A DNA stretch of 64,000 nucleotides from contig OZ245040.1 in NCBI GenBank assembly GCA_965224195.1, forward strand, positions 448,001 to 512,000. The letters run 5' to 3'. Within the stretch, counting starts at the first letter, position 1. Each line of letters starts with the position of its first letter. A program made the translations under genes and the position numbers. The notes beneath the pieces were generated by a model. The model was not told the origin of the DNA, made no database searches, and saw nothing but the letters and a program-made list of their open reading frames with translations. Shown in pieces: positions 1 to 64,000 of the stretch. Origin of the DNA: Nitrosopumilus sp. (GTDB taxonomy: Archaea; Thermoproteota; Nitrososphaeria; Nitrososphaerales; Nitrosopumilaceae).

Positions 1-1
1 A

Positions 2-3000
2 AATGATTTTAAAAGATATTTAATTTTTGGAAATAATCTACAAAAAAATGATTTTTTAAAAACAAATTCAATTTATGGAATCCAATCTGATAGCGGATTT
101 TTTTCTGTTGCTATTCTATCTGAAACTTCTGCATCTAATTTAATTTCTCAGGGGTATTATGTAGTTGAAGATTTCCAATTAGATTTTCATTCACAAAATA
201 ATCAAACTCAAGATGCTTCTAGAATTGGAGATATTACTGGATCAAATTTAGCCAAATCAAAGTATGGTTCATCTGGAAATGATACAATAATTGCAATTGT
301 AGATACGGGAGTTGATTTTTCAAATCTTGACATTCAACATTCATTAGCACGAAATGAAATTAATCATCCTATAATGCTTGATCCTGATGGACAAGGAATT
401 GTATTAACAAATGCAACATTTTTTGCATATGTTGATGAAAATGAAATTATTCGAAATTATAGTAAACCCATTCCATCACATATGACATCTTCAGCATATG
501 TAACACGTGATGGAGTATTCCTTGATGTATCTCAAGGGGGGAAAGGTAGTGACATACCTATTTACAATTCATTTTTTCCACAAATTGGTTCATCTGTAAT
601 ATTTAATGGAACACTTGATACTGATATAAAAATTGGCGATGATAATAGAAATTATATCAAATCAAAAAGTGGGATTTATCATCTTGGTGTAATATATCAG
701 GGAGGATTAAGTGGACCATTAGCTAGAATACAAGTTGTCCCAGTATTGGTTGTTGACTCATTTCTTCCAGGAGTGTATGATACAATAATTCCTGATTTGA
801 GTACATCTTGGGAAGATTACACAAGATTTGATTTAGAACCTGGACAAAAAGCAAATTATGATTTTGATTTTACTGATGAGAAACCTATAGTTTTAGGAAG
901 CGGAAATGAATTTCTTGTTTATGATTCTAATCAAGACGGAAAAAATGATTATAGCGCAGGAACATTTGGCGCACAAGTTCTTGATGTTTATGGTGTAATT
1001 AGAAATAATTTTACTGACATTGATGATACTCTAAAGGCAATTAATGGAACTCTTTTACCTCCTTTGGATTCTGATGGTGAATTTTTTGGTTTAATGACTG
1101 ATTTTATGGGGCATGGTACTTCTAGTGCTGCATCAATAACTTCACGTGGTCACGAAGTCTATGATATTTACAACAACTCAAAAAAGTATTCTATAACTGG
1201 AGTAGCTCCTGATGCAAAAATTGTACCAGTCAAAGCTTTGTGGTTTGGTGACACTGTTTATGGTTGGTTGTGGTCTGCGGGATTTGAAAATAAAGATCAT
1301 AATTGGAAATTTTCAGGTCAACCTAGAGTAGATATAATTTCTAATAGTTGGGGGGTATCTACTTTTCCATCTTTTAATGCATCACCTGGTATGGATGTAC
1401 TATCATTGATTCTTACCGTACTAGCAACTCCTAATTCATTAGATGATAATTATCCTGGAGTTACAATAATTTCTAGTGCTGGAAATTCTGGACATGGATA
1501 TGGGACAATTGGACTTCCTAATGTATCACCGTTTGGAATTTCTGTGGGTGCAACAACAAACAATGTTTTTGTAGGATATGGGCCATTCAAAGATCAACCT
1601 AGATTTGGAAATACAACTATCCATTCTAATCATGTGGTTGATTTTTCTAGCAGAGGTCCAGGCTCTATCGGAGATCCAAAACCTGATGTAATGAGTATTG
1701 GTGCACATGGATTTGTTCCATCAAATCTTTTAAAAATTCATAAAGATTCTAAAAATGAATCTTTTTCATTATTTGGAGGAACTAGCATGGCTGCACCTCT
1801 AGTCTCTGGTAGTGTTGCAGTGCTAATTGAAGAATTAAAAAAACAATCTAAAGATTATGATTCTTTTTTAATCAAAAATATCCTCATGTCTACTGCAACT
1901 GATTTACATAATGATCCATTTACTCAAGGATCCGGATTAGTAAATCTTGAATCTGCTTTGAATTATGTAAATGGAGAAAATGGAGTATTCATAGTACATA
2001 ACGATGACTCATATGATAATATAAAAAATATTCTTAAACCTGCAATTGAAAAAATTAACTCTACATCAATAGGATTTGAAAAATTTCATCTGCCTTCAAA
2101 ATCATTCCCTATGACTAGTTGGTTTGCAGGCCAATTGTTACCTGGTGATCGAACTACAACAACCTTTACAATTGATAATCCAACCAATGATACTCTTTCG
2201 ATAAATGTAAATCCTCAAACTTTGTCATTAATGTCTAAAACTCAGTTCAATGGAACAACAATCGTACGTGAACAAGATTCTGTATTAAACAACACTGATA
2301 CATTCATTCCAAATTATGTTAAATTATCTGAACTTGCAAATCAGGATGAACTTGGGAGATTTTTTAACAATGATGATCCAATCCCAGATGAATCTTTACT
2401 AATGATTTTAAATCTAAATTTCCGATTTAATGATTTTATGAATAACACTTCAGATGTTTATGCTGACGATATCAAAATTGCTTCTCTCTATCTCTATGAT
2501 TGGATGGATAACAATAATGACACAAAAATTACAAGTGATGAATTATCAATGGTGAATAGAGCTGGTTCTTGGGGAACAGTGCAAGAACTTAGAGTTTCTG
2601 ATCCAAATGAAAAATTTGATGGTGTTCCTTTAGTTGGTGTCTATCCTGTACCTACAAGATATTCTTACTGGCTAGGTGATACAAAACAAAATTCTACTTC
2701 AATGGATTATACAATTTCTGCTAGTCATTATGAAAAAGAAAAGTGGCCATTATTGTGGACTGAGCATGAAAAAATTTCTGTTTTACCTGAAAATTCATCA
2801 ACTATAGATATTACATTAGTAACTCCATCTGATTTACAAACGGGAATCTATCAAGGATTTTTAACTTTTGAAAATGAAGAACACGTTGTAAATGCACCAA
2901 TATCTTTTGTAATTAAACAACCTGTAAGTGAAAATGATTCTACAATTTTGATCAAAGGAACATCGAGTGATGATGTTCTTTATGGAAATGGTTACACAAA

Positions 3001-3637
3001 AGGTGCATTTGATATGGTTAATAGATACATGGCAGGAGATTGGAGACAATATTATTTTGATATTCAAAATGAATCAATCAATACTGCAGCAATTGAGATT
3101 TCATGGATTAGCAGCAACACCAATCTATCTGTATTTGTAATGGATCCTTCAGGAAAAATAATACAAACTAATGTCCCATCTGGTGTCTTTGGACATTTTA
3201 TGGAGTGGGCTTCACTTGATTGGTTAGGAAATTCAATTTTTAGTCAAGGTGGGGGATTTTTCCCTGTGAAAAATAAAGATGATACTTCAACTGTTCTTTA
3301 CGTGCCGATAAATCAAACAGGTACTTACACACTTTTAACTCATTCAACTTTATTTGGTGGTCATTCAACTACAGAACCAATTACACTTGCAGCTAAATTC
3401 ACACACATATCTCCTGAAATGTTTGATTCTCAAGAATCTGTAAATGTAGAAATAAAATCAACATCTACAAAATCTGAAGACATTTCTGAAATCATAACTA
3501 AAACAGAAATTCAAAATCAAATGAATATTGATACTGATCTTCCATTCGGTACAGGAATTGCAATAGGTATAGTCATTGGAATTGCGATCGGATTAGTTTT
3601 CATTTTAATCATAAGACAAAAACCTCCAAAAGATTGA
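2..3637 (+). CDS. S8 (subtilisin-like) serine protease, membrane-anchored, 5'-truncated by window edge
   Basis: Frame is open from base 2, upstream of the listed Met at 374. Catalytic motifs IAIVDTGVD (~290-315), GHGTSSA, SAGNSG and GGTSMAAP; C-terminal hydrophobic helix followed by RQKPPKD. Confidence 0.9.
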   Translation, partial: NDFKRYLIFGNNLQKNDFLKTNSIYGIQSDSGFFSVAILSETSASNLISQGYYVVEDFQLDFHSQNNQTQDASRIGDITGSNLAKSKYGSSGNDTIIAIVDTGVDFSNLDIQHSLARNEINHPIMLDPDGQGIVLTNATFFAYVDENEIIRNYSKPIPSHMTSSAYVTRDGVFLDVSQGGKGSDIPIYNSFFPQIGSSVIFNGTLDTDIKIGDDNRNYIKSKSGIYHLGVIYQGGLSGPLARIQVVPVLVVDSFLPGVYDTIIPDLSTSWEDYTRFDLEPGQKANYDFDFTDEKPIVLGSGNEFLVYDSNQDGKNDYSAGTFGAQVLDVYGVIRNNFTDIDDTLKAINGTLLPPLDSDGEFFGLMTDFMGHGTSSAASITSRGHEVYDIYNNSKKYSITGVAPDAKIVPVKALWFGDTVYGWLWSAGFENKDHNWKFSGQPRVDIISNSWGVSTFPSFNASPGMDVLSLILTVLATPNSLDDNYPGVTIISSAGNSGHGYGTIGLPNVSPFGISVGATTNNVFVGYGPFKDQPRFGNTTIHSNHVVDFSSRGPGSIGDPKPDVMSIGAHGFVPSNLLKIHKDSKNESFSLFGGTSMAAPLVSGSVAVLIEELKKQSKDYDSFLIKNILMSTATDLHNDPFTQGSGLVNLESALNYVNGENGVFIVHNDDSYDNIKNILKPAIEKINSTSIGFEKFHLPSKSFPMTSWFAGQLLPGDRTTTTFTIDNPTNDTLSINVNPQTLSLMSKTQFNGTTIVREQDSVLNNTDTFIPNYVKLSELANQDELGRFFNNDDPIPDESLLMILNLNFRFNDFMNNTSDVYADDIKIASLYLYDWMDNNNDTKITSDELSMVNRAGSWGTVQELRVSDPNEKFDGVPLVGVYPVPTRYSYWLGDTKQNSTSMDYTISASHYEKEKWPLLWTEHEKISVLPENSSTIDITLVTPSDLQTGIYQGFLTFENEEHVVNAPISFVIKQPVSENDSTILIKGTSSDDVLYGNGYTKGAFDMVNRYMAGDWRQYYFDIQNESINTAAIEISWISSNTNLSVFVMDPSGKIIQTNVPSGVFGHFMEWASLDWLGNSIFSQGGGFFPVKNKDDTSTVLYVPINQTGTYTLLTHSTLFGGHSTTEPITLAAKFTHISPEMFDSQESVNVEIKSTSTKSEDISEIITKTEIQNQMNIDTDLPFGTGIAIGIVIGIAIGLVFILIIRQKPPKD

Positions 3638-3675
3638 ACAAGGTTTATAAGCAATTTGGCGAGAACGAGAGCTGA

Positions 3676-4281
3676 ATGTCAGAACTGGGGACAAAAAAGT
3701 CTGGCGGATTATCCCGAAGAGACTTTCTCAAATTAATGGGTGCCGCAGGCACTGGATTAGCATTTGCACCGTTTGTTCCGTTTGGTAATTTCATGCCAAA
3801 TCCAAATCAGGCATCTTTAGAAAGAGTTCCAGTAATTTTACCTGATGACACTCAAGCAAATATCAATACTTATCCAATTAATCATGCAGAAGTAATTACA
3901 TATCCTGCAACTGGTGATGCTGCACTTGATGCAGAAGCATTTCGTAAATGGCAATTCATTAGACTGCCAGAAGAATTAGGCGGAGATAAAAAAGATACTA
4001 GTTCATTACGAGCTTATAGTATGATTTGTTTACATCTTTGGTGTTTATGGAAATATTGGCCTGATGAAGGAAGAAAGAGGGGTGAATGTCCTTGTCACGG
4101 TAGTATGTATGATCCAATGACTGGAACAGCATTTGTTGGTCCCGCATCAGTTCAAGCTGCACCATCAAACACTTTACCCAAATTAACTTTAGATATAGAT
4201 TCAGATGGTTTAGTATTCATCATGCCACCGAAATTTAACGCAAATGATAATGGAGTAATTGGATATGGCCGTTTCGCTTGA
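3676..4281 (+). CDS. Rieske 2Fe-2S subunit of complex III
   Basis: Tat signal SRRDFLK; CLHLWC and CPCHGS Rieske boxes; directly upstream of cytochrome b. Confidence 0.92.
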   Translation: MSELGTKKSGGLSRRDFLKLMGAAGTGLAFAPFVPFGNFMPNPNQASLERVPVILPDDTQANINTYPINHAEVITYPATGDAALDAEAFRKWQFIRLPEELGGDKKDTSSLRAYSMICLHLWCLWKYWPDEGRKRGECPCHGSMYDPMTGTAFVGPASVQAAPSNTLPKLTLDIDSDGLVFIMPPKFNANDNGVIGYGRFA

Positions 4282-5860
4282 AAGAAGAACTGGGATTGTA
4301 GCACTCCTTTATTGGTTTTGGGATGGAGTAGACCGTACCATCTTCACTGCAATTAAATTTTCGTTCCCTGCAAGATTTGTAAGTCCATTTGGATTTTTAG
4401 GAATGCTTACATTCATTGTTTTCATTATTCTTGGAGTATCAGGAGCTTTACTGATGTTTTACTATCAACCAATTTTAGATAGAGCTTGGGATAGTGTTCA
4501 ATTCATTAATGATGATGTTCCATTTGGTTTTCACATTAGAAATATCCACTACCATGGTTCTAACGCTATGGTACTTCTTGCAGTTCTTCACATGTATTAT
4601 CAATACTTTAGTGGACGATACAAAATTAGAAATGAAGTTTTATGGATGACTGGTGTCATTTTAGGAACTGTTACAATTCTTGAAGCATTTACTGGATATG
4701 ATGTTATTTTTAGTGAAAGAGCTGAGCTTGCGATTAGTATTGCGGCGTCGTTAACTACATCCATCCCTGTTGTAGGACCTACAATTCGTGATGCGGCGTT
4801 GGGTAGTGGATTCTCGGACTTTGTATTAAGATTCTATGCACAACATGTATTCTTGCTACCTATTGTAATGCTTGGATTAATGGCCGTACACTTCCCAAGA
4901 TTCTTGGTATTTGATGTACCTATGGTAATGGCAATCGGTGGTGCTATTTTGATCACTGGTGGTGTCTTTCCAATTGATATGGGATTCAAGTTTGAACCCA
5001 CGGTACCGCCCGGTGTCACAGTTCCTGAATGGTATCTTACGGGAATCTATGCATTCATGAGGACGCAATATGACAAGTTTGTTACAGGTTTACTGTGGCC
5101 GTTGTTATTCATCATATCATTTGTATTGATTCCATTTATTGATAGATACAAGAAATTCTCTTGGAGAGATAGACCAATAATCACTGCATTCGGAATTACA
5201 AGCCTTGCTCAAATTATGGTTACAACATACTGGGGATTCTATATTTCACCTGATACAAAATTACCATTAGTTGAGCGTTTGGTAATTGATCCGATATTCT
5301 TCTATTCTACAATGATATTGTTAGTACCTCTAGGATTTGGATTTACTTACATGATGATTAAACTAGCAAATGAAGCCGAAAGAAAATCAAAACTTGCTAA
5401 AAGTAGTGGTCCACAAAAAGTTGCTACCATCAATTTATCTGAAAAATGGATTAACTGGTTATTGGTTGCACTATTGGCTTTCCAAGTATTCTTAAACATT
5501 GCCGCATACAATGCGGCATTAACAGGAATGAAGAATATTTCATTGTTCTTTATAGGAATTATCCTGTTAGTCTTTGCAGCATTCTTCCATGTGTACAGAT
5601 ATGCAATGAGTCAACAAAAGAATGCGCCACCACCTGCACCTATTCCTGTAGTTGAGGAGAAACCGAAACTAGCAGAACCTGAAGTACCTGTAGAGCAGAG
5701 TAAACTTACCGAAGGTGAAACAGCATCTGATTCAAAACCAGCTCCAAAAGAATTGATACCAGAAGTACCAGTACCAAAAACTCAAGCAGATTTGGGAGTT
5801 GGTGAAAGTAATAATTCAAATGCTGGCTCCAACGATATTGATGGAGTGAAAAAATTATGA
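4265..5860 (+). CDS. cytochrome b/b6 subunit of complex III with C-terminal extension
   Basis: RNIHYHGSN and VLHM heme histidines, PEWY motif, many TM helices. Confidence 0.93.
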   Translation: MAVSLERRTGIVALLYWFWDGVDRTIFTAIKFSFPARFVSPFGFLGMLTFIVFIILGVSGALLMFYYQPILDRAWDSVQFINDDVPFGFHIRNIHYHGSNAMVLLAVLHMYYQYFSGRYKIRNEVLWMTGVILGTVTILEAFTGYDVIFSERAELAISIAASLTTSIPVVGPTIRDAALGSGFSDFVLRFYAQHVFLLPIVMLGLMAVHFPRFLVFDVPMVMAIGGAILITGGVFPIDMGFKFEPTVPPGVTVPEWYLTGIYAFMRTQYDKFVTGLLWPLLFIISFVLIPFIDRYKKFSWRDRPIITAFGITSLAQIMVTTYWGFYISPDTKLPLVERLVIDPIFFYSTMILLVPLGFGFTYMMIKLANEAERKSKLAKSSGPQKVATINLSEKWINWLLVALLAFQVFLNIAAYNAALTGMKNISLFFIGIILLVFAAFFHVYRYAMSQQKNAPPPAPIPVVEEKPKLAEPEVPVEQSKLTEGETASDSKPAPKELIPEVPVPKTQADLGVGESNNSNAGSNDIDGVKKL

Positions 5861-6318
5861 GTGGTCCTACTTCTAGTCATGCATATGGAATTGGAATGAT
5901 TGCATTAATTATTGGCATGTCTGCATCTGTTGTATTTTATACATCATTTTATCTTCCTGAATCATTAGCAAAACCATCTGTTTCTGATCATATTTTACAC
6001 CCTGAAGAAGATTTTATTATTGAAATTGTTCCAGGGGCTGTAGTTGAAGGAAATCCAAACTATGTTCCAAACAAACCTGTTGTGGCATTAACGATTAACA
6101 ATAAAGTAATTTGGCAGAATAATGATGACACTGCTCATACTGTAACTCCTGATCATAGACATGCAGATAGTTACAGTGGAGACTTTGGTTCTACTGGAGT
6201 TATAAAATCTGGAGAAAGTTATGAATTCTTGTTTACTGAACCGCAAGATGTTCCTTATCACTGTAAACCTCATCCATGGATGAAAGGAATTATTTCTGTA
6301 GAAAAAAGTAGATTCTAG
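5857..6318 (+). CDS. membrane-anchored plastocyanin-like blue copper protein
   Basis: N-terminal TM helix; AHTVT and YHCKPHPWM type-1 copper ligands; overlaps the cytochrome b stop codon. Confidence 0.9.
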   Translation: MSGPTSSHAYGIGMIALIIGMSASVVFYTSFYLPESLAKPSVSDHILHPEEDFIIEIVPGAVVEGNPNYVPNKPVVALTINNKVIWQNNDDTAHTVTPDHRHADSYSGDFGSTGVIKSGESYEFLFTEPQDVPYHCKPHPWMKGIISVEKSRF

Positions 6319-6665
6319 TTAGAATATTTTGCAAATATTATCTGACTTTCAATTTCTTTATGTTGTTCAATAATTGATACTCTAAATTTTACTTCATACT
6401 CTTGATTTGGTTCAAAATTAATCATTGCAGTAAATTCTGCTTTATCTTCAGGCATTACATCTTTGTTGATAAATAATCTTGAAACATTCTGTGATATTTT
6501 TTTTCCATTATATGATTTGTAACTAATATGTTCGTTTGAATCTAAAATTGTGGTATTAATTACTACCCCGTCATATCGTCCTGGATATGAAACTAAAATG
6601 ATTCCTGTAATTTCAGAATTTGGATGAATATCTGTTGAATTTAATTTGAATTCTAAATCTTTCAC
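6315..6665 (-). CDS. hypothetical protein
   Basis: 116-aa ORF filling the gap, GTG start, no recognised motif. Confidence 0.65.
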   Translation of the reverse strand: MKDLEFKLNSTDIHPNSEITGIILVSYPGRYDGVVINTTILDSNEHISYKSYNGKKISQNVSRLFINKDVMPEDKAEFTAMINFEPNQEYEVKFRVSIIEQHKEIESQIIFAKYSN

Positions 6666-6704
6666 AAAATCTTGTTTCTAAATTAGAATAATAATTTTGT
6701 TAAG

Positions 6705-6779
6705 TGGGCCCAAAGGGCTTCGATCCCTTGACTTTTGGATTAGAAGTCCAACACGCTATCCATGCTGCGCCATAGGCCC
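6705..6779 (-). tRNA. tRNA-Arg(TCT)
   Basis: Minus strand GGGCCTA...TGGGCCC-A acceptor; anticodon arm TTGGA-CTTCTAA-TCCAA. Confidence 0.93.
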
Positions 6780-6812
6780 GAAAACCTAAAAATTAATTAC
6801 CATTTTAAGGGT

Positions 6813-7676
6813 TTACAGCCACTTTTTTTGATAATTTTCTCTTTCCATTTTGAAAAGAAATTGTTGTGCATATCCTGCATATGGGCCAAAATGATTTACA
6901 ATTTTTTCATGAAGAATTTCATATTGTTTTTGAGTAATTGATTTTGTTTTTAATTGGAATTTATCCGAATAATATTTTTTTAATATTTTAATCATCCATC
7001 TGTCTAACGGAAAAGATTCCAATTTGTTTAACGAAAATAATAAAATACAATCTGCAACTTTGTTTCCCACACCTGGAATTTTACAAATCTCTTCCTTTGC
7101 ATCTAGATAATTACATTTCTTCAAATATTCAAAATCTATTTTTTTTAAAACTATCATGTTTGCAGCATCCTTGATAAATTTAGCACGATAACCGACTCCA
7201 CAACTTTTAATTTCATTTATTGATGCTTTAGCAAGAATTTCAGGTTTTGGAAATAAAAAAAATTCTTGGTTCTCAAATTCAACTTTTTCTCCAAACTTTT
7301 TTGACATTTTTTCTAAACTATTTTTAATTTTTTGGATGTTAGAGTTTGATGATACAATAAATGAAATTAAACATTGAAATGGATCTTGTTCTAGAATTCT
7401 TAATCCTAAATATTGTTTTACAGCTTTTTTGGAAACATTATCTTTAGAAATCGATTTAATTATTTTTTCAATATTATCTTTTTTTCGAAAAAAATCTGTT
7501 TTTGTATTTTGATATGATTTAATATTGCCTAACTTGGATATTTTTAAAATATTTTGCCCATTAATCCCATACCAACTATCTTTATTTTTTCTCCAAAGAA
7601 AAACTTGACCACTATTGATTGAATTTTCAACATTTATGATGCTATTATTTTGCAAATTAGATAGATATTTCATCAT
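6813..7676 (-). CDS. 8-oxoguanine DNA glycosylase (OGG1/HhH-GPD family)
   Basis: SGQVFLW N-terminus; HhH motif IPGVGNKVADC; FPLDRW; GYAQQFLF. Confidence 0.9.
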   Translation of the reverse strand: MMKYLSNLQNNSIINVENSINSGQVFLWRKNKDSWYGINGQNILKISKLGNIKSYQNTKTDFFRKKDNIEKIIKSISKDNVSKKAVKQYLGLRILEQDPFQCLISFIVSSNSNIQKIKNSLEKMSKKFGEKVEFENQEFFLFPKPEILAKASINEIKSCGVGYRAKFIKDAANMIVLKKIDFEYLKKCNYLDAKEEICKIPGVGNKVADCILLFSLNKLESFPLDRWMIKILKKYYSDKFQLKTKSITQKQYEILHEKIVNHFGPYAGYAQQFLFKMERENYQKKWL

Positions 7677-8922
7677 TTACTGCAGGTGAAAATGTTTCAA
7701 AACCAAATTCCTCATGAATTTCTCTAGCAAACATTTCACAAGACTCAGCATCCCCGTGCACTGTACAGATTTTGGGATTTCCTTTAATTTTTTTAATCAT
7801 ATCAAATAATTCTTTTCTATCTGCATGCCCCGAAAATTGAAATTGTCTAACCTCTGCTGAAACCTTTAGTTCTTTCCCTCTTGTTGATACCATTCCAGTA
7901 TCTAATAATTTTTTTCCAGGTGTTCCTTCACCTTGATAAGAAACTAGGGCTATTCCATTCTTACTATCAAAAGATAATTGTTGTAAATAATATACTGCAT
8001 TTCCACCTACCAACATTCCAGCTGGAGAAATTACAACACAAGGTTCGCCCATTGCTCGTTTTCTTTCTGCATGTTCTCTTATGGCAGTTGCGCTTTTGAT
8101 TGCTTCAGAAAATATTTTTGGATCTCTTAGGTATTCTGGATGTTTAAACATTATTTCATTTACTTTGAGTGCCATTCCATCCATAATGATTTTGTGTTTA
8201 AAATTTGAACTTCTTAGAATACATGCTATTTCTTGAGAACGCTCTACAGAAAATGATGGAATAAATAAAATTCCTTTTCTATCCATTACTTCATTTGCAA
8301 ATTCTATTAATTCAGTTTCTGATTCTTTTCTTGGCTTTTGCTCTGTTTTTGCATAGGTACTTTCAGTAATCAGTAAATCGATTTCTCCAATGTCTAAATC
8401 CATTTCTCGAAGCATTCTTGAGCCGTTTGTTTTGATATCTCCTGTGTAGAAAAGACGTTTTTTTTCAGATTCTACTAATACAGTACTCCCACCAATTACA
8501 TGTCCTGATTCTCTGAATTCAAAAGTTGCATTCCCTTTGGTTATTTTTTGTTTGAATCCAACTTCCTTGGCATTTTTCATCATATTATTTAATTCAGGTA
8601 AACCAAATGGATGTGCATTTTTTTCAATTTTCAACATATCATTAATCAATAATTTTGAAAGGTCAAATGTTGGAGGTGTAGCGTATACGTCAGTATTTCC
8701 ACTAACAAATAGAGATGGAACATTTCCTGAATGATCTAAATGTGCATGTGTGATAATGATAGCATCCAAATCCTTTGGTTTTACATGAAGTGGATATTGT
8801 GGAGGAGAACCTCTTCTTCCAAACATTACACCATAATCAAGTAATAATTTAGTACCATTACAATTAACTAAAAATCCCGATCTGCCTACTTCGTTTGCAG
8901 CACCTAAAACTTTAACATCCAA
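7657..8922 (-). CDS. beta-CASP metallo-beta-lactamase ribonuclease
   Basis: THAHLDHSG, GHVIG, YTGD, TESTY and FSGHAD motifs. Confidence 0.92.
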   Translation of the reverse strand: MDVKVLGAANEVGRSGFLVNCNGTKLLLDYGVMFGRRGSPPQYPLHVKPKDLDAIIITHAHLDHSGNVPSLFVSGNTDVYATPPTFDLSKLLINDMLKIEKNAHPFGLPELNNMMKNAKEVGFKQKITKGNATFEFRESGHVIGGSTVLVESEKKRLFYTGDIKTNGSRMLREMDLDIGEIDLLITESTYAKTEQKPRKESETELIEFANEVMDRKGILFIPSFSVERSQEIACILRSSNFKHKIIMDGMALKVNEIMFKHPEYLRDPKIFSEAIKSATAIREHAERKRAMGEPCVVISPAGMLVGGNAVYYLQQLSFDSKNGIALVSYQGEGTPGKKLLDTGMVSTRGKELKVSAEVRQFQFSGHADRKELFDMIKKIKGNPKICTVHGDAESCEMFAREIHEEFGFETFSPAVNDEISI

Positions 8923-9035
8923 GAATTAAAATGAATTTTCATCTACGTTAAAACCTTCTTAGCGACGATCCGATCATTATGCCTATCATGTAATCTACAA
9001 AAGCTTTAATTAGTGTAAGCTAAGATCCGATCCTC

Positions 9036-9248
9036 ATGGGAAGAAGTTTCGCAGATTGGTTAGCACAGCAAGACCAAGCCGTAGTCGCTAAGACACGTGC
9101 TGGTGATGAAGCAAACAAACCACTCTTAAATCAACTCAACTGGATTTGGGTAAACAATCTTATGAATAAGAAAGCAGACCTTAATCCTTCTTCAGCAGAA
9201 CTACTTGACTGGGTAACCTCTGGTCAAATAGATGCAATGAGAAAATAA
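9036..9248 (+). CDS. small conserved-looking hypothetical protein
   Basis: 70 aa; upstream TTTAATTA TATA-like box; downstream T-tract. Confidence 0.75.
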   Translation: MGRSFADWLAQQDQAVVAKTRAGDEANKPLLNQLNWIWVNNLMNKKADLNPSSAELLDWVTSGQIDAMRK

Positions 9249-9389
9249 ACGTGCACAACACGTTGTCTTTTTGTTTTTTAAATTCCTTAATCTAGATTCT
9301 GCGCATACATTTTGAATCGATCATTTTCATAACAGGGTTATGAATTTCGATCATAGTTTAAATAGGTACCAAGCAATCTAAATTTTGTA

Positions 9390-9692
9390 ATGCCAATAGC
9401 AATACTTCCAGACATTGATGAACAAAGATGTATCGGATGTGCACTATGTGTAGAAATCTGTACAACTCTTGGTCCTGATGTCCTTAGAGTAAAACCTGTT
9501 GAAGGCTGGAAGAGAGGTAAAGCATTTGTTTTCTACCCAGAAAGATGTATTTCTGATGGTGCATGCATAGGTGTATGTCCAACAAAATCAATCTTTTGGA
9601 TGAGACCAATGAATTACACAGCTGGACAACCAGTACCTCTTCACAAAAACGGTATCTTCATCAAAGGTTGGGCAGAAGACGCAGCTCTATAA
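9390..9692 (+). CDS. 2x[4Fe-4S] ferredoxin
   Basis: CIGCALCVEIC and CISDGACIGVCP (Asp replaces one Cys in the second motif). Confidence 0.92.
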   Translation: MPIAILPDIDEQRCIGCALCVEICTTLGPDVLRVKPVEGWKRGKAFVFYPERCISDGACIGVCPTKSIFWMRPMNYTAGQPVPLHKNGIFIKGWAEDAAL

Positions 9693-9730
9693 GCCGCATC
9701 TTTTAGCACATTCTTTTTTCTTATTTTTAA

Positions 9731-11260
9731 TTATACAAAGGATTTTTTCTTTATCTCTTTTGGCAAACTCTTTACAAAATATTTTAGAAATTTATCTTCT
9801 TTGTCAAAATGAATTTCAGAAAATTTATTGTTTGTAAAGAATTCATTCCATGTTTTCTCAAATACAGGAAGTTCATTTGGTTCAAAATCAATTCTAGAAG
9901 TTTCATGATGTGCTGCTGGAAAAATATCTGAAATCTCAATTGGTATTAATCCTAAAAGAGGATCATATTGGCAAACTTGAAATGATTCAAAATCTTTAAT
10001 TTTCTTTTTTAGTCTAATATATTCATGAGAAAGATATCCTGGTTTTGAACTTGATTCTTTGGTTATGACTAATTTCTTTTTCTTTGATTTAAATTTTCTA
10101 ACTGTTTTATGGAATGATTGAACTTCTGGTCTATATTGATCCTCTTTACTGAATAAGAAAATTGCTTTTTCTTTGAATTTTCGAGTTCCCAAACCTAAAA
10201 ATTCAGAGTTTTCAGTCATAACTTCAATCATCTCAAATAACTTTGGATGGGCCCTTGCTTTTTTAATTACATACTCCCATAACCTTCCTTCATGGATTGC
10301 CTGTTTTACTTTGTCAACTTCTAGTTTAATTGCATACAAATTATGAATTGCTAACTGGTTGATCTTTTCAGTGGCCTCTAATTGACGAAATTCATCTGGA
10401 GTATATTTTAAACATATTTCACAATTACATGGAAATATGGAAATATTTGATAAATATCGTGTACCATCATCTGTGATGTATCTGAGTTGTTTTGCATAAA
10501 GCATGTATGATGCTGAATCAAAAGTATCGCATCCCAAAGCTATTGCAAATGGTATGGTGAGAGGATGTCCTGCACCAAATAGATGTAAAGGAATTGAATG
10601 TGGCATCTGTTTTTTTGCCGCAACTATCATTTGTGCTAATAATCTATACTCATATGACTCCATAAATTCAACTGGACTTCCTAATGCAAGCATTTGAAAT
10701 CCCATTTTGACTAAACTTTTTGTAGATTTTCCAACAAGATCAAAATGCTCTCCTCCTTGAATTGGACCTATCCAAATTTGACCATTGTCTGCACTATCAT
10801 CTAGGGTTTGTTTACAAACATCTAGTGTGTGTTTAACATATGTTTCTGCTTTTTTAATTGGCATTCCATATCCTGTTGGCTTATCAAGTGGAATTGCAAA
10901 ATCAGTTAAGATACCTCTTTCAAAATTTGCCATGTCTGGTGGTAATACATCAACATCTCCATATTCAAGAACCTGATAACCTCCAGAATCTGTCATTATT
11001 CCACCATCAAAATTAATTATTTTGTGAATTCCTTTCTCAATTGCTTCATCACCATAACTATTTCTTGTAATGTAGGCATTGGTGATCACTAAATCAAAAC
11101 CAATCTCTTTAATTTTTTTAGATGGAATTGTCTGTTTGACTGGATGAATAACTGGCACATAAGCTGGAGTCTCAATTTTCCCATGATTGGTATACAAAGT
11201 TCCAATTCTTCCAGCTAAATCAGTTTTAGAGATTTCAAACAAGTAATTACACAAATTCAA
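9731..11260 (-). CDS. tgtA: archaeosine tRNA-guanine transglycosylase
   Basis: ETPAYVPV, MTDSGGYQ, HLFGAGHP and DTFDSASY motifs; zinc site CNCEIC...HN. Confidence 0.93.
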   Translation of the reverse strand: MNLCNYLFEISKTDLAGRIGTLYTNHGKIETPAYVPVIHPVKQTIPSKKIKEIGFDLVITNAYITRNSYGDEAIEKGIHKIINFDGGIMTDSGGYQVLEYGDVDVLPPDMANFERGILTDFAIPLDKPTGYGMPIKKAETYVKHTLDVCKQTLDDSADNGQIWIGPIQGGEHFDLVGKSTKSLVKMGFQMLALGSPVEFMESYEYRLLAQMIVAAKKQMPHSIPLHLFGAGHPLTIPFAIALGCDTFDSASYMLYAKQLRYITDDGTRYLSNISIFPCNCEICLKYTPDEFRQLEATEKINQLAIHNLYAIKLEVDKVKQAIHEGRLWEYVIKKARAHPKLFEMIEVMTENSEFLGLGTRKFKEKAIFLFSKEDQYRPEVQSFHKTVRKFKSKKKKLVITKESSSKPGYLSHEYIRLKKKIKDFESFQVCQYDPLLGLIPIEISDIFPAAHHETSRIDFEPNELPVFEKTWNEFFTNNKFSEIHFDKEDKFLKYFVKSLPKEIKKKSFV

Positions 11261-11273
11261 AGGTGTTATTTAA

Positions 11274-11822
11274 TCAATCAACAAAAAATTTTCCTAAATT
11301 ATTATTTTTTCTCACTAATTCTAGCCAATCTACCACTTCGTTTCCTTTTTTATTCATAATTGTACTCATAATTTTTTCAAATATTTCTACAATTGTTTTC
11401 CCACTAACGTTTATTTGAAATGTTTTTTCTTGAAATTTATCTATTGCATCATTTGCTATAATTCCTAAAATTTCACTACCTACATTATCTTTGATTTTTA
11501 CATTATCATATTTTCTATCTTCATAAACTGGAATCAAATCATATGGGCTCCTTCGTAACACTATCATTATCTTTACTTGGTTTTTTCTTAGAACATATGG
11601 TGCCAAATGCCCTACGATAATGTTATTTTCAGAAATTTTTGATTCAAGGATTTTTTCAAGTACTTCAACATCTACGTCATTTGTATCTCCATTTTTTTCA
11701 AATAGTTTTGAATCTTTTGCAATTTTATTAATATCAATTATTGCCAATTTCATTTTGTCAGCAATTAGTTGTGTGATTGTGTGCTTTCCTACACCTGGAT
11801 TACCTGTAATTACTATGGACAT
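11274..11822 (-). CDS. adenylate kinase AK6/Fap7-like P-loop kinase
   Basis: ITGNPGVGK P-loop; IIVGHL motif. Confidence 0.8.
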   Translation of the reverse strand: MSIVITGNPGVGKHTITQLIADKMKLAIIDINKIAKDSKLFEKNGDTNDVDVEVLEKILESKISENNIIVGHLAPYVLRKNQVKIMIVLRRSPYDLIPVYEDRKYDNVKIKDNVGSEILGIIANDAIDKFQEKTFQINVSGKTIVEIFEKIMSTIMNKKGNEVVDWLELVRKNNNLGKFFVD

Positions 11823-11886
11823 GATATGAAATCATGATTAACTAGATTAAACGATTTCTGCAATACTAATAAGTAGAATTAGATTT

Positions 11887-13083
11887 TTGATAGTATTGCA
11901 AATTGGTTTACTGGGAAAAGCAAATGTTGGTAAATCCACATTTTTCTCAGCTGCAACTGAAACACCTGTTGCAACAGGAAATTTTCCTTTTACAACGATT
12001 GAACCTAATGTGGGAGTCGCATATGTCAAAGCAGATTGTGCTTGCAAACATTTTGAAATTAAACATGAAAATGAATTATGTGTAAAAGGTACACGCTTTA
12101 TTCCTGTTAAACTCATTGATGTTGCAGGGTTAGTACCTGGAGCTCATGAAGGTAAAGGATTGGGAAATCAATTTCTTGATGATGCACGACAAGCTGAAGT
12201 TTTAATTCATGTTGTTGATATTGCTGGAACAACTGATATTCAAGGACAATCTGTTCCAGTTGGAACTCATGATCCGTTAGAAGATATATCTTTTGTACAA
12301 AATGAATTTGATCAATGGTTTGCAGATATTTTAAAAAGAGAATGGGATAAAATTACCCGAGAAATAGATCAAAAACGTGCAAAATTAACTGATGGTATTG
12401 CAAAAAGATTTTCTGGATTGGGAATTAAAGATTTTCAAGTTCAAGAAATTCTTCAAAAATTAGGATTTATGGCTAAAAATCCAAAAGAATGGATAGACAA
12501 TGATATTGAAACTTTTGTCAAAGAATTAAGAAAAAATACAAAACCAATGATTATTGCAGCAAACAAGGCAGATCTTTGTCAAGATTTGGACATAATTAAG
12601 AAAATTCCTGATAATGTAATTCCATGTAGTGCAGAAACTGAATTACTTTTACGAAAAGCATCAAAAGCTGGAATTGTAAATTATTCTTCTGGAGATGAAG
12701 GATTTATCCCTGTTGAAGGAAAAGAAATTCCTCCTCCACAACAAAAAGCACTTGATTTAGTAAAATCAGTTTTCTCAAAAATTGATTCAACAGGAATTCA
12801 AAAAATTTTAAACATTGCTGTTTTTGATTCTCTAAAATATATCGTTGTGTATCCTGTAGAAGATGAAACTAAACTTACTAACAAAGACGGAGTAATTTTA
12901 CCTGATACAAAATTAGTTCCAGAAGATTCTACTGCTAAAGATTTGGCAGAATTAATTCATGCAGATATTGCAAAGGGATTTTTACATGCAATAGATTGTA
13001 AAACAAAACAAAGGATTGGTGGAGATCAAAAACTCAGAAATGGTGATGTGATCAAAATTGTTTCTACGTTAAGTCGTGGTTGA
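11887..13083 (+). CDS. ychF: YchF/Obg-family translation-associated GTPase
   Basis: GKANVGKST, FPFTTIEPN, DVAGLV, NKAD; C-terminal TGS domain. Confidence 0.9.
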   Translation: MIVLQIGLLGKANVGKSTFFSAATETPVATGNFPFTTIEPNVGVAYVKADCACKHFEIKHENELCVKGTRFIPVKLIDVAGLVPGAHEGKGLGNQFLDDARQAEVLIHVVDIAGTTDIQGQSVPVGTHDPLEDISFVQNEFDQWFADILKREWDKITREIDQKRAKLTDGIAKRFSGLGIKDFQVQEILQKLGFMAKNPKEWIDNDIETFVKELRKNTKPMIIAANKADLCQDLDIIKKIPDNVIPCSAETELLLRKASKAGIVNYSSGDEGFIPVEGKEIPPPQQKALDLVKSVFSKIDSTGIQKILNIAVFDSLKYIVVYPVEDETKLTNKDGVILPDTKLVPEDSTAKDLAELIHADIAKGFLHAIDCKTKQRIGGDQKLRNGDVIKIVSTLSRG

Positions 13084-14068
13084 TATGCTGGGATTAGGAA
13101 TAGAAAGTACTGCTCACACATTTTCTTGTGCAATAATTGAAAAACGTGGAAAAAAAGGAAAAATTCTTTCAGATGTACGTAAAATCTATCGCCCTGAAGA
13201 GGGAGAGGGAATTCATCCTAGAGAGGCATCACGACATCATATTGAGAATAGTTCCCAAGTACTTTCTGATTGTCTTCAAGAAGCAAATACAACTGTCAAA
13301 GATTTAGATATTGTTTCATATGCTGCAGGTCCAGGACTGGGTCCATGTTTACGTGTGGGTGCAGTAGTTGCTAGATCTCTTTCTTCATATTACAAAATTC
13401 CAATATATCCAGTAAATCATGCAATTGGACATATTGAATTAGGAAAATTACTAACTGGCTCTACTAATCCTCTTGTACTTTTAGTCTCAGGAGGACATAC
13501 TATGCTTTTGGCATTTCTAAATAAGCAATGGAGAGTATTTGGAGAGACATTGGATATCACTTTAGGTCAATTATTAGATCAATTTGGACGTTCAATTGGG
13601 TTTGCATCTCCATGTGGAAAAAATATTGAAGAGTTAGCATCTACATCTTCAAATTATGTCACTTTACCATATTCTGTAAAAGGCAATGATGTATCTTTTT
13701 CTGGATTGTTATCTGCAACAAAATCTGCTGCAACAAAAAATAAAGTAGATGCTTGTTATTCACTTCAAGAAACTGCATTTGCTATGATAAGTGAGACAGT
13801 AGAACGTGCTCTATCTTTTACAAGAAAAAAGGAATTAATGATTGTTGGAGGAGTTGCTGCTAACAAACGACTATCTGAAATGCTAAAAGATGTTTGTAAA
13901 CGACATGGTTGTAAATTTTTTGTTGTTCCATTAAAATATGCTGGAGATTGTGGCAGTCAAATTTGCTGGACTGGTTTATTAGAATCTCAAATAAAATCTG
14001 GTGTGAAATTAAAAGATACATTTGTTACTCAATCTTGGAGATTAGATACTGTAAAAGTTGAATACTAA
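13076..14068 (+). CDS. kae1: KEOPS t6A threonylcarbamoyltransferase Kae1
   Basis: LGIESTAHT, GIHPREA, GPGLGPCL, VNHAIGHIE, VSGGHT. Confidence 0.95.
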   Translation: MVDMLGLGIESTAHTFSCAIIEKRGKKGKILSDVRKIYRPEEGEGIHPREASRHHIENSSQVLSDCLQEANTTVKDLDIVSYAAGPGLGPCLRVGAVVARSLSSYYKIPIYPVNHAIGHIELGKLLTGSTNPLVLLVSGGHTMLLAFLNKQWRVFGETLDITLGQLLDQFGRSIGFASPCGKNIEELASTSSNYVTLPYSVKGNDVSFSGLLSATKSAATKNKVDACYSLQETAFAMISETVERALSFTRKKELMIVGGVAANKRLSEMLKDVCKRHGCKFFVVPLKYAGDCGSQICWTGLLESQIKSGVKLKDTFVTQSWRLDTVKVEY

Positions 14069-14388
14069 TTTTTGTTTTTACTAATAGTTTGTTCGATATC
14101 TTTAACCCAACTTTTGGTATTGAATACCCCGAACTTGAAAGTTTGTTCTCCGTCATCTATTTTTGCTGTAAAACATACTTTTTTCATCAATAATCCTTCT
14201 TTCCATGTTTTTGTTACTTTATCTAATGAAATATCTAAAACTGTATCTCCAAAATGTTTAGAAAAATTCATTATTCTTGCATTAGTTTTATCAAATGCCA
14301 ATCTCTTGTTTGTTAATGTTAAAATCCCTGCTCCTAACTTATCCTCACTACAGTCTTCTTGTTTAATTCGTTTTTCCCCGTCATCCAT
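14065..14388 (-). CDS. PH/GRAM-like domain hypothetical protein
   Basis: GILTLTNKRLAF strand pattern and a terminal W-containing helix (KSWVKDIE). Confidence 0.6.
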   Translation of the reverse strand: MDDGEKRIKQEDCSEDKLGAGILTLTNKRLAFDKTNARIMNFSKHFGDTVLDISLDKVTKTWKEGLLMKKVCFTAKIDDGEQTFKFGVFNTKSWVKDIEQTISKNKN

Positions 14389-14419
14389 GATTAATTTTTA
14401 TTGAATTCTTCTGGTTATA

Positions 14420-15046
14420 ATGTTAATGAAATTAATCAAAAAAGGTGCTGAAGCAGATCTTTATCAAACTAAATGGCAAAATTCAAAGGCAATAGTAAAA
14501 ATTAGAAAAATCAAAACTTATAGAAATTCTTTACTTGATTCAAAAATTCGTAAACAAAGAACAATCAAAGAATCACAAATACTTTCACTTGTGAAATCAT
14601 TTGGAATACCTACACCTCTAGTGTATTTTGTAAATTTAGATGAAACATCAATCACTATGCAAGAAATTCTTGGAAAACCAGTACATGATTTATCTGAATC
14701 AAAAATTATTGAAGTATCTAAGGATATTGGAAAACTGGTAGGTACATTACATAAGAATGGAGTAATGCATGGTGATTTAACAACTTCAAATTTTATTTTA
14801 TTTAAAAATACTATTTTTGTAATTGATTTTGGATTATCTCAAATTTCAATAAAACCTGAAGATCATGCCGTTGACTTGAGATTAATTAAAGAAATTCTCA
14901 ATAGCGCTCATGCCAAAATCATGCTATCATCATGGAAAAATTTCCTTAGTGGGTACAAATCTGTCGTTGGTCATACCCGTTATTCCAAAATAACTAAACT
15001 AGTCTTAGAAATAGAAAGTCGTGGAAGATATGCAAAAGTTGTTTGA
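14420..15046 (+). CDS. bud32: KEOPS kinase Bud32
   Basis: KKGAEA, HGDLTTSN, IDFGL, RGRY. Confidence 0.95.
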   Translation: MLMKLIKKGAEADLYQTKWQNSKAIVKIRKIKTYRNSLLDSKIRKQRTIKESQILSLVKSFGIPTPLVYFVNLDETSITMQEILGKPVHDLSESKIIEVSKDIGKLVGTLHKNGVMHGDLTTSNFILFKNTIFVIDFGLSQISIKPEDHAVDLRLIKEILNSAHAKIMLSSWKNFLSGYKSVVGHTRYSKITKLVLEIESRGRYAKVV

Positions 15047-15578
15047 TCTATTTTTTGTCTCCTCTAATAGTCACAAATATCAAGAAGCAAAGATGATTTT
15101 AGATTCTCTAGGAATTAATCTTGGATTTTTAAAGTCAAATTTAGAAGAAATTCAATCACATTCACTTAATGCTATTGCAGTAGCAAAAGCAAAGGACGCA
15201 TTTTCTAAATTCAAAAAACCTATCATTATTGAAGATGATGGTTTGTTCATTGAATCAATTGATGGATTTCCAGGTCCATACTCGTCATATGTTTTTAAAA
15301 CGATTGGGAATAATGGAATTTTAAATCTGTTAAAAAATAATAGAAAAGCAAAATTTGTTTCAACCATTACTTATTGTGATAAAACAATTTTGCAATCATT
15401 TGAAGGGAAACTAGATGGAAAAATATCTAAAACTCAAAAAGGAAAAGGCTGGGGGTTTGATCCAATATTTATCCCCAATAATTCCAAGAAAACATTTGCG
15501 GAATTAAATAATAAAAATGAATTATCACATAGATACAAAGCACTAAAAAAATTCTCTAAATGGTATTTGCATAAGTAG
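15030..15578 (+). CDS. rdgB: RdgB/HAM1 non-canonical purine NTP pyrophosphatase
   Basis: SSNSHK, EDDGL, GFPGPYS, GFDPIF, SHR. Confidence 0.93.
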   Translation: MQKLFDLFFVSSNSHKYQEAKMILDSLGINLGFLKSNLEEIQSHSLNAIAVAKAKDAFSKFKKPIIIEDDGLFIESIDGFPGPYSSYVFKTIGNNGILNLLKNNRKAKFVSTITYCDKTILQSFEGKLDGKISKTQKGKGWGFDPIFIPNNSKKTFAELNNKNELSHRYKALKKFSKWYLHK

Positions 15579-16587
15579 GAATAAAACGATCAATAAACCG
15601 TTTATTATTTTGTAATATTGAGATTCTTGAAACAATACTCTCATCCATTATAGAAAATATTTTACTTTGCTTTGCTATTTCCTCACTAAATTTTTTCACT
15701 TCTTCCATCTCTAACATGTTTTCATATTCTAATCTGTTTGTTGAGCGTCCAATATGCATATATGATTTAATCTCAATAAAGTGTGGACTTGTTTTTCTAA
15801 ACATTTCTGCAAATGCTGGAATTGATTCTTTTTGATCATTATGATTCCTAATCAATGTAATTCTTAACACTGTTCTTGTTTTCAAATCTTTTAACATGTC
15901 AAGTGTTCTATTCCATCTTTCCCATGAATCATCATATCTTGGCTTGTTTATTTTTATAAATGACTCATAATCTGCAGCATTTGTTGATAGATACAATTGT
16001 GTCGGTAATGCATCTTCATCTTGTAATTTTTGAATCATATCTGGTTCTTGCCCATTAGTTACAAGAAAAATTGATTTTGTTGCTTCAAATGTTTTTAGAT
16101 ATTTAATTAATTCTGGAAGTTTGGGATACATTGTAGGTTCTCCAGAAAGTGAAATAGCATAATGTGCAGGCAATAAAGATTCATCTAATCTTTGTTTATC
16201 ATTTCTTGAATCTCCATAAAATCCATTAATCAATTTTTTTCGTTCAGCCATCAATTTTGTTAAAATTTGTTCTGGCTCTGCAACTTGTTCTGGCTTCATT
16301 TGCATTGAATCATAAAATTCCATTGGTCTCCAACAATATACACATCGATTTTCACAATACATACCAGCAGGAGAAAATTCCATACATCTATGAGTTGAAA
16401 TTCCATAAAACTTGTGTTTGTAACAACTACCTTCATGCTTGAATGATTTTTTTGTCCAATGACAAAGTCCTACAGTTGAATGATCTGCTACGCCATACTT
16501 TGCTTTTTTTAATTGTGCAGTAATTACAGGTCTGATTTGAAGTAATTGCTCATCTTCTTCTTCAACTGTTTCACCTGAACAACTCAT
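15556..16587 (-). CDS. taw1: 4-demethylwyosine synthase (radical SAM) Taw1/TYW1
   Basis: CHWTK, CYKHKFYGISTHRC, CENRCVYCWRP, SLSGEPT. Confidence 0.95.
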   Translation of the reverse strand: MSCSGETVEEEDEQLLQIRPVITAQLKKAKYGVADHSTVGLCHWTKKSFKHEGSCYKHKFYGISTHRCMEFSPAGMYCENRCVYCWRPMEFYDSMQMKPEQVAEPEQILTKLMAERKKLINGFYGDSRNDKQRLDESLLPAHYAISLSGEPTMYPKLPELIKYLKTFEATKSIFLVTNGQEPDMIQKLQDEDALPTQLYLSTNAADYESFIKINKPRYDDSWERWNRTLDMLKDLKTRTVLRITLIRNHNDQKESIPAFAEMFRKTSPHFIEIKSYMHIGRSTNRLEYENMLEMEEVKKFSEEIAKQSKIFSIMDESIVSRISILQNNKRFIDRFIPTYANTI

Positions 16588-16725
16588 TAGTTCAGATCGT
16601 GTTTTGGTTTACTTAAATTGATCGAGATTTTTGTCCAACATGGAAATTCTTTTCAAATTTATTGATATTTTTAGCCGATTCCAGAGTGAGGTTTAATAAC
16701 TGGATCCTCGACGTATTTTTAGGCT

Positions 16726-19161
16726 TTGAAAAAAATACACTCTGTATCATTCCTGTTCTTACTTGTGGCTACTTTGACCAGTGTGCCAATTAATCCAGTT
16801 TTTGCTGCTGATGACTTAGACAATGATGGCGTTGATGATTCTATAGATGCATGTCCTAATTTACAAGAAGATTATGAAGGAACTATAGATGGATGTCCAT
16901 CAAATTTTGTCCCATGGTATGATGAGGATTATGATGGAATTGAAGATCATATTGATCAATGTCCAAATCTCAAAGAACAATACAATAAATTTCAAGACGA
17001 AGACGGTTGTCCTGATAATCTTCCAGGAAGTGGAGATGGAGGGGCAGCAGATTCTGACGGTGATAGTATTATTGATTTGATAGATAATTGTCCAAACCAA
17101 CCAGAAACTTTCAATGGTATTGATGACATAGACGGTTGTCCTGACTCTTATGGTGCGGGTGATAGAGACTTGGATGGTGTTTCAGATTATATAGATGAAT
17201 GTCCACTAAGTGCTGAAACTTACAACAGATTCCAAGACGAAGACGGTTGTCCTGATTCTGTTAATGATTTTAATTTTGTAGATACTGATAATGATGGTAT
17301 TCAAGATAAAATTGATTTGTGTCCAACTGAACCTGAAGTGTATAATGGATACAGAGACACAGACGGTTGTCCAGACATTGCATTAGATATTTCATTTGAT
17401 GATAAAGACGGTGATGGCATTGCTGATCAATTTGATATTTGTCCAAACCAACCAGAAACTTTCAATAGATTTGCAGACTATGACGGTTGTCCAGATTCAC
17501 TTCCATTATTTGATGGAACACAAAATGATGCAGATGGTGATAGAATTATGGATGTTGATGATGCATGTCCATTAGATTTTGAAAGATACAATGGTTTCCA
17601 AGATGATGACGGTTGTCCAGACATACCACCTTATTCAAGTGATAATGATTCAGATCTTGACGGAATTCCAAATAGTATTGATCAATGTCCAAATGTAAAA
17701 GAAACTTACAACAGATTCCAAGACTATGACGGTTGTCCTGATTATCAAGGTGACAATAAAGGCACTCCAGATTCAGATGGTGATGGAATTAATGACTTTT
17801 CAGATTTATGTCCAAACCAACCAGAAACTTTCAATGGTGTGTTTGACAGAGACGGTTGTCCTGACAGTGATTCTACATCTGATAGAGACCAAGATGGTGT
17901 TCCAGATTATTTAGATGCATGTCCAACTGCTAAAGAAAATTACAATAATATTCAAGACGAAGACGGTTGTCCAGATGGCACATCCGGATTATCAGGATCT
18001 GACTTTGATGGTGATGGAATATTTGATTTGAATGACAAATGTCCTCTTGAACCAGAAACTGTAAATGGTTATCAAGATCAAGACGGTTGTCCAGATATTT
18101 CAGTTTTAGATACTGACGGTGACGGTATTAGAGATTCATTAGATCAATGCCCATCAACTGCAGAAACTTGGAATCGTTATCAAGATCAAGACGGTTGTCC
18201 TGACAATCCTTCTGAATCTGACTCCGATGCAGATGGTATATTAGATTCATTAGATCAATGTCCTCTTGACCGAGAAAGATACAATGGCTTCCAAGATGAT
18301 GACGGTTGTCCAGATTATCCTGATTTCATTACTTCATTAGATTCAGACTATGACGGTATTCCAGATTATTCTGATGAATGTCCTCTAGTTCCTGAAACTT
18401 ACAACAAATTCCAAGATCTAGACGGTTGTCCTGATTATCAAGGTGACAATAAAGGCACTCCAGATTCAGATGGTGATGGAATTAATGATTACAATGATCA
18501 CTGTCCAAACCAACCAGAAACATATAATGGAATTTTAGATCTAGACGGTTGTCCAGATAATTATATTTTAAGTCATGATAGAGATCAAGATGGAATCCCA
18601 GATGCAATTGATGCATGTCCAACCACTAAAGAAACTTACAACAAATTCCAAGATGATGACGGTTGTCCAGATTCTGTTTCAGAATCATTTGTAGTTGATT
18701 CAGATAATGATGGAATTAATGACGTTTATGATGATTGTCCTCTAGTTGCTGAAAATTATAATGGCTTCCAAGATGATGACGGTTGTCCAGATATTGATAA
18801 TACTCAACCTGACTCTGACGATGATGGTGTTCCAGATGCAATGGATATGTGTCCAGAACAAAATGAAGTTTGGAATAGATATGTTGACTATGACGGCTGT
18901 CCAGATACATTACCACTAGGTAACGTCATAATTGATAATGATGAAGATGGAATTAATGACGAAGTTGATTTATGTCCAAATGAACAAGAGTCTTGGAATA
19001 AATACAATGATCATGACGGTTGTCCCGACATTGCTCCAGAACAGTCTAGATACAAACATGATGCTGATTTAGATGATATTATTAATGAAAATGACATGTG
19101 TCCTCTAGAACCTGAGGATTATGATGGTGATAGAGATGCAGATGGATGTCCTGACCCATAG
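16726..19161 (+). CDS. secreted thrombospondin type-3 (Ca-binding) repeat protein 1
   Basis: Signal peptide followed by about 20 DxDxDG..D..D.CP...E.YN...D.DGCPD units. Confidence 0.88.
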   Translation: MKKIHSVSFLFLLVATLTSVPINPVFAADDLDNDGVDDSIDACPNLQEDYEGTIDGCPSNFVPWYDEDYDGIEDHIDQCPNLKEQYNKFQDEDGCPDNLPGSGDGGAADSDGDSIIDLIDNCPNQPETFNGIDDIDGCPDSYGAGDRDLDGVSDYIDECPLSAETYNRFQDEDGCPDSVNDFNFVDTDNDGIQDKIDLCPTEPEVYNGYRDTDGCPDIALDISFDDKDGDGIADQFDICPNQPETFNRFADYDGCPDSLPLFDGTQNDADGDRIMDVDDACPLDFERYNGFQDDDGCPDIPPYSSDNDSDLDGIPNSIDQCPNVKETYNRFQDYDGCPDYQGDNKGTPDSDGDGINDFSDLCPNQPETFNGVFDRDGCPDSDSTSDRDQDGVPDYLDACPTAKENYNNIQDEDGCPDGTSGLSGSDFDGDGIFDLNDKCPLEPETVNGYQDQDGCPDISVLDTDGDGIRDSLDQCPSTAETWNRYQDQDGCPDNPSESDSDADGILDSLDQCPLDRERYNGFQDDDGCPDYPDFITSLDSDYDGIPDYSDECPLVPETYNKFQDLDGCPDYQGDNKGTPDSDGDGINDYNDHCPNQPETYNGILDLDGCPDNYILSHDRDQDGIPDAIDACPTTKETYNKFQDDDGCPDSVSESFVVDSDNDGINDVYDDCPLVAENYNGFQDDDGCPDIDNTQPDSDDDGVPDAMDMCPEQNEVWNRYVDYDGCPDTLPLGNVIIDNDEDGINDEVDLCPNEQESWNKYNDHDGCPDIAPEQSRYKHDADLDDIINENDMCPLEPEDYDGDRDADGCPDP

Positions 19162-19173
19162 GTGTGTTTTAAA

Positions 19174-21345
19174 ATGAAAAAACAATATCTTTTAGGATTT
19201 TTACTTTTACTCACATCAACTATTGGCATGATGCCAAGTAGTGTTTTTGCAGTTGAAGCAATTGATACTGATGGTGATGGTGTACCAAATAATTTGGATC
19301 AATGCCCTAATCTTTTAGAAGACTATGATCCTCAATATGGTAACAACATTGACGGTTGTCCAGCTGATTTTGTTCCATGGTATGATGCAGATTATGACGG
19401 TGTAGAGGATCATGTTGACAATTGCCCTACAGTAAAAGAAACTTACAATAAATTCCAAGATGATGACGGTTGTCCAGATCTATCTCCTGTTGATGCTCAA
19501 GGCATTTATGATACTGATGGCGACAGTTATCCTGATTTCATGGATTTATGTCCAAACCAACCAGAAACTTTCAATGGTATTGATGACAAAGACGGTTGTC
19601 CTGATGATTTTACGAGTGTAACAGATTCTGATCAAGATGGTATCTCTGATACATTAGATGCATGTCCACTAGAACCTGAAACTTACAACAGATATCTTGA
19701 TCTTGATGGTTGCCCTGACAGTGCAGATTCAATCACTTCACAATACGTATTCCCAGATACTGATGGTGATGGTATTGAAGATAGATGGGATCAATGTATT
19801 GATGAACCAGAAAATTATAATGATTATCTAGACCATGACGGTTGTCCTGATATCCTAGGTATTACTTCTTTAGAAGCTCCTGATGCAGATTATGATGGAA
19901 TTCCAGATGATTTAGATGAATGTCCACTAGACCGTGAGAATTACAATAAATTCCAAGATGAAGACGGTTGCCCTGATGTATTACAATTTACAATAACTGG
20001 AGATGCTGATGGTGACGGTATTTTAGATCAAAATGATTCTTGCCCTTTCAGTCCTGAAACTTACAACAGATTCCAAGATAATGACGGTTGTCCAGATTAT
20101 GTAGCAGATAATAGATTTGCATTTGATACTGATGGCGACGGTATTCCTGATAACTTGGATCACTGTCCAAACCAACCAGAAACATATAATGGAATTCTAG
20201 ACCATGACGGTTGTCCAGATGAATTAACATCTAGTTTAGATTCTGATGTTGATGGTATTGTAGATATCTTTGATGCATGTCCACTAGAACCTGAAACTTA
20301 CAACAGATATCTTGATCTTGATGGTTGCCCTGACAGTGCAGATTCAATCACTTCACAATACGTATTCCCAGATACTGATGGTGATGGTATTGAAGATAGA
20401 TGGGATCAATGTATTGATGAACCAGAAAATTATAATGATTATCTAGACCATGACGGTTGTCCAGATATTTCAGGAACTACAGCTGGTGTCATGCTTGATG
20501 CTGACTTTGATGGTTTAGCAGATCATCTAGATAAATGCCCTACTATAGCTGAAAGATACAACAAATTCCAAGATGAAGATGGTTGCCCTGACAGTATAGA
20601 TTATCAAACAATTGGTGATTCAGACAATGATGGTATTTATGACGACTTAGATCAATGCCCTCTTGCTAAAGAAACTTACAACAGATTCCAAGATAATGAC
20701 GGTTGTCCAGATTATGTAGCAGATAATAGATTTGCATTTGATACTGATGGCGACGGTATTCCTGATAACTTGGATCACTGTCCAAACCAACCAGAAATAT
20801 TTAATGGAATTCTAGACCATGACGGTTGTCCAGATGAATTAATATCTAGTTTAGATTCTGATGTTGATGGTATTGTAGATATCTTTGATGCATGTCCACT
20901 AGAACCTGAAACTTACAACAGATATCTTGATCTTGATGGTTGCCCTGACAGTGCAGATTCAATCACTTCACAATACGTATTCCCAGATACTGATGGTGAT
21001 GGTATTGAAGATAGATGGGATCAATGTATTGATGAACCAGAAAATTATAATGATTATCTAGACCATGACGGTTGTCCAGATATTCCAGGTGCACAATCAA
21101 CTACTCCTGTTTATGCAGATTCTGACAGTGATGGATATCCTGATATCAATGATTCATGTCCAACAAGCTCAGAAACTTGGAATAAATATCTAGACTGGGA
21201 TGGTTGCCCGGATACTGCACCTGAACAACAAAGATTTGTTCATGATGATGATTTAGATGACATCATCAACGATGAAGATCTTTGTCCTCTTGATCCTGAA
21301 GATTATGATGGTGACAGAGATTTAGACGGTTGTCCTGATCCTTAG
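19174..21345 (+). CDS. secreted thrombospondin type-3 repeat protein 2
   Basis: Signal peptide MKKQYLLG...; same repeat unit; 205-aa super-repeat. Confidence 0.88.
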   Translation: MKKQYLLGFLLLLTSTIGMMPSSVFAVEAIDTDGDGVPNNLDQCPNLLEDYDPQYGNNIDGCPADFVPWYDADYDGVEDHVDNCPTVKETYNKFQDDDGCPDLSPVDAQGIYDTDGDSYPDFMDLCPNQPETFNGIDDKDGCPDDFTSVTDSDQDGISDTLDACPLEPETYNRYLDLDGCPDSADSITSQYVFPDTDGDGIEDRWDQCIDEPENYNDYLDHDGCPDILGITSLEAPDADYDGIPDDLDECPLDRENYNKFQDEDGCPDVLQFTITGDADGDGILDQNDSCPFSPETYNRFQDNDGCPDYVADNRFAFDTDGDGIPDNLDHCPNQPETYNGILDHDGCPDELTSSLDSDVDGIVDIFDACPLEPETYNRYLDLDGCPDSADSITSQYVFPDTDGDGIEDRWDQCIDEPENYNDYLDHDGCPDISGTTAGVMLDADFDGLADHLDKCPTIAERYNKFQDEDGCPDSIDYQTIGDSDNDGIYDDLDQCPLAKETYNRFQDNDGCPDYVADNRFAFDTDGDGIPDNLDHCPNQPEIFNGILDHDGCPDELISSLDSDVDGIVDIFDACPLEPETYNRYLDLDGCPDSADSITSQYVFPDTDGDGIEDRWDQCIDEPENYNDYLDHDGCPDIPGAQSTTPVYADSDSDGYPDINDSCPTSSETWNKYLDWDGCPDTAPEQQRFVHDDDLDDIINDEDLCPLDPEDYDGDRDLDGCPDP
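19657..21085 (+). repeat. intragenic 615-bp-period direct repeats
   Basis: A ~190-bp block recurs at 19657, 20272 and 20887; 20056-20470 matches 20671-21085 with only a few substitutions. Confidence 0.92.
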
Positions 21346-21428
21346 TACTATTTTACGATCTCAATATTTAGAAGAATCTATTTAACGTGAGACTTAATAG
21401 ATACCTGATAATAGCGGAGTAATATAGA

Positions 21429-23600
21429 ATGAAAAAACAATATCTTTTAGGATTTTTACTTTTACTCACATCAACTATTGGCATGATGCCAAGTAGTGTT
21501 TTTGCTAATGATGAAATTGATACTGATGGTGATGGTGTACCAAATAGTCTTGATTTTTGTCCTAATCTTTTAGAAGACTATGATCCTCAATATGGTAATA
21601 ATGTAGACGGTTGTCCAGCAGACTTTGTTCCATGGTATGATGCAGATTATGATGGAATTCAAGATCATATTGATAATTGTCCAACTGTAAAAGAAAATTA
21701 CAATAAATTCCAAGATGAAGATGGTTGTCCTGATTTGTCTTCTGATGGTACACACGGTATTGCTGATACTGACGGTGATGGTTATCCTGATTTCATGGAT
21801 TTATGTCCAAACCAACCAGAAACTTTCAATGGTATTGATGACAAAGATGGTTGTCCTGATGATTCTATTAGTGCAGCAGATTCTGATCAAGATGGCATCT
21901 CTGATACTTTAGATGCATGTCCATTAGAATCTGAAACTTACAACTTTTATCTTGATCTTGACGGTTGTTCTGACAGTGTTGCTACAGTAGATTCTTCATA
22001 CATATTCCCAGATACTGACGGTGATGGTATTGATGATAGATGGGATCAATGTCTTAATGAACCAGAAAACTATAATGGATTCTTAGATTGGGATGGTTGT
22101 TTTGATGTACCTGGTTCGTTTTCAGATGGTTTAATTGATTCAGATTATGATAGCATTCTTGATTCAGTTGATGCATGTCCACTAGAACGAGAAAATTTTA
22201 ATAAATTCCAAGATGAAGACGGTTGTCCAGATGAAATTGAATTTATTTTTACAGGCGATTCTGACGGTGATGGAATTTTAAATCAATTTGATGTATGTCC
22301 TTATTCACAAGAAACTTACAACCAATATCTTGATCTTGACGGTTGTCCTGACATAATATTTGATAATAAACTTACAACTGATACTGACGATGATGGTATT
22401 CCTGATAATCTAGATCATTGTCCAAACCAACCAGAAACATATAATGGCATTTCTGACGATGATGGTTGTCCAGATAATAATGACTCTACCCTTGATTCGG
22501 ATATGGATGGAATTCTAAACATTAATGATGCATGTCCATCAGAACCTGAAACTTATAATTTTTTCAAAGACGGTGATGGTTGTCCTGATTCAACTGATTC
22601 TGTTGTATCTTCATACGTATTCCCAGATACTGACGGTGATGGTATTGATGATAGATGGGATCAATGTATTGATGAACCAGAAAATTATAATAATTTCTTA
22701 GATACTGATGGATGTCCAGATATACCTGGATTTTCAAAATCTGCCTTATCTGATATTGATTATGATGAAATTCCTGACGAATTTGATTCATGTCCTACAC
22801 TAGCTGAAAGGTATAACAAATTCCAAGATGAAGATGGTTGTCCTGATACAATTGCATATGACTCATTTGGAGATGCTGATTTTGATGGTATTACTGATAA
22901 TATGGATCAATGCCCTGAAGCTAGAGAGACTTACAATCGATATTTAGATGAAGACGGCTGCCCTGATTTGATTCCTGATAATAAATTAGCATTTGATTCA
23001 GATGGCGATGGAATTCCTGATCGTTCAGATTCTTGTCCTGGTCAACCTGAAACTTTTAATGGTGTTGATGACAAAGACGGCTGCCCTGATAAATTTAGAT
23101 TTACCTTGGATTCTGATCAAGATGGAATTGTAGACATCTCTGATACATGTCCACTAGAACCTGAAACTTACAACTTTTATCAAGATGAAGACGGCTGCCC
23201 TGATTCAACTGGTTCTGTTACATCATCATATCTTTTTGCTGATATTGATGGTGATGGAATAGATGATAGATGGGATCAATGCCTTGATGAACAAGAAAAT
23301 TTTAATGGTTATTTAGATTGGGATGGCTGCCCTGATGTGTTGGCAGCAGAGTCTACAACCCCAATAAGACCTGATACTGACGGTGATGGTTACTATGATG
23401 CAATTGATTCATGTCCTACAAATCCTGAAACTTGGAATAAATACAATGATCATGATGGTTGCCCAGATACTGCACCTGAACAACAAAGATTTGTTCATGA
23501 TGATGATTTAGATGACATCATCAACGATGAAGATCTTTGTCCTCTTGATCCTGAAGATTATGATGGTGACAGAGATTTAGACGGTTGTCCAGATAATTAA
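21429..23600 (+). CDS. secreted thrombospondin type-3 repeat protein 3
   Basis: Paralogue of the preceding gene with an identical signal peptide and near-identical C-terminus. Confidence 0.88.
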   Translation: MKKQYLLGFLLLLTSTIGMMPSSVFANDEIDTDGDGVPNSLDFCPNLLEDYDPQYGNNVDGCPADFVPWYDADYDGIQDHIDNCPTVKENYNKFQDEDGCPDLSSDGTHGIADTDGDGYPDFMDLCPNQPETFNGIDDKDGCPDDSISAADSDQDGISDTLDACPLESETYNFYLDLDGCSDSVATVDSSYIFPDTDGDGIDDRWDQCLNEPENYNGFLDWDGCFDVPGSFSDGLIDSDYDSILDSVDACPLERENFNKFQDEDGCPDEIEFIFTGDSDGDGILNQFDVCPYSQETYNQYLDLDGCPDIIFDNKLTTDTDDDGIPDNLDHCPNQPETYNGISDDDGCPDNNDSTLDSDMDGILNINDACPSEPETYNFFKDGDGCPDSTDSVVSSYVFPDTDGDGIDDRWDQCIDEPENYNNFLDTDGCPDIPGFSKSALSDIDYDEIPDEFDSCPTLAERYNKFQDEDGCPDTIAYDSFGDADFDGITDNMDQCPEARETYNRYLDEDGCPDLIPDNKLAFDSDGDGIPDRSDSCPGQPETFNGVDDKDGCPDKFRFTLDSDQDGIVDISDTCPLEPETYNFYQDEDGCPDSTGSVTSSYLFADIDGDGIDDRWDQCLDEQENFNGYLDWDGCPDVLAAESTTPIRPDTDGDGYYDAIDSCPTNPETWNKYNDHDGCPDTAPEQQRFVHDDDLDDIINDEDLCPLDPEDYDGDRDLDGCPDN

Positions 23601-23657
23601 TAGAATTTCCTGATATCTTTTTGAATGATAAATATATTCAGTTTGTAATGTTTAAAT

Positions 23658-24620
23658 ATGCTTCCAAAATTCTCTAGTAGGGCATTTTTAGCACCTATGG
23701 CAGGCGTAAGTGATCCTGCACTTCGTTTACAATGTAAAAAAATGGGTGCTGGATTAGTTGTAACAGAATTTACAAATATTCATAGTATTATCGCAAAAGA
23801 AAGTCAACTTAAAGAAAGAATGAAAACAATTCAAGAATTTATTGAATATTCTGATGAAGAGCGCCCTCTTTCAATTCAATTATTTGGATCTGATCTTTCT
23901 GCGTTAGAAAAAGCTGCAAAAATTGTAGAACCATATTTTGATATTATTGATTATAACATGGGTTGTCCTGCCCCACACATTACACAACAAATGGCAGGTG
24001 GTGCATTACTACAAGAAGTTAATCTAACACAACAAATTTTCAGCACTCTTGTAAATGCTGTAAAAAAACCTGTAACTCTAAAGATTCGTTCAGGAGTTAC
24101 AGATGCAAGTAAATTTCTCTTTAGAGATATAGCAGAAATTGCTGAAGATGAGGGCATTGAAATGATCACATTCCATCCACGAACTGTTAGCCAAGGATAT
24201 TCTGGAACTGCTGATTGGGATTTGATAAAAGAACTTAAAGAAATTTCTAATATTCCAATTGTTGGAAATGGTGATATTACTACTCCTGAGAATGCTAAAA
24301 CTATGATTGATAATACTAATTGTGATTATGTAATGATTGGTAGAGGAGCAATGGGAAATCCTTTCTTGTTTGAACAAATTAATGATTATTTGAAAACTAA
24401 TTCTTACAAGGAATATTCCTTCAAAGACAAACTAGATTCTTTTTTTGATTACTTACATCTGACCAATCAATACAAAATTAAATTTGCAAATATCAAGGGG
24501 CAAGCAATGAGATTTACTAAAGGTATGAAAGGAGGCTCTAAGTTACGTTCAAAAATTACCCTTTCAAAAAATGTTGAAGAACTTGAAAAGATTATGAATG
24601 ATGCATATTCTTCATCTTAG
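23658..24620 (+). CDS. tRNA-dihydrouridine synthase (DusB/NifR3 family)
   Basis: LAPMAGVSD, NMGCP, HPRT, GNGDI, MIGRGAMGNP. Confidence 0.93.
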   Translation: MLPKFSSRAFLAPMAGVSDPALRLQCKKMGAGLVVTEFTNIHSIIAKESQLKERMKTIQEFIEYSDEERPLSIQLFGSDLSALEKAAKIVEPYFDIIDYNMGCPAPHITQQMAGGALLQEVNLTQQIFSTLVNAVKKPVTLKIRSGVTDASKFLFRDIAEIAEDEGIEMITFHPRTVSQGYSGTADWDLIKELKEISNIPIVGNGDITTPENAKTMIDNTNCDYVMIGRGAMGNPFLFEQINDYLKTNSYKEYSFKDKLDSFFDYLHLTNQYKIKFANIKGQAMRFTKGMKGGSKLRSKITLSKNVEELEKIMNDAYSSS

Positions 24621-24761
24621 AAATATTTTAAATAATTTAAAATTGCTTAACATTTGTTTATCATATAAACCCAATTTGGTATTGAATTTTTAAGCAAAGT
24701 GGACTATTCTTATATATTTCAAGAGTGTATTTTATGTATGAAAATAGGAGTCAAATCGTAA

Positions 24762-25001
24762 TTGGCAACAGCTTATGTACTCATAAACTGTGAGCTAGGT
24801 TCTGAAGAATCTGTTATTTCAGAACTAAAATCTATTGAAGGTGTTGTTGAAGTACATGGTACCTTTGGTGCATATGATATTCTAGCTAAAGTAGAATCAA
24901 GTCAAGTAGAGGCTCTTAGAGAGACTATCACATGGAAAATTAGAAAAATCCCAAAAATTAGATCAACACTAACATTAATGGGAATTGAAGGTCAACAATA
25001 A
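24762..25001 (+). CDS. Lrp/AsnC ligand-binding (RAM) domain protein
   Basis: AYVLIN..., GAYDILAKV, IRSTLTL; no HTH. Confidence 0.88.
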   Translation: MATAYVLINCELGSEESVISELKSIEGVVEVHGTFGAYDILAKVESSQVEALRETITWKIRKIPKIRSTLTLMGIEGQQ

Positions 25002-25045
25002 TCTTCAAAATCCTTTGCTTTTATACTCAAATTGTAATACGATAC

Positions 25046-25112
25046 TATCCCTTCAAAAACATGTCCCCCAAAGGGATACCGCCCTGAGAGGTCTATTCAC
25101 CATTCCTCTCAG
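25046..25112 (+). ncRNA. candidate twin-hairpin small RNA
   Basis: Two perfect 8-bp stems (TATCCCTT/AAGGGATA, CTGAGAGG/CCTCTCAG); GC-rich; TTTTATA box at 25019-25025. Confidence 0.45.
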
Positions 25113-25165
25113 CAGTTTAATTATCATTAATTCATGTATTCTATAATTTTGATAAAAGAAAATAA

Positions 25166-25513
25166 TTAGAGGGCTTCAGAACCACTCTTTTTAGATGCGA
25201 TATTTAGAACGCTATCTACACTGGATACAACAATAATGCCATCTCCACCTTTTCCGGTATATGATGCATCAGCAATTGCTGTAGAAATTTTTTCTACATC
25301 TGCGTCGTCGACTATTGTCGAGATAGTTGCAACTTTGTTGTATTCGGCAGTCACTGTACCTGTTCCTCTTCCAGATCTGATTTCTTGTCTTGCTCCGGAA
25401 CCTCTTCCGTTACCTTCTAGAATGGTAAATCCACCAACAAGATCGTTAATCGCATCAGACACTGCGGCTATTTTACTGCCTTGAATAGTTGCCTCAATTC
25501 GTTTCATTTGCAT
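25166..25513 (-). CDS. glnB: P-II family nitrogen regulatory protein
   Basis: MKRIEATI, GRG T-loop, TGKGGDGII B-loop. Confidence 0.88.
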   Translation of the reverse strand: MQMKRIEATIQGSKIAAVSDAINDLVGGFTILEGNGRGSGARQEIRSGRGTGTVTAEYNKVATISTIVDDADVEKISTAIADASYTGKGGDGIIVVSSVDSVLNIASKKSGSEAL

Positions 25514-25634
25514 TCTTTTTTTGGTATTCTTTAAAAAAGATCATATGTTTTTATTCAAATTTTATGATACTATAGATTCTAGTTGGTTATGTCATAATCC
25601 TCTGATCTTTTTAGTATCTGAGAAAAATAAAATT

Positions 25635-25811
25635 ATGAAAAGTGATGAAAAAAGGTCTCATAGACTCAATTATCTCTTAAAGTGTTATCTGTTAAATCCT
25701 AAAGAAGTTGATCTGTACCAAAGAGCAAAACAAATGGGCGTCACTGATTCAACTGCTAAGGACTACATTAGAACAGTCATAATACAAGCTCAAAAAATCT
25801 GTGCAAAATAG
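25635..25811 (+). CDS. small HTH-like hypothetical protein
   Basis: MKSDEKRSHRL...AKQMGVTDSTAKDYI helix-turn-helix-like pattern; ATG at 25635 preferred over the longer ORF. Confidence 0.55.
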   Translation: MKSDEKRSHRLNYLLKCYLLNPKEVDLYQRAKQMGVTDSTAKDYIRTVIIQAQKICAK

Positions 25812-25857
25812 CTATCTGACATATATTCATAAATAATCAATTTGAGAGAAAATACAC

Positions 25858-26553
25858 ATGACAAATCCATTGTTGGATAACGTAAAGGCTCTTTTGGATG
25901 ATGATTTTGGAGATGACAGAATTCTAAAGCAAATTTGTAGAGCATGTGAAAATAATGAAATTATTAGTAATTATGAACGAAATTATGTACGACAGTTAGC
26001 TGAAAAACATCTAGGAAGAAAACCTGAATTTACTCCAACTCCTTCAGTTGTAGAAAAAATATCAATTCCTGATGTTCCAATACCTGAAATTCAACCTATT
26101 CAACAAACCCAATCATTTCAAACTGAAGTACCTCGAATATCATATTCAAAATCAAAAAATAAAAAAATTATGTTTGGTATTGGTGGACTAGCTTTAGTAA
26201 TAATTATTGCAGCAGCAGTTTCTTTTAATGGTCTTCCAACTGGAACTACAATTAATACTCCCTCAAACAATACCCCAATTTCACTGTTAATTCAAACTGA
26301 TTTAGAATCATACAACAAAAAGGATTTAATTTCAATTAGTGGTGAGTCTACCTCTACAGGAACTGTAAATCTTTCAATTAAGAATCAAAATAATGAACTT
26401 GTGTGGGTAGAAAAAATATCATTGAAAAGTGATGGACGATTTTCAACTTTAGCGATTGCAGGAGGTTCAGGATGGGAAAAATCTGGTACTTATACAATTA
26501 CAGTAGATGATGGCAAAGAAATACAATCTGACACGTTTTCATTTACTGCATAA
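25858..26553 (+). CDS. single-pass membrane protein with C-terminal Ig-like domain
   Basis: Central TM helix; ...GTYTITV beta-rich C-terminus. Confidence 0.7.
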   Translation: MTNPLLDNVKALLDDDFGDDRILKQICRACENNEIISNYERNYVRQLAEKHLGRKPEFTPTPSVVEKISIPDVPIPEIQPIQQTQSFQTEVPRISYSKSKNKKIMFGIGGLALVIIIAAAVSFNGLPTGTTINTPSNNTPISLLIQTDLESYNKKDLISISGESTSTGTVNLSIKNQNNELVWVEKISLKSDGRFSTLAIAGGSGWEKSGTYTITVDDGKEIQSDTFSFTA

Positions 26554-26554
26554 A

Positions 26555-27130
26555 TTATTCAAATTCTTTCCAATGTGAATCAACCAAGTCTCGTAATTTT
26601 TCAACACTAATCTCATTCATATATTCACGATAAACTATGAATTTATTTTGTTTACTTGCATCGTCATCATAGATATCTGTAGTGTTATTTGGAATTGCAC
26701 CTGATTTCCATTGATTCATTTCAAAAATCCATATTGTTGAATCTGGGTTAGAAAAATCGATGTCATCACATCCAACAACGTATAGATAACATTTTGTTGC
26801 CATGTTTAATTTTTCATGTAGTTTTTCATATGCTATCATTTGCCCTTTTGCTATGTTGATTTTGTCATTATGAAATCCCTTGAATTCTAAAATGATGAAT
26901 CCTCCTCTATGTTCAATTAACCAGTCAATATCTGTACCACCTGAGGCTATCATACCATGTACAATAAGATCACCTAGAACTTCTCTTCCACGTGTAAACT
27001 CAGATTCGTCAAATATCTGATATTTTGCTTTTGGGCTTTTACGATTGATTTGTTTATCTACTTGTTGAGTTTGAATTGAATTTTCCTTTTCATACAATGT
27101 ATCGATTAAATCTCTTGTTTCATCAGACAT
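26555..27130 (-). CDS. putative PD-(D/E)xK-fold nuclease
   Basis: TDID...ILEFK...GQMIAYE pattern. Confidence 0.55.
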   Translation of the reverse strand: MSDETRDLIDTLYEKENSIQTQQVDKQINRKSPKAKYQIFDESEFTRGREVLGDLIVHGMIASGGTDIDWLIEHRGGFIILEFKGFHNDKINIAKGQMIAYEKLHEKLNMATKCYLYVVGCDDIDFSNPDSTIWIFEMNQWKSGAIPNNTTDIYDDDASKQNKFIVYREYMNEISVEKLRDLVDSHWKEFE

Positions 27131-27201
27131 TATTTTCAGATTTTTTAACTAAATGATAAGAGATTGTGTAAAATTTAGTAAAGTTCTATGATTTTTCTAA
27201 T

Positions 27202-27423
27202 CTATCTACAGAAATATTCATTTCCTGTTCCTTTGTAAAGAACAAAATATTCATTCTGAATCTTTCGATCTTTTTTTGCATTTAGAGCGTCTTGATACAT
27301 TTCAAAATGTTCTACTAGATACAACTGATTGCCAGGTTCTGCAAAATAATCTATCCCAATTAAATCAAAACCTTGTTCAGGAGTTAATTTGATTTTTTCA
27401 TCCTCAAAAATATCTTTAGTCAA
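27202..27423 (-). CDS. hypothetical protein
   Basis: 73-aa ORF co-oriented with and downstream of tbp. Confidence 0.6.
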   Translation of the reverse strand: MTKDIFEDEKIKLTPEQGFDLIGIDYFAEPGNQLYLVEHFEMYQDALNAKKDRKIQNEYFVLYKGTGNEYFCR

Positions 27424-27440
27424 TTTAGTATAATCAAAAA

Positions 27441-28004
27441 TTATTCATCATAAATCATTAGGGATTTTTCTTCTAATAGTGCATGTACATTGTGAACTGA
27501 ACGATAAACATCTGATTCGTTCTTTGCTCCAGTACACACTAATTTTCCTGATGCAAATAACAATAATACTGTTTTTGGATCTACCATTCTATGAATAAGC
27601 CCTGGAAATTGTTCAGGCTCATACATACTTCTAGGTAATGTTCGAGCCGCTTTTTCTAAATGAATTTTTCCACCCAGATTTATTGATGCAACTATATTTT
27701 GAACTGTAATTACTGCATCTTTTTTTATTTTTACTTTACCTTTTCTCAATTGTTGAACAACTGTGTTGACAGCTTTAATTGCCATCTCTTCAGATTTTGC
27801 TCCAGTACATACCATTTTTCCAGTTCTAAAAATTAGAGTTGCAGTTTTGGGCTTTGTTAATCTAAACACAAGTCCTGGAAATTGTTCCGGATGATATTCC
27901 GTATCTGGAAATTTTTTAGTAATTTCAATAAGATCAATTTTTTGGTCTACCGATGCTGATGCCACAACGTTTTCAACACTAACAATAGGCTTGGTTTGAG
28001 GCAT
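27441..28004 (-). CDS. tbp: TATA-box binding protein
   Basis: Two repeats of NVVAS...YxPEQFPGL...GKxVCTGAK. Confidence 0.97.
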   Translation of the reverse strand: MPQTKPIVSVENVVASASVDQKIDLIEITKKFPDTEYHPEQFPGLVFRLTKPKTATLIFRTGKMVCTGAKSEEMAIKAVNTVVQQLRKGKVKIKKDAVITVQNIVASINLGGKIHLEKAARTLPRSMYEPEQFPGLIHRMVDPKTVLLLFASGKLVCTGAKNESDVYRSVHNVHALLEEKSLMIYDE

Positions 28005-28069
28005 AACGAGGGACTTTATATATGGCCTTTATATATACTAGTCAAATTTTTTATTGATTTTCATTTTTT

Positions 28070-28525
28070 CTAATGATGTCCAATCCATTGATAACGATAT
28101 TCTTCATCTATGATGTCTGATACAATTTCTTTGTTTTTGATTTTTGTTTTTGGAATGTTTACATCAAAGATTCCTAATTGACCTTTCCATGGAATTGGAA
28201 TTCGTAATGGTTTAGCATTTTTTAACACAAAACCAAATGTTTTGGTTTGAAATTTTTTTGATGCAAAATGAAATTTTTGATCTGATTTTATTTCTTTTAA
28301 TGAATCATATTTTTTAACATTATACAGCTGTGCTTTGCCAATAATTGCACCTGTGACAAATTTTTTATTAATTTTTAATCTTTTAGAATCTACTGTCCTG
28401 ATTTTCAGCGGAGAATGAATTAAAAATTCTCCACGAAATTTTGTATTCCAATTTCTTAATTCAATTGTCTTTTTTCCTGAAATAATTAAATCAGCAAATG
28501 GTTGTGAAACTGAAAGACATTTCAA
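28070..28525 (-). CDS. ASCH domain protein
   Basis: LSVSQPFADLIISGKKTIELRNW, RGEFLIH, KGQLG. Confidence 0.9.
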   Translation of the reverse strand: MKCLSVSQPFADLIISGKKTIELRNWNTKFRGEFLIHSPLKIRTVDSKRLKINKKFVTGAIIGKAQLYNVKKYDSLKEIKSDQKFHFASKKFQTKTFGFVLKNAKPLRIPIPWKGQLGIFDVNIPKTKIKNKEIVSDIIDEEYRYQWIGHH

Positions 28526-28530
28526 ATCTG

Positions 28531-30072
28531 TTATTCAGTAGCTGCTTTGATGTATTGACCTGGATTTTTACCTTGTCCTTCTGGCAAATTTGTTATGCCT
28601 CCATTCAAACTCTCAGTCACTATGCCTTTACTTGCAAGTACTTGAGCAGTCATTAATGATGTATTTCCAGCCATGCAAATTAACAAGGATTTACCTTTAG
28701 AACCGTCTAGATCTTTACTTAATTCTTCAGGAATTTGTTGTGTGGATAATAATTGATTAATGGTGCTGGCCTTGGGTATTGCAATTTTTTCTTTATCTAT
28801 TCCTAAAGATTTAGCAATCATTTCAATTCCTTCTTCTTTTGGAGTGTATGATGTATGAACCCATATTATTTTATCATAATCTTGCACACTTGACGATGCT
28901 TCATCTAATGAAACTTGCATACGCTGATTGTTTGACATTGCTTCTAGATTTTTCCTATATTTTTCAATACCATCAGCAACTACAATTACAAATTTACCTT
29001 TATCTCCATTGCTGAGCATTTCTAAAACAGAATATAGGGCCAACGCTGTACTTTCACCAATATTATGACCTTTGTCTACAAAGAACTTGAGTAAGTGTTT
29101 TGCCTGCCCAAAATCAACTTCATGTTGGGCAGCATATGCCTCTGAATTATACAACTTTAATCCATCTGCCTTTGCTTTTGTTCTAATCCCTGCGACATCT
29201 TGACCTGGAATTGGGAATACTACATGAATTGCCTTTTTGCCATATTTTTCATTCATGTATTTACTTAATCCACCAGATGTACCGCCTGTTCCAAATGAAC
29301 ATACAATTCTATAATCTTCTAATGAATCTTCATTTTCATGTAATTGCTGATCAATTTCTACTGCTGTAATTGTTCTATGAGCTTGAATGTTTAATTCATT
29401 ATCATATTGTTCTGGACAAAAACAATCATACATTTTTGAAATCAGTTTTGCTAGATTGATGATGTCTTGTGCAGCTAATAATGATTCAACTTCAGAAATA
29501 GATTTATCATAAATTGTAGGATCAAAACCTAATTCAGTTAATTGAGATCTAATATTGGCTGCAGTTGCTTTTGCCTTTAAGGCATCAGCATCACTATCTT
29601 TCATTCCAGGAGCAGGACAAATATCCATATCCAAATCCATAATGCGAATATTTTCATCTTTTAATTCTTTAAAGACTCCTTCTTGTAATTTCCTTGAAAC
29701 TAATGACACAACAGTCAATCCAAGTTTTGACATTTGTCCAAGTGCAATTCCAAAATTCCCTGATGTTGCTTCAATAATTGTTTGATTACTTTTCAACTTT
29801 CCAGTTTTAATTGCATCATGCATAATGTGAATTGCAGGTCTGATTTTAATTGACCCTGATACTAAGTTAGCATCAAATTTTCCATACACTGTCAAATCTA
29901 AATTAGAAATATCTAGTTTGTAGAGATTTTTTGCGCATTCCTTAAAATCACTTGTGAGATCAATGAGCGGTGTGGCATTAACCACTTTATCTTCTTCTAG
30001 GTGAGGAATTTTACTCCAAATTTCTTGTTCAAATTTTTCAAGTAAAGGCTTATCAAAATCAGTTTCTGACAT
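28531..30072 (-). CDS. PLP-dependent cysteine-synthase-family enzyme with C-terminal rhodanese-like domain
   Basis: SGSIKIRPA PLP lysine, EATSGNFG, GTGGTSGG; C-terminal LLICMAGNTS...SLNGGI. Confidence 0.82.
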   Translation of the reverse strand: MSETDFDKPLLEKFEQEIWSKIPHLEEDKVVNATPLIDLTSDFKECAKNLYKLDISNLDLTVYGKFDANLVSGSIKIRPAIHIMHDAIKTGKLKSNQTIIEATSGNFGIALGQMSKLGLTVVSLVSRKLQEGVFKELKDENIRIMDLDMDICPAPGMKDSDADALKAKATAANIRSQLTELGFDPTIYDKSISEVESLLAAQDIINLAKLISKMYDCFCPEQYDNELNIQAHRTITAVEIDQQLHENEDSLEDYRIVCSFGTGGTSGGLSKYMNEKYGKKAIHVVFPIPGQDVAGIRTKAKADGLKLYNSEAYAAQHEVDFGQAKHLLKFFVDKGHNIGESTALALYSVLEMLSNGDKGKFVIVVADGIEKYRKNLEAMSNNQRMQVSLDEASSSVQDYDKIIWVHTSYTPKEEGIEMIAKSLGIDKEKIAIPKASTINQLLSTQQIPEELSKDLDGSKGKSLLICMAGNTSLMTAQVLASKGIVTESLNGGITNLPEGQGKNPGQYIKAATE

Positions 30073-30152
30073 ATTTTCTCTAGGTGCAGTTCATTTTTTG
30101 CTCATATAAAATATCTGATATTATTTGAAATTGATTCATTTTTGATTTTACC

Positions 30153-31715
30153 TTATACATCCAAAATACCGATAACCTTGTTTGGAATATCTTTTAGTCT
30201 ACTAACTGCCATAGTTTTTTCATATCCTAAATGCTTGAGATTATTTGCTATAGTGGTGGCTCTAACTGTATTTGAGCCTAAACCTAAAGCTACCATACTA
30301 ATTCCTAAATTTTTGAAAGATTTACTCATATTTCTTACTGCATCAGGATCTGATGGTTCTCCATCAGTTAATGTCAAAAAAATGTCTGGCCTCTTTGATT
30401 GTAAAATTGGAAACATTTTATCGTAAACTTCAGCTAATGGTGTTGAACCGTTAGCGACAATTTGTGTTAATCTTTTTGCGGTTATGCTATTCCATTTTAC
30501 ATTTTCTGGTTTAATTGACCAACAAACCATTGATCTATTTTCAATACTGAAAGCATAGACTGCAAATTTCACTTTGAGAAAAGATAGTACTTCACATAAT
30601 GCTAGAGTTGCCTTTTTGTATCCAATTGCATCTGATGCAATGCTGGATGAATGATCTAATAGAATTACAATTTTTGTTTTAATAGATTTTTTAATATCTG
30701 TAAAAAATGGTTCATTACCTTCAATGTAGTTTTCTTCATCAAATTCATCTCCTGAACTGAGATGTTGTTCTTTCCAACCTGTTTTCCATTCCTTGAATTT
30801 TGTTTTTAATCCATTAATCAAACTCATATCATAGATTGTTGTTTCATCTACATTTCTTGTTGATGGAATTTGAATTCCTATTGTTTCTGTTGCTAATCCT
30901 TTATTTTCAGTTTTTTTATTTTCATCTAATAGTACTTTGTATTCATCATAAACATCCTCTCCTCTAATTACTGATTTTGGATCAATAGTACCCAAGTCAC
31001 CTTCTTTATTTTTAGAAATCACTTTAAGCACTTTTAGTAATTCTTCTTCTGATAACGCCATTCCCGCTTTCATAAAAGGCAAAGAAATTGGAATTGTTAA
31101 AAGGGAATCAATATCTAATATTTTTATAATTTCACTAACATTTTTTTCAATCCAATCAGTACTTTGTTTTTTTCCATTTGCTTGATCAACAATTGATTTG
31201 GCAAAAATTGATGCTTTTTTTATTTTTTCAAAGTTACTTGATTGAATTTCGCCTTTCAACGCTCCAAACATGAAGTATTGATAAAATGCCTCTACAATTC
31301 TTGCTTTCCCATAAACTGTGTGTAATTGTGGTCTTGTTACAAGCATATACGTATAATTGAAAATAATTTCTTCATCCATACCTTTCCAAATTCTTCTTCC
31401 TAATTTTTCAATTCTTTGAGTCTCCATTGTATTAAGAATAAATCCAAATGCATGATCATTACTAAGAATTTTTTTACAATGTTTTATTCTCATGGCCTCA
31501 TACCATAATGACGTTCTAAATTGACGATATTTTTGAAAATCATTTCCAATTCGTTTTTCCATTGGAGTTAAGATTACTTTGTTCTCTTTTAGACGTGTTT
31601 TTGTTTCTGTTTTATCAGAAATTTCTACAATAATGTTTTCTTTTTCAGACCATCTTCTAACAAGAAAAGTTGCTATTTCAACTAAAGAATCATTTTGTAA
31701 TTGAATTGATTGCAT
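30153..31715 (-). CDS. von Willebrand factor A domain protein (NorD/CbbO-like)
   Basis: LLDHSSSI MIDAS, GSTPL, LTDGEP. Confidence 0.88.
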   Translation of the reverse strand: MQSIQLQNDSLVEIATFLVRRWSEKENIIVEISDKTETKTRLKENKVILTPMEKRIGNDFQKYRQFRTSLWYEAMRIKHCKKILSNDHAFGFILNTMETQRIEKLGRRIWKGMDEEIIFNYTYMLVTRPQLHTVYGKARIVEAFYQYFMFGALKGEIQSSNFEKIKKASIFAKSIVDQANGKKQSTDWIEKNVSEIIKILDIDSLLTIPISLPFMKAGMALSEEELLKVLKVISKNKEGDLGTIDPKSVIRGEDVYDEYKVLLDENKKTENKGLATETIGIQIPSTRNVDETTIYDMSLINGLKTKFKEWKTGWKEQHLSSGDEFDEENYIEGNEPFFTDIKKSIKTKIVILLDHSSSIASDAIGYKKATLALCEVLSFLKVKFAVYAFSIENRSMVCWSIKPENVKWNSITAKRLTQIVANGSTPLAEVYDKMFPILQSKRPDIFLTLTDGEPSDPDAVRNMSKSFKNLGISMVALGLGSNTVRATTIANNLKHLGYEKTMAVSRLKDIPNKVIGILDV

Positions 31716-32510
31716 TTAGTTTCCAAACATTGAAGTTATGATATCGCTTACTTTTTGATACTCTAGATCTCCCCATTGTGTATAGACATTCCCAAAAACA
31801 ATTTCAGCCACTGCTTTTGCTGCCATTCCTTTATCCAATAATTTAGCAAAAGCAATTGTTTCCCTTAAGCTTGGTGAATAAAATAATTCTTCAACTGCAG
31901 CAGCTTGTCTTAATGTATTTGCTAGTTTAATTGCCTGAATCATTTCTGATTCGTGATTTCCTGAAAAATATTTTTTTGTAATTTCTAATTCTATATTCTC
32001 TGGTGGATATTCTAATCTAATTCGTACTGGAAATCTGCTTAACAATTGCGGTGGTAATTCTTTTGTTCCGTTGTGTGATAATGGGTTAATTGTTGAAACT
32101 ACAAACCAATTTTCTTTTGCTTTGATAACTTCACCTGTTGACTCTTTTAAGACAATTTGACGTCTATCATCTAATGCTTCATCTAATCTAAGTAAAACAT
32201 CTGCTTCTGCTGAATTAATTTCATCTAGGTAGAGCATATCTCCACTCTTCATTGATTTGATTAACAGACCTTCATCAAAACTGACTGTTCCATCTGTTAG
32301 TGTCTTAGTACCCACTAAATGACTCTCTCTAGTCCTTAAACTAAAATTGATAGAGTCTAAATTGATATTTTTATTTTTGGCAAAATCTCTAACTAAGGAT
32401 GTTTTTCCAGTTCCTTTTGGACCTATTATAAGCACAAAAAGACCTGCCTCGTATGCTTTGTTTAGAATTTGAATTGAATTGTTCCAGTCAAGATATTGAG
32501 CTTCTTCCAA
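31716..32510 (-). CDS. MoxR-type AAA+ ATPase (CbbQ/NorQ-like)
   Basis: GPKGTGKT, LYLDEIN, LLSRF, SPSLRE; adjacent to the vWA gene. Confidence 0.9.
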   Translation of the reverse strand: MEEAQYLDWNNSIQILNKAYEAGLFVLIIGPKGTGKTSLVRDFAKNKNINLDSINFSLRTRESHLVGTKTLTDGTVSFDEGLLIKSMKSGDMLYLDEINSAEADVLLRLDEALDDRRQIVLKESTGEVIKAKENWFVVSTINPLSHNGTKELPPQLLSRFPVRIRLEYPPENIELEITKKYFSGNHESEMIQAIKLANTLRQAAAVEELFYSPSLRETIAFAKLLDKGMAAKAVAEIVFGNVYTQWGDLEYQKVSDIITSMFGN

Positions 32511-32550
32511 AGTATGTTTTCAATGATTTCTACAATATTTAATATTAGAT

Positions 32551-34008
32551 CTAAGAATCAAATGATTCTATTTTTGTAAATGCTTCCTCTAGTCTTTGAT
32601 GTAGTGTTTTATTCCATGCATCAAATCCTGATGGATCTTTTGGATAGTTGTTATAATGTTCAACCAACCATTGGTTCTCTTTAGAAGTATATCTGAGTCC
32701 GTCTGCAACTGTTTTATTCATTGCACCTCTGATAATCATTCCAATTTTCCCTAATCCTGAAAAGTCTGGATGTTCACCTTTACTAATTGATTCAGCGTCA
32801 AGTTTACCCAAAAAGTGTTTCATTCCATAACTGATTTGCTCATTAGACATTTGTTGTATTAATCGTCTAAAGAGTTCAAGACCTGCAGTTTTGTATCCAT
32901 ACTCTTTGATGTAATCTAAATTGTATTGCCATAAACCTGCTTCAGAAACATCATTTGCTTCTAATGCTTGAGTTACATTATTTCCTAGAATTGTACCTGC
33001 AATTAAAGCAGGTCCTATACCGCCAGCATCAATTGGTTTTGGCATCCATGCTGAATCTCCAACCATCACGTAACCTCCTGATACCATGCAATCGTTTTGT
33101 CTTCTAACTGAAACTTGGAATACTCCTGAATTATTGTTAATGTCTTGTGATTCTTCTGATAATTTTGCATTTTTAATTGCAGTATTTCTGTAAAGATATT
33201 CTTTCATTAGTGATTCAACATTATCTTTTTTACCTAATCTTTTGTTTCTTTTATCTAAAAGAGATTTTTCAACTCCTAAACCAATGTTAACTTTAGTATC
33301 TCCTTTTGGAAATACCCATCCATATCCTCCCGGTGCGATATCTTGATCTAAATGAATAATACAATAATCTGGATCAAATTCAGTAAGATCTCTTTGACCT
33401 TTTTCAAAATGCATGATGTATCTTCCAGTCGATTCTAAATCTCTCTTATCGATTCTTTTTTCTACTTTAGTAGAGTTCTGAAGACCATTTCTAAGCATGG
33501 ATGTAACTCCTATTGCATCAATTACAATTTTTGATGTTTTTTTGAATGGTTGTTTTGTTTTGTTATCTACTCCTTGAATTCCAACTGCTTGTTGGCCTTT
33601 ATAAATTAAACCTGTAATATTAATTTCATATTCAAATTCAATACCCATTTTTTTACATCTTTCATTTTGAATTTCTGGTAATTTTTGACGATTTAACATA
33701 AATCCGTCACCATCAAAAGGAATTGAAGTTTCTTTATCTGGTGATAATGCCATGACTCCTTTTACGTCATGTTCGATTTCTGGTCTAGTCCATTCAACTT
33801 TGATTCTCTCTGTCATAAAATCAACTGCTTCTTTAGAGCATGCATCTCCACATACCCATCCAGCTAGTGATTTACGACCTGGTAAAAATTCTGTATTTCT
33901 ATCAACAACTAAGATTTTCAAATTTTGTTTTGAATAGTGAGAAATAGCTTGTGCCGTAATTGTACCTGTAAGGCCTCCTCCTGCAATTATAACATCATAA
34001 TCTGCCAC
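32551..34008 (-). CDS. geranylgeranyl-reductase-family FAD oxidoreductase
   Basis: DVIIAGGGLTG, CGDA, PGGYGWVFPKG, VGDSA...GGGI-like motif. Confidence 0.88.
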   Translation of the reverse strand: MADYDVIIAGGGLTGTITAQAISHYSKQNLKILVVDRNTEFLPGRKSLAGWVCGDACSKEAVDFMTERIKVEWTRPEIEHDVKGVMALSPDKETSIPFDGDGFMLNRQKLPEIQNERCKKMGIEFEYEINITGLIYKGQQAVGIQGVDNKTKQPFKKTSKIVIDAIGVTSMLRNGLQNSTKVEKRIDKRDLESTGRYIMHFEKGQRDLTEFDPDYCIIHLDQDIAPGGYGWVFPKGDTKVNIGLGVEKSLLDKRNKRLGKKDNVESLMKEYLYRNTAIKNAKLSEESQDINNNSGVFQVSVRRQNDCMVSGGYVMVGDSAWMPKPIDAGGIGPALIAGTILGNNVTQALEANDVSEAGLWQYNLDYIKEYGYKTAGLELFRRLIQQMSNEQISYGMKHFLGKLDAESISKGEHPDFSGLGKIGMIIRGAMNKTVADGLRYTSKENQWLVEHYNNYPKDPSGFDAWNKTLHQRLEEAFTKIESFDS

Positions 34009-34095
34009 GATATTGGGGTTTGTCTATCCGTATTTAAAATAATACCATGAAATAGTCTGCAAAATCGATAACTCAAAATTATTGATCGATAATAT

Positions 34096-34163
34096 GGGTC
34101 GGTTCGTCGCGGCGTCTTCAAAGCTTTCGCTCAGACTGGAGCGGCTAATATTTCCTCATTCCC
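34096..34163 (-). ncRNA. C/D-box-like guide sRNA
   Basis: Minus strand GGGA-ATGAGGA(C)-guide-CTGA(D')-GCGAAAGC-TTGAAGA(C')-12-nt guide-CCGA(D)-CCC; TTAAATA box about 20-25 nt upstream. Confidence 0.7.
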
Positions 34164-34194
34164 AAATTGTGTAGTTGTTTTATTCCTATTTAAT

Positions 34195-34623
34195 CTAGTT
34201 GACCTTATCAAAAATTTCTGTAAATATTTTGATTGTATCTTTTTTGTTGTAAATGGGGGTGTGAATTTTTAATTTTATTGTCTCTTTTTCACTAACTATT
34301 AGATTACCTTTGATTAATCCCTGCTTGTCTAATCTCATGTGGAACTTAGAATCATCTGTTCTTTCTTCAATTTCTTCAGTTAATTCATTGATTTGTTCAA
34401 CTGGTAAGAGTTCAAGCATTTTACTCATTAAATTTTGAGCCTGTTTTTTTACAATTTTTGCCTTTAGCATGATGATTGGATTTTCATAATGTCCTTCCAC
34501 TTCTTCTCGTGTAAAATCATCTTCTTTCAAATTCAAAACATTTTCAAAAGATTGAAAAATTTTTGAAATATCTTCTGTTGCGTGAACAATTACGTCAATT
34601 ATAATTTCAATCTTACGTACCAT
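34195..34623 (-). CDS. DUF54-like RNA-binding protein
   Basis: HATED, EGHYENPI, RLDKQ. Confidence 0.85.
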   Translation of the reverse strand: MVRKIEIIIDVIVHATEDISKIFQSFENVLNLKEDDFTREEVEGHYENPIIMLKAKIVKKQAQNLMSKMLELLPVEQINELTEEIEERTDDSKFHMRLDKQGLIKGNLIVSEKETIKLKIHTPIYNKKDTIKIFTEIFDKVN

Positions 34624-34650
34624 GATATTGTAAAAGAATAACCCTATTGG

Positions 34651-35262
34651 CTATGCTTCTAGTAATTTTGTTTCTTTGTCTGCAGTTCTGATAAGTTTCA
34701 CTTTCTCTAGACCTACATGTCTTACTCTAATTACTCTCTTGAATGCTGCCATAATGTCTGAATTAATTTTACTGTAACATGTTGCTTGCACAAATTGATC
34801 AATTGTCATTTCTGGAATTGTTTTGTTAATTACCTCTTGAGCAATTAATCTAAGAGCATGCTGTCTGGATGTGTTTAGTTGTCTATGTGTTAGAGCCAAC
34901 AATTTAATTCTAAAGATATAGCCATCTTTAGTTTTGATATCAATAGAGAAATTAATTTTTGATGATCCTCTTCTTACTAAGCTGCGTAAAAATTCTTTTG
35001 AATATTCATATCTTTTGAAAATTGTTGTAGCTCTGTCTCCATCAATTTTGTGAATTTGGAAATAGATTTTGTATTGATGTTGTGAAGGATCTCCTTTTAA
35101 AATGTCATATAGTGTAACTTCAATGACTCTGCCTACTGCATTTTCGTCATCTGTAATTGGAACATATGCAATTGGGACATTGTTGAATGAATCTGGTGCA
35201 TATACTGTAACCCAGCGTTTTTCTCGCCACTTGTCCTTTACTCGACCTTTTCTACGTGCCAA
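34651..35262 (-). CDS. rps3ae: 30S ribosomal protein S3Ae (eS1)
   Basis: KDKWREKRW, GRVIEVTL, RSLVRRGSSKI. Confidence 0.95.
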   Translation of the reverse strand: MARRKGRVKDKWREKRWVTVYAPDSFNNVPIAYVPITDDENAVGRVIEVTLYDILKGDPSQHQYKIYFQIHKIDGDRATTIFKRYEYSKEFLRSLVRRGSSKINFSIDIKTKDGYIFRIKLLALTHRQLNTSRQHALRLIAQEVINKTIPEMTIDQFVQATCYSKINSDIMAAFKRVIRVRHVGLEKVKLIRTADKETKLLEA

Positions 35263-35302
35263 TTATTAACGACCTTTGAATCCAAAATATAAGGGTATAT
35301 CA

Positions 35303-36571
35303 CTAGATCTCTTTCTGATTTCCCATGTAATTCTGTAAAACACTGGGAATTCTAATGTGGCCATCTTTAGTTTGGAAATTCTCCATTATTGATACCATCA
35401 CCCTGGTTGTGGCTATCAAAGTACTGTTTAGAGTGTGTAAGTATTGTGTATCTTCATTTGTTTTATCTCTAAATCTAATTTTCAATCTTCTTGCTTGATA
35501 ATCTAAACAGTTTGAACATGAAACAATTTCTCTGTATGCGTTTTGTCCTGCCATCCAAGCTTCAATGTCATATGTCTTTGCAGAAACCTTTCCCATATCT
35601 CCAGATGATAGTAACATTACTCTGTGAGGAATTTCCAAGCTTTGATAAAATTCTTCAGCTACTGCTAACATTTTTTCATGTTCCTTCCAAGAATCTTCAG
35701 GTCTTGAAAATACAAATTGTTCAATTTTGTCAAATTGATGAACTCTGAAAATTCCTTTCTGATCTCTTCCATGAGCTCCTGCTTCTTTTCTAAAACATGG
35801 GCTAACCCCTGCATATCTTAATGGTAGTTCTTTACCTTCTAGGATTTCTTTTGCCTTCATTGCTGCCATGGCGTGCTCAGATGTTCCTATCATGTATAGA
35901 TCTTCATCTTCAACTTTGTAAATTACCTCTTCAAAATCATCTGCAATTACAGCCCCCTCCATTGATTCTCGATTAATCATGTATGGAGGTTGAACAAGTG
36001 AATACTCTTTTTTTGCCAGAAAATCTAATCCATAGTGGATTAATGATTGATTCAATCTAACAAGGTCATTTTTCAAATAATAAAATCTAGCCCCTGCTAC
36101 TTTGGCAGCTCTTTCTAGGTCTACTAAATCTAAATTTTCAGAGATATCAATATGATCATTTATTTTAAAATCGAAATTTGGAATTTCTCCCCATTTTTTA
36201 ATTTCTTTGTTTGAATTTTCGTCTACTCCGATAGGAACTGATTCATGAACGAGGTTTGGAATTGTTAATGCTAATTTAGAATATGTTTTTTCAACTGATT
36301 CTTGTTCAGATTCTAGTTTTGATAGTTGAGATGAAACTTCTTTCATTTCTGATAAAATCGAAGATGCATCTTCTCCTGCTTTCTTTTTTTGAGAAATCTC
36401 TAAAGCAACTTGGTTTTTCTTTTTTCTTAATTCATCTGTTTTAAGAATAAATTCACGTCTTTTTTGATTCGATTCAATTAGTGTGTCTAAATCAAAATCA
36501 ATAGCTCTTGCTTTGAGCATATCTCGAATTACTTGCGGTTTCTCTTTGATTAGTTTAGGATCTAACATCAC
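35303..36571 (-). CDS. serS: serine--tRNA ligase
   Basis: N-terminal coiled coil, GTSE, FRKEAG...RVHQF, EIVSCSNC, HTLN. Confidence 0.97.
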   Translation of the reverse strand: MMLDPKLIKEKPQVIRDMLKARAIDFDLDTLIESNQKRREFILKTDELRKKKNQVALEISQKKKAGEDASSILSEMKEVSSQLSKLESEQESVEKTYSKLALTIPNLVHESVPIGVDENSNKEIKKWGEIPNFDFKINDHIDISENLDLVDLERAAKVAGARFYYLKNDLVRLNQSLIHYGLDFLAKKEYSLVQPPYMINRESMEGAVIADDFEEVIYKVEDEDLYMIGTSEHAMAAMKAKEILEGKELPLRYAGVSPCFRKEAGAHGRDQKGIFRVHQFDKIEQFVFSRPEDSWKEHEKMLAVAEEFYQSLEIPHRVMLLSSGDMGKVSAKTYDIEAWMAGQNAYREIVSCSNCLDYQARRLKIRFRDKTNEDTQYLHTLNSTLIATTRVMVSIMENFQTKDGHIRIPSVLQNYMGNQKEI

Positions 36572-36810
36572 TCAATCACCTTTAGAGCGACTTGGATATG
36601 TTCCATGACTTCATCAACTGTACTTGTAAGCTGTTTCATATTCTTTTTACTTTTAAAATTAAAAACAAGTTTGTTATCAATATTTTCAACATAAAGACTC
36701 AATCCTTCTGGAAAATCTATGTTGTCTGGTTCTAAGGCTTTTTTCACGGTTTCAGCTTTTTCTTTTGATATATTATTGAGAATTACCTGAACTTGGCACG
36801 TTAATGACAT
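36568..36810 (-). CDS. pcc1: KEOPS subunit Pcc1
   Basis: KALEPDN motif; size and conserved rps15-DHH-pcc1-serS-rps3ae context. Confidence 0.75.
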   Translation of the reverse strand: MSLTCQVQVILNNISKEKAETVKKALEPDNIDFPEGLSLYVENIDNKLVFNFKSKKNMKQLTSTVDEVMEHIQVALKVIE

Positions 36811-38194
36811 TTACTTCTAAATAGTTAAGAAATTCATCCAATTTGTCTTTAGTTATTTTGGCTCCTGCAGCAGCATTATGACCTCCTCCAATACCATCAA
36901 ATTTCTCGGCTCCATTTCTCATAATTTCACTGAGATTGATATCTGATGTACACCCAAAAGATTTCCTTGATGAGAACTTTATTGTATTCTCTTCTGCCTT
37001 TGTTCTCAATATTACAATTTTTCCAGAGTTTTTTGGTGAACCTGCAATTAATGATGAAATTGTTCCTGTCATTGTTTCTGGAACTATGTCTTCACCGTTT
37101 ACCATTATACATGTCTCACTTTCTGAAATTCTCCATCTTTCATTTGATAAAATATTCATGTATTCTCTAATCATTTTTCTATAATCTGTTAGAATGGTTT
37201 CTGCTTCTCGTAGAATTTTATTTCTATCTCCCATACATACTGCCATTCCAACTCCTGAACGATTAATTCTACCACAAGAGTTTAGCATAGTTGAAAATTC
37301 TCTTCCATCTCTTAGGAAACTTCTATTATCTTCCCTTGGAAATGTGTAGGTATATCCGATTAATTCTGACATTAGTTCAGTAGTATTTTTTCCAGATGCA
37401 AATTTTGTAATTGATTCAATAACTTGTCTTTTTTCCTCTTCATTAATCTCGGCTGGTACTCTCCATCTACCTTCTTCTTTGAGATTGACTCCTGATGATT
37501 TTAGTAATGAAAAACATGCTTCTCTATTCCAGGTTAGTCCTTCAATAAATGGTTGAGATGTAAATGCCAAGGCATCTGCAAGAGGCCTAGTCTCTCTTCC
37601 AACTAACAACAAGTCTAAATCAATTTCCACTAAACCTAATTCCTTAGCAGTATTTGCAATCTCATAATTTTTACCTGTAAATGATTTTCTCTCTCCTTGG
37701 TCTTGCCTATCGCCTAATGCAGAAACAACAGCTAATGCAGATAAATCTGAATTTCTTTCATCTAATGCTTCTGATGCTAGATACGCCATTCCTCCAGCAC
37801 AAATATCAGCTCCTCCATCAATTCCATACTTCCAAGAATTTATGACATTTTGATTATCTAATTCTTCATCTGGAATTTGATGATGATCTAAAACAATCCA
37901 ATTGTCTCCTAATGTTTTGTCTAGTTCATTTGCAAAACCTCCTCCTAGATCAGTTACTACATGAAAATCTCTAGAATCTTTTTTGAATGACTCTAGAACA
38001 TTCTTGCTAAATTCTTTTGATGTTCTAACTGTGCAATTGGCCCCTGCTCTGATTAGGGCTTTTGTAATAATACTGCCAGAAGTAAGTCCATCACAATCAA
38101 TATGTGTTGTAACTGAAATTGATTTTTTTGATTTTATACAATCTATAATTTTATCTTTGAAAAATGAAAGTGATTCATCTAGTGATTTTGTCAT
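36773..38194 (-). CDS. DHH-family phosphoesterase (RecJ-like)
   Basis: HIDCDG, LDHH, GGGHNAAAG. Confidence 0.92.
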   Translation of the reverse strand: MTKSLDESLSFFKDKIIDCIKSKKSISVTTHIDCDGLTSGSIITKALIRAGANCTVRTSKEFSKNVLESFKKDSRDFHVVTDLGGGFANELDKTLGDNWIVLDHHQIPDEELDNQNVINSWKYGIDGGADICAGGMAYLASEALDERNSDLSALAVVSALGDRQDQGERKSFTGKNYEIANTAKELGLVEIDLDLLLVGRETRPLADALAFTSQPFIEGLTWNREACFSLLKSSGVNLKEEGRWRVPAEINEEEKRQVIESITKFASGKNTTELMSELIGYTYTFPREDNRSFLRDGREFSTMLNSCGRINRSGVGMAVCMGDRNKILREAETILTDYRKMIREYMNILSNERWRISESETCIMVNGEDIVPETMTGTISSLIAGSPKNSGKIVILRTKAEENTIKFSSRKSFGCTSDINLSEIMRNGAEKFDGIGGGHNAAAGAKITKDKLDEFLNYLEVNVINVPSSGNSQ

Positions 38195-38643
38195 TACTCT
38201 AGTTGAGCAACCACGGATTTATACTTCCATGTTTTATCAATTCTTCCAATTCTTTTGTAATAGACTGATAGTCTGTGAACTTTGGCTTCAATTAATTCCA
38301 AAGATCTTACGTTTCTGTTATCTCCCTTGTTTGCTTTGAGGTGTTTTTGAAGACCAACTGCTTTTCTAACAATATTTTCAAGATCTTCAGGCATTTCAGC
38401 TTTCAAATCATTTTCCTCCAAAATTTGGCCCATACTCTTTTTGGTAATTGGTTTGATTAGTGAAATGGAATGTTGATCTCTCAGTTTAATTCCGATTTGA
38501 CTTGGAGTCAAACCATCTTTAGAATATTTAATTACTAATTCTTCAATTTCTACTGGACTTTGTGTGATCCATGATGGTGCACGAAGTGTAGCTGGTCTAA
38601 TGGAGTGTGATTTTCCATGTCTATGTGTGTGCATTCTTCCCAT
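38194..38643 (-). CDS. rps15: 30S ribosomal protein S15 (uS15)
   Basis: MGRMH..., PSQIGIKLRDQH, PEDL, LIEAKVHRL. Confidence 0.96.
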   Translation of the reverse strand: MGRMHTHRHGKSHSIRPATLRAPSWITQSPVEIEELVIKYSKDGLTPSQIGIKLRDQHSISLIKPITKKSMGQILEENDLKAEMPEDLENIVRKAVGLQKHLKANKGDNRNVRSLELIEAKVHRLSVYYKRIGRIDKTWKYKSVVAQLE

Positions 38644-38767
38644 GATTTGGCTCACCATAGAACAGAATTAAACGTTACTTATACTGATCTCGTACAATAT
38701 ACCAAAATTTGATGTTCAGAATAAAAGTTAAATAAGTCTCATCAGTCAAAACGAGCAGGTAAACCGT

Positions 38768-39100
38768 ATGAATACAAAAATACTTTTAGCAGCATCCTTA
38801 ATCGCTGTCTTCACTGTAGGACTCTATGCAGAAAGTGCAGTAGCATTTGCACAGTACATGGGTAACGTCGGTAGTGAAGGACAAACCGGATCATACACAT
38901 TAGAAGAAGCACTTGAGATTCAAACAAGAAGAATCGCATCAGCTGAAGCAAATCCAGCAGCTGGTTCAGGAACTCCATACATTAGTGCAGATGGTGTTGT
39001 TGGTGCAGCAGTTATTGCAGGTGCAGTGTTCGGTGGTATTGCAGGAGCCTTCTTTATTAAAGGAAGATCTGGCAAATACGCAGCAATGGGAAGAGGATAA
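38768..39100 (+). CDS. amoZ: probable ammonia monooxygenase subunit AmoZ
   Basis: Signal peptide ending AFA, C-terminal TM helix followed by GKYAAMGRG; position beside the amo cluster matches the published amoY/Z synteny as I recall it. Confidence 0.65.
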   Translation: MNTKILLAASLIAVFTVGLYAESAVAFAQYMGNVGSEGQTGSYTLEEALEIQTRRIASAEANPAAGSGTPYISADGVVGAAVIAGAVFGGIAGAFFIKGRSGKYAAMGRG

Positions 39101-39242
39101 AACAAACCCTCACTTTTCTCTTATTTTATTATATGTTCTTAGTGAATACTAAGATCAAATTTCTCTCTCCTGATGAATACTGATCTCGCACTTTATGATA
39201 ATAAAAGAAATGTATATATCGTAGAAATAGTCGAAAAATATC

Positions 39243-39512
39243 ATGATTCCTATCGTAGGTACTTTCCTAAGCATCCTGTCTTCAATTACAGGACAACTAG
39301 GACCAAACTATGATCCATTATTCTATGATGTAATGATTTACATCTTCGGAACCATTATGTTCACGGTATTCCTTCTTGGAGTTATCTCATTCTGGTTGCG
39401 TGTACACGGCTGGGCTTACAAAGACAACCGTGAGAGATGGGTTGATGAATTAGACAGACACTTTGAAAGAGAAGGTATCGGTCTCATTCCAGACAACGGT
39501 AAATACTGGTAA
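39243..39512 (+). CDS. amoY: probable ammonia monooxygenase subunit AmoY
   Basis: Small membrane protein adjacent to the putative amoZ and near amoB. Confidence 0.62.
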   Translation: MIPIVGTFLSILSSITGQLGPNYDPLFYDVMIYIFGTIMFTVFLLGVISFWLRVHGWAYKDNRERWVDELDRHFEREGIGLIPDNGKYW

Positions 39513-39613
39513 AATTACCAACTTTCATCTTTTCATTATTTTTAATATCCTTTAGTGAAAACTATGGAATTTTTACATTCTAATAATTACTAATTCTTAC
39601 AAAGTCCACAATA

Positions 39614-40147
39614 CTAGTTTTCTAATTCTGGGAGGAAGTCTTTGTCTTTGGATGAATCATAATCCTTTGTAGTAAATACTCCTTTGTAGTGATATCCGTC
39701 TTGTAATGGGGTATTGCTGAATTGTGATGATTCTTTATCATTGACATAGAATGTTGATTTGTCTTGATCCATGTCTCTTAGAGGGAATTCCCACATCCAC
39801 AAAAAGTGACCAATTTCCCATGAATAATCTTCTTCCCATTCAACATAGATGGTTCCATCGTCTGTTAGAGTGTACATTGTTCTTTTACATTCTCCATCAA
39901 TTAATCCCGCATTGATATTTGCAGGAATTGGTGTTGGAAGACCATCAATAATTAACTCCAAAGTGATCTTCATTTTGTAAGGTGTTTCTCTATCATCAAT
40001 ACAGACTTTGAGAGGATTATCTTGATTTAATTGACTTTGAATGACAGTATTACCTAATCCTATTGATACTGCTATGATTGCAGATATCAAAAGAAATCTA
40101 ATAGTTTTCTTTTTCTTGTATGGATCCCCCATTCCAGGATATTTCAT
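39614..40147 (-). CDS. N-terminally anchored hypothetical protein in the amo neighbourhood
   Basis: Basic N-terminus plus TM helix; two Cys; ATG at 40147 preferred. Confidence 0.7.
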   Translation of the reverse strand: MKYPGMGDPYKKKKTIRFLLISAIIAVSIGLGNTVIQSQLNQDNPLKVCIDDRETPYKMKITLELIIDGLPTPIPANINAGLIDGECKRTMYTLTDDGTIYVEWEEDYSWEIGHFLWMWEFPLRDMDQDKSTFYVNDKESSQFSNTPLQDGYHYKGVFTTKDYDSSKDKDFLPELEN

Positions 40148-40185
40148 CGTGATGACTTTGACCAGATTCCTTAAAGTCCTTTCTC

Positions 40186-40500
40186 TTATTCGTACATAAT
40201 TTCGATTGTATCGCATTGATCCTGATGGTCTGCAAGAAAATACGTTATTTCATCTGAATCAATTTCCAACCATTCTGATTCTCCCTTGTAGGGAAGATAA
40301 TCTTCAATAAACAAATCCCCTTTTCCTGATACTCTAACAACAATTTTTTCATTTTTTGGTTTTATCTCAAAAGGTAATTTTAGAACTTTTCCCCTTCTTT
40401 GATTTTGAATATTAACTTTATATTTGTCAGAACGGAATTTTGTTTCTCCAAAAAAATAACTTTGAAAAATATCTAATTTTGTTATCTTGAAACTTAGCAT
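40186..40500 (-). CDS. hypothetical protein downstream of amoB
   Basis: 104-aa ORF with ATG start. Confidence 0.7.
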   Translation of the reverse strand: MLSFKITKLDIFQSYFFGETKFRSDKYKVNIQNQRRGKVLKLPFEIKPKNEKIVVRVSGKGDLFIEDYLPYKGESEWLEIDSDEITYFLADHQDQCDTIEIMYE

Positions 40501-40596
40501 ATTTTCATTATTGTTTTCTAGAAGATAAAACTTGGTTTATTGTTTTACGGAAACCGTAAAGAAGAATCTAATAAATGAAAAGGAAAAGTGGGTTGT

Positions 40597-41166
40597 TTAA
40601 ATTACTTGCCAGGGTCGTGTTGCAAACGTAATGACATATCCAACACCGATAATAATTGATTGATATGCGATGTTAGTATATGGGATTGGTTTGATAATTG
40701 GATCTCCTTCAACTACTACTGTTTGACCTGGACCAAGTCCTGGACCAACTTTTGCTACGTTGAGTTGGGTGTGTACGTGGTATACACCTGCTTCAAGTGC
40801 TTTGGCAGATAGTGAGTAATCGATGACTGAGTTACCTGAAATGTCAAAGACGTTTCCTGGTGGATCTCTTGCCAGCATCTCCCATCTATTACCTGCGTTG
40901 GTTGACTCTGTGAAAATTGATAGCCATCCTCTTAGGTCTCTTTCTACTAAACTAACTAAAGTTCCTTGAACTGTCAAGGTTTCGCCAGTTTGTAGGGATT
41001 GTCTGTTGAAGGTTTCATCCTCAATTCTGATGAAACGACTCTGGAGTTGTGCTTGGACACCGTGTGCATCTGCAGTTGGAAGTACGGATTCAACCCAGTT
41101 GAAACCTAAAGTTCCTAGTGCAAGTACTACAGCTAGTCCAAATACGAAAATTCTTTTTTCGACCAT
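40597..41166 (-). CDS. amoB: ammonia monooxygenase subunit B
   Basis: ADAHGVQAQLQSRF mature N-terminal His, YHVHTQ, TRPWQVI; start at MVEKRIF. Confidence 0.97.
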   Translation of the reverse strand: MVEKRIFVFGLAVVLALGTLGFNWVESVLPTADAHGVQAQLQSRFIRIEDETFNRQSLQTGETLTVQGTLVSLVERDLRGWLSIFTESTNAGNRWEMLARDPPGNVFDISGNSVIDYSLSAKALEAGVYHVHTQLNVAKVGPGLGPGQTVVVEGDPIIKPIPYTNIAYQSIIIGVGYVITFATRPWQVI

Positions 41167-41419
41167 AGTTATCCCTAAAGTCAGGAAACAAAACACGTCG
41201 TTATATGTTTTACCTTGACAACGAGGATCGATATTAAATTCAATGTATATCATTGATGTATAACACTGAAATTGATAAAAAAATGGACTAAATTATGATA
41301 TTTTAAATGTAAGAATATGTAATATTTCTATATTATTTCTATAGAATTATAATAAATTGGAAAAAATTAGCATCTTCTAAAACTCTTACTTTATATTCCG
41401 AATTCACGTGATGATATAC

Positions 41420-41983
41420 ATGGCACAGATGCCCGCATTAATCCCAAAAGAAGTTGAGATCCAGAGACTAAAGAAAGTCTGGCTCATCGTTATTGCTATG
41501 GGTTCTACTGCAGCATCAGTCGAAGTTGATAACTTCGTTGATGGTTCTTTGCATCAAACCTCTATCAGAGATAGTGCTTTCACACCAGCACACTGGTGGC
41601 TATATTCCCACTTCATCACATTACCACTTGGATGGGGAGCAGCAGCAATCTATGATAGAAAAATCCCAGTTCTTAGAGGCCCAAATAATTCAATGAACAC
41701 TGGATTGAAGATGACCATTCTTGGTTACCTTGCAACCATGTTTACAATTGGTATCAATGAGATGTGGCATTTCTGGTTTGTAGAAGAAATCTTTGCAGTT
41801 CCAAACCATTGGATGTTTAACATGGGAGTCGTAGTGGCTTTCATGGGTGCACTAGCATACGTAGTTAGAGTATATGCTCGACTCGTAGAACTTGGTGCAG
41901 AAACTCCTGGAGAAAACCCATACGTTGCAGAGATGTACAAGATGGCTTTAGAAGGCAAATTGTACAGCAGAGCAATTCCTTAG
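41420..41983 (+). CDS. amoC: ammonia monooxygenase subunit C
   Basis: DGSLHQTSIRDSAFTPAH, NEMWHFWFVEEIFAVPNHW. Confidence 0.98.
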   Translation: MAQMPALIPKEVEIQRLKKVWLIVIAMGSTAASVEVDNFVDGSLHQTSIRDSAFTPAHWWLYSHFITLPLGWGAAAIYDRKIPVLRGPNNSMNTGLKMTILGYLATMFTIGINEMWHFWFVEEIFAVPNHWMFNMGVVVAFMGALAYVVRVYARLVELGAETPGENPYVAEMYKMALEGKLYSRAIP

Positions 41984-42098
41984 AAAAAGTGCATTAGCAC
42001 ATTTTTTATTTTTATTATTTTTTATAAAGCCGTAGATCGTACTTGGCCCCATTGATTAAGAAAGACTTAAAAGGATTCTGAAATAGAATAATTCCATA

Positions 42099-42461
42099 AT
42101 GACTCTTCCTAAAGGATTTGGTTCTGGCGGTGCTGGCGGATCATCTAGCGCTGACGTAGAACGAATGATTGGTAGACGCGTTGAAAATATGACTGGAATG
42201 ATAACTCTTTCATTCTGGGCAGCATGGTTAGCAACATTTGCTGGTACTGCAGCAGGATACTTCTATTATCCTTGGGCATATCCAACTCCAAGTGGTCACT
42301 TTGCATTCATCGTATTGACAATCATTGAGGCAATAGGTTACATCTTCTGTGTTAAGGTCATGGAAGAAGGTTCCAACAAGAATAGTAATGGTATTGTAGC
42401 AGGCAGTATTGGTGCAGTTACAGTAGGTACTATCTTCATATCAATGTACGTTGGTAACTAG
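42099..42461 (+). CDS. amoX: ammonia monooxygenase subunit X
   Basis: Small multi-TM ORF between amoC and amoA. Confidence 0.9.
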   Translation: MTLPKGFGSGGAGGSSSADVERMIGRRVENMTGMITLSFWAAWLATFAGTAAGYFYYPWAYPTPSGHFAFIVLTIIEAIGYIFCVKVMEEGSNKNSNGIVAGSIGAVTVGTIFISMYVGN

Positions 42462-42569
42462 AAGGTAACCCCTTCAGATACACTTCTTTTTCATTTTCCT
42501 TTTTAGTTTAGATTAACGATCTTCGTCATACTCTAAAATTTTATATACTGACCGTTTCTTCACCTTCAT

Positions 42570-43220
42570 ATGGTCTGGTTAAGACGATGTACACACTACT
42601 TATTCATAGTAGTAGTTGCAGTTAACTCAACACTGTTAACAATTAATGCAGGAGACTACATCTTCTACACTGACTGGGCTTGGACTTCGTACACGGTATT
42701 TTCAATATCGCAAACGTTGATGCTTATTGTAGGAGCTACATACTATCTTACATTTACAGGCGTTCCAGGCACAGCAACGTACTACGCTCTAATTATGACA
42801 GTATACACATGGATTGCAAAAGGTGCATGGTTTGCACTCGGATATCCATATGACTTTATTGTAACTCCAGTTTGGCTACCCTCAGCAATGCTGTTGGACT
42901 TGGTTTACTGGGCAACAAAGAAGAACAAGCACTCCTTGATACTGTTTGGCGGCGTACTGGTAGGAATGTCATTACCATTGTTCAACATGGTAAACCTGAT
43001 AACGGTAGCAGACCCACTAGAAACGGCATTCAAATATCCAAGACCAACATTGCCACCATATATGACACCAATCGAACCGCAAGTCGGCAAATTCTATAAC
43101 AGCCCAGTTGCTCTTGGTGCAGGTGCAGGTGCAGTATTGGCATGTACATTTGCAGCTTTAGGTTGTAAATTGAATACTTGGACATACAGATGGATGGCCG
43201 CTTGGTCAAAGTGGGACTAA
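42570..43220 (+). CDS. amoA: ammonia monooxygenase subunit A
   Basis: MVWLRRCTHY...AGDYIFYTDWAW...WMAAWSKWD, 216 aa. Confidence 0.99.
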   Translation: MVWLRRCTHYLFIVVVAVNSTLLTINAGDYIFYTDWAWTSYTVFSISQTLMLIVGATYYLTFTGVPGTATYYALIMTVYTWIAKGAWFALGYPYDFIVTPVWLPSAMLLDLVYWATKKNKHSLILFGGVLVGMSLPLFNMVNLITVADPLETAFKYPRPTLPPYMTPIEPQVGKFYNSPVALGAGAGAVLACTFAALGCKLNTWTYRWMAAWSKWD

Positions 43221-43312
43221 AAACTCCAACCTTTTCCTTTTCATTTTATTATCTAACCCTTAGATGATTCTCTACAAAATTTTTTGATTTTAAAAATTCA
43301 AACTAAATTTTT

Positions 43313-44173
43313 CTAATAATTTTTAATCAATAATTCAAAGTGTCCAGTTCGTTTTTTAGAATTTGAATTGATAGAACGGTTTGCTTGGACTTTGCTAATC
43401 TTCCAAGATTTGTTTGAGAATATTTCTGCAACTTCTTTAGAGTCAGAATTTGATAATAGAACTTTACATCCTTTGGAATCTAATTTCATACAAAGTTCTG
43501 CAAGTCTGTTAAGATCCTCATATGTGAAACTCTTGTTGGTATAACTTGTAAAATTGGCAGTTTCACTAACTGGTTGGTATGGGGGATCAAAGTATACCAG
43601 ATCTCCTTTTTTTGCATCTCGAAGTACTGATTCAAAATCTCTACATTTTATGGCAACTTTACTTGATTGTAAAATAGCACTAACTGAACGTAAGTTTTCT
43701 TCATTTACTATATTGGGATTTGTGTAACTACCTAGAGGGACGTTGAATTTCCCCTTACTGTTGACTCTGTACAATCCATTAAAACAGGTTCTATTCAAAA
43801 AGAGCAATCTTGATGTCTTTTCGATTTCACTTCTAGGGTTTGCTTCTCTAACTGAATAATAGTATGTTTTAGAATCTTTTTGATAATTCCTTTCATGATT
43901 TTTTAGAGATGGAATTAATTCATCAATTCTATTTCGAATTGCAGTATATGTCAAAACTAAATCAGAGTTCAAATCTGAGATACTGCATTTTTGAGCATTT
44001 CTCTCAGCAAGGATGTGGAACAGTAATGCACCTCCACCTAAAAATGGCTCATAATAGGTACCAAAGGTTTTGGGTAAATTTTCATTTAGTATAGGAATTA
44101 GTTGACGTTTTCCACCAGCCCATTTTACAAATGGTTTTGGAGTTCCATGAATTTGGCTATAGGTCTGTTTCAA
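43313..44173 (-). CDS. Dam-like (D12 class) N6-adenine DNA methyltransferase, orphan
   Basis: KWAGGK, YYEPFLGGG, FNGLYRVN, FDPPY. Confidence 0.92.
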   Translation of the reverse strand: MKQTYSQIHGTPKPFVKWAGGKRQLIPILNENLPKTFGTYYEPFLGGGALLFHILAERNAQKCSISDLNSDLVLTYTAIRNRIDELIPSLKNHERNYQKDSKTYYYSVREANPRSEIEKTSRLLFLNRTCFNGLYRVNSKGKFNVPLGSYTNPNIVNEENLRSVSAILQSSKVAIKCRDFESVLRDAKKGDLVYFDPPYQPVSETANFTSYTNKSFTYEDLNRLAELCMKLDSKGCKVLLSNSDSKEVAEIFSNKSWKISKVQANRSINSNSKKRTGHFELLIKNY

Positions 44174-44308
44174 TAATGAATATTACAAAATTCATTATCA
44201 CTGGAGAACATAAAATAATTTAATCCCGAACTAACTTTTTTCTAGTCATGAAATAGCTTAAATAGAAATTTTGTAAATTAGTAAAAATTCATGATTTAGA
44301 AAATAGAA

Positions 44309-44382
44309 AGCTTCGAACGGGATCTGAACCCGTGACCTTTACATTACCAATGTAACGCTCTACCAGACTGAGCTACCGAAGC
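44309..44382 (-). tRNA. tRNA-Thr(GGT)
   Basis: GCTTCGG acceptor; TTACA-TTGGTAA-TGTAA anticodon arm. Confidence 0.93.
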
Positions 44383-44473
44383 ACAAATTCACCCTGTAGA
44401 AAATCCTTATAATTCTTCATTCTGGGCCAATTTACTCTAAACTGTTAAATTTCACTCAGATTTTTATCCTTTT

Positions 44474-44595
44474 GGAGGAGTAATCAAGCCTGGCCAAAGT
44501 AAGCACTATGTGCTTTTGGACATGCAGGACTTAAGATCAAATAATGGGTGATCCTGTCTCTCAGGAGTTCGTGGGTTCAAATCCCACCTCCTCCA
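44474..44595 (+). tRNA. tRNA-Leu(TAA) with two introns (44500-44521 in the D-arm, 44536-44550 at 37/38)
   Basis: GGAGGAG/CTCCTCC-A acceptor; removing both inserts gives CAGGA-CTTAAGA-TCCTG and a long variable arm; bulge-helix-bulge geometry at the junctions. Confidence 0.9.
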
Positions 44596-44596
44596 C

Positions 44597-44983
44597 TTAT
44601 CTTGGATTTTTGATTCCTCTAGAATTTAGAACTTCATAAACATCTGGCAATGAGAATACAAATCCAACATGGACACAATCTTTCTCATCGCAGAGCTGAC
44701 AAAATAATTCACCTTTTTGAATTGCAACTTCTGCAATTCTATTTTTGATATTGTCTTTTAGAACAACACGATCATCATCAACTGAAATTTTTTCAATCTT
44801 TGGAGCATATCTTGCAAAAGTCTTGTCCTTTTGCATCATCTCCTCTAACATGTAAGTTACATAACCTGCAAAACTGTTGACCCCTTTCATTGTTAGGTCG
44901 TCTTTACTCTTTTGATAAACTTCATGGAATTTATCATAAACAGTTTCTGAAACAGTGATTGATTTGAATCCGGCTTTTGGCAA
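44597..44983 (-). CDS. RHH-like N-terminus plus C-terminal Cys/His zinc-site hypothetical protein
   Basis: KSITVSETVYDKF; CQLCDEKDCVH. Confidence 0.7.
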   Translation of the reverse strand: MPKAGFKSITVSETVYDKFHEVYQKSKDDLTMKGVNSFAGYVTYMLEEMMQKDKTFARYAPKIEKISVDDDRVVLKDNIKNRIAEVAIQKGELFCQLCDEKDCVHVGFVFSLPDVYEVLNSRGIKNPR

Positions 44984-45056
44984 TTTACTTTTTCTTACCG
45001 TACAATAAAGTACTCAAGTATATAATGTTTTATTTTAATGACTATTGCATTATAGC

Positions 45057-45953
45057 ATGGGAAAAGGCTATTCTACTGAGGAGATAAGAGAAAAATTAAT
45101 TTCAATTTTGGATGATTCAGTTTCTGGAATGTCTGGAGTTGAGATTTCTGATAAAATAGGCATCAATCGAATTACAATGTCAAAATATCTCAAAGTTTTT
45201 GCAGCAGAAGGATTGCTACGACAAAAGAATATTGGAAATATTATTTTATGGTTTTTAGAACCAGGACAAGAATCATTTAATTTCCCTGATGATTATTTCA
45301 AAGTGGTTCCACAATATCTTGATTATTTGGTAAAAGGTACTGAGGATCAAGTTTACTCTTTAATTCGTAATTGTATACATTCTGGAGGTACTGTGAATCG
45401 CTTAGTATTGGAAGTGATTTTCCCTTCTATTGATTATGTTAAGAAATTATTTGATGATGGAAAAATTGGGACTTCTGAACAAAATCTCTTAATGAATACT
45501 ATCTCAAAATCACTTCAAATTTTTAACCAAATTCAGGTTGTCTCTGATCCAAAAAAGAATATAGTTGTAATGGCAGCCGAATCTGAAAGTAGACTGTATT
45601 CTGAAGCAGCTTCTGCGGTTTACCATTCTGATGGGTGGAAAGTTTCTCATTTAGGCGATATGTCCTCTTCAATCAATGTGCTATTTGATCTTGATCTTCA
45701 AAAATTAATAGGAAGAATTTGGAAGCAAAAGCCTGGTATCTTGGTAATTACAGTATTCTCTCAAACAGATGAAGGACTAAACTTTTTTGCAGATTCTATA
45801 AATCCAATAAAAGAGAAGTTTGGAAAACAAATGAAATTAGCACTTTGTGGAAACGTATCTAAAAAAACAAAAATCCAATCTGATTTGACGTCTGAAAAAA
45901 TAGGCGATATTTTACAATGGTCTCAAACCATATCTCAAAATTTAAAATGGTAA
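45057..45953 (+). CDS. HTH transcriptional regulator with degenerate B12-binding-like domain
   Basis: SGVEISDKIGINRITMSKYL HTH; cap helix region; GWKVSHLG Rossmann segment. Confidence 0.7.
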   Translation: MGKGYSTEEIREKLISILDDSVSGMSGVEISDKIGINRITMSKYLKVFAAEGLLRQKNIGNIILWFLEPGQESFNFPDDYFKVVPQYLDYLVKGTEDQVYSLIRNCIHSGGTVNRLVLEVIFPSIDYVKKLFDDGKIGTSEQNLLMNTISKSLQIFNQIQVVSDPKKNIVVMAAESESRLYSEAASAVYHSDGWKVSHLGDMSSSINVLFDLDLQKLIGRIWKQKPGILVITVFSQTDEGLNFFADSINPIKEKFGKQMKLALCGNVSKKTKIQSDLTSEKIGDILQWSQTISQNLKW

Positions 45954-45957
45954 AAAA

Positions 45958-46032
45958 TGGGCCCGATGTGATTCGAACACATGACCTTTCGATTATCAGT
46001 CGAACGCTCCAGCCAAGCTGAGCTACGAGCCC
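45958..46032 (-). tRNA. tRNA-Ile(GAT)
   Basis: GGGCTCG acceptor; TTCGA-CTGATAA-TCGAA. Confidence 0.95.
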
Positions 46033-46276
46033 ACGAACAAATCTCTAGGCTAGACTCATTTAAGTTTAATTTTGTATTCGCGAAGTGACCAGTAAATTCG
46101 TCACTCATCACACATTCTAGAAATTATTGATAATTAAACATCATGCTTTTGGAATTAATTTAATGACTTTGATATCTTTTCAATTTTTTTAATTATCATC
46201 AAAACTCTGCCATAATCATTATAATTTTTACAAATGTGATTAGGACATTATAATATCAGTACTGAGTGTGAATTTC

Positions 46277-46520
46277 ATGCCCAAAACAGAATTTACAGTT
46301 GACCAGATTGATCATGTGGGATTATCCGTTCCAGACAGAATGAGGTTTCAAAGTAGTATGAGAAAATTCTAGGACTAAAAATAGACAAACAACTAGAAAA
46401 AGACATTTCAAAGATTGGACCATTAATGATAATTACAAAAAATGCCAAAACCATGCTTGCATTATTTGAGGGTTAGCATGAAAAACAATCTGTTTCTTCA
46501 GGATTTCAAAGAGTATTAGG
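46277..46520 (+). pseudogene. VOC/glyoxalase-family pseudogene
   Basis: MPKTEFTVDQIDHVGLSVPDR, then a frameshift into ..EKILGL..GPLM..LALFEG and an in-frame stop. Confidence 0.5.
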
Positions 46521-46821
46521 GATGAATGAGTAGATATGATTATTTTTATGATGTGACACAAAGAAGACACTGTTGGGTTTACATCGAATCATATTTTATG
46601 ATGATGGATGCACTGCGCTGAATAAATATCTAATGCCAAAAAGAATGTTTTTTAGATGTACCTGGAGTACATGCTGCAACTTTTTTGAGCATGCGCAGAG
46701 AGATGTGAAGCGTTGTACCATTCATAGAAGATCTTGAAAAATATTTTCTTAAAATATACTAGCTGATAAAACCATGTAATCTTAGTAAATATTTTAATAT
46801 ATTTTTGCACTATGTGGTATT

Positions 46822-47223
46822 ATGGAGGTAATAGTAATGGTTGGTATTTCAGGTGCTGGGAAAACCACATGGGTCGAGAAGCTGTTTTCACACCATGTAA
46901 AAATTTCCCTTGATAAGATACCCGACAGCAATAGAAGAATGGAACACAATGCAATTGAAGAGAATCTCAAAATGTGTAATGACATTGTAATTGATGATAC
47001 TAATCTCACACGGGACATACGATCAAAACATATTGTTTTGGCCAAAAGGTATGATGCAAAAGTCAAATCTTTTTTTATTAACTTGCCAATGTGGAAGATA
47101 TTATACCAGAACAGAAACAGGGAAGAACCAAAACATGAGTCAGTGCTCTTTAAGATGAAAAAACAGCTAGAGGAGCTTGATGAATATGAGGGATTTGATT
47201 TTATTCAAAAGATAGGTAGCTAA
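46822..47223 (+). CDS. AAA_33 / polynucleotide-kinase-like P-loop kinase
   Basis: VMVGISGAGKTT, IVIDDTN, QNRNR, EGFD. Confidence 0.8.
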   Translation: MEVIVMVGISGAGKTTWVEKLFSHHVKISLDKIPDSNRRMEHNAIEENLKMCNDIVIDDTNLTRDIRSKHIVLAKRYDAKVKSFFINLPMWKILYQNRNREEPKHESVLFKMKKQLEELDEYEGFDFIQKIGS

Positions 47224-47403
47224 TTTTTAGACAAAATACCCATGATTAGAATTTAAGAATATCCCAGAACACATACTGAGATATATTTATGATCGTTTTA
47301 ATGACACATCGCAAACTTATTTTCTTGGTTTGATAATGCCAGACTCTGCTGCTCCATCATACCACATTTTACATAAAACACGGTGATCATATTTCATGGT
47401 ATA

Positions 47404-48377
47404 CTAGATGTCCTGCGTAACCAACTGACCTTGGTCATAATCTCAGCATTCCATTACAGCAGGATCCAAAGATAAGAAAAACCGTCTACTTCATGCTAAG
47501 CTATACAAAGCTAGCAGGAAAACCAAAGCAATTCTTGAGGTTTACAGGAATGACCGTAGCACAGTTTGATTTTTTGGCAAAAAAGATACAAAAACAATAC
47601 AAAATTACAGAGAAAAAAAGACTATCCGCAAGAAAAAGAGTTCGTGGTATTGGATCTGGAAGGCCATTCAAGCTTTCAGCAAGGGGTGGGACTCTGGTGT
47701 TGCTAATTCACTGTCGTTGCCATACAAGCTATGGCTTGCTGGAATATCTGTTTGGGGTTGATTCATCAACAGCGTGTAGAGGCATTGCAAGAATTGAGTC
47801 TGCAGTGAAGTGTGTAATTCCAATTCCTGTCAAACTGTATGCTGATTCAAAGAAGATTAACGGCATACGGCAACTGCTGGAATTCTTTCCTGGGCTGATT
47901 GCAATTACTGATGGAGCAGGACAGCAGATCCCAAGACCAGAAAATAAGAAGAGAAAAACCCACTGTTCAGGCAAAAGGAAAGGACATGCAATCAAAAATC
48001 AGATTACGGTTAACCTGAATGGTGGGATTACTCAGACCTCCGCACTCCCCTGGACGAAGAAATGATTACGCAGTACTGAAGATAAAATGCCATTAAATCT
48101 TCAGGTAGGACAGGGCATTTTATGATCCGGGGTATTTGGGTGTTGAGAAAGATCCCCCAAAACAAACTAGCATTTTACCATACAAGAGAGAAAAAGGAAA
48201 AGGGCTGGCCATATCTCAAAAGGATTGGAGCAGGCTACAGAGTAAAATCAGAATAAAAGTAGAACATGCAATTAGTAGAATAAGGAAATTCAGAATCAGT
48301 TCAGAAGCATTTAGGAACAGACTGTGCAGATATGATGGAATAAGCGACATTGTTTGTGGAATTACTAATTTCAAGAA
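47404..48377 (+). mobile_element. degenerate IS5-family (ISL2/DDE_Tnp_4-like) element with frameshifted transposase
   Basis: FLRFTGM HTH_Tnp_4-like N-terminus; ITDG..QQIPRP, SGKRKGH, DPGYLG and RIKVEHAI across frames; putative left end CTAGATGTCCTGCG at 47404; right end not found. Confidence 0.8.
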
Positions 48378-49010
48378 TAGTGCAGTATCATCGTTGAATT
48401 CTTCACCGCCTGATTTTCTCATATTGAGATATCTATCCAATGCCCTTGATGCTTCAGGTGTGAGAAAAGCCCAATATCCCTCTTCAGATTCATCATATAC
48501 TATAATTGCATAACAATCATCTGGCATCCTTTCTAGTCCGTCATATGCCAGGACTGGCTCAGCTATACCATTTGGTCTAATTCCAGTTGATGACAAAAAA
48601 TGAATTAATGCCTTTTCTACTAATTTTGTAGTAGCGCCCAATAAACCAAATACATCATCATCAGATGCAGCGTCTTTACCCCCTTTCTTTCTCTTGTCAT
48701 TTTTGATAGATCTTCTGACTATTTTCTTATGCCATAGTATAGCATTCATATCAAAGAATAATTCTGTAGATGATATCATAACTTGTATTGCTGATTTTTT
48801 TAATGATTCGTTAAGGTAGTAAACCCATGCTTGTAATACGTCTGTTATTTTTTATGGCTCAAATGCAATGAGTTCATCAAAGGACGTATTAGTTTTGATG
48901 TATTTGTTAGATGATGTAAATTTCATAAAGCGATACATATCATACGAATATGTTTTTGGCAGAATCCTCGTTAATGGATCTCCAGAATTTCCTATATTCT
49001 GGGTGTTCTA
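48378..49010 (-). pseudogene. tyrosine integrase remnant
   Basis: ALIHFLSSTGIRPNGI box-I Arg motif and YWAFLTPEASRALDRYL; truncated before box II at the IS junction; N-terminal part broken by stops. Confidence 0.7.
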
Positions 49011-49110
49011 ATGCTAATTTATCACCGTGAATAATCCACTTGTAACTGTCTACCATGTAACTTTGAGCGTAAACAGGATATAAAACAATTACTAAACTAG
49101 GAGTACAAGT

Positions 49111-49665
49111 TTAATTTTCTTTCCACTTGATTGAGCATCCAATTGAGGGGTCAAAATCTTTTTCAATTTTTTCTCCAGCTATCAATTTTTCCATATTGAT
49201 GATCATTGTTTTTTCAGTTGCCTCATCATCTGGTTTCATAGCGTTGTCTATTTTTCCATGAAAAATTAGCTGTTTTTGTGCATTAAACAAGAAAGGATCT
49301 GGAGTACACATGGCACCATATTTTTTAGCAATTTCCTGTGTCTCATCTACTAAATAATCAAATTCAAATCCTTTCTCTTTTGCTGTTTCTTTCATAGCTT
49401 CAAAACTATCTTCTGGATAATCTGTAGAATCATTACTGTTGATTCCAATTATTGCTATATCTTTACCGCATTTTTCAAATAATTCATTGAGTGCGTCTAC
49501 TTTTGCTTTCACATATGGACAATGATTACACATGAAAATTACTAGAATTCCTTTGTAATTCCCATAATCATTTAGTGAATGTGTTTTATCGTCAATTCCC
49601 ATTAATTCAAAACCTGGTGCGATATCTCCTGTTTTTAGTTTGATTTGTGATTCTAAAAGTACCAT
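49111..49665 (-). CDS. AhpC/TSA thioredoxin-like protein
   Basis: APGFEL, CNHCPYV, CTPDPFLF, GCSIKW. Confidence 0.92.
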   Translation of the reverse strand: MVLLESQIKLKTGDIAPGFELMGIDDKTHSLNDYGNYKGILVIFMCNHCPYVKAKVDALNELFEKCGKDIAIIGINSNDSTDYPEDSFEAMKETAKEKGFEFDYLVDETQEIAKKYGAMCTPDPFLFNAQKQLIFHGKIDNAMKPDDEATEKTMIINMEKLIAGEKIEKDFDPSIGCSIKWKEN

Positions 49666-49745
49666 ATTGAAAATATCGTGTTTTCAAATAAAATCCTTGC
49701 CAAGAAGACAACAATTAAAATCCACACTTTATCCATTCTTCTTGT

Positions 49746-49819
49746 GGGCCGGTAGTATAGCCTGGTAGTATACCCGCCTTGCACGCGGGGGGTCACGGAT
49801 TCGAATTCCGTCCGGTCCA
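49746..49819 (+). tRNA. tRNA-Ala(TGC)
   Basis: G3.U70 pair; CCCGC-CTTGCAC-GCGGG. Confidence 0.95.
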
Positions 49820-49889
49820 CTTCTCCCGATCAATACTGAAATTTAGACTTCAGGATGGATTTAAATAGGATAAGTTTTGGTTTTTACGT

Positions 49890-49991
49890 ATGACAAGTGT
49901 AGTCGATGGATGGCCTGTATGGATTCCACTCATTGTTGGTTTAGCACCAGGTTTAGTTTACTGGTTAGCAATTACCGCAAAGAGAAAATAA
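49890..49991 (+). CDS. 33-aa single-TM peptide MTSVVDGWPVWIPLIVGLAPGLVYWLAITAKRK
   Basis: TTTAAATA box at 49860-49867, leaderless spacing, hydrophobic core with KRK tail, T-rich terminator. Confidence 0.7.
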   Translation: MTSVVDGWPVWIPLIVGLAPGLVYWLAITAKRK

Positions 49992-50120
49992 AATTAGCAT
50001 ATATTTTTAATTTCTTTTTATTCTCCTAACTTTTAGTGTAAACTGGGTTTAACGTTGTTACCTTATTTGTTCACTATTTGTTATGTTACCTGAAATTAAT
50101 CCCCAATCTTAAAGGAAATT

Positions 50121-51188
50121 ATGATGAAAGTAGTTTTATGCTCATTTTTGATATTACTTTTAGTTCCTTTTTCACAAGCATTTTCTGCAGAAACTACAGA
50201 CACTCCTTCCACACTTAATGTATCTCTAAGCAATGAATCTCCATTTGTATATCAAGACTCTGAAGGCTATACCGTAGTTGTTGGATTAGTTGATAATAAC
50301 AATCCTCTAACTCCAATATCTAATGTTCAAATTCAAGTAAATTTCTATGATGATTTAGATCCTACTCCTTTAGAAGTTGTACAAGGAACTACCACACTTG
50401 AAGTAATTCCTGCTAATGGTAAATCCACATATTCAATTCGCTCTCAATCTACAAATCCAAGTATATCTGAGGCTTCTGTTTCTCTATTGGGATTTGATTC
50501 CTCAGTAGAAAAACAAAAAGGGTTAACAGTGTATTCTACTGATGTGTTTTTGGATACATCCTTTAGATTTTCAGGAGTTTTACAAAATGGAGGAGCTCCA
50601 AGTGCTGATACCAATGTCTATCTTGCATTTTATGATGGCTTTGAGCCTTCTAGAATCCTTAGTGTATCTACAGTTGAATTAGGAAACATAGATCTAAACA
50701 CTGATGTATCCTTTGAGTTAGATGAGGAAATTAACTCAAGAGCAGTAGGGTTTTTCTTGTTTGCAGAATCTAGTGTTTTTATTTCTGACTTGATAGATAT
50801 TAAAATTCCTGAATCTGGAATTCTTGATAAATTAATCACTATTTCAAATATATCAGTAGAAGATATAAGTGGAAATAAATTATCTGAATTAAGTGTAGGT
50901 TCTCAAGCAAACATAAAAAGTGAAACTTGGATTCAATTTACTGCAGATCCAGAAACCAATGAAACTGCATACACATACTATGTACAAGTAAAAGAATCTG
51001 GTGAATCTCCATATGTAGAATATATTGGAACATTTGATGGGAGATTTATTGGAACTGGTCAAGAAACACAAACCATAGATTGGATTCCAGAAAAAACTGG
51101 TTTGTATTTCATTGAAACTTTTGTTTGGGATCGAAATAATATTCCAATTGCCGAACAGGGCCCATTTGTTCTAGTAATCGTGAATTAA
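50121..51188 (+). CDS. secreted acidic beta-rich hypothetical protein
   Basis: Signal peptide; VVGLVDNN...VNFYD; C-terminal WIPEKTGLYFIETFVW. Confidence 0.75.
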   Translation: MMKVVLCSFLILLLVPFSQAFSAETTDTPSTLNVSLSNESPFVYQDSEGYTVVVGLVDNNNPLTPISNVQIQVNFYDDLDPTPLEVVQGTTTLEVIPANGKSTYSIRSQSTNPSISEASVSLLGFDSSVEKQKGLTVYSTDVFLDTSFRFSGVLQNGGAPSADTNVYLAFYDGFEPSRILSVSTVELGNIDLNTDVSFELDEEINSRAVGFFLFAESSVFISDLIDIKIPESGILDKLITISNISVEDISGNKLSELSVGSQANIKSETWIQFTADPETNETAYTYYVQVKESGESPYVEYIGTFDGRFIGTGQETQTIDWIPEKTGLYFIETFVWDRNNIPIAEQGPFVLVIVN

Positions 51189-51251
51189 TTCTACTATTGT
51201 CCATATCATTTCTCACCGTTTAAATGCAGAAAGGAATGTACAATCTTAATT

Positions 51252-51944
51252 ATGAATAAGAAAATTTTCACAATTTCAATAATCTCTTTAATTCTGATAT
51301 CTTCTTCTGGACAGTCAGTTTTGGGTTATGGTGGACCACCAGAACAAAGTAGTGCTAATAATTATACTGTAGATATTATTTCTGACAATGCATCATACGC
51401 ACTTGGAGAATCTGTAATATTTTCTGGCAGCGTAAACAAATATGATGAAGACAGAAATTTACGAATTACAATTTTTGGTACTGGTAATAGTCTAATCTTA
51501 TCTCAAAAAACTCCTGTAAATGAAGATGGTACCTTCTTACATGAAGTAAATCTTAATGAAAAATTCAGTGATGGTAAATTTACAGTAAAAGCCCAATATG
51601 GTAATTCAAAGACAACAATTGCAATTATTTCATTTGAAGTAATTTCTAACAATGTAGTTTCACAAGACAACAAAATTCCTGATTGGATTAAGAACAATGC
51701 TGGATGGTGGGCAGATGGACAAATAGATGATAATTCATTTGTTGAAGGAATTCAATTCTTAATCAAAGAAGGGTTTATGCAAATCCCAATCACTGAACAA
51801 GGTTCAGTTTCACAAGACAACAAAATTCCTGATTGGATTAAGAACAATGCTGGATGGTGGGCAGATGGACAAATAGATGATAATTCATTTGTTGAAGGAA
51901 TTCAATTCTTAATCAAAGAAGGATTCATGAAATTATCAAAATAA
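51252..51944 (+). CDS. secreted protein with two IPxWIKNNAGWW C-terminal modules
   Basis: Signal peptide, Ig-like region, duplicated IPDWIKNNAGWWADGQIDDNSFVEGIQFLIKEG. Confidence 0.8.
   Translation: MNKKIFTISIISLILISSSGQSVLGYGGPPEQSSANNYTVDIISDNASYALGESVIFSGSVNKYDEDRNLRITIFGTGNSLILSQKTPVNEDGTFLHEVNLNEKFSDGKFTVKAQYGNSKTTIAIISFEVISNNVVSQDNKIPDWIKNNAGWWADGQIDDNSFVEGIQFLIKEGFMQIPITEQGSVSQDNKIPDWIKNNAGWWADGQIDDNSFVEGIQFLIKEGFMKLSK
51656..51922 (+). repeat. 117-bp exact direct repeat, period 150
   Basis: 51656-51772 is identical to 51806-51922. Confidence 0.9.
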
Positions 51945-52023
51945 AGCAGAATTTTTAAATAATTTAGAGTAAAAATCAACAAAAAACTAGTATATTTATT
52001 TTCAAAGAAAATTATCATCTTAC

Positions 52024-52500
52024 ATGTCTAAATTCTCTCTTGTAGCAATAGGTGGAACTTTTGATATTATCCATAAAGGACATCTCACTTTACTATCAAA
52101 TGCATTTGATATTTCTGATAAAGTTATCATAGGAATTACCAGTGATGAATTTGCTGCAAAAAAAGGTAAAATTCTCACAAACAAGTATGATCAACGTTTT
52201 GAAAATTTAACATCTATTTTAAAAAAAAAATTCTCTAACGCCTCTTTTGAAATAAGTAAATTAGAAAACGATTTTGGACCAGCAGTTCTAGAAAAAGGAG
52301 TTGAAGCATTAGTCGTCAGTGATGAAACAAGTAATCAGGGAATCATTCTTAATGAATTGAGAGCAAAAAAGAATCTTCCACCAGTTCAAGTTGTTACGGT
52401 TCCAATGTTTTTGGCAAAAGATGGTACTCGAATATCCACGACTAGAATTAAAAATTCTGAAATAGATATTGATGGAAACTTGCTATCAATTGACAAGTAG
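52024..52500 (+). CDS. coaD: phosphopantetheine adenylyltransferase
   Basis: GGTFDIIHKGH, LVVSDET, RISTTRI. Confidence 0.9.
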   Translation: MSKFSLVAIGGTFDIIHKGHLTLLSNAFDISDKVIIGITSDEFAAKKGKILTNKYDQRFENLTSILKKKFSNASFEISKLENDFGPAVLEKGVEALVVSDETSNQGIILNELRAKKNLPPVQVVTVPMFLAKDGTRISTTRIKNSEIDIDGNLLSIDK

Positions 52501-52543
52501 CTTATCGAACTTTGAGTAATTGGAATAAAACAAAATTCTTGGA

Positions 52544-52882
52544 TTGAGCCTTATGGCAATCATTAACCACATGATGAAAAAAATTGATACTGATGTGGCA
52601 AATCTCAAACAGGGATTACATCCTCAAAATCTTTCATACTGGTATGATAAAATTATCAAAGAAACTATTGAAATGGCCCCTCCATGGCTTCAGGATAAAA
52701 TCAAAGTACATCAAGATCCTACTCTTCCAATGAAATTTAATTTAGATATCTCGAAACGTGCTGTAAGATATTTTATGATTGTTGTTGATAATAATTTAGA
52801 TGATATGCCATACTCAACAAAACTCTATTTCCTTAAAGTGCAAGAAATAATGTCAATTGAAATGGACAAATCTCTAGTTTAA
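52544..52882 (+). CDS. hypothetical protein
   Basis: ORF of about 110 aa, no motif recognised. Confidence 0.65.
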   Translation: MSLMAIINHMMKKIDTDVANLKQGLHPQNLSYWYDKIIKETIEMAPPWLQDKIKVHQDPTLPMKFNLDISKRAVRYFMIVVDNNLDDMPYSTKLYFLKVQEIMSIEMDKSLV

Positions 52883-52955
52883 TGAGATTTTTTTATTCTA
52901 GGCACAAACCAAAGCTCTAGGTATCTATAACCAATTGATCTCAATTTCTCTATTA

Positions 52956-54116
52956 ATGGACTTGTACAAATCAAAGTACTCAGATGGAAGAAATTCTATA
53001 CGAGAAAATAATACATCTCGCTCTTTTAGAAATTCTGGAGACACCCGAGGTACACGAGATGAATCTACAACTGTAACTTGCTCTGATTGTGGAAATCAAT
53101 GCACAGTTCCATTTGTTCCAAGAAGTAACAAACCAGTTTACTGTAGTGATTGTTTCAGACAAAACAAACCACAGGATTCAGGAAATGATAGATATTCCAG
53201 AGACGATAGAGGTTCAAGATATTCCAGAGACGATAGAGGTTCACGATATTCAAGAGATGATAGAGGTTCAAGATATTCAAGAGATGATAGAGGTTCAAGA
53301 GATAATGATAGAGAAGATACAGAGGTAACTTGCTCTGATTGTGGAAATCAATGCACAGTTCCATTTGTTCCAAGAAGTAACAAACCAGTTTACTGTAGTG
53401 ATTGTTTCAGACAAAACAAACCACAGGATTCAGGAAATGATAGACGTTCAGGAAATGATAGATATTCAAGAGATGATAGAGGTTCAAGATATTCAAGAGA
53501 TGATAGAGGTTCAAGAGATAATGATAGAGAAGATACAGAGGTAACTTGCTCTGATTGTGGAAATCAATGCACAGTTCCATTTGTTCCAAGAACTAACAAA
53601 CCAGTCTACTGTAGTGATTGTTTCAGACAAAACAAACCACAGGATTCAAGAGATGATAGACGTTCAGGAAATGATAGATATTCCAGAGACGATAGAGGTT
53701 CAAGATCATCTTATGGACGAGAATCTAGTAGAGGTGATAATAGATCTAGAAAACCTCGAAATGATAAATTTTTGAGAAAACAAGAGAGTTTTTTTTCAGG
53801 TGGTTCAGACAAATTTTTTGAAACAATTAAAGAAAAATTATATGAAATTCTGGGTGGAAAAGTCTGTTCTAGTTGTGGTTTTAGTGATGAAAGAGCTTTA
53901 GGAATTAGTCCAATTTCTGAAAATATCACTACTGATAATTCTGGACGTGGCGGTGATGCAGCCTCATGGGGCAAATATATCTCGGCACCAGATGTTGCTA
54001 GAGCCGAACTAAAGGTATTTTGTTTAAATTGTAATCAAGTTAGAGAACCATCCACAAAACCTACAGCAGACAGTTCAAGATCAAAATCAAAAATGAGCAA
54101 ATATTTTCCTAGATAA
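52956..54116 (+). CDS. triple CxxC-x17-CxxC zinc-ribbon protein with RYSRDDRGS repeats and C-terminal Cys-rich domain
   Basis: Three copies of CSDCG...VPFVP...PVYCSDCF; 27-bp microrepeats; CSSCG...FCLNC. Confidence 0.85.
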   Translation: MDLYKSKYSDGRNSIRENNTSRSFRNSGDTRGTRDESTTVTCSDCGNQCTVPFVPRSNKPVYCSDCFRQNKPQDSGNDRYSRDDRGSRYSRDDRGSRYSRDDRGSRYSRDDRGSRDNDREDTEVTCSDCGNQCTVPFVPRSNKPVYCSDCFRQNKPQDSGNDRRSGNDRYSRDDRGSRYSRDDRGSRDNDREDTEVTCSDCGNQCTVPFVPRTNKPVYCSDCFRQNKPQDSRDDRRSGNDRYSRDDRGSRSSYGRESSRGDNRSRKPRNDKFLRKQESFFSGGSDKFFETIKEKLYEILGGKVCSSCGFSDERALGISPISENITTDNSGRGGDAASWGKYISAPDVARAELKVFCLNCNQVREPSTKPTADSSRSKSKMSKYFPR

Positions 54117-54178
54117 TTAGTAAAATCATCTTTGAGAATTTGTTAACACTTTAATTATAATTATTTTCAAATTAATCC

Positions 54179-54262
54179 ATGAATGGTGATTTCAAAGCAT
54201 TAGGGATTTCTCTAATTGTTGTTGTTGGAATTGTAACTGCATATGCTGTATTTGGTCTATAG
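54179..54262 (+). CDS. 27-aa single-TM peptide MNGDFKALGISLIVVVGIVTAYAVFGL
   Basis: TTAATTATAA box about 25 nt upstream; hydrophobic; fills the gap to the convergent gene. Confidence 0.55.
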   Translation: MNGDFKALGISLIVVVGIVTAYAVFGL

Positions 54263-54264
54263 AA

Positions 54265-54546
54265 TCATTCTTTGACTATTTCTACAACATGTTCAATTAT
54301 TTTAGTTGAAACTAATGTATGTTCTTTGTCCAATACTGATTGTATAAAATCTGCAAAATACTCTACTGTTTCTTCATCTTTGAGTAGTATACTGTGAGCA
54401 GATTTATCTTTCAATGAAATCACCATTTCATTTTTCACAATATTTAGAATTCCTGTGATGAAAGTTTCTTTTCCATCATTTATGAAAACAAGACTGGCTA
54501 GTTTTTGTGCTTCGTATTTATCATCACAGGTAATGCTGATTTTCAT
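54265..54546 (-). CDS. hypothetical protein coupled to trpS
   Basis: ATGA start/stop overlap with trpS. Confidence 0.7.
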   Translation of the reverse strand: MKISITCDDKYEAQKLASLVFINDGKETFITGILNIVKNEMVISLKDKSAHSILLKDEETVEYFADFIQSVLDKEHTLVSTKIIEHVVEIVKE

Positions 54547-55655
54547 CTATTCTCAAAAAGAAATTGATCTATTTGATTTTTAGCTTTTTCTCTGTTTTCT
54601 TGATGGATTGCAAGAAATGCATTAATTTTCTCAATCAAGATTGCTTTTAGTTTGCCTGAAAGTAGTTTCCCTGATTTATAATCTTCATAAATTGTTTTTA
54701 ATTTATCATCATCTGGCTCAAAAAATATCCTTAGGTATTGATAGGATACATCGATATCTGGATTTCCACCCAGTTTTCTATGTTGTTCAATATCCGGTTG
54801 TCCTCCTGAAAATGCATGTTTGTTAATTTTTTTTTTTACTTCAGATGGAGAATCTGTTGTGTATATTGTACCTTTTTCATCCGATGCTGACATTTTTCCA
54901 CCAGGTCCTTCTAAACTAGGAATCATTATGTTGTGAATTAATGCAGGTTTTTGTTTTCCAATTTTTTGTGCTATATCACGTGTTAGTCTAAAATGAGGAT
55001 CTTGATCAACTCCTAATGGAATTAGCACTGGTTTATCTTCAATAAAACACGGAGCTGATTGTAATGATGTATAAAATATCATTCCAATATTTGTTTCATT
55101 TGTAAATCCAAACGTAGCTTTTGTATTTGAAAAATTAATTTTTTTTGCTACCTGGGCTGCAATTGGATATAATGTTTGAATATTTCTTGTGTTTATGATA
55201 ATTTTTGTTTTTTCTGGGTTGAAACCTAATGCAATAAAATCTAATGCATTTTCATAAGCAAATTTCTTTGTATCTTCTAAAGTAAGATTAGATTTTGAAT
55301 AAAATTTCTCATCATCGGTAAGTTGAAAATACAAATTCACATCAAATTTTTCTTGTAACCATTTTGCAAACATCCATGGTACCAAATGCCCTATGTGAGT
55401 ATGTCCTGAGGGGCCCCTTCCAGTATATAGAAAGAATTTGTTTCCTTTCTCATATTCATCAAGAATTCTATTCAGTTCTCTATGTGAGAAGAAAATGCCC
55501 CTTCTGAGCATAAAATGATCCTCGCCTGTAATTTTCTTGATTCTTTCGAGTAATTCTGAAGAAATTTTTTCAGTTCCAAATCTCTTGATTAGTTTATCAT
55601 AGTCGATATCGCCCTCAACATGCCAAGGCGTTACAGTAAAGTCATCAGCTGACAT
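54543..55655 (-). CDS. trpS: tryptophan--tRNA ligase
   Basis: YTGRGPS, HIGH, DQDPHFR, KMSAS. Confidence 0.97.
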   Translation of the reverse strand: MSADDFTVTPWHVEGDIDYDKLIKRFGTEKISSELLERIKKITGEDHFMLRRGIFFSHRELNRILDEYEKGNKFFLYTGRGPSGHTHIGHLVPWMFAKWLQEKFDVNLYFQLTDDEKFYSKSNLTLEDTKKFAYENALDFIALGFNPEKTKIIINTRNIQTLYPIAAQVAKKINFSNTKATFGFTNETNIGMIFYTSLQSAPCFIEDKPVLIPLGVDQDPHFRLTRDIAQKIGKQKPALIHNIMIPSLEGPGGKMSASDEKGTIYTTDSPSEVKKKINKHAFSGGQPDIEQHRKLGGNPDIDVSYQYLRIFFEPDDDKLKTIYEDYKSGKLLSGKLKAILIEKINAFLAIHQENREKAKNQIDQFLFENR

Positions 55656-55700
55656 TCATCTTGACTTAGGTTAAGGTTTAAAAAGTCTTTTTCGGATTCT

Positions 55701-57095
55701 TTGCTGTTGTCGCAAGTTTTTCATGATATTGAAAAAAAAATTATTACCTCATTAAGAGATAATCCAAAACAATCTCCTGAATCCCTGGAAAAATCAACAC
55801 AACTTTCCCCTGATCAAATTAGACGTGGAATTGAATGGCTAAAACTAAAAGATCTGGCAATTGTTTTTGAATCAAAATCAAGTGTGATGAGTTTAGGAAA
55901 AAATGGAATTGAATCATTTGAAAAAGGATTACCTGAAAGGAGATTACTAAATTTACTAAAGGATGGACCAAAAAAATTATCTGACTTGCAAAAAGAATTA
56001 GGATTTGTATTTGGACCTTCAATGGGGTTATCTAGAAAAAATAATTGGATAGAAGTCTCATCTGATGAAATTTCTATTAAGACTCCACCTTCAGATCTTC
56101 CAGGTGAAAAAACCCTCAAACTAATTGGAAATGCAAAATTATCTAAAGATAAAATTAACAGTACTGATTTATCTGGACTTTTAAGAAGACCTGATTTTAT
56201 TGTTGAGGATATTATTAAGGCAAAAGAAATTTCGTTATCTGATGCTGCAAAATCAATTAAGATTTCAGATTCAGTTGGAGGCATTGATGTTGAAGCTACA
56301 GTTCCAGATGTTTTTGTTGCAAGAACTCATCCACTAAAAGATACGATTGATGAAATTCGTGAAATTTTTGTCACACTTGGTTTTTCAGAAATTTTAGGCA
56401 ACATGACACAATCAAGCTTTTGGAATTTTGATGCTCTTTTTACTCCACAAGATCATCCGGCTAGAGAATTACAAGATACATTTTACCTTGATAAAATAAA
56501 TGCTAAAAAAATTGGAACTCCTGAACAAATTAGAAAAGTTTCTGAATCACACAAAAAGAATTGGAGATATCAATGGGACATAAACGAAGCAAGAAAAATG
56601 GTTCTTAGAACTCACACTACTTGTGTGACCATCAAACATTTAGCTGAAAACAAACCTGATGAGGCACGGATTTTCTCATTAGGACGTGTATTTAGAAATG
56701 AAAAAGTCAGTTACAAACATCTTGTGGAATTTAATCAAATTGAAGGAGTTGTCGTTGGAAAAGATGCATCTTTGAAAAATTTAATGGGAATTCAACGAGA
56801 ATTTTATAAACGAATAGGAATAACGAAGATAAAATTCTGGCCAACATTTTTCCCATATACTGAACCATCACTCCAGACTATGGTTTACAATGAAAAATTG
56901 GGAAAATGGATTGAGTTATTTGGAATGGGTATTTTTAGACCCGAAGTAACCAAACCTCTTGGAATTACACAACCTGTTTTAGCTTGGGGTGGTGGAATTG
57001 AAAGAATTGCAATGCTAAAATATGATCTAGCTGATGTAAGAGAGTTTTACAACAACGATCTTGGATGGTTAAGGAGTGCTAAAAAATGCCAGTAA
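55701..57095 (+). CDS. pheS: phenylalanine--tRNA ligase alpha subunit
   Basis: WNFDALF.PQDHPARE.QDTF, LRTHTT, VFRNE, FFPYTEPS. Confidence 0.97.
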   Translation: MLLSQVFHDIEKKIITSLRDNPKQSPESLEKSTQLSPDQIRRGIEWLKLKDLAIVFESKSSVMSLGKNGIESFEKGLPERRLLNLLKDGPKKLSDLQKELGFVFGPSMGLSRKNNWIEVSSDEISIKTPPSDLPGEKTLKLIGNAKLSKDKINSTDLSGLLRRPDFIVEDIIKAKEISLSDAAKSIKISDSVGGIDVEATVPDVFVARTHPLKDTIDEIREIFVTLGFSEILGNMTQSSFWNFDALFTPQDHPARELQDTFYLDKINAKKIGTPEQIRKVSESHKKNWRYQWDINEARKMVLRTHTTCVTIKHLAENKPDEARIFSLGRVFRNEKVSYKHLVEFNQIEGVVVGKDASLKNLMGIQREFYKRIGITKIKFWPTFFPYTEPSLQTMVYNEKLGKWIELFGMGIFRPEVTKPLGITQPVLAWGGGIERIAMLKYDLADVREFYNNDLGWLRSAKKCQ

Positions 57096-58726
57096 TCGAA
57101 TTATCTTATTCTCGTCTCCAAAAATTAATTGGAAAAGTATCGAAAAAACAAATTTCTGATTCTTTACCTTTTCTTGGATTGGATATTGAATCAGAAGATA
57201 AAGATCTTGTAAGGGTTGAATACAGTCCAAATAGACCTGATTATTCAACTGATTTTGGAATTGCGCTTGGTTTGCAAGGATTACTTGGGATTAAGACTGG
57301 TCCAATAAAACTAAATGTAAAAAAATCAAACAAATATCTGATTTCTGTTAAACCTAATGTCTCAAGAATTAGGCCATTTGTAACTGGAATTATTGCAAAA
57401 AATGGTAAAATTGACGATAAAACAATCAAACAATTAATGACTATGCAAGAAGATCTGCATTTTGGAATTGGAAGAAAAAGAAAAAAATCCTCTATAGGAA
57501 TACATGATTTAGATAAAATTTCATTCCCATTAGTTTACACTACAACTAATAGAAATCACAAATTCATTCCACTAAACTCTGAAAAAGAATTGGATATATC
57601 CGAAATACTTGATACAACTGATGTTGGAAAAGATTATGGTTCTTTACTTGGACAGTCTTCCCAAGTTCCTATAATTTTAGATGAGAAACAAAATACGGTA
57701 TCATTTCCTCCAATTATCAATGCGGCTGTTACGACTGTCACTACCAAAACAAAAAATCTCTTTGTAGAGGTAACTGGTCTCAATAAAGACGATGCTGAAG
57801 ACATGTTGTCCGTAGTAGCCACTGTTTTACAAAGTGCTGGGTTTACTTTAGAATCAGTAAAAATTACAGGTGCTAAAAATTCTTCACCAAAATTAGAACA
57901 TAGAAAAATAACTGTCAATTCTTCATTGATTAACCAAATTTTAGGTTTGAATCTTCCATCTTCAAAAATCATTTCATCCTTGAAAAAATCTAGATTGGAT
58001 GCATCATCTAAAGGAACAAACATTATTTGCACAATACCTGCATATCGATTTGACATTTTTGGTCCTATGGATTTAGTAGAAGAAGTTGCTTTAGGATATG
58101 GAATTCAAAATCTTGAACCTACAATATCCCCTTCTCAAACTATCGGAAAAACAAACCCTGTTTCATTAAAACTAAAATCACTGGATCAAACTATGATTGG
58201 ACTTGGATATCTTGAAGCTTTGAATTCTAGCTTGACCAGTAAACGTGTACTATATGATATGACCAACAGAGATTCAACAAAACTTCTCTCAGTACTTGAC
58301 TCAAAAAGCAGAGAACATACTATTTTACGTGACTCTATACTTCCAGGATTATTAGAAAACCTTTCAAGAAATATTCACGAGTCTTATCCTCAAAAAATGT
58401 TTGAAACTGGAACCGTATTTGCAACTGAAAATCCAATATCTGAAAAAATTAGTTTTTCCGGAATTAGTGCTCATAAAGATGCAAATTTTACAGAAATAAA
58501 ATCAATAATTCAAACCGCATTAAACATTGGATTTGGAATTAAAGTTGAAACAAGGACTTCAACTGATTCTACATTTGAAGAAGGTCATTGTGCATCAATT
58601 ATCCTAGATAATGTGCCAATTGGTATTATTGGAAAAATTGATTCAAAGATTATTGAAAATTATAAAATTCGTGTACCTGTAGTGGGATTTGAGATTTCTT
58701 TGTCAGACTCTGTTCTTAAAAATTAA
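57086..58726 (+). CDS. pheT: phenylalanine--tRNA ligase beta subunit
   Basis: PNRPD, RPFV, FPPIIN, YRFDI...DLVEEVA. Confidence 0.96.
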   Translation: MPVIELSYSRLQKLIGKVSKKQISDSLPFLGLDIESEDKDLVRVEYSPNRPDYSTDFGIALGLQGLLGIKTGPIKLNVKKSNKYLISVKPNVSRIRPFVTGIIAKNGKIDDKTIKQLMTMQEDLHFGIGRKRKKSSIGIHDLDKISFPLVYTTTNRNHKFIPLNSEKELDISEILDTTDVGKDYGSLLGQSSQVPIILDEKQNTVSFPPIINAAVTTVTTKTKNLFVEVTGLNKDDAEDMLSVVATVLQSAGFTLESVKITGAKNSSPKLEHRKITVNSSLINQILGLNLPSSKIISSLKKSRLDASSKGTNIICTIPAYRFDIFGPMDLVEEVALGYGIQNLEPTISPSQTIGKTNPVSLKLKSLDQTMIGLGYLEALNSSLTSKRVLYDMTNRDSTKLLSVLDSKSREHTILRDSILPGLLENLSRNIHESYPQKMFETGTVFATENPISEKISFSGISAHKDANFTEIKSIIQTALNIGFGIKVETRTSTDSTFEEGHCASIILDNVPIGIIGKIDSKIIENYKIRVPVVGFEISLSDSVLKN

Positions 58727-58801
58727 AATAAATTTATTAAAAAATAATTTTTGATATTATTCCTTCAATGGTTTTTAGTAGGAGTGATTCTATAATTAAT
58801 C

Positions 58802-58968
58802 GCCCAAGAGCAAGCATGCAGACGGATTAGGATGAGTCGATCGTAATGATACCAGTGATTTCTAATTCACCCAGGCGTGCCACATTATGGGCAACCCCGG
58901 TTTCAGAACGCGAGGAGGCGTATGGCTATGACCAATGAGTTTGTGCGAGTCAGAACCGGGGAACATAT
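58802..58968 (+). ncRNA. structured two-hairpin RNA, H/ACA guide-like
   Basis: GC-rich island; stems GCCCA/TGGGC, GCATGC/GCGTGC, GGATTAGGA/TTCTAATTC and CCCCGGTT/AACCGGGG; TGA..TGA K-turn-like motifs; ACA at 58963-58965 followed by a T-tract. Confidence 0.65.
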
Positions 58969-59014
58969 CTTTTTTTAAAAACCATTAAACACCGATAAAA
59001 TATGGTAAAATGAA

Positions 59015-59434
59015 ATGGTGAATTACTGGTTAGCAAAACAAGAACCTAGTGGACCGAGAGGATATAATTTTGAACAATTCAAAAAAGAAAAAACAACAGT
59101 GTGGGATGGGGTTCATAATAATTTAGCATTAAAGCATATGCGAGAAATGAAATCCGGTGATCTAGTATTATTTTATCATACGGGAGATGAACGACAAGCC
59201 GTTGGAATTATGCAAGTTACTTCAAAACCATATTCAAATCCTAAAGAAGATGTAGAGAGATTCATTGTAGTTGATGTGAAATATAAAAAAACATTGAAAC
59301 GCCCAGTAACCCTTGACGAAATGAAAAAAGAGAAAAAATTCAAGGATTGGGAATTAATTAGAATTTCAAGGTTATCTGTAATGCCAGTACCCAAACCCAT
59401 CTGGGATAATGTTGTAAAGATGTCTCAAAACTAA
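59015..59434 (+). CDS. EVE domain protein
   Basis: YWLAKQEP, WDGVHN, GDLVLFYHT, SRLSVMPV. Confidence 0.93.
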   Translation: MVNYWLAKQEPSGPRGYNFEQFKKEKTTVWDGVHNNLALKHMREMKSGDLVLFYHTGDERQAVGIMQVTSKPYSNPKEDVERFIVVDVKYKKTLKRPVTLDEMKKEKKFKDWELIRISRLSVMPVPKPIWDNVVKMSQN

Positions 59435-59446
59435 CAATAATTGGAA

Positions 59447-59486
59447 ATTGATATAATTATTGATATAATTATTGATATAATTATTG
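59447..59486. repeat. 12-bp tandem repeat ATTGATATAATT x3.3
   Basis: Read directly from the sequence. Confidence 0.9.
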
Positions 59487-59532
59487 CTGAGATTCTGTAA
59501 TATTTTTTTCTTTAATTCAAAAATAAAAACTA

Positions 59533-59615
59533 GTCAGGTTTCCGAAGTATGGTATCGAGGTTGTCTGAAAAACAACAGCTTCCTAGGCACATGGGTTCGA
59601 ATCCAATACCTGACG
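59533..59615 (+). tRNA. atypical tRNA: GAA anticodon, long variable arm, G73
   Basis: GTCAGGT/ACCTGAC-G; D-loop AGTATGGTA; GTTGT-CTGAAAA-ACAAC; variable stem GCTT-CCT-AGGC; GG-TTCGAAT-CC. Confidence 0.8.
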
Positions 59616-59742
59616 GGTTTATTAATTATAATATGAATAATAATAAAAAGATTTATCGTTCTTGAGATTGAAATTCATATCTACATAACGTTACAGAACC
59701 TACAAAAGTATTCATTAAATACAATATGCCACAAATTATTTT

Positions 59743-62481
59743 GTGAGGCCCGAAGATAGTGCACGTCAAGAAATTGATAAAATGCTAATTGATTCAGGTT
59801 GGATAATTCAAGATCATGAGACTAGGAATCTTAGTGAATCGCTAGGTATTGCAGTAAGAGAATATCCGCTAAGTAAGGATAATGTAGATTATGCTCTTTT
59901 CATTAATTCTCAACCCGTAGGAGTAGTAGAGGCAAAAAAATATGGTCATACGTTAAGTGGCGTAGTAGAGCAATCTGAAAAATATCTAGATGGTTTGCAT
60001 GAAAAATTTACCCATTCACCAATACGACCTCCATTTTCATACGAAACCACGGGAATTGAGACAAAATTTGCAGACAGACGTGATCCTAATTTTCGCTCTC
60101 GTTATGTCTTTACATTTCACAGACCTGAATTGCTACAATCCTGGCTCAAAGAAGAGAAAACATTACGTGCAAGATTAAACAACATACCAAAATTGGATCC
60201 TGGTATACTTTGGGAGTGTCAAATTGAAGCCATCACAAATCTAGAGAATTCTCTTTCACAGAATAAACCACGTGCCTTAATTCAGATGGCAACAGGTTCT
60301 GGTAAAACATTCACTGCCGTAACTGCAATTTATCGATTAGTCAAATTTGCAAAGGCAAAAAAAATTTTATTTTTAGTTGACAGGTCAAATTTGGGCAGAC
60401 AGGCATTGCGTGAATTTCAACAGTATGAAACACCTGATGATGGGAGAAAATTTACTGACTTGTATAACGTACAACTGCTACAATCACACACAATTGATCC
60501 TGTCCCAAAAGTTGTAATCTCAACAATTCAAAGAATGTTTTCAATTCTAAAAAATGATAAAGACTATGAGGATGAAAATGATGAATTTTCATCGTTTGAA
60601 GATTTACAGGATGAAACTCCAGTTGAAGTACACTACAATGAAAATATGCCAATTGGAGAATTTGATTTTATTGTTATTGATGAATGTCATCGTTCTATTT
60701 ACAATAAATGGAAACAAGTTCTTGATTACTTTGATTCGTTTTTAATCGGATTGACTGCAACTCCGTCAAATGACACTGTAGGATTTTTCAACAACAACCA
60801 GGTAATGAGGTATACTCATGAGCGAGCAGTTGTAGATGGAGTCAATGTTGGATATCACATGTATAAAATCAAGACCAAAATAACTGATCAAGGGAGTACA
60901 GTAGATGCAGGTCAGTTTATTGAAAAACGTGACAGATTGACACGTAAACGAGAAGCAGAACTGCTTGACATTGACTTGATTTATGCTAAGAACGAACTTG
61001 ACAAATCTGTTGTGTCAAAAGACAGAATCAGATTAATAATTAAAACATTCAAGGAACGATTGCCTGAAATTTTCCCAAACAGGACCCATGTTCCAAAGAC
61101 TCTGATATTTGCAAAAGATGACTCTCATGCAGAAGACATTACAGGTATTGTACAAGAAGAGTTTGGGTTGGGAAATGAGTTTTGCAAAAAAATCACATAC
61201 AGAACCAAAGAAAAACCTGAAGATCTCATATCCAGTTTTAGGAATTCATCAATGCCTAGAATTGCAGTAACAGTTGACATGATTGCGACAGGAACTGACA
61301 TCAAGCCATTGGAATGCATTATCTTTATGCGAGATGTTAGAACTAGGAATTATTTTGATCAAATGAAAGGTCGTGGAACTAGAACAATAAAAAAAGACGA
61401 TTTGATTGCAGTGACTCCTGATGCTAAGAATAAAACACATTTTGTAATTGTTGATGCAGTAGGTTTACGAGAAGATTCAATGAGTGACACTCATTCTCTT
61501 TTACAAAAACCCAACGTATCTTTTACAAAATTATTGGACAAGGCAATTGACAAAAATGCGGATACTGGAGACATTGAAAGCTTGATTTATCGTTTATCTA
61601 GACTAGATAGAAAATTAAACCAAGAAGACAAGGATGAAATTGCAAATAATGGAAAGTCTCTTGTAGAAATAGGGAGAATTTTACTTGATGGAATTGATGC
61701 AGATAAAAGACTAGAACAAGCAAAAGAGCAGTTTGATACTGAAAAACCAACTGACGAACAGATTAGAATCGTATCAAAACAAATGATTGATGAATCTTGT
61801 AAAATTTTTGACTCATCGAAACTACGTAAAACCATACTTGATATCAAATCTAAAAATGAGCAAATTATTGATGATGTATCTATTGATGAATTATTAAAGG
61901 CAGGATTTACAGAACAAGTTAATTCCATTGATAAAAAAACAATAGAGAGATGGTCTGAATTTGTGGAGAAAAACAAGGATCAGATCACCGCACTTGACAT
62001 AATTTACTCAAAGCCTTACAGGATGAGAGAGATTACATTCTCAGATATCAAAGATTTGACAAACTCTATACGGAATCCACCATACAATCTCACATCAGAG
62101 ATGGTCTGGAACGCCTATTCTAGACTAGACAAGTCAAAGGTAAAGAAAAATCCAGCTAAAATGCTGACTGATTTGATATCTCTAGTTAGGTATTCTACAG
62201 GAAAAGAAGAATCATTATTGCCATTTTCAGATGTTGTAGATTCAAAGTTTGAAAAATGGCTGATACAGCAAGAGTCATCAGGGCGAGTATTTACAACAGA
62301 ACAAAAGGAATGGCTGCTTGAAATTAAAAAAGGAATAGCAAGTTCTGTCTCAATTGGCATTGAGGATTTGGATGAAATTCCATTTAACCAAAAGGGCGGT
62401 AGAGTAAAGTTTTATGAAATATTTGGAGATGATTATGAGAAGATTTTAGAAGAACTGCATGAGGTGTTGATTAATTCATGA
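59743..62481 (+). CDS. hsdR: type I restriction enzyme R subunit
   Basis: VDYALF...VEAKK nuclease, MATGSGKT, DECH, LTATP, QMKGRGTR; EcoEI-like C-terminus. Confidence 0.93.
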   Translation: MRPEDSARQEIDKMLIDSGWIIQDHETRNLSESLGIAVREYPLSKDNVDYALFINSQPVGVVEAKKYGHTLSGVVEQSEKYLDGLHEKFTHSPIRPPFSYETTGIETKFADRRDPNFRSRYVFTFHRPELLQSWLKEEKTLRARLNNIPKLDPGILWECQIEAITNLENSLSQNKPRALIQMATGSGKTFTAVTAIYRLVKFAKAKKILFLVDRSNLGRQALREFQQYETPDDGRKFTDLYNVQLLQSHTIDPVPKVVISTIQRMFSILKNDKDYEDENDEFSSFEDLQDETPVEVHYNENMPIGEFDFIVIDECHRSIYNKWKQVLDYFDSFLIGLTATPSNDTVGFFNNNQVMRYTHERAVVDGVNVGYHMYKIKTKITDQGSTVDAGQFIEKRDRLTRKREAELLDIDLIYAKNELDKSVVSKDRIRLIIKTFKERLPEIFPNRTHVPKTLIFAKDDSHAEDITGIVQEEFGLGNEFCKKITYRTKEKPEDLISSFRNSSMPRIAVTVDMIATGTDIKPLECIIFMRDVRTRNYFDQMKGRGTRTIKKDDLIAVTPDAKNKTHFVIVDAVGLREDSMSDTHSLLQKPNVSFTKLLDKAIDKNADTGDIESLIYRLSRLDRKLNQEDKDEIANNGKSLVEIGRILLDGIDADKRLEQAKEQFDTEKPTDEQIRIVSKQMIDESCKIFDSSKLRKTILDIKSKNEQIIDDVSIDELLKAGFTEQVNSIDKKTIERWSEFVEKNKDQITALDIIYSKPYRMREITFSDIKDLTNSIRNPPYNLTSEMVWNAYSRLDKSKVKKNPAKMLTDLISLVRYSTGKEESLLPFSDVVDSKFEKWLIQQESSGRVFTTEQKEWLLEIKKGIASSVSIGIEDLDEIPFNQKGGRVKFYEIFGDDYEKILEELHEVLINS

Positions 62482-63866
62482 ATGAATTGATTTTAGAAGA
62501 AAAGCAAAAATTACCAAATGGATGGAAAGAATCTAATCTAAATTTATTATCTTTAGTTGTTACAAAGGGTTCCACCCCAACCACTCATGGTTTTAAATAT
62601 CAAATAATGGGTATTAATTTTATTAAAGTAGAAAATATTGTTGATGGTTGGATAGATCAAAATACTGTTCATGAATTCATAAGTCAAGATACAAATGATT
62701 ATCTAAAACGTTCACAACTACAAGAAAATGATATTTTATTTTCAATAGCTGGAACTATTGGTAGAACTAGCATTATAAGAAAAATAGATTTACCTGCAAA
62801 TACAAATCAAGCAATTGCAATTATTAGATGTCCGTGGAAATATCTGAATCCAAAATACATCCGTTTGATTTTAGACTCTCCAATTTTATTTCATATATTT
62901 AGTCTTAAGACTCGTGGAGTTGGAATTTATAATCTTAGTTTAAATGATATTAAAGAATTAAAAATTCCAATTCCTCCACTAAACGAACAAAAAAGAATCG
63001 TAGCAAAAATTGAATCAATCTTCTCCCAGATTGATGCAGGACAAACCAAGCTAGATGCGGTTAAGATATTGTTGAAGCAACAGAAACAATCTGTTCTAAA
63101 AGTAGCTTTTGAAGGTAATCTTGTACCACAAGATCCAAATGATGAACCAGCTGAAGTATTATTAAAGAAAATTCATGTCGATTCAAAGATAGAATTTGAC
63201 AAAGAGAATCTTCCAAAGGGATGGATTAGAACAAAAATTGGATTTACTATTGATCCATCAAAAGACAGATTTGATCCGATTACAAATAAAAATAAAACAT
63301 TCATTGGTCTAGAGCACATTGAAAGTAATACTGGAAAGATTATTAGAAAAGGAGAATCAAAAAATCTTACAAGTACAAAAACAATATTCAGATCAGGGGA
63401 TATTTTGTATGGAAGACTACGTCCATATCTTAACAAAGTATGTGTCCCTAATTTTAACGGAGTATGTTCAACAGATATTCTAGTTTTAAAAAAAAACTCT
63501 TTTCTATCAAATAGATTTATTGCGTTATTTTTTGCAACCAATTGTTTTGTCACATATGCAAATGCAAATATGACTGGAGTCCAACATCCTCGTATTAGTT
63601 TCAAAAAAATCTCAATATTTACAATTCCACTTCCACCACTCAACGAACAACATCGCATAGTTACCAAAATCGAATCAATCTTTGGCAGAATTGATGCAAT
63701 TGAAAAGCAAGTAAATGATTCACTAATTAAGCTTGATCACTTGAAAAAAAGTGTACTCAAAAAGGCTTTTGAAGGCAAGCTTGTGCCACAGGATCCAAAT
63801 GATGAACCAGCATCTGTTTTATTGGATAAAATCAAATTAGAGAAATCTCATGTACAGAAAAAATAA
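62478..63866 (+). CDS. hsdS: type I restriction-modification specificity subunit
   Basis: Two TRDs, each followed by PPLNEQxRIVxKIE and AFEGxLVPQDPNDEPA. Confidence 0.95.
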   Translation: MNELILEEKQKLPNGWKESNLNLLSLVVTKGSTPTTHGFKYQIMGINFIKVENIVDGWIDQNTVHEFISQDTNDYLKRSQLQENDILFSIAGTIGRTSIIRKIDLPANTNQAIAIIRCPWKYLNPKYIRLILDSPILFHIFSLKTRGVGIYNLSLNDIKELKIPIPPLNEQKRIVAKIESIFSQIDAGQTKLDAVKILLKQQKQSVLKVAFEGNLVPQDPNDEPAEVLLKKIHVDSKIEFDKENLPKGWIRTKIGFTIDPSKDRFDPITNKNKTFIGLEHIESNTGKIIRKGESKNLTSTKTIFRSGDILYGRLRPYLNKVCVPNFNGVCSTDILVLKKNSFLSNRFIALFFATNCFVTYANANMTGVQHPRISFKKISIFTIPLPPLNEQHRIVTKIESIFGRIDAIEKQVNDSLIKLDHLKKSVLKKAFEGKLVPQDPNDEPASVLLDKIKLEKSHVQKK

Positions 63867-63877
63867 ATTTCCAAGAT

Positions 63878-64000
63878 CTAACTGATAAATTTAGATAAAA
63901 TTGTCTTTATTTCCAAAAATATCTTTTTGTTTATTTTTCCAATATTCATTTTAATCAGTTTTTTCTCCACACTAAAAATTCGATTTATTTTTACCCCACT
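63878..64000 (-). CDS. C-terminal part of a PemK/MazF-like toxin (truncated by window edge)
   Basis: Minus strand reads SGVKINRIFSVEKKLIKMNIGKINKKIFLEIKTILSKFIS*, resembling the MazF C-terminal pattern. Confidence 0.55.
   Translation of the reverse strand, partial: SGVKINRIFSVEKKLIKMNIGKINKKIFLEIKTILSKFIS

What the first reader, a model, noticed from the sequence alone, without database searches (positions are those of the whole stretch)
59533..59615. Chimeric tRNA: Phe anticodon on a Ser-type body, next to pheST
Seen: a complete 83-nt cloverleaf with a perfect 7-bp acceptor stem, U8, A14, G15:C48, G18G19, a TTCGAAT T-loop and anticodon GAA (59567-59569). It also has a 4-bp variable stem with one unpaired base, G30:C40 and discriminator G73, with mismatches at 10:25 and 51:63. 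Established: tRNA-Phe has a short variable loop and A73, while a long variable arm plus G73 are SerRS determinants and SerRS ignores the anticodon. Inference: this could be a Ser-charged Phe-codon reader (programmed mistranslation), a non-ribosomal aminoacyl donor, a PheRS or anti-toxin decoy, or a decaying tRNA-Ser(GGA) with one anticodon change.
Basis: partly seen in the sequence, partly recalled or inferred. Interest (0 to 1): 0.85.

Follow-up and report, generated by a model that had tools for sequence, protein, structure and literature searches.

The report
Island-borne Ser-type tRNA with Phe anticodon
This is a real tRNA gene whose body looks like a serine tRNA but whose anticodon reads phenylalanine codons; it belongs to a family of such mismatched tRNAs carried on mobile DNA in marine ammonia-oxidising archaea, so it may make these cells misread their own genetic code.

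Summary
Window 59533-59615(+) is an 83-nt cloverleaf with anticodon GAA, a long variable arm and G73.

It is not a decayed host gene. The genome keeps an intact tRNA-Phe(GAA) and an intact tRNA-Ser(GGA).

The gene lies about 60 bp inside an 11.35-kb type I restriction-modification island. That island is absent from the same site in 4 of 4 relatives, so its nearness to pheST is coincidence.

It belongs to an accessory family of class II tRNA genes:
- 47 aligned members, from about 26 Nitrosopumilaceae genomes.
- G73 in 47 of 47.
- Anticodons GAA 36, GAU 6, CAG 3, ACG 1, GGA 1.
- 18 of 21 stem pairs show compensatory change.

Home-made isotype models score the body as Ser-like rather than Leu-like: 50.7 against 29.7 bits for this copy, and Ser higher in 44 of 47 members. 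Members sit among transposases, integrases and DNA methylases.

Best reading: a mobile-element tRNA charged by the single SerRS, able to read Phe codons as Ser. This resembles bacterial allo-tRNAs. Charging and expression were not tested, and this copy folds weakly. I found no prior description for archaea.

The parts
59533..59615 (+). Class II tRNA gene: anticodon GAA, G73, 14-nt variable arm, no encoded CCA
   Evidence: ARAGORN. Rfam RF00005 at 38.5 bits. Family model R1 at 98.6 bits. Ser model 50.7 bits against Leu model 29.7 bits.
59567..59569 (+). Anticodon GAA, in the loop CTGAAAA (U33, A37, A38)
   Evidence: In the family: A35 in 45 of 47, G34 in 43 of 47, A37 in 42 of 47, A38 in 47 of 47.
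59577..59590 (+). Variable arm: 1 unpaired nt, 4-bp stem, 3-nt loop, 2 unpaired nt
   Evidence: Extracted and folded. Across the family the arm is 14-21 nt, with a stem that keeps pairing while its sequence changes.
59498..59509 (+). A/T-rich TATA-like stretch at about -35 to -24 from the mature 5' end; a promoter by inference only
   Evidence: Many family members and canonical tRNA genes of this genome carry a TATA-like element at the same distance. No transcript data.
59527..59531 (+). 5' leader bases (-6 to -2) complementary to the 3' trailer 59616-59620
   Evidence: Read. After an A(-1)/G73 mismatch, five pairs extend the acceptor helix. In 25 of 47 family members at least 4 such pairs run straight through G73, against 2 of 40 canonical tRNAs of this genome.
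59616..59620 (+). 3' trailer GGTTT, the partner of the leader bases; conserved in the main subfamily
59448..59483 (.). Three tandem copies of a 12-bp unit at the left junction of the island. The unit holds the short repeat that also stands at the right junction, outside the window.
   Evidence: Sequence. Empty-site comparison and the 11-bp repeat. One run's contig has only two units.
59471..64000 (.). Left part of the roughly 11.35-kb inserted island (G000:C1:507471-518818). It runs on about 6.8 kb beyond the window end.
   Evidence: Four relatives join the EVE gene directly to G000:518819 onward. The junction is blurred by the repeats. A contig of run X3 ends at 59470.
59743..62481 (+). hsdR, the type I restriction subunit and first gene of the island
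   Evidence: Pfam ResIII, EcoEI_R_C and HSDR_N.
62478..63866 (+). hsdS, the type I specificity subunit
   Evidence: Pfam Methylase_S. Beyond the window the island continues with a NucS_C-like protein, a tyrosine-recombinase-like ORF (Phage_integrase below cut-off), an inverted hsdS and hsdM.

Best explanation
SHOWN
- The 83-nt gene is a genuine tRNA-type gene. It belongs to an accessory family of class II tRNA genes in Nitrosopumilaceae.
- The family combines a Ser-type body (long variable arm, G73, Ser-like D-loop, mostly G30:C40) with anticodons for codons that have U in the middle: mostly GAA (Phe), then GAU (Ile) and CAG (Leu). Two further class II/G73 tRNAs, with CAA and UAA, lie outside the 47-member alignment.
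- The family travels with mobile or variable DNA. This copy stands at the left end of an 11.35-kb type I restriction-modification island that relatives lack.

INFERRED
- It is transcribed from its own TATA-like promoter and folds as a class II tRNA.
- It is then serylated by the genome's single, bacterial-type SerRS, which ignores the anticodon.
- It can therefore deliver Ser at UUU/UUC codons in competition with the one canonical tRNA-Phe. That makes it a mobile-element missense tRNA, working like bacterial allo-tRNAs.
- Its activity is probably kept low. This copy has two stem mismatches, and a leader-trailer helix may hinder end processing.
- The benefit to the element (addiction, defence or stress-type proteome perturbation) is guesswork.
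For: Family and structure:
- Model R1 finds hits scoring above every canonical tRNA in 15 of 151 genomes of the genus. Lower-scoring members, checked by anticodon, add 6 more genomes. Members also occur in other genera, a Nitrosotalea MAG and a soil MAG.
- In the 47-member alignment 96.4% of pair cells are paired and 18 of 21 pairs change on both sides. The covariation score is 0.676, against 0.206 for shuffles (0 of 500 reach it) and at most 0.134 when partners are slid.
- U8, A14, U33, T54-T55-C56, A58, a GG in the D-loop and G73 are present in 47 of 47.
- Variable-arm stems keep pairing while their sequences change.

Ser-type identity:
- Canonical Ser 4 of 4 have G73. Canonical Leu 5 of 5 have A73 plus a longer D-loop.
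- The Ser and Leu models separate held-out controls: Ser(GGA) 88.2 against 51.2 bits, Leu(CAA) 47.3 against 77.9. They score the candidate 50.7 against 29.7, and Ser is higher in 44 of 47 members.
- G30:C40 is present in 40 of 47.
- The genome has one SerRS and one PheRS alpha, so there is no dedicated paralogue.

Signs of expression:
- TATA-like boxes at about -30. One subfamily has T-run terminators directly after G73.

Mobile context:
- The island is absent from 4 of 4 relatives.
- Neighbours include IS66 transposases, integrases, ParB/MT-A70 methylases, TnpB and many restriction-modification genes.

Precedent:
[quoted passage not shown] They insert Ser at Leu codons and kill E. coli when induced (PMC5389517, passages read).
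Against: - Nothing here shows charging, expression or misincorporation. No RNA holder was listed.
- GAA is the full anticodon identity set of PheRS (PMC9976931), so Phe charging or dual charging is possible.
- The Ser-model scores of the family (43.6-76 bits) are well below those of real tRNA-Ser (88-100). The variable arm lacks the 5-bp stem and GCAA loop that all canonical Ser of this genus share.
- UUY codons are about 4.3% of codons in long ORFs. Efficient Ser insertion would therefore be very toxic, yet some genomes carry four to ten copies, some with ordinary-looking promoters.
- This copy is weak: two stem mismatches, a cloverleaf 8.9 kcal/mol above the MFE (family median gap 1.5), and the lowest Rfam score of the genome's 46 tRNAs.
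- Arrays contain decayed and chimeric copies. That pattern also fits a role in recombination.
Confidence: 0.42

Rival explanations
1. It is charged by PheRS (and the GAU members by IleRS) through the anticodon. It then acts as an extra, correct tRNA-Phe that the mobile element brings along to serve its A/T-rich codon usage, as many virus-borne tRNAs do. On this view the Ser-type body is just inheritance from an ancestral element-borne tRNA-Ser.
For: - G34, A35 and A36 are three of the four conserved Phe identity elements, and a foreign tRNA given GAA is mischarged by yeast PheRS (PMC9976931, passages read).
- UUY and AUY are among the commonest codons and are slightly commoner in the island: 50.2 against 42.9 per thousand for Phe, and 68.7 against 63.3 for ATT+ATC.
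- Multi-copy arrays are easier to tolerate if the tRNA is harmless.
- One member (L057) keeps the Ser anticodon GGA.
Against: - G73 replaces the conserved A73 in 47 of 47 members.
- A37 replaces the G37 of the host tRNA-Phe.
- The long variable arm is kept, with a stem that stays paired as its sequence changes, although PheRS has no known use for it.
- The codon-usage difference is small and comes from only 3,028 island codons.
Confidence: 0.2
2. Its main role is not decoding. The tRNA-shaped gene would be a recombination or landing site for integrases, or a processing or decoy RNA of the mobile element. The conserved anticodon loop would then be the crossover core or a protein-binding site.
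For: - It sits about 60 bp from the island edge.
- In several genomes members lie 0.6-3 kb from canonical tRNA genes, which are the usual integration targets (PMC6563490, passages read).
- One array copy (L010:1793-1875) is a chimera. Its 5' half, up to the anticodon loop, equals its neighbour, and its 3' half matches another subtype. This breaks the anticodon stem.
- Arrays hold decayed copies.
- Leader and trailer pair through G73 in 25 of 47 members, against 2 of 40 canonical tRNAs.
- Tyrosine recombinases are near some members.
Against: - Covariation in all four stems, and invariant D-loop and T-loop tertiary nucleotides, show selection on the folded RNA and not only on a DNA site.
- The loop stays YTGAAAA while the flanking anticodon stems differ widely. 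This fits selection on the anticodon better than on an integrase arm-and-core site.
- No copy of the tRNA's 3' part stands at the other end of this island.
- No single protein is a constant neighbour: at most 3 of 35 loci share one.
Confidence: 0.2
3. This particular copy is a dying member of the family: carried along with the restriction-modification island but no longer functional.
For: - Mismatches at 10:25 and 51:63, so 19 of 21 pairs are formed.
- GC is 47%.
- The cloverleaf is 8.9 kcal/mol less stable than the MFE fold.
- It has the lowest Rfam tRNA score in the genome.
- A(-1) breaks the leader pairing seen in relatives.
Against: - All universal tertiary positions and a perfect acceptor stem and anticodon stem-loop are intact.
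- The G51:A63 T-arm is identical in the homologue from another genus (L008), so it is not a private lesion.
- It is the top-scoring hit of the family model, but it was one of the model's three seed sequences, so this is by construction.
Confidence: 0.15
4. One reading: a decaying duplicate of the host tRNA-Ser(GGA) with a single G35A change, or a sequencing error.
For: The loop CTGAAAA differs from the host Ser(GGA) loop by one base.
Against: - The host Ser(GGA) is intact elsewhere, carries an intron, and has very different stems.
- GAA is found in 36 of 47 homologues across genera.
- Contigs of two runs agree with the window.
- The gene arrived with an inserted island.
Confidence: 0.02

Closest known systems
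Bacterial allo-tRNAs (Mukai et al., PMC5389517; abstract and passages read)
   Same: - Ser-type tRNAs (long variable arm, SerRS identity) with non-Ser anticodons, notably Leu and Ile (UAU).
- A patchy accessory distribution.
- Located near transposon-related genes and toxin-antitoxin loci, with some in polycistrons.
- Inactive or decayed copies are common.
   Different: - Allo-tRNAs have 8/4 or 9/3 acceptor/T-stem geometry; this family has the standard 7/5.
- Allo-tRNAs are bacterial (Acidobacteria and others); this family is archaeal.
- The dominant anticodon here is GAA (Phe).
- Allo-tRNAs were shown to insert Ser in E. coli; nothing has been assayed here.
Nematode nev-tRNAs (review PMC4033280; passages read)
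   Same: Class II (V-arm) tRNAs carrying anticodons of class I amino acids, including Ile. They are multi-copy and lowly expressed.
   Different: They are eukaryotic and chromosomal, charged with Leu, and read mostly rare codons. Here the body is Ser-like and the codons read (UUY, AUY) are among the commonest.
Human tRNA-Ser-AGA-2-3 G35A variant (PMC12993449; abstract seen in the listing)
   Same: A Ser tRNA whose anticodon middle base is A, so that it reads Phe codons. It misincorporates Ser at Phe codons.
   Different: It is a recent single-nucleotide allele of a canonical gene in one species. It is not a conserved, diverged, mobile gene family.
Candida tRNA-Ser(CAG), and the Streptomyces tRNA-ProX/ProA mistranslating tRNAs
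   Same: Natural tRNAs whose identity and anticodon disagree. Three family members here carry CAG on the Ser-type body.
   Different: Those are fixed chromosomal features or come with a dedicated synthetase. Here there is no paralogous SerRS or PheRS, and the genes are accessory.
Canonical tRNA-Ser and tRNA-Phe of the same genome
   Same: - With Ser: G73, D-loop type, G30:C40, A37, and a long arm with 1-2 unpaired bases on its 3' side.
- With Phe: the anticodon only.
   Different: - Versus Ser: the anticodon, a variable arm without the 5-bp/GCAA form, lower GC (47% against 60-66%), and a Ser-model score of 50.7 against 88-100.
- Versus Phe: class II instead of class I, G73 instead of A73, A37 instead of G37.

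Membership tests
tRNA (Rfam RF00005) | Covariance-model score at or above the gathering score of 29 bits over the full model | tested here: met
   38.5 bits over model positions 1-71. It is the lowest of the 46 hits in the genome.
tRNA-Phe (archaeal) | Anticodon G34 A35 A36 | tested here: met
   GAA at 59567-59569.
tRNA-Phe (archaeal) | Discriminator A73 (conserved Phe identity element; PMC9976931) | tested here: not met
   G73 at 59615. G73 in 47 of 47 family members. The host tRNA-Phe has A73.
tRNA-Phe (archaeal) | Class I body (short variable loop), with G37 as in the host tRNA-Phe | tested here: not met
   14-nt variable arm and A37.
tRNA-Ser (archaeal, bacterial-type SerRS) | Long variable arm, G73 and G30:C40 | tested here: met
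   The identity rules are taken from PMC9976931.
tRNA-Ser (archaeal, bacterial-type SerRS) | A Ser anticodon (NGA or GCU) | tested here: not met
   The anticodon is GAA. Only 1 of 47 family members has GGA.
tRNA-Ser (archaeal, bacterial-type SerRS) | Scores as Ser with isotype-specific models | tested here: inconclusive
   The home-made Ser model gives 50.7 bits against 29.7 for the Leu model, so the body is Ser-like. Real Ser score 88-100. tRNAscan-SE itself is not available here.
tRNA-Ser (archaeal, bacterial-type SerRS) | Serylation by SerRS | not testable with these tools
   Needs an aminoacylation assay.
tRNA-Leu (archaeal) | A73, the extended D-loop, and a variable arm ending in TTC, as in all 5 canonical Leu of this genome | tested here: not met
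   G73, a Ser-type D-loop and an arm ending in AC. Leu model 29.7 bits.
allo-tRNA | 8/4 or 9/3 acceptor/T-stem composition | tested here: not met
   The standard 7/5 cloverleaf fits, with 99.4% and 97.0% of cells paired in these two helices. In 25 of 47 members the leader pairs on through G73, but only in the precursor.
allo-tRNA | Ser-type identity elements with a non-Ser anticodon, in an accessory or mobile context | tested here: met
tRNA pseudogene or att-site relic | A partial copy of the tRNA's 3' part repeated at the far end of the element, or loss of stem pairing | tested here: not met
   No repeat of the tRNA in or beside the island. The island's flanking repeat is an 11-bp non-tRNA sequence. 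19 of 21 pairs are kept.

The most novel reading that the evidence does not exclude
Mobile elements and defence islands of ammonia-oxidising archaea carry a dedicated class of SerRS-charged tRNAs that deliberately read hydrophobic NUN codons (Phe, Ile, Leu) as serine. This would be a tRNA-based toxin, addiction or abortive-infection effector. Its release could be gated by a leader-trailer helix that blocks end maturation until a trigger arrives. It would have evolved independently of bacterial allo-tRNAs.
Probability: 0.2. Interest if true: 0.9.

Novelty: new variant of a known kind. Interest (0 to 1): 0.72.

Why it matters
Natural tRNAs whose charging identity and anticodon disagree are rare. 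The known cases are bacterial allo-tRNAs, nematode nev-tRNAs, Candida tRNA-Ser(CAG) and a human allele. A 2014 review table lists V-arm tRNAs with class I anticodons for nematodes only (PMC4033280).

This would be a conserved, covarying archaeal family with:
- a standard cloverleaf;
- anticodons for some of the commonest codons;
- a mobile-element and restriction-modification context.

It would make three questions directly testable in a culturable group:
- Do archaea tolerate or exploit proteome-wide Phe/Ile-to-Ser misreading?
- Do mobile elements use tRNAs as weapons or addiction factors?
- How strictly do archaeal SerRS and PheRS police class II bodies?

There is also a practical point. Annotation pipelines will call these genes 'tRNA-Phe' or 'tRNA-Ile' and so inflate the apparent tRNA complement.

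Tried and rejected
- No RNA holder was listed for the locus, so nothing can be said on expression.
- Read laying used contigs only. X1 and X2 (one study, possibly the source) agree with the window. X3 and X4 cover only the edge.
- Two exact 3'-end patterns of the main subfamily found 0 stretches in viral contigs. This concerns one subfamily and exact matches only, so it does not exclude viruses.
- I looked for a copy of the tRNA's 3' part at the far island end or elsewhere in the genome and found none.
- I looked for a constant protein neighbour. The largest cluster covers 3 of 35 loci.
- I suspected that G73 is not Ser-specific here, because ARAGORN's only tRNA(UAA) has G73. Rejected: that gene (G000:C1:287463-287546) is itself an accessory oddity, and the canonical tRNA-Leu(UAA) with A73 is at window 44474-44595.
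- A restriction-modification link is striking in this genome and in the G305 cluster. It is not general: among 143 ORFs near 20 other members, the 25 Pfam families with the most hits (of 152 matched; the rest were not shown) are transposase, ParB/MT-A70, TFIIB and integrase, not classical restriction enzymes.
- Codon usage of the island against the genome is too weak to decide anything.
- Literature searches and passages read gave no description of such tRNAs in archaea.
- Supplementary Table S2 of PMC6563490, which lists the tRNA targets of thaumarchaeal integrated elements, could not be opened. It may list some of these genes as ordinary tRNA-Phe or tRNA-Ile.
One search had a badly formed search term, corrected.

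Full report
**The observation**

Window 59533-59615(+) reads as a complete cloverleaf. ARAGORN calls it tRNA-Phe(gaa), with the anticodon at 59567-59569. Rfam's tRNA model matches end to end at 38.5 bits, where the gathering score is 29.
- a perfect 7-bp acceptor stem, U8, A14, G15/C48, G18G19 and a TTCGAAT T-loop;
- a 14-nt variable region with a 4-bp stem;
- G30:C40 and G73;
- mismatches C10:A25 and G51:A63.

It is the weakest of the 46 Rfam tRNA hits in the genome. As a naked single strand, its cloverleaf (-15.2 kcal/mol) loses to another fold (-24.1).

**It is not a broken host gene**

The 2.07-Mb genome (G000; the window is C1:448001-512000) has these canonical genes:
- tRNA-Phe(GAA) at 1361898-1361974;
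- an intron-bearing tRNA-Ser(GGA) at c1845304-1845404;
- Ser(UGA), Ser(CGA) and Ser(GCU).

The candidate has 47% GC, against 53-66% for the host class II tRNAs, and it shares little stem sequence with any of them.

**It arrived on an island**

In four relatives of the same genus (G251, G183, G203, G306), the EVE-domain gene that follows pheS-pheT joins directly to the sequence found in G000 at 518819 onward. G000 therefore carries an insertion of about 11.35 kb, at 507471-518818. In window coordinates this runs from 59471 to past the window end.
- The junctions share a short 11-bp direct repeat. The left junction holds three tandem 12-bp units that blur the exact edge.
- The tRNA starts about 60 bp inside the left edge.
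- The island encodes hsdR, hsdS, a NucS_C-like protein, a tyrosine-recombinase-like ORF (Phage_integrase below the Pfam cut-off), an inverted second hsdS and hsdM.
- No tRNA stands at the empty site in the relatives.

So the nearness to pheST is an accident of where the island landed. A contig of an independent run ends exactly at 59470, and another run's contig has two instead of three 12-bp units.

**It belongs to a family**

BLAST-level searching found two homologues with the same design: one in the same genus (83 nt, 75% identity) and one in another genus (90 nt). A covariance model of the three (R1) was run on 151 genomes of the genus.
- Hits above the score of every canonical tRNA (65-66 bits, which is tRNA-Ser(GCU)) occurred in 15 of 151 genomes.
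- Lower-scoring members, verified by reading the anticodon, add six more genomes.
- Only the best 150 of 1,318 matches were listed, so this is a lower bound.
- A sample of 151 genomes from 27 genera of the family added members in further genera.
- An exact-pattern scan found members in records titled Nitrosopumilus sp., Nitrosotalea sp. and a soil 'Thaumarchaeota archaeon' MAG.

Forty-seven members at E no more than 1e-14 were aligned. In that alignment:
- 96.4% of stem cells pair, and 18 of 21 pairs show changes on both sides.
- The covariation score is 0.676. Column shuffles give 0.206 (0 of 500 reach the observed value), and sliding the partners gives at most 0.134.
- U8, A14, U33, T54-T55-C56, A58, a GG in the D-loop and G73 are present in 47 of 47.
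- The variable arm is 14-21 nt, with a stem of 3-7 bp whose sequence changes while pairing is kept.
- Anticodons are GAA 36, GAU 6, CAG 3, ACG 1 and GGA 1. Position 35 is A in 45 of 47.

Two further class II/G73 tRNAs, with CAA and UAA, score in the same range. G000 itself holds a second such oddity, a tRNA(UAA) with G73 at c287463-287546. It has no match in 40 other genomes of the family at E no more than 1e-6, and its flanks are missing from 4 of 5 relatives.

**Whose identity does the body carry?**

In this genome the four canonical tRNA-Ser all have G73 and a short D-loop. Their uniform variable arm (5-bp stem, GCAA loop) was checked on the three intron-less isoacceptors of three genomes. 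The five canonical tRNA-Leu have A73, a longer D-loop and an arm ending in TTC. The fifth, Leu(UAA), lies at window 44474-44595 and is 122 nt long with insertions. Only my Leu model found it.

I built a Ser model from 10 sequences and a Leu model from 7.
- They separate held-out isoacceptors: Ser(GGA) scores 88.2 with the Ser model and 51.2 with the Leu model, and Leu(CAA) scores 47.3 and 77.9.
- The candidate scores 50.7 (Ser) against 29.7 (Leu).
- Ser exceeds Leu in 44 of 47 members. The other three differ by 0.7-5.1 bits.
- Family scores with the Ser model (43.6-76) stay well below genuine Ser (88-100), so this is a distinct, Ser-like group.

Identity rules come from a review of which I read passages (PMC9976931). 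Ser identity rests on the variable arm and G73, with G30:C40 weaker, and ignores the anticodon. Phe identity needs G34, A35, A36 and A73. The candidate meets the whole Ser set and three of the four Phe elements. G000 has one SerRS and one PheRS alpha, and no paralogue.

**Flanks and neighbours**

Many members carry a TATA-like box at about -30, as canonical tRNA genes of G000 do. One subfamily ends in a T-run directly after G73.

In the main subfamily the leader and trailer are complementary, so the acceptor helix runs on through G73 for 4-7 more pairs. This holds in 25 of 47 members, against 2 of 40 canonical tRNAs. The window copy has an A/G mismatch at -1/73, then five pairs.

Neighbours:
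- No protein is a constant neighbour; at most 3 of 35 loci share one.
- Near 20 members, 143 ORFs include IS66 transposases (4), ParB_N (4), MT-A70 (3), TFIIB (3) and integrases (3), alongside ordinary core genes.
- Direct scans show ParB-MT-A70 methylases, an archaeal phage integrase and a TnpB next to members.
- One genome (G305) has about ten copies within 38 kb, interleaved with DNA methylases and MmeI/Eco57I-type enzymes.

Arrays also hold decayed copies. One is a chimera whose two halves join at the anticodon loop.

**What it most likely does**

The folded RNA is clearly under selection, and the anticodon loop is conserved across very different stems. That points to decoding or synthetase recognition. 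The body says SerRS and the anticodon says Phe codons.

I therefore favour a mobile-element tRNA that can place Ser at UUY, as allo-tRNAs place Ser at Leu codons and poison E. coli when induced (PMC5389517).

The main doubts:
- No charging or expression data exist.
- PheRS could charge it.
- UUY makes up about 4.3% of codons, so activity must be low or gated.
- Position at element edges, chimeric copies and the leader-trailer helix also fit a recombination or non-decoding role.
- The window copy is one of the weaker members.

**Novelty and limits**

Six literature searches and the passages I read found no archaeal counterpart. A 2014 review lists V-arm tRNAs with class I anticodons for nematodes only. 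The supplementary table of integration targets in PMC6563490 could not be opened and may list such genes under ordinary names.

Noticed in passing
window 44474-44595 (+): Canonical tRNA-Leu(UAA) with A73 and a Leu-type variable arm. It is 122 nt long because of inserted stretches, apparently non-canonical intron(s). ARAGORN with introns and the Rfam search both missed it; only the home-made Leu model found it, at 65 bits.
   Followed up: partly
G000:C1:287463-287546 (-), outside the window (L115:1501-1584): A second accessory class II tRNA with G73 in the same genome, this one with anticodon UAA and mismatches in the anticodon stem and T stem. It has no match in 40 other genomes of the family, and its flanks are absent from 4 of 5 relatives. 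ARAGORN labels it as the genome's tRNA-Leu(taa).
   Followed up: partly
window 59743-63866 and on to G000:C1:518462 (L083): Type I restriction-modification system with two hsdS genes in opposite orientation. They flank a tyrosine-recombinase-like ORF (weak Pfam hit) and a NucS_C-like ORF. This layout resembles phase-variable hsdS shufflons.
   Followed up: no
window 59448-59483: A 12-bp unit repeated three times at the island junction. One sequencing run's contig has two units (a 12-bp deletion at 59447).
   Followed up: partly
L010:1207-2039 (genome G333): Four family copies within about 850 bp. One has a damaged T-loop, one has a broken 5' acceptor strand, and one is a chimera whose 5' half equals its neighbour while its 3' half matches another subtype, joined at the anticodon loop.
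   Followed up: partly
L038 and L039 (G305:C2:188001-226000): About ten family copies (GAA, GAU, CAG) in 38 kb of roughly 50% GC DNA. They are interleaved with N6/N4 DNA methylases, an MmeI-type enzyme and an Eco57I-type enzyme. Each copy has a conserved 60-nt upstream region with a TATA-like box and a T-run terminator.
   Followed up: partly
L059:1407-1478 and L061:2704-2775: Another kind of odd 72-nt tRNA-like gene (acceptor stem starting GGGCTAG) lies a few kb from family members in two MAGs. ARAGORN gives them Phe(gaa) and Leu(aag) anticodons.
   Followed up: no
L135:6069-7730 (genome G325): A tandem duplication of about 1.13 kb. Each unit holds a GAU family tRNA followed by a 127-aa ORF of unknown function.
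   Followed up: no
G000:C1:246665-246757 (-), outside the window: A 93-nt Rfam tRNA hit (50.2 bits) that ARAGORN did not report. It is probably another intron-bearing canonical tRNA.
   Followed up: no
window 36248-36568 (-) and 54543-58726: The window also holds the genome's single SerRS (N-terminal domain hit), a TrpRS/TyrRS-type gene, and pheS-pheT. These synthetase genes are core genes unrelated to the island.
   Followed up: partly
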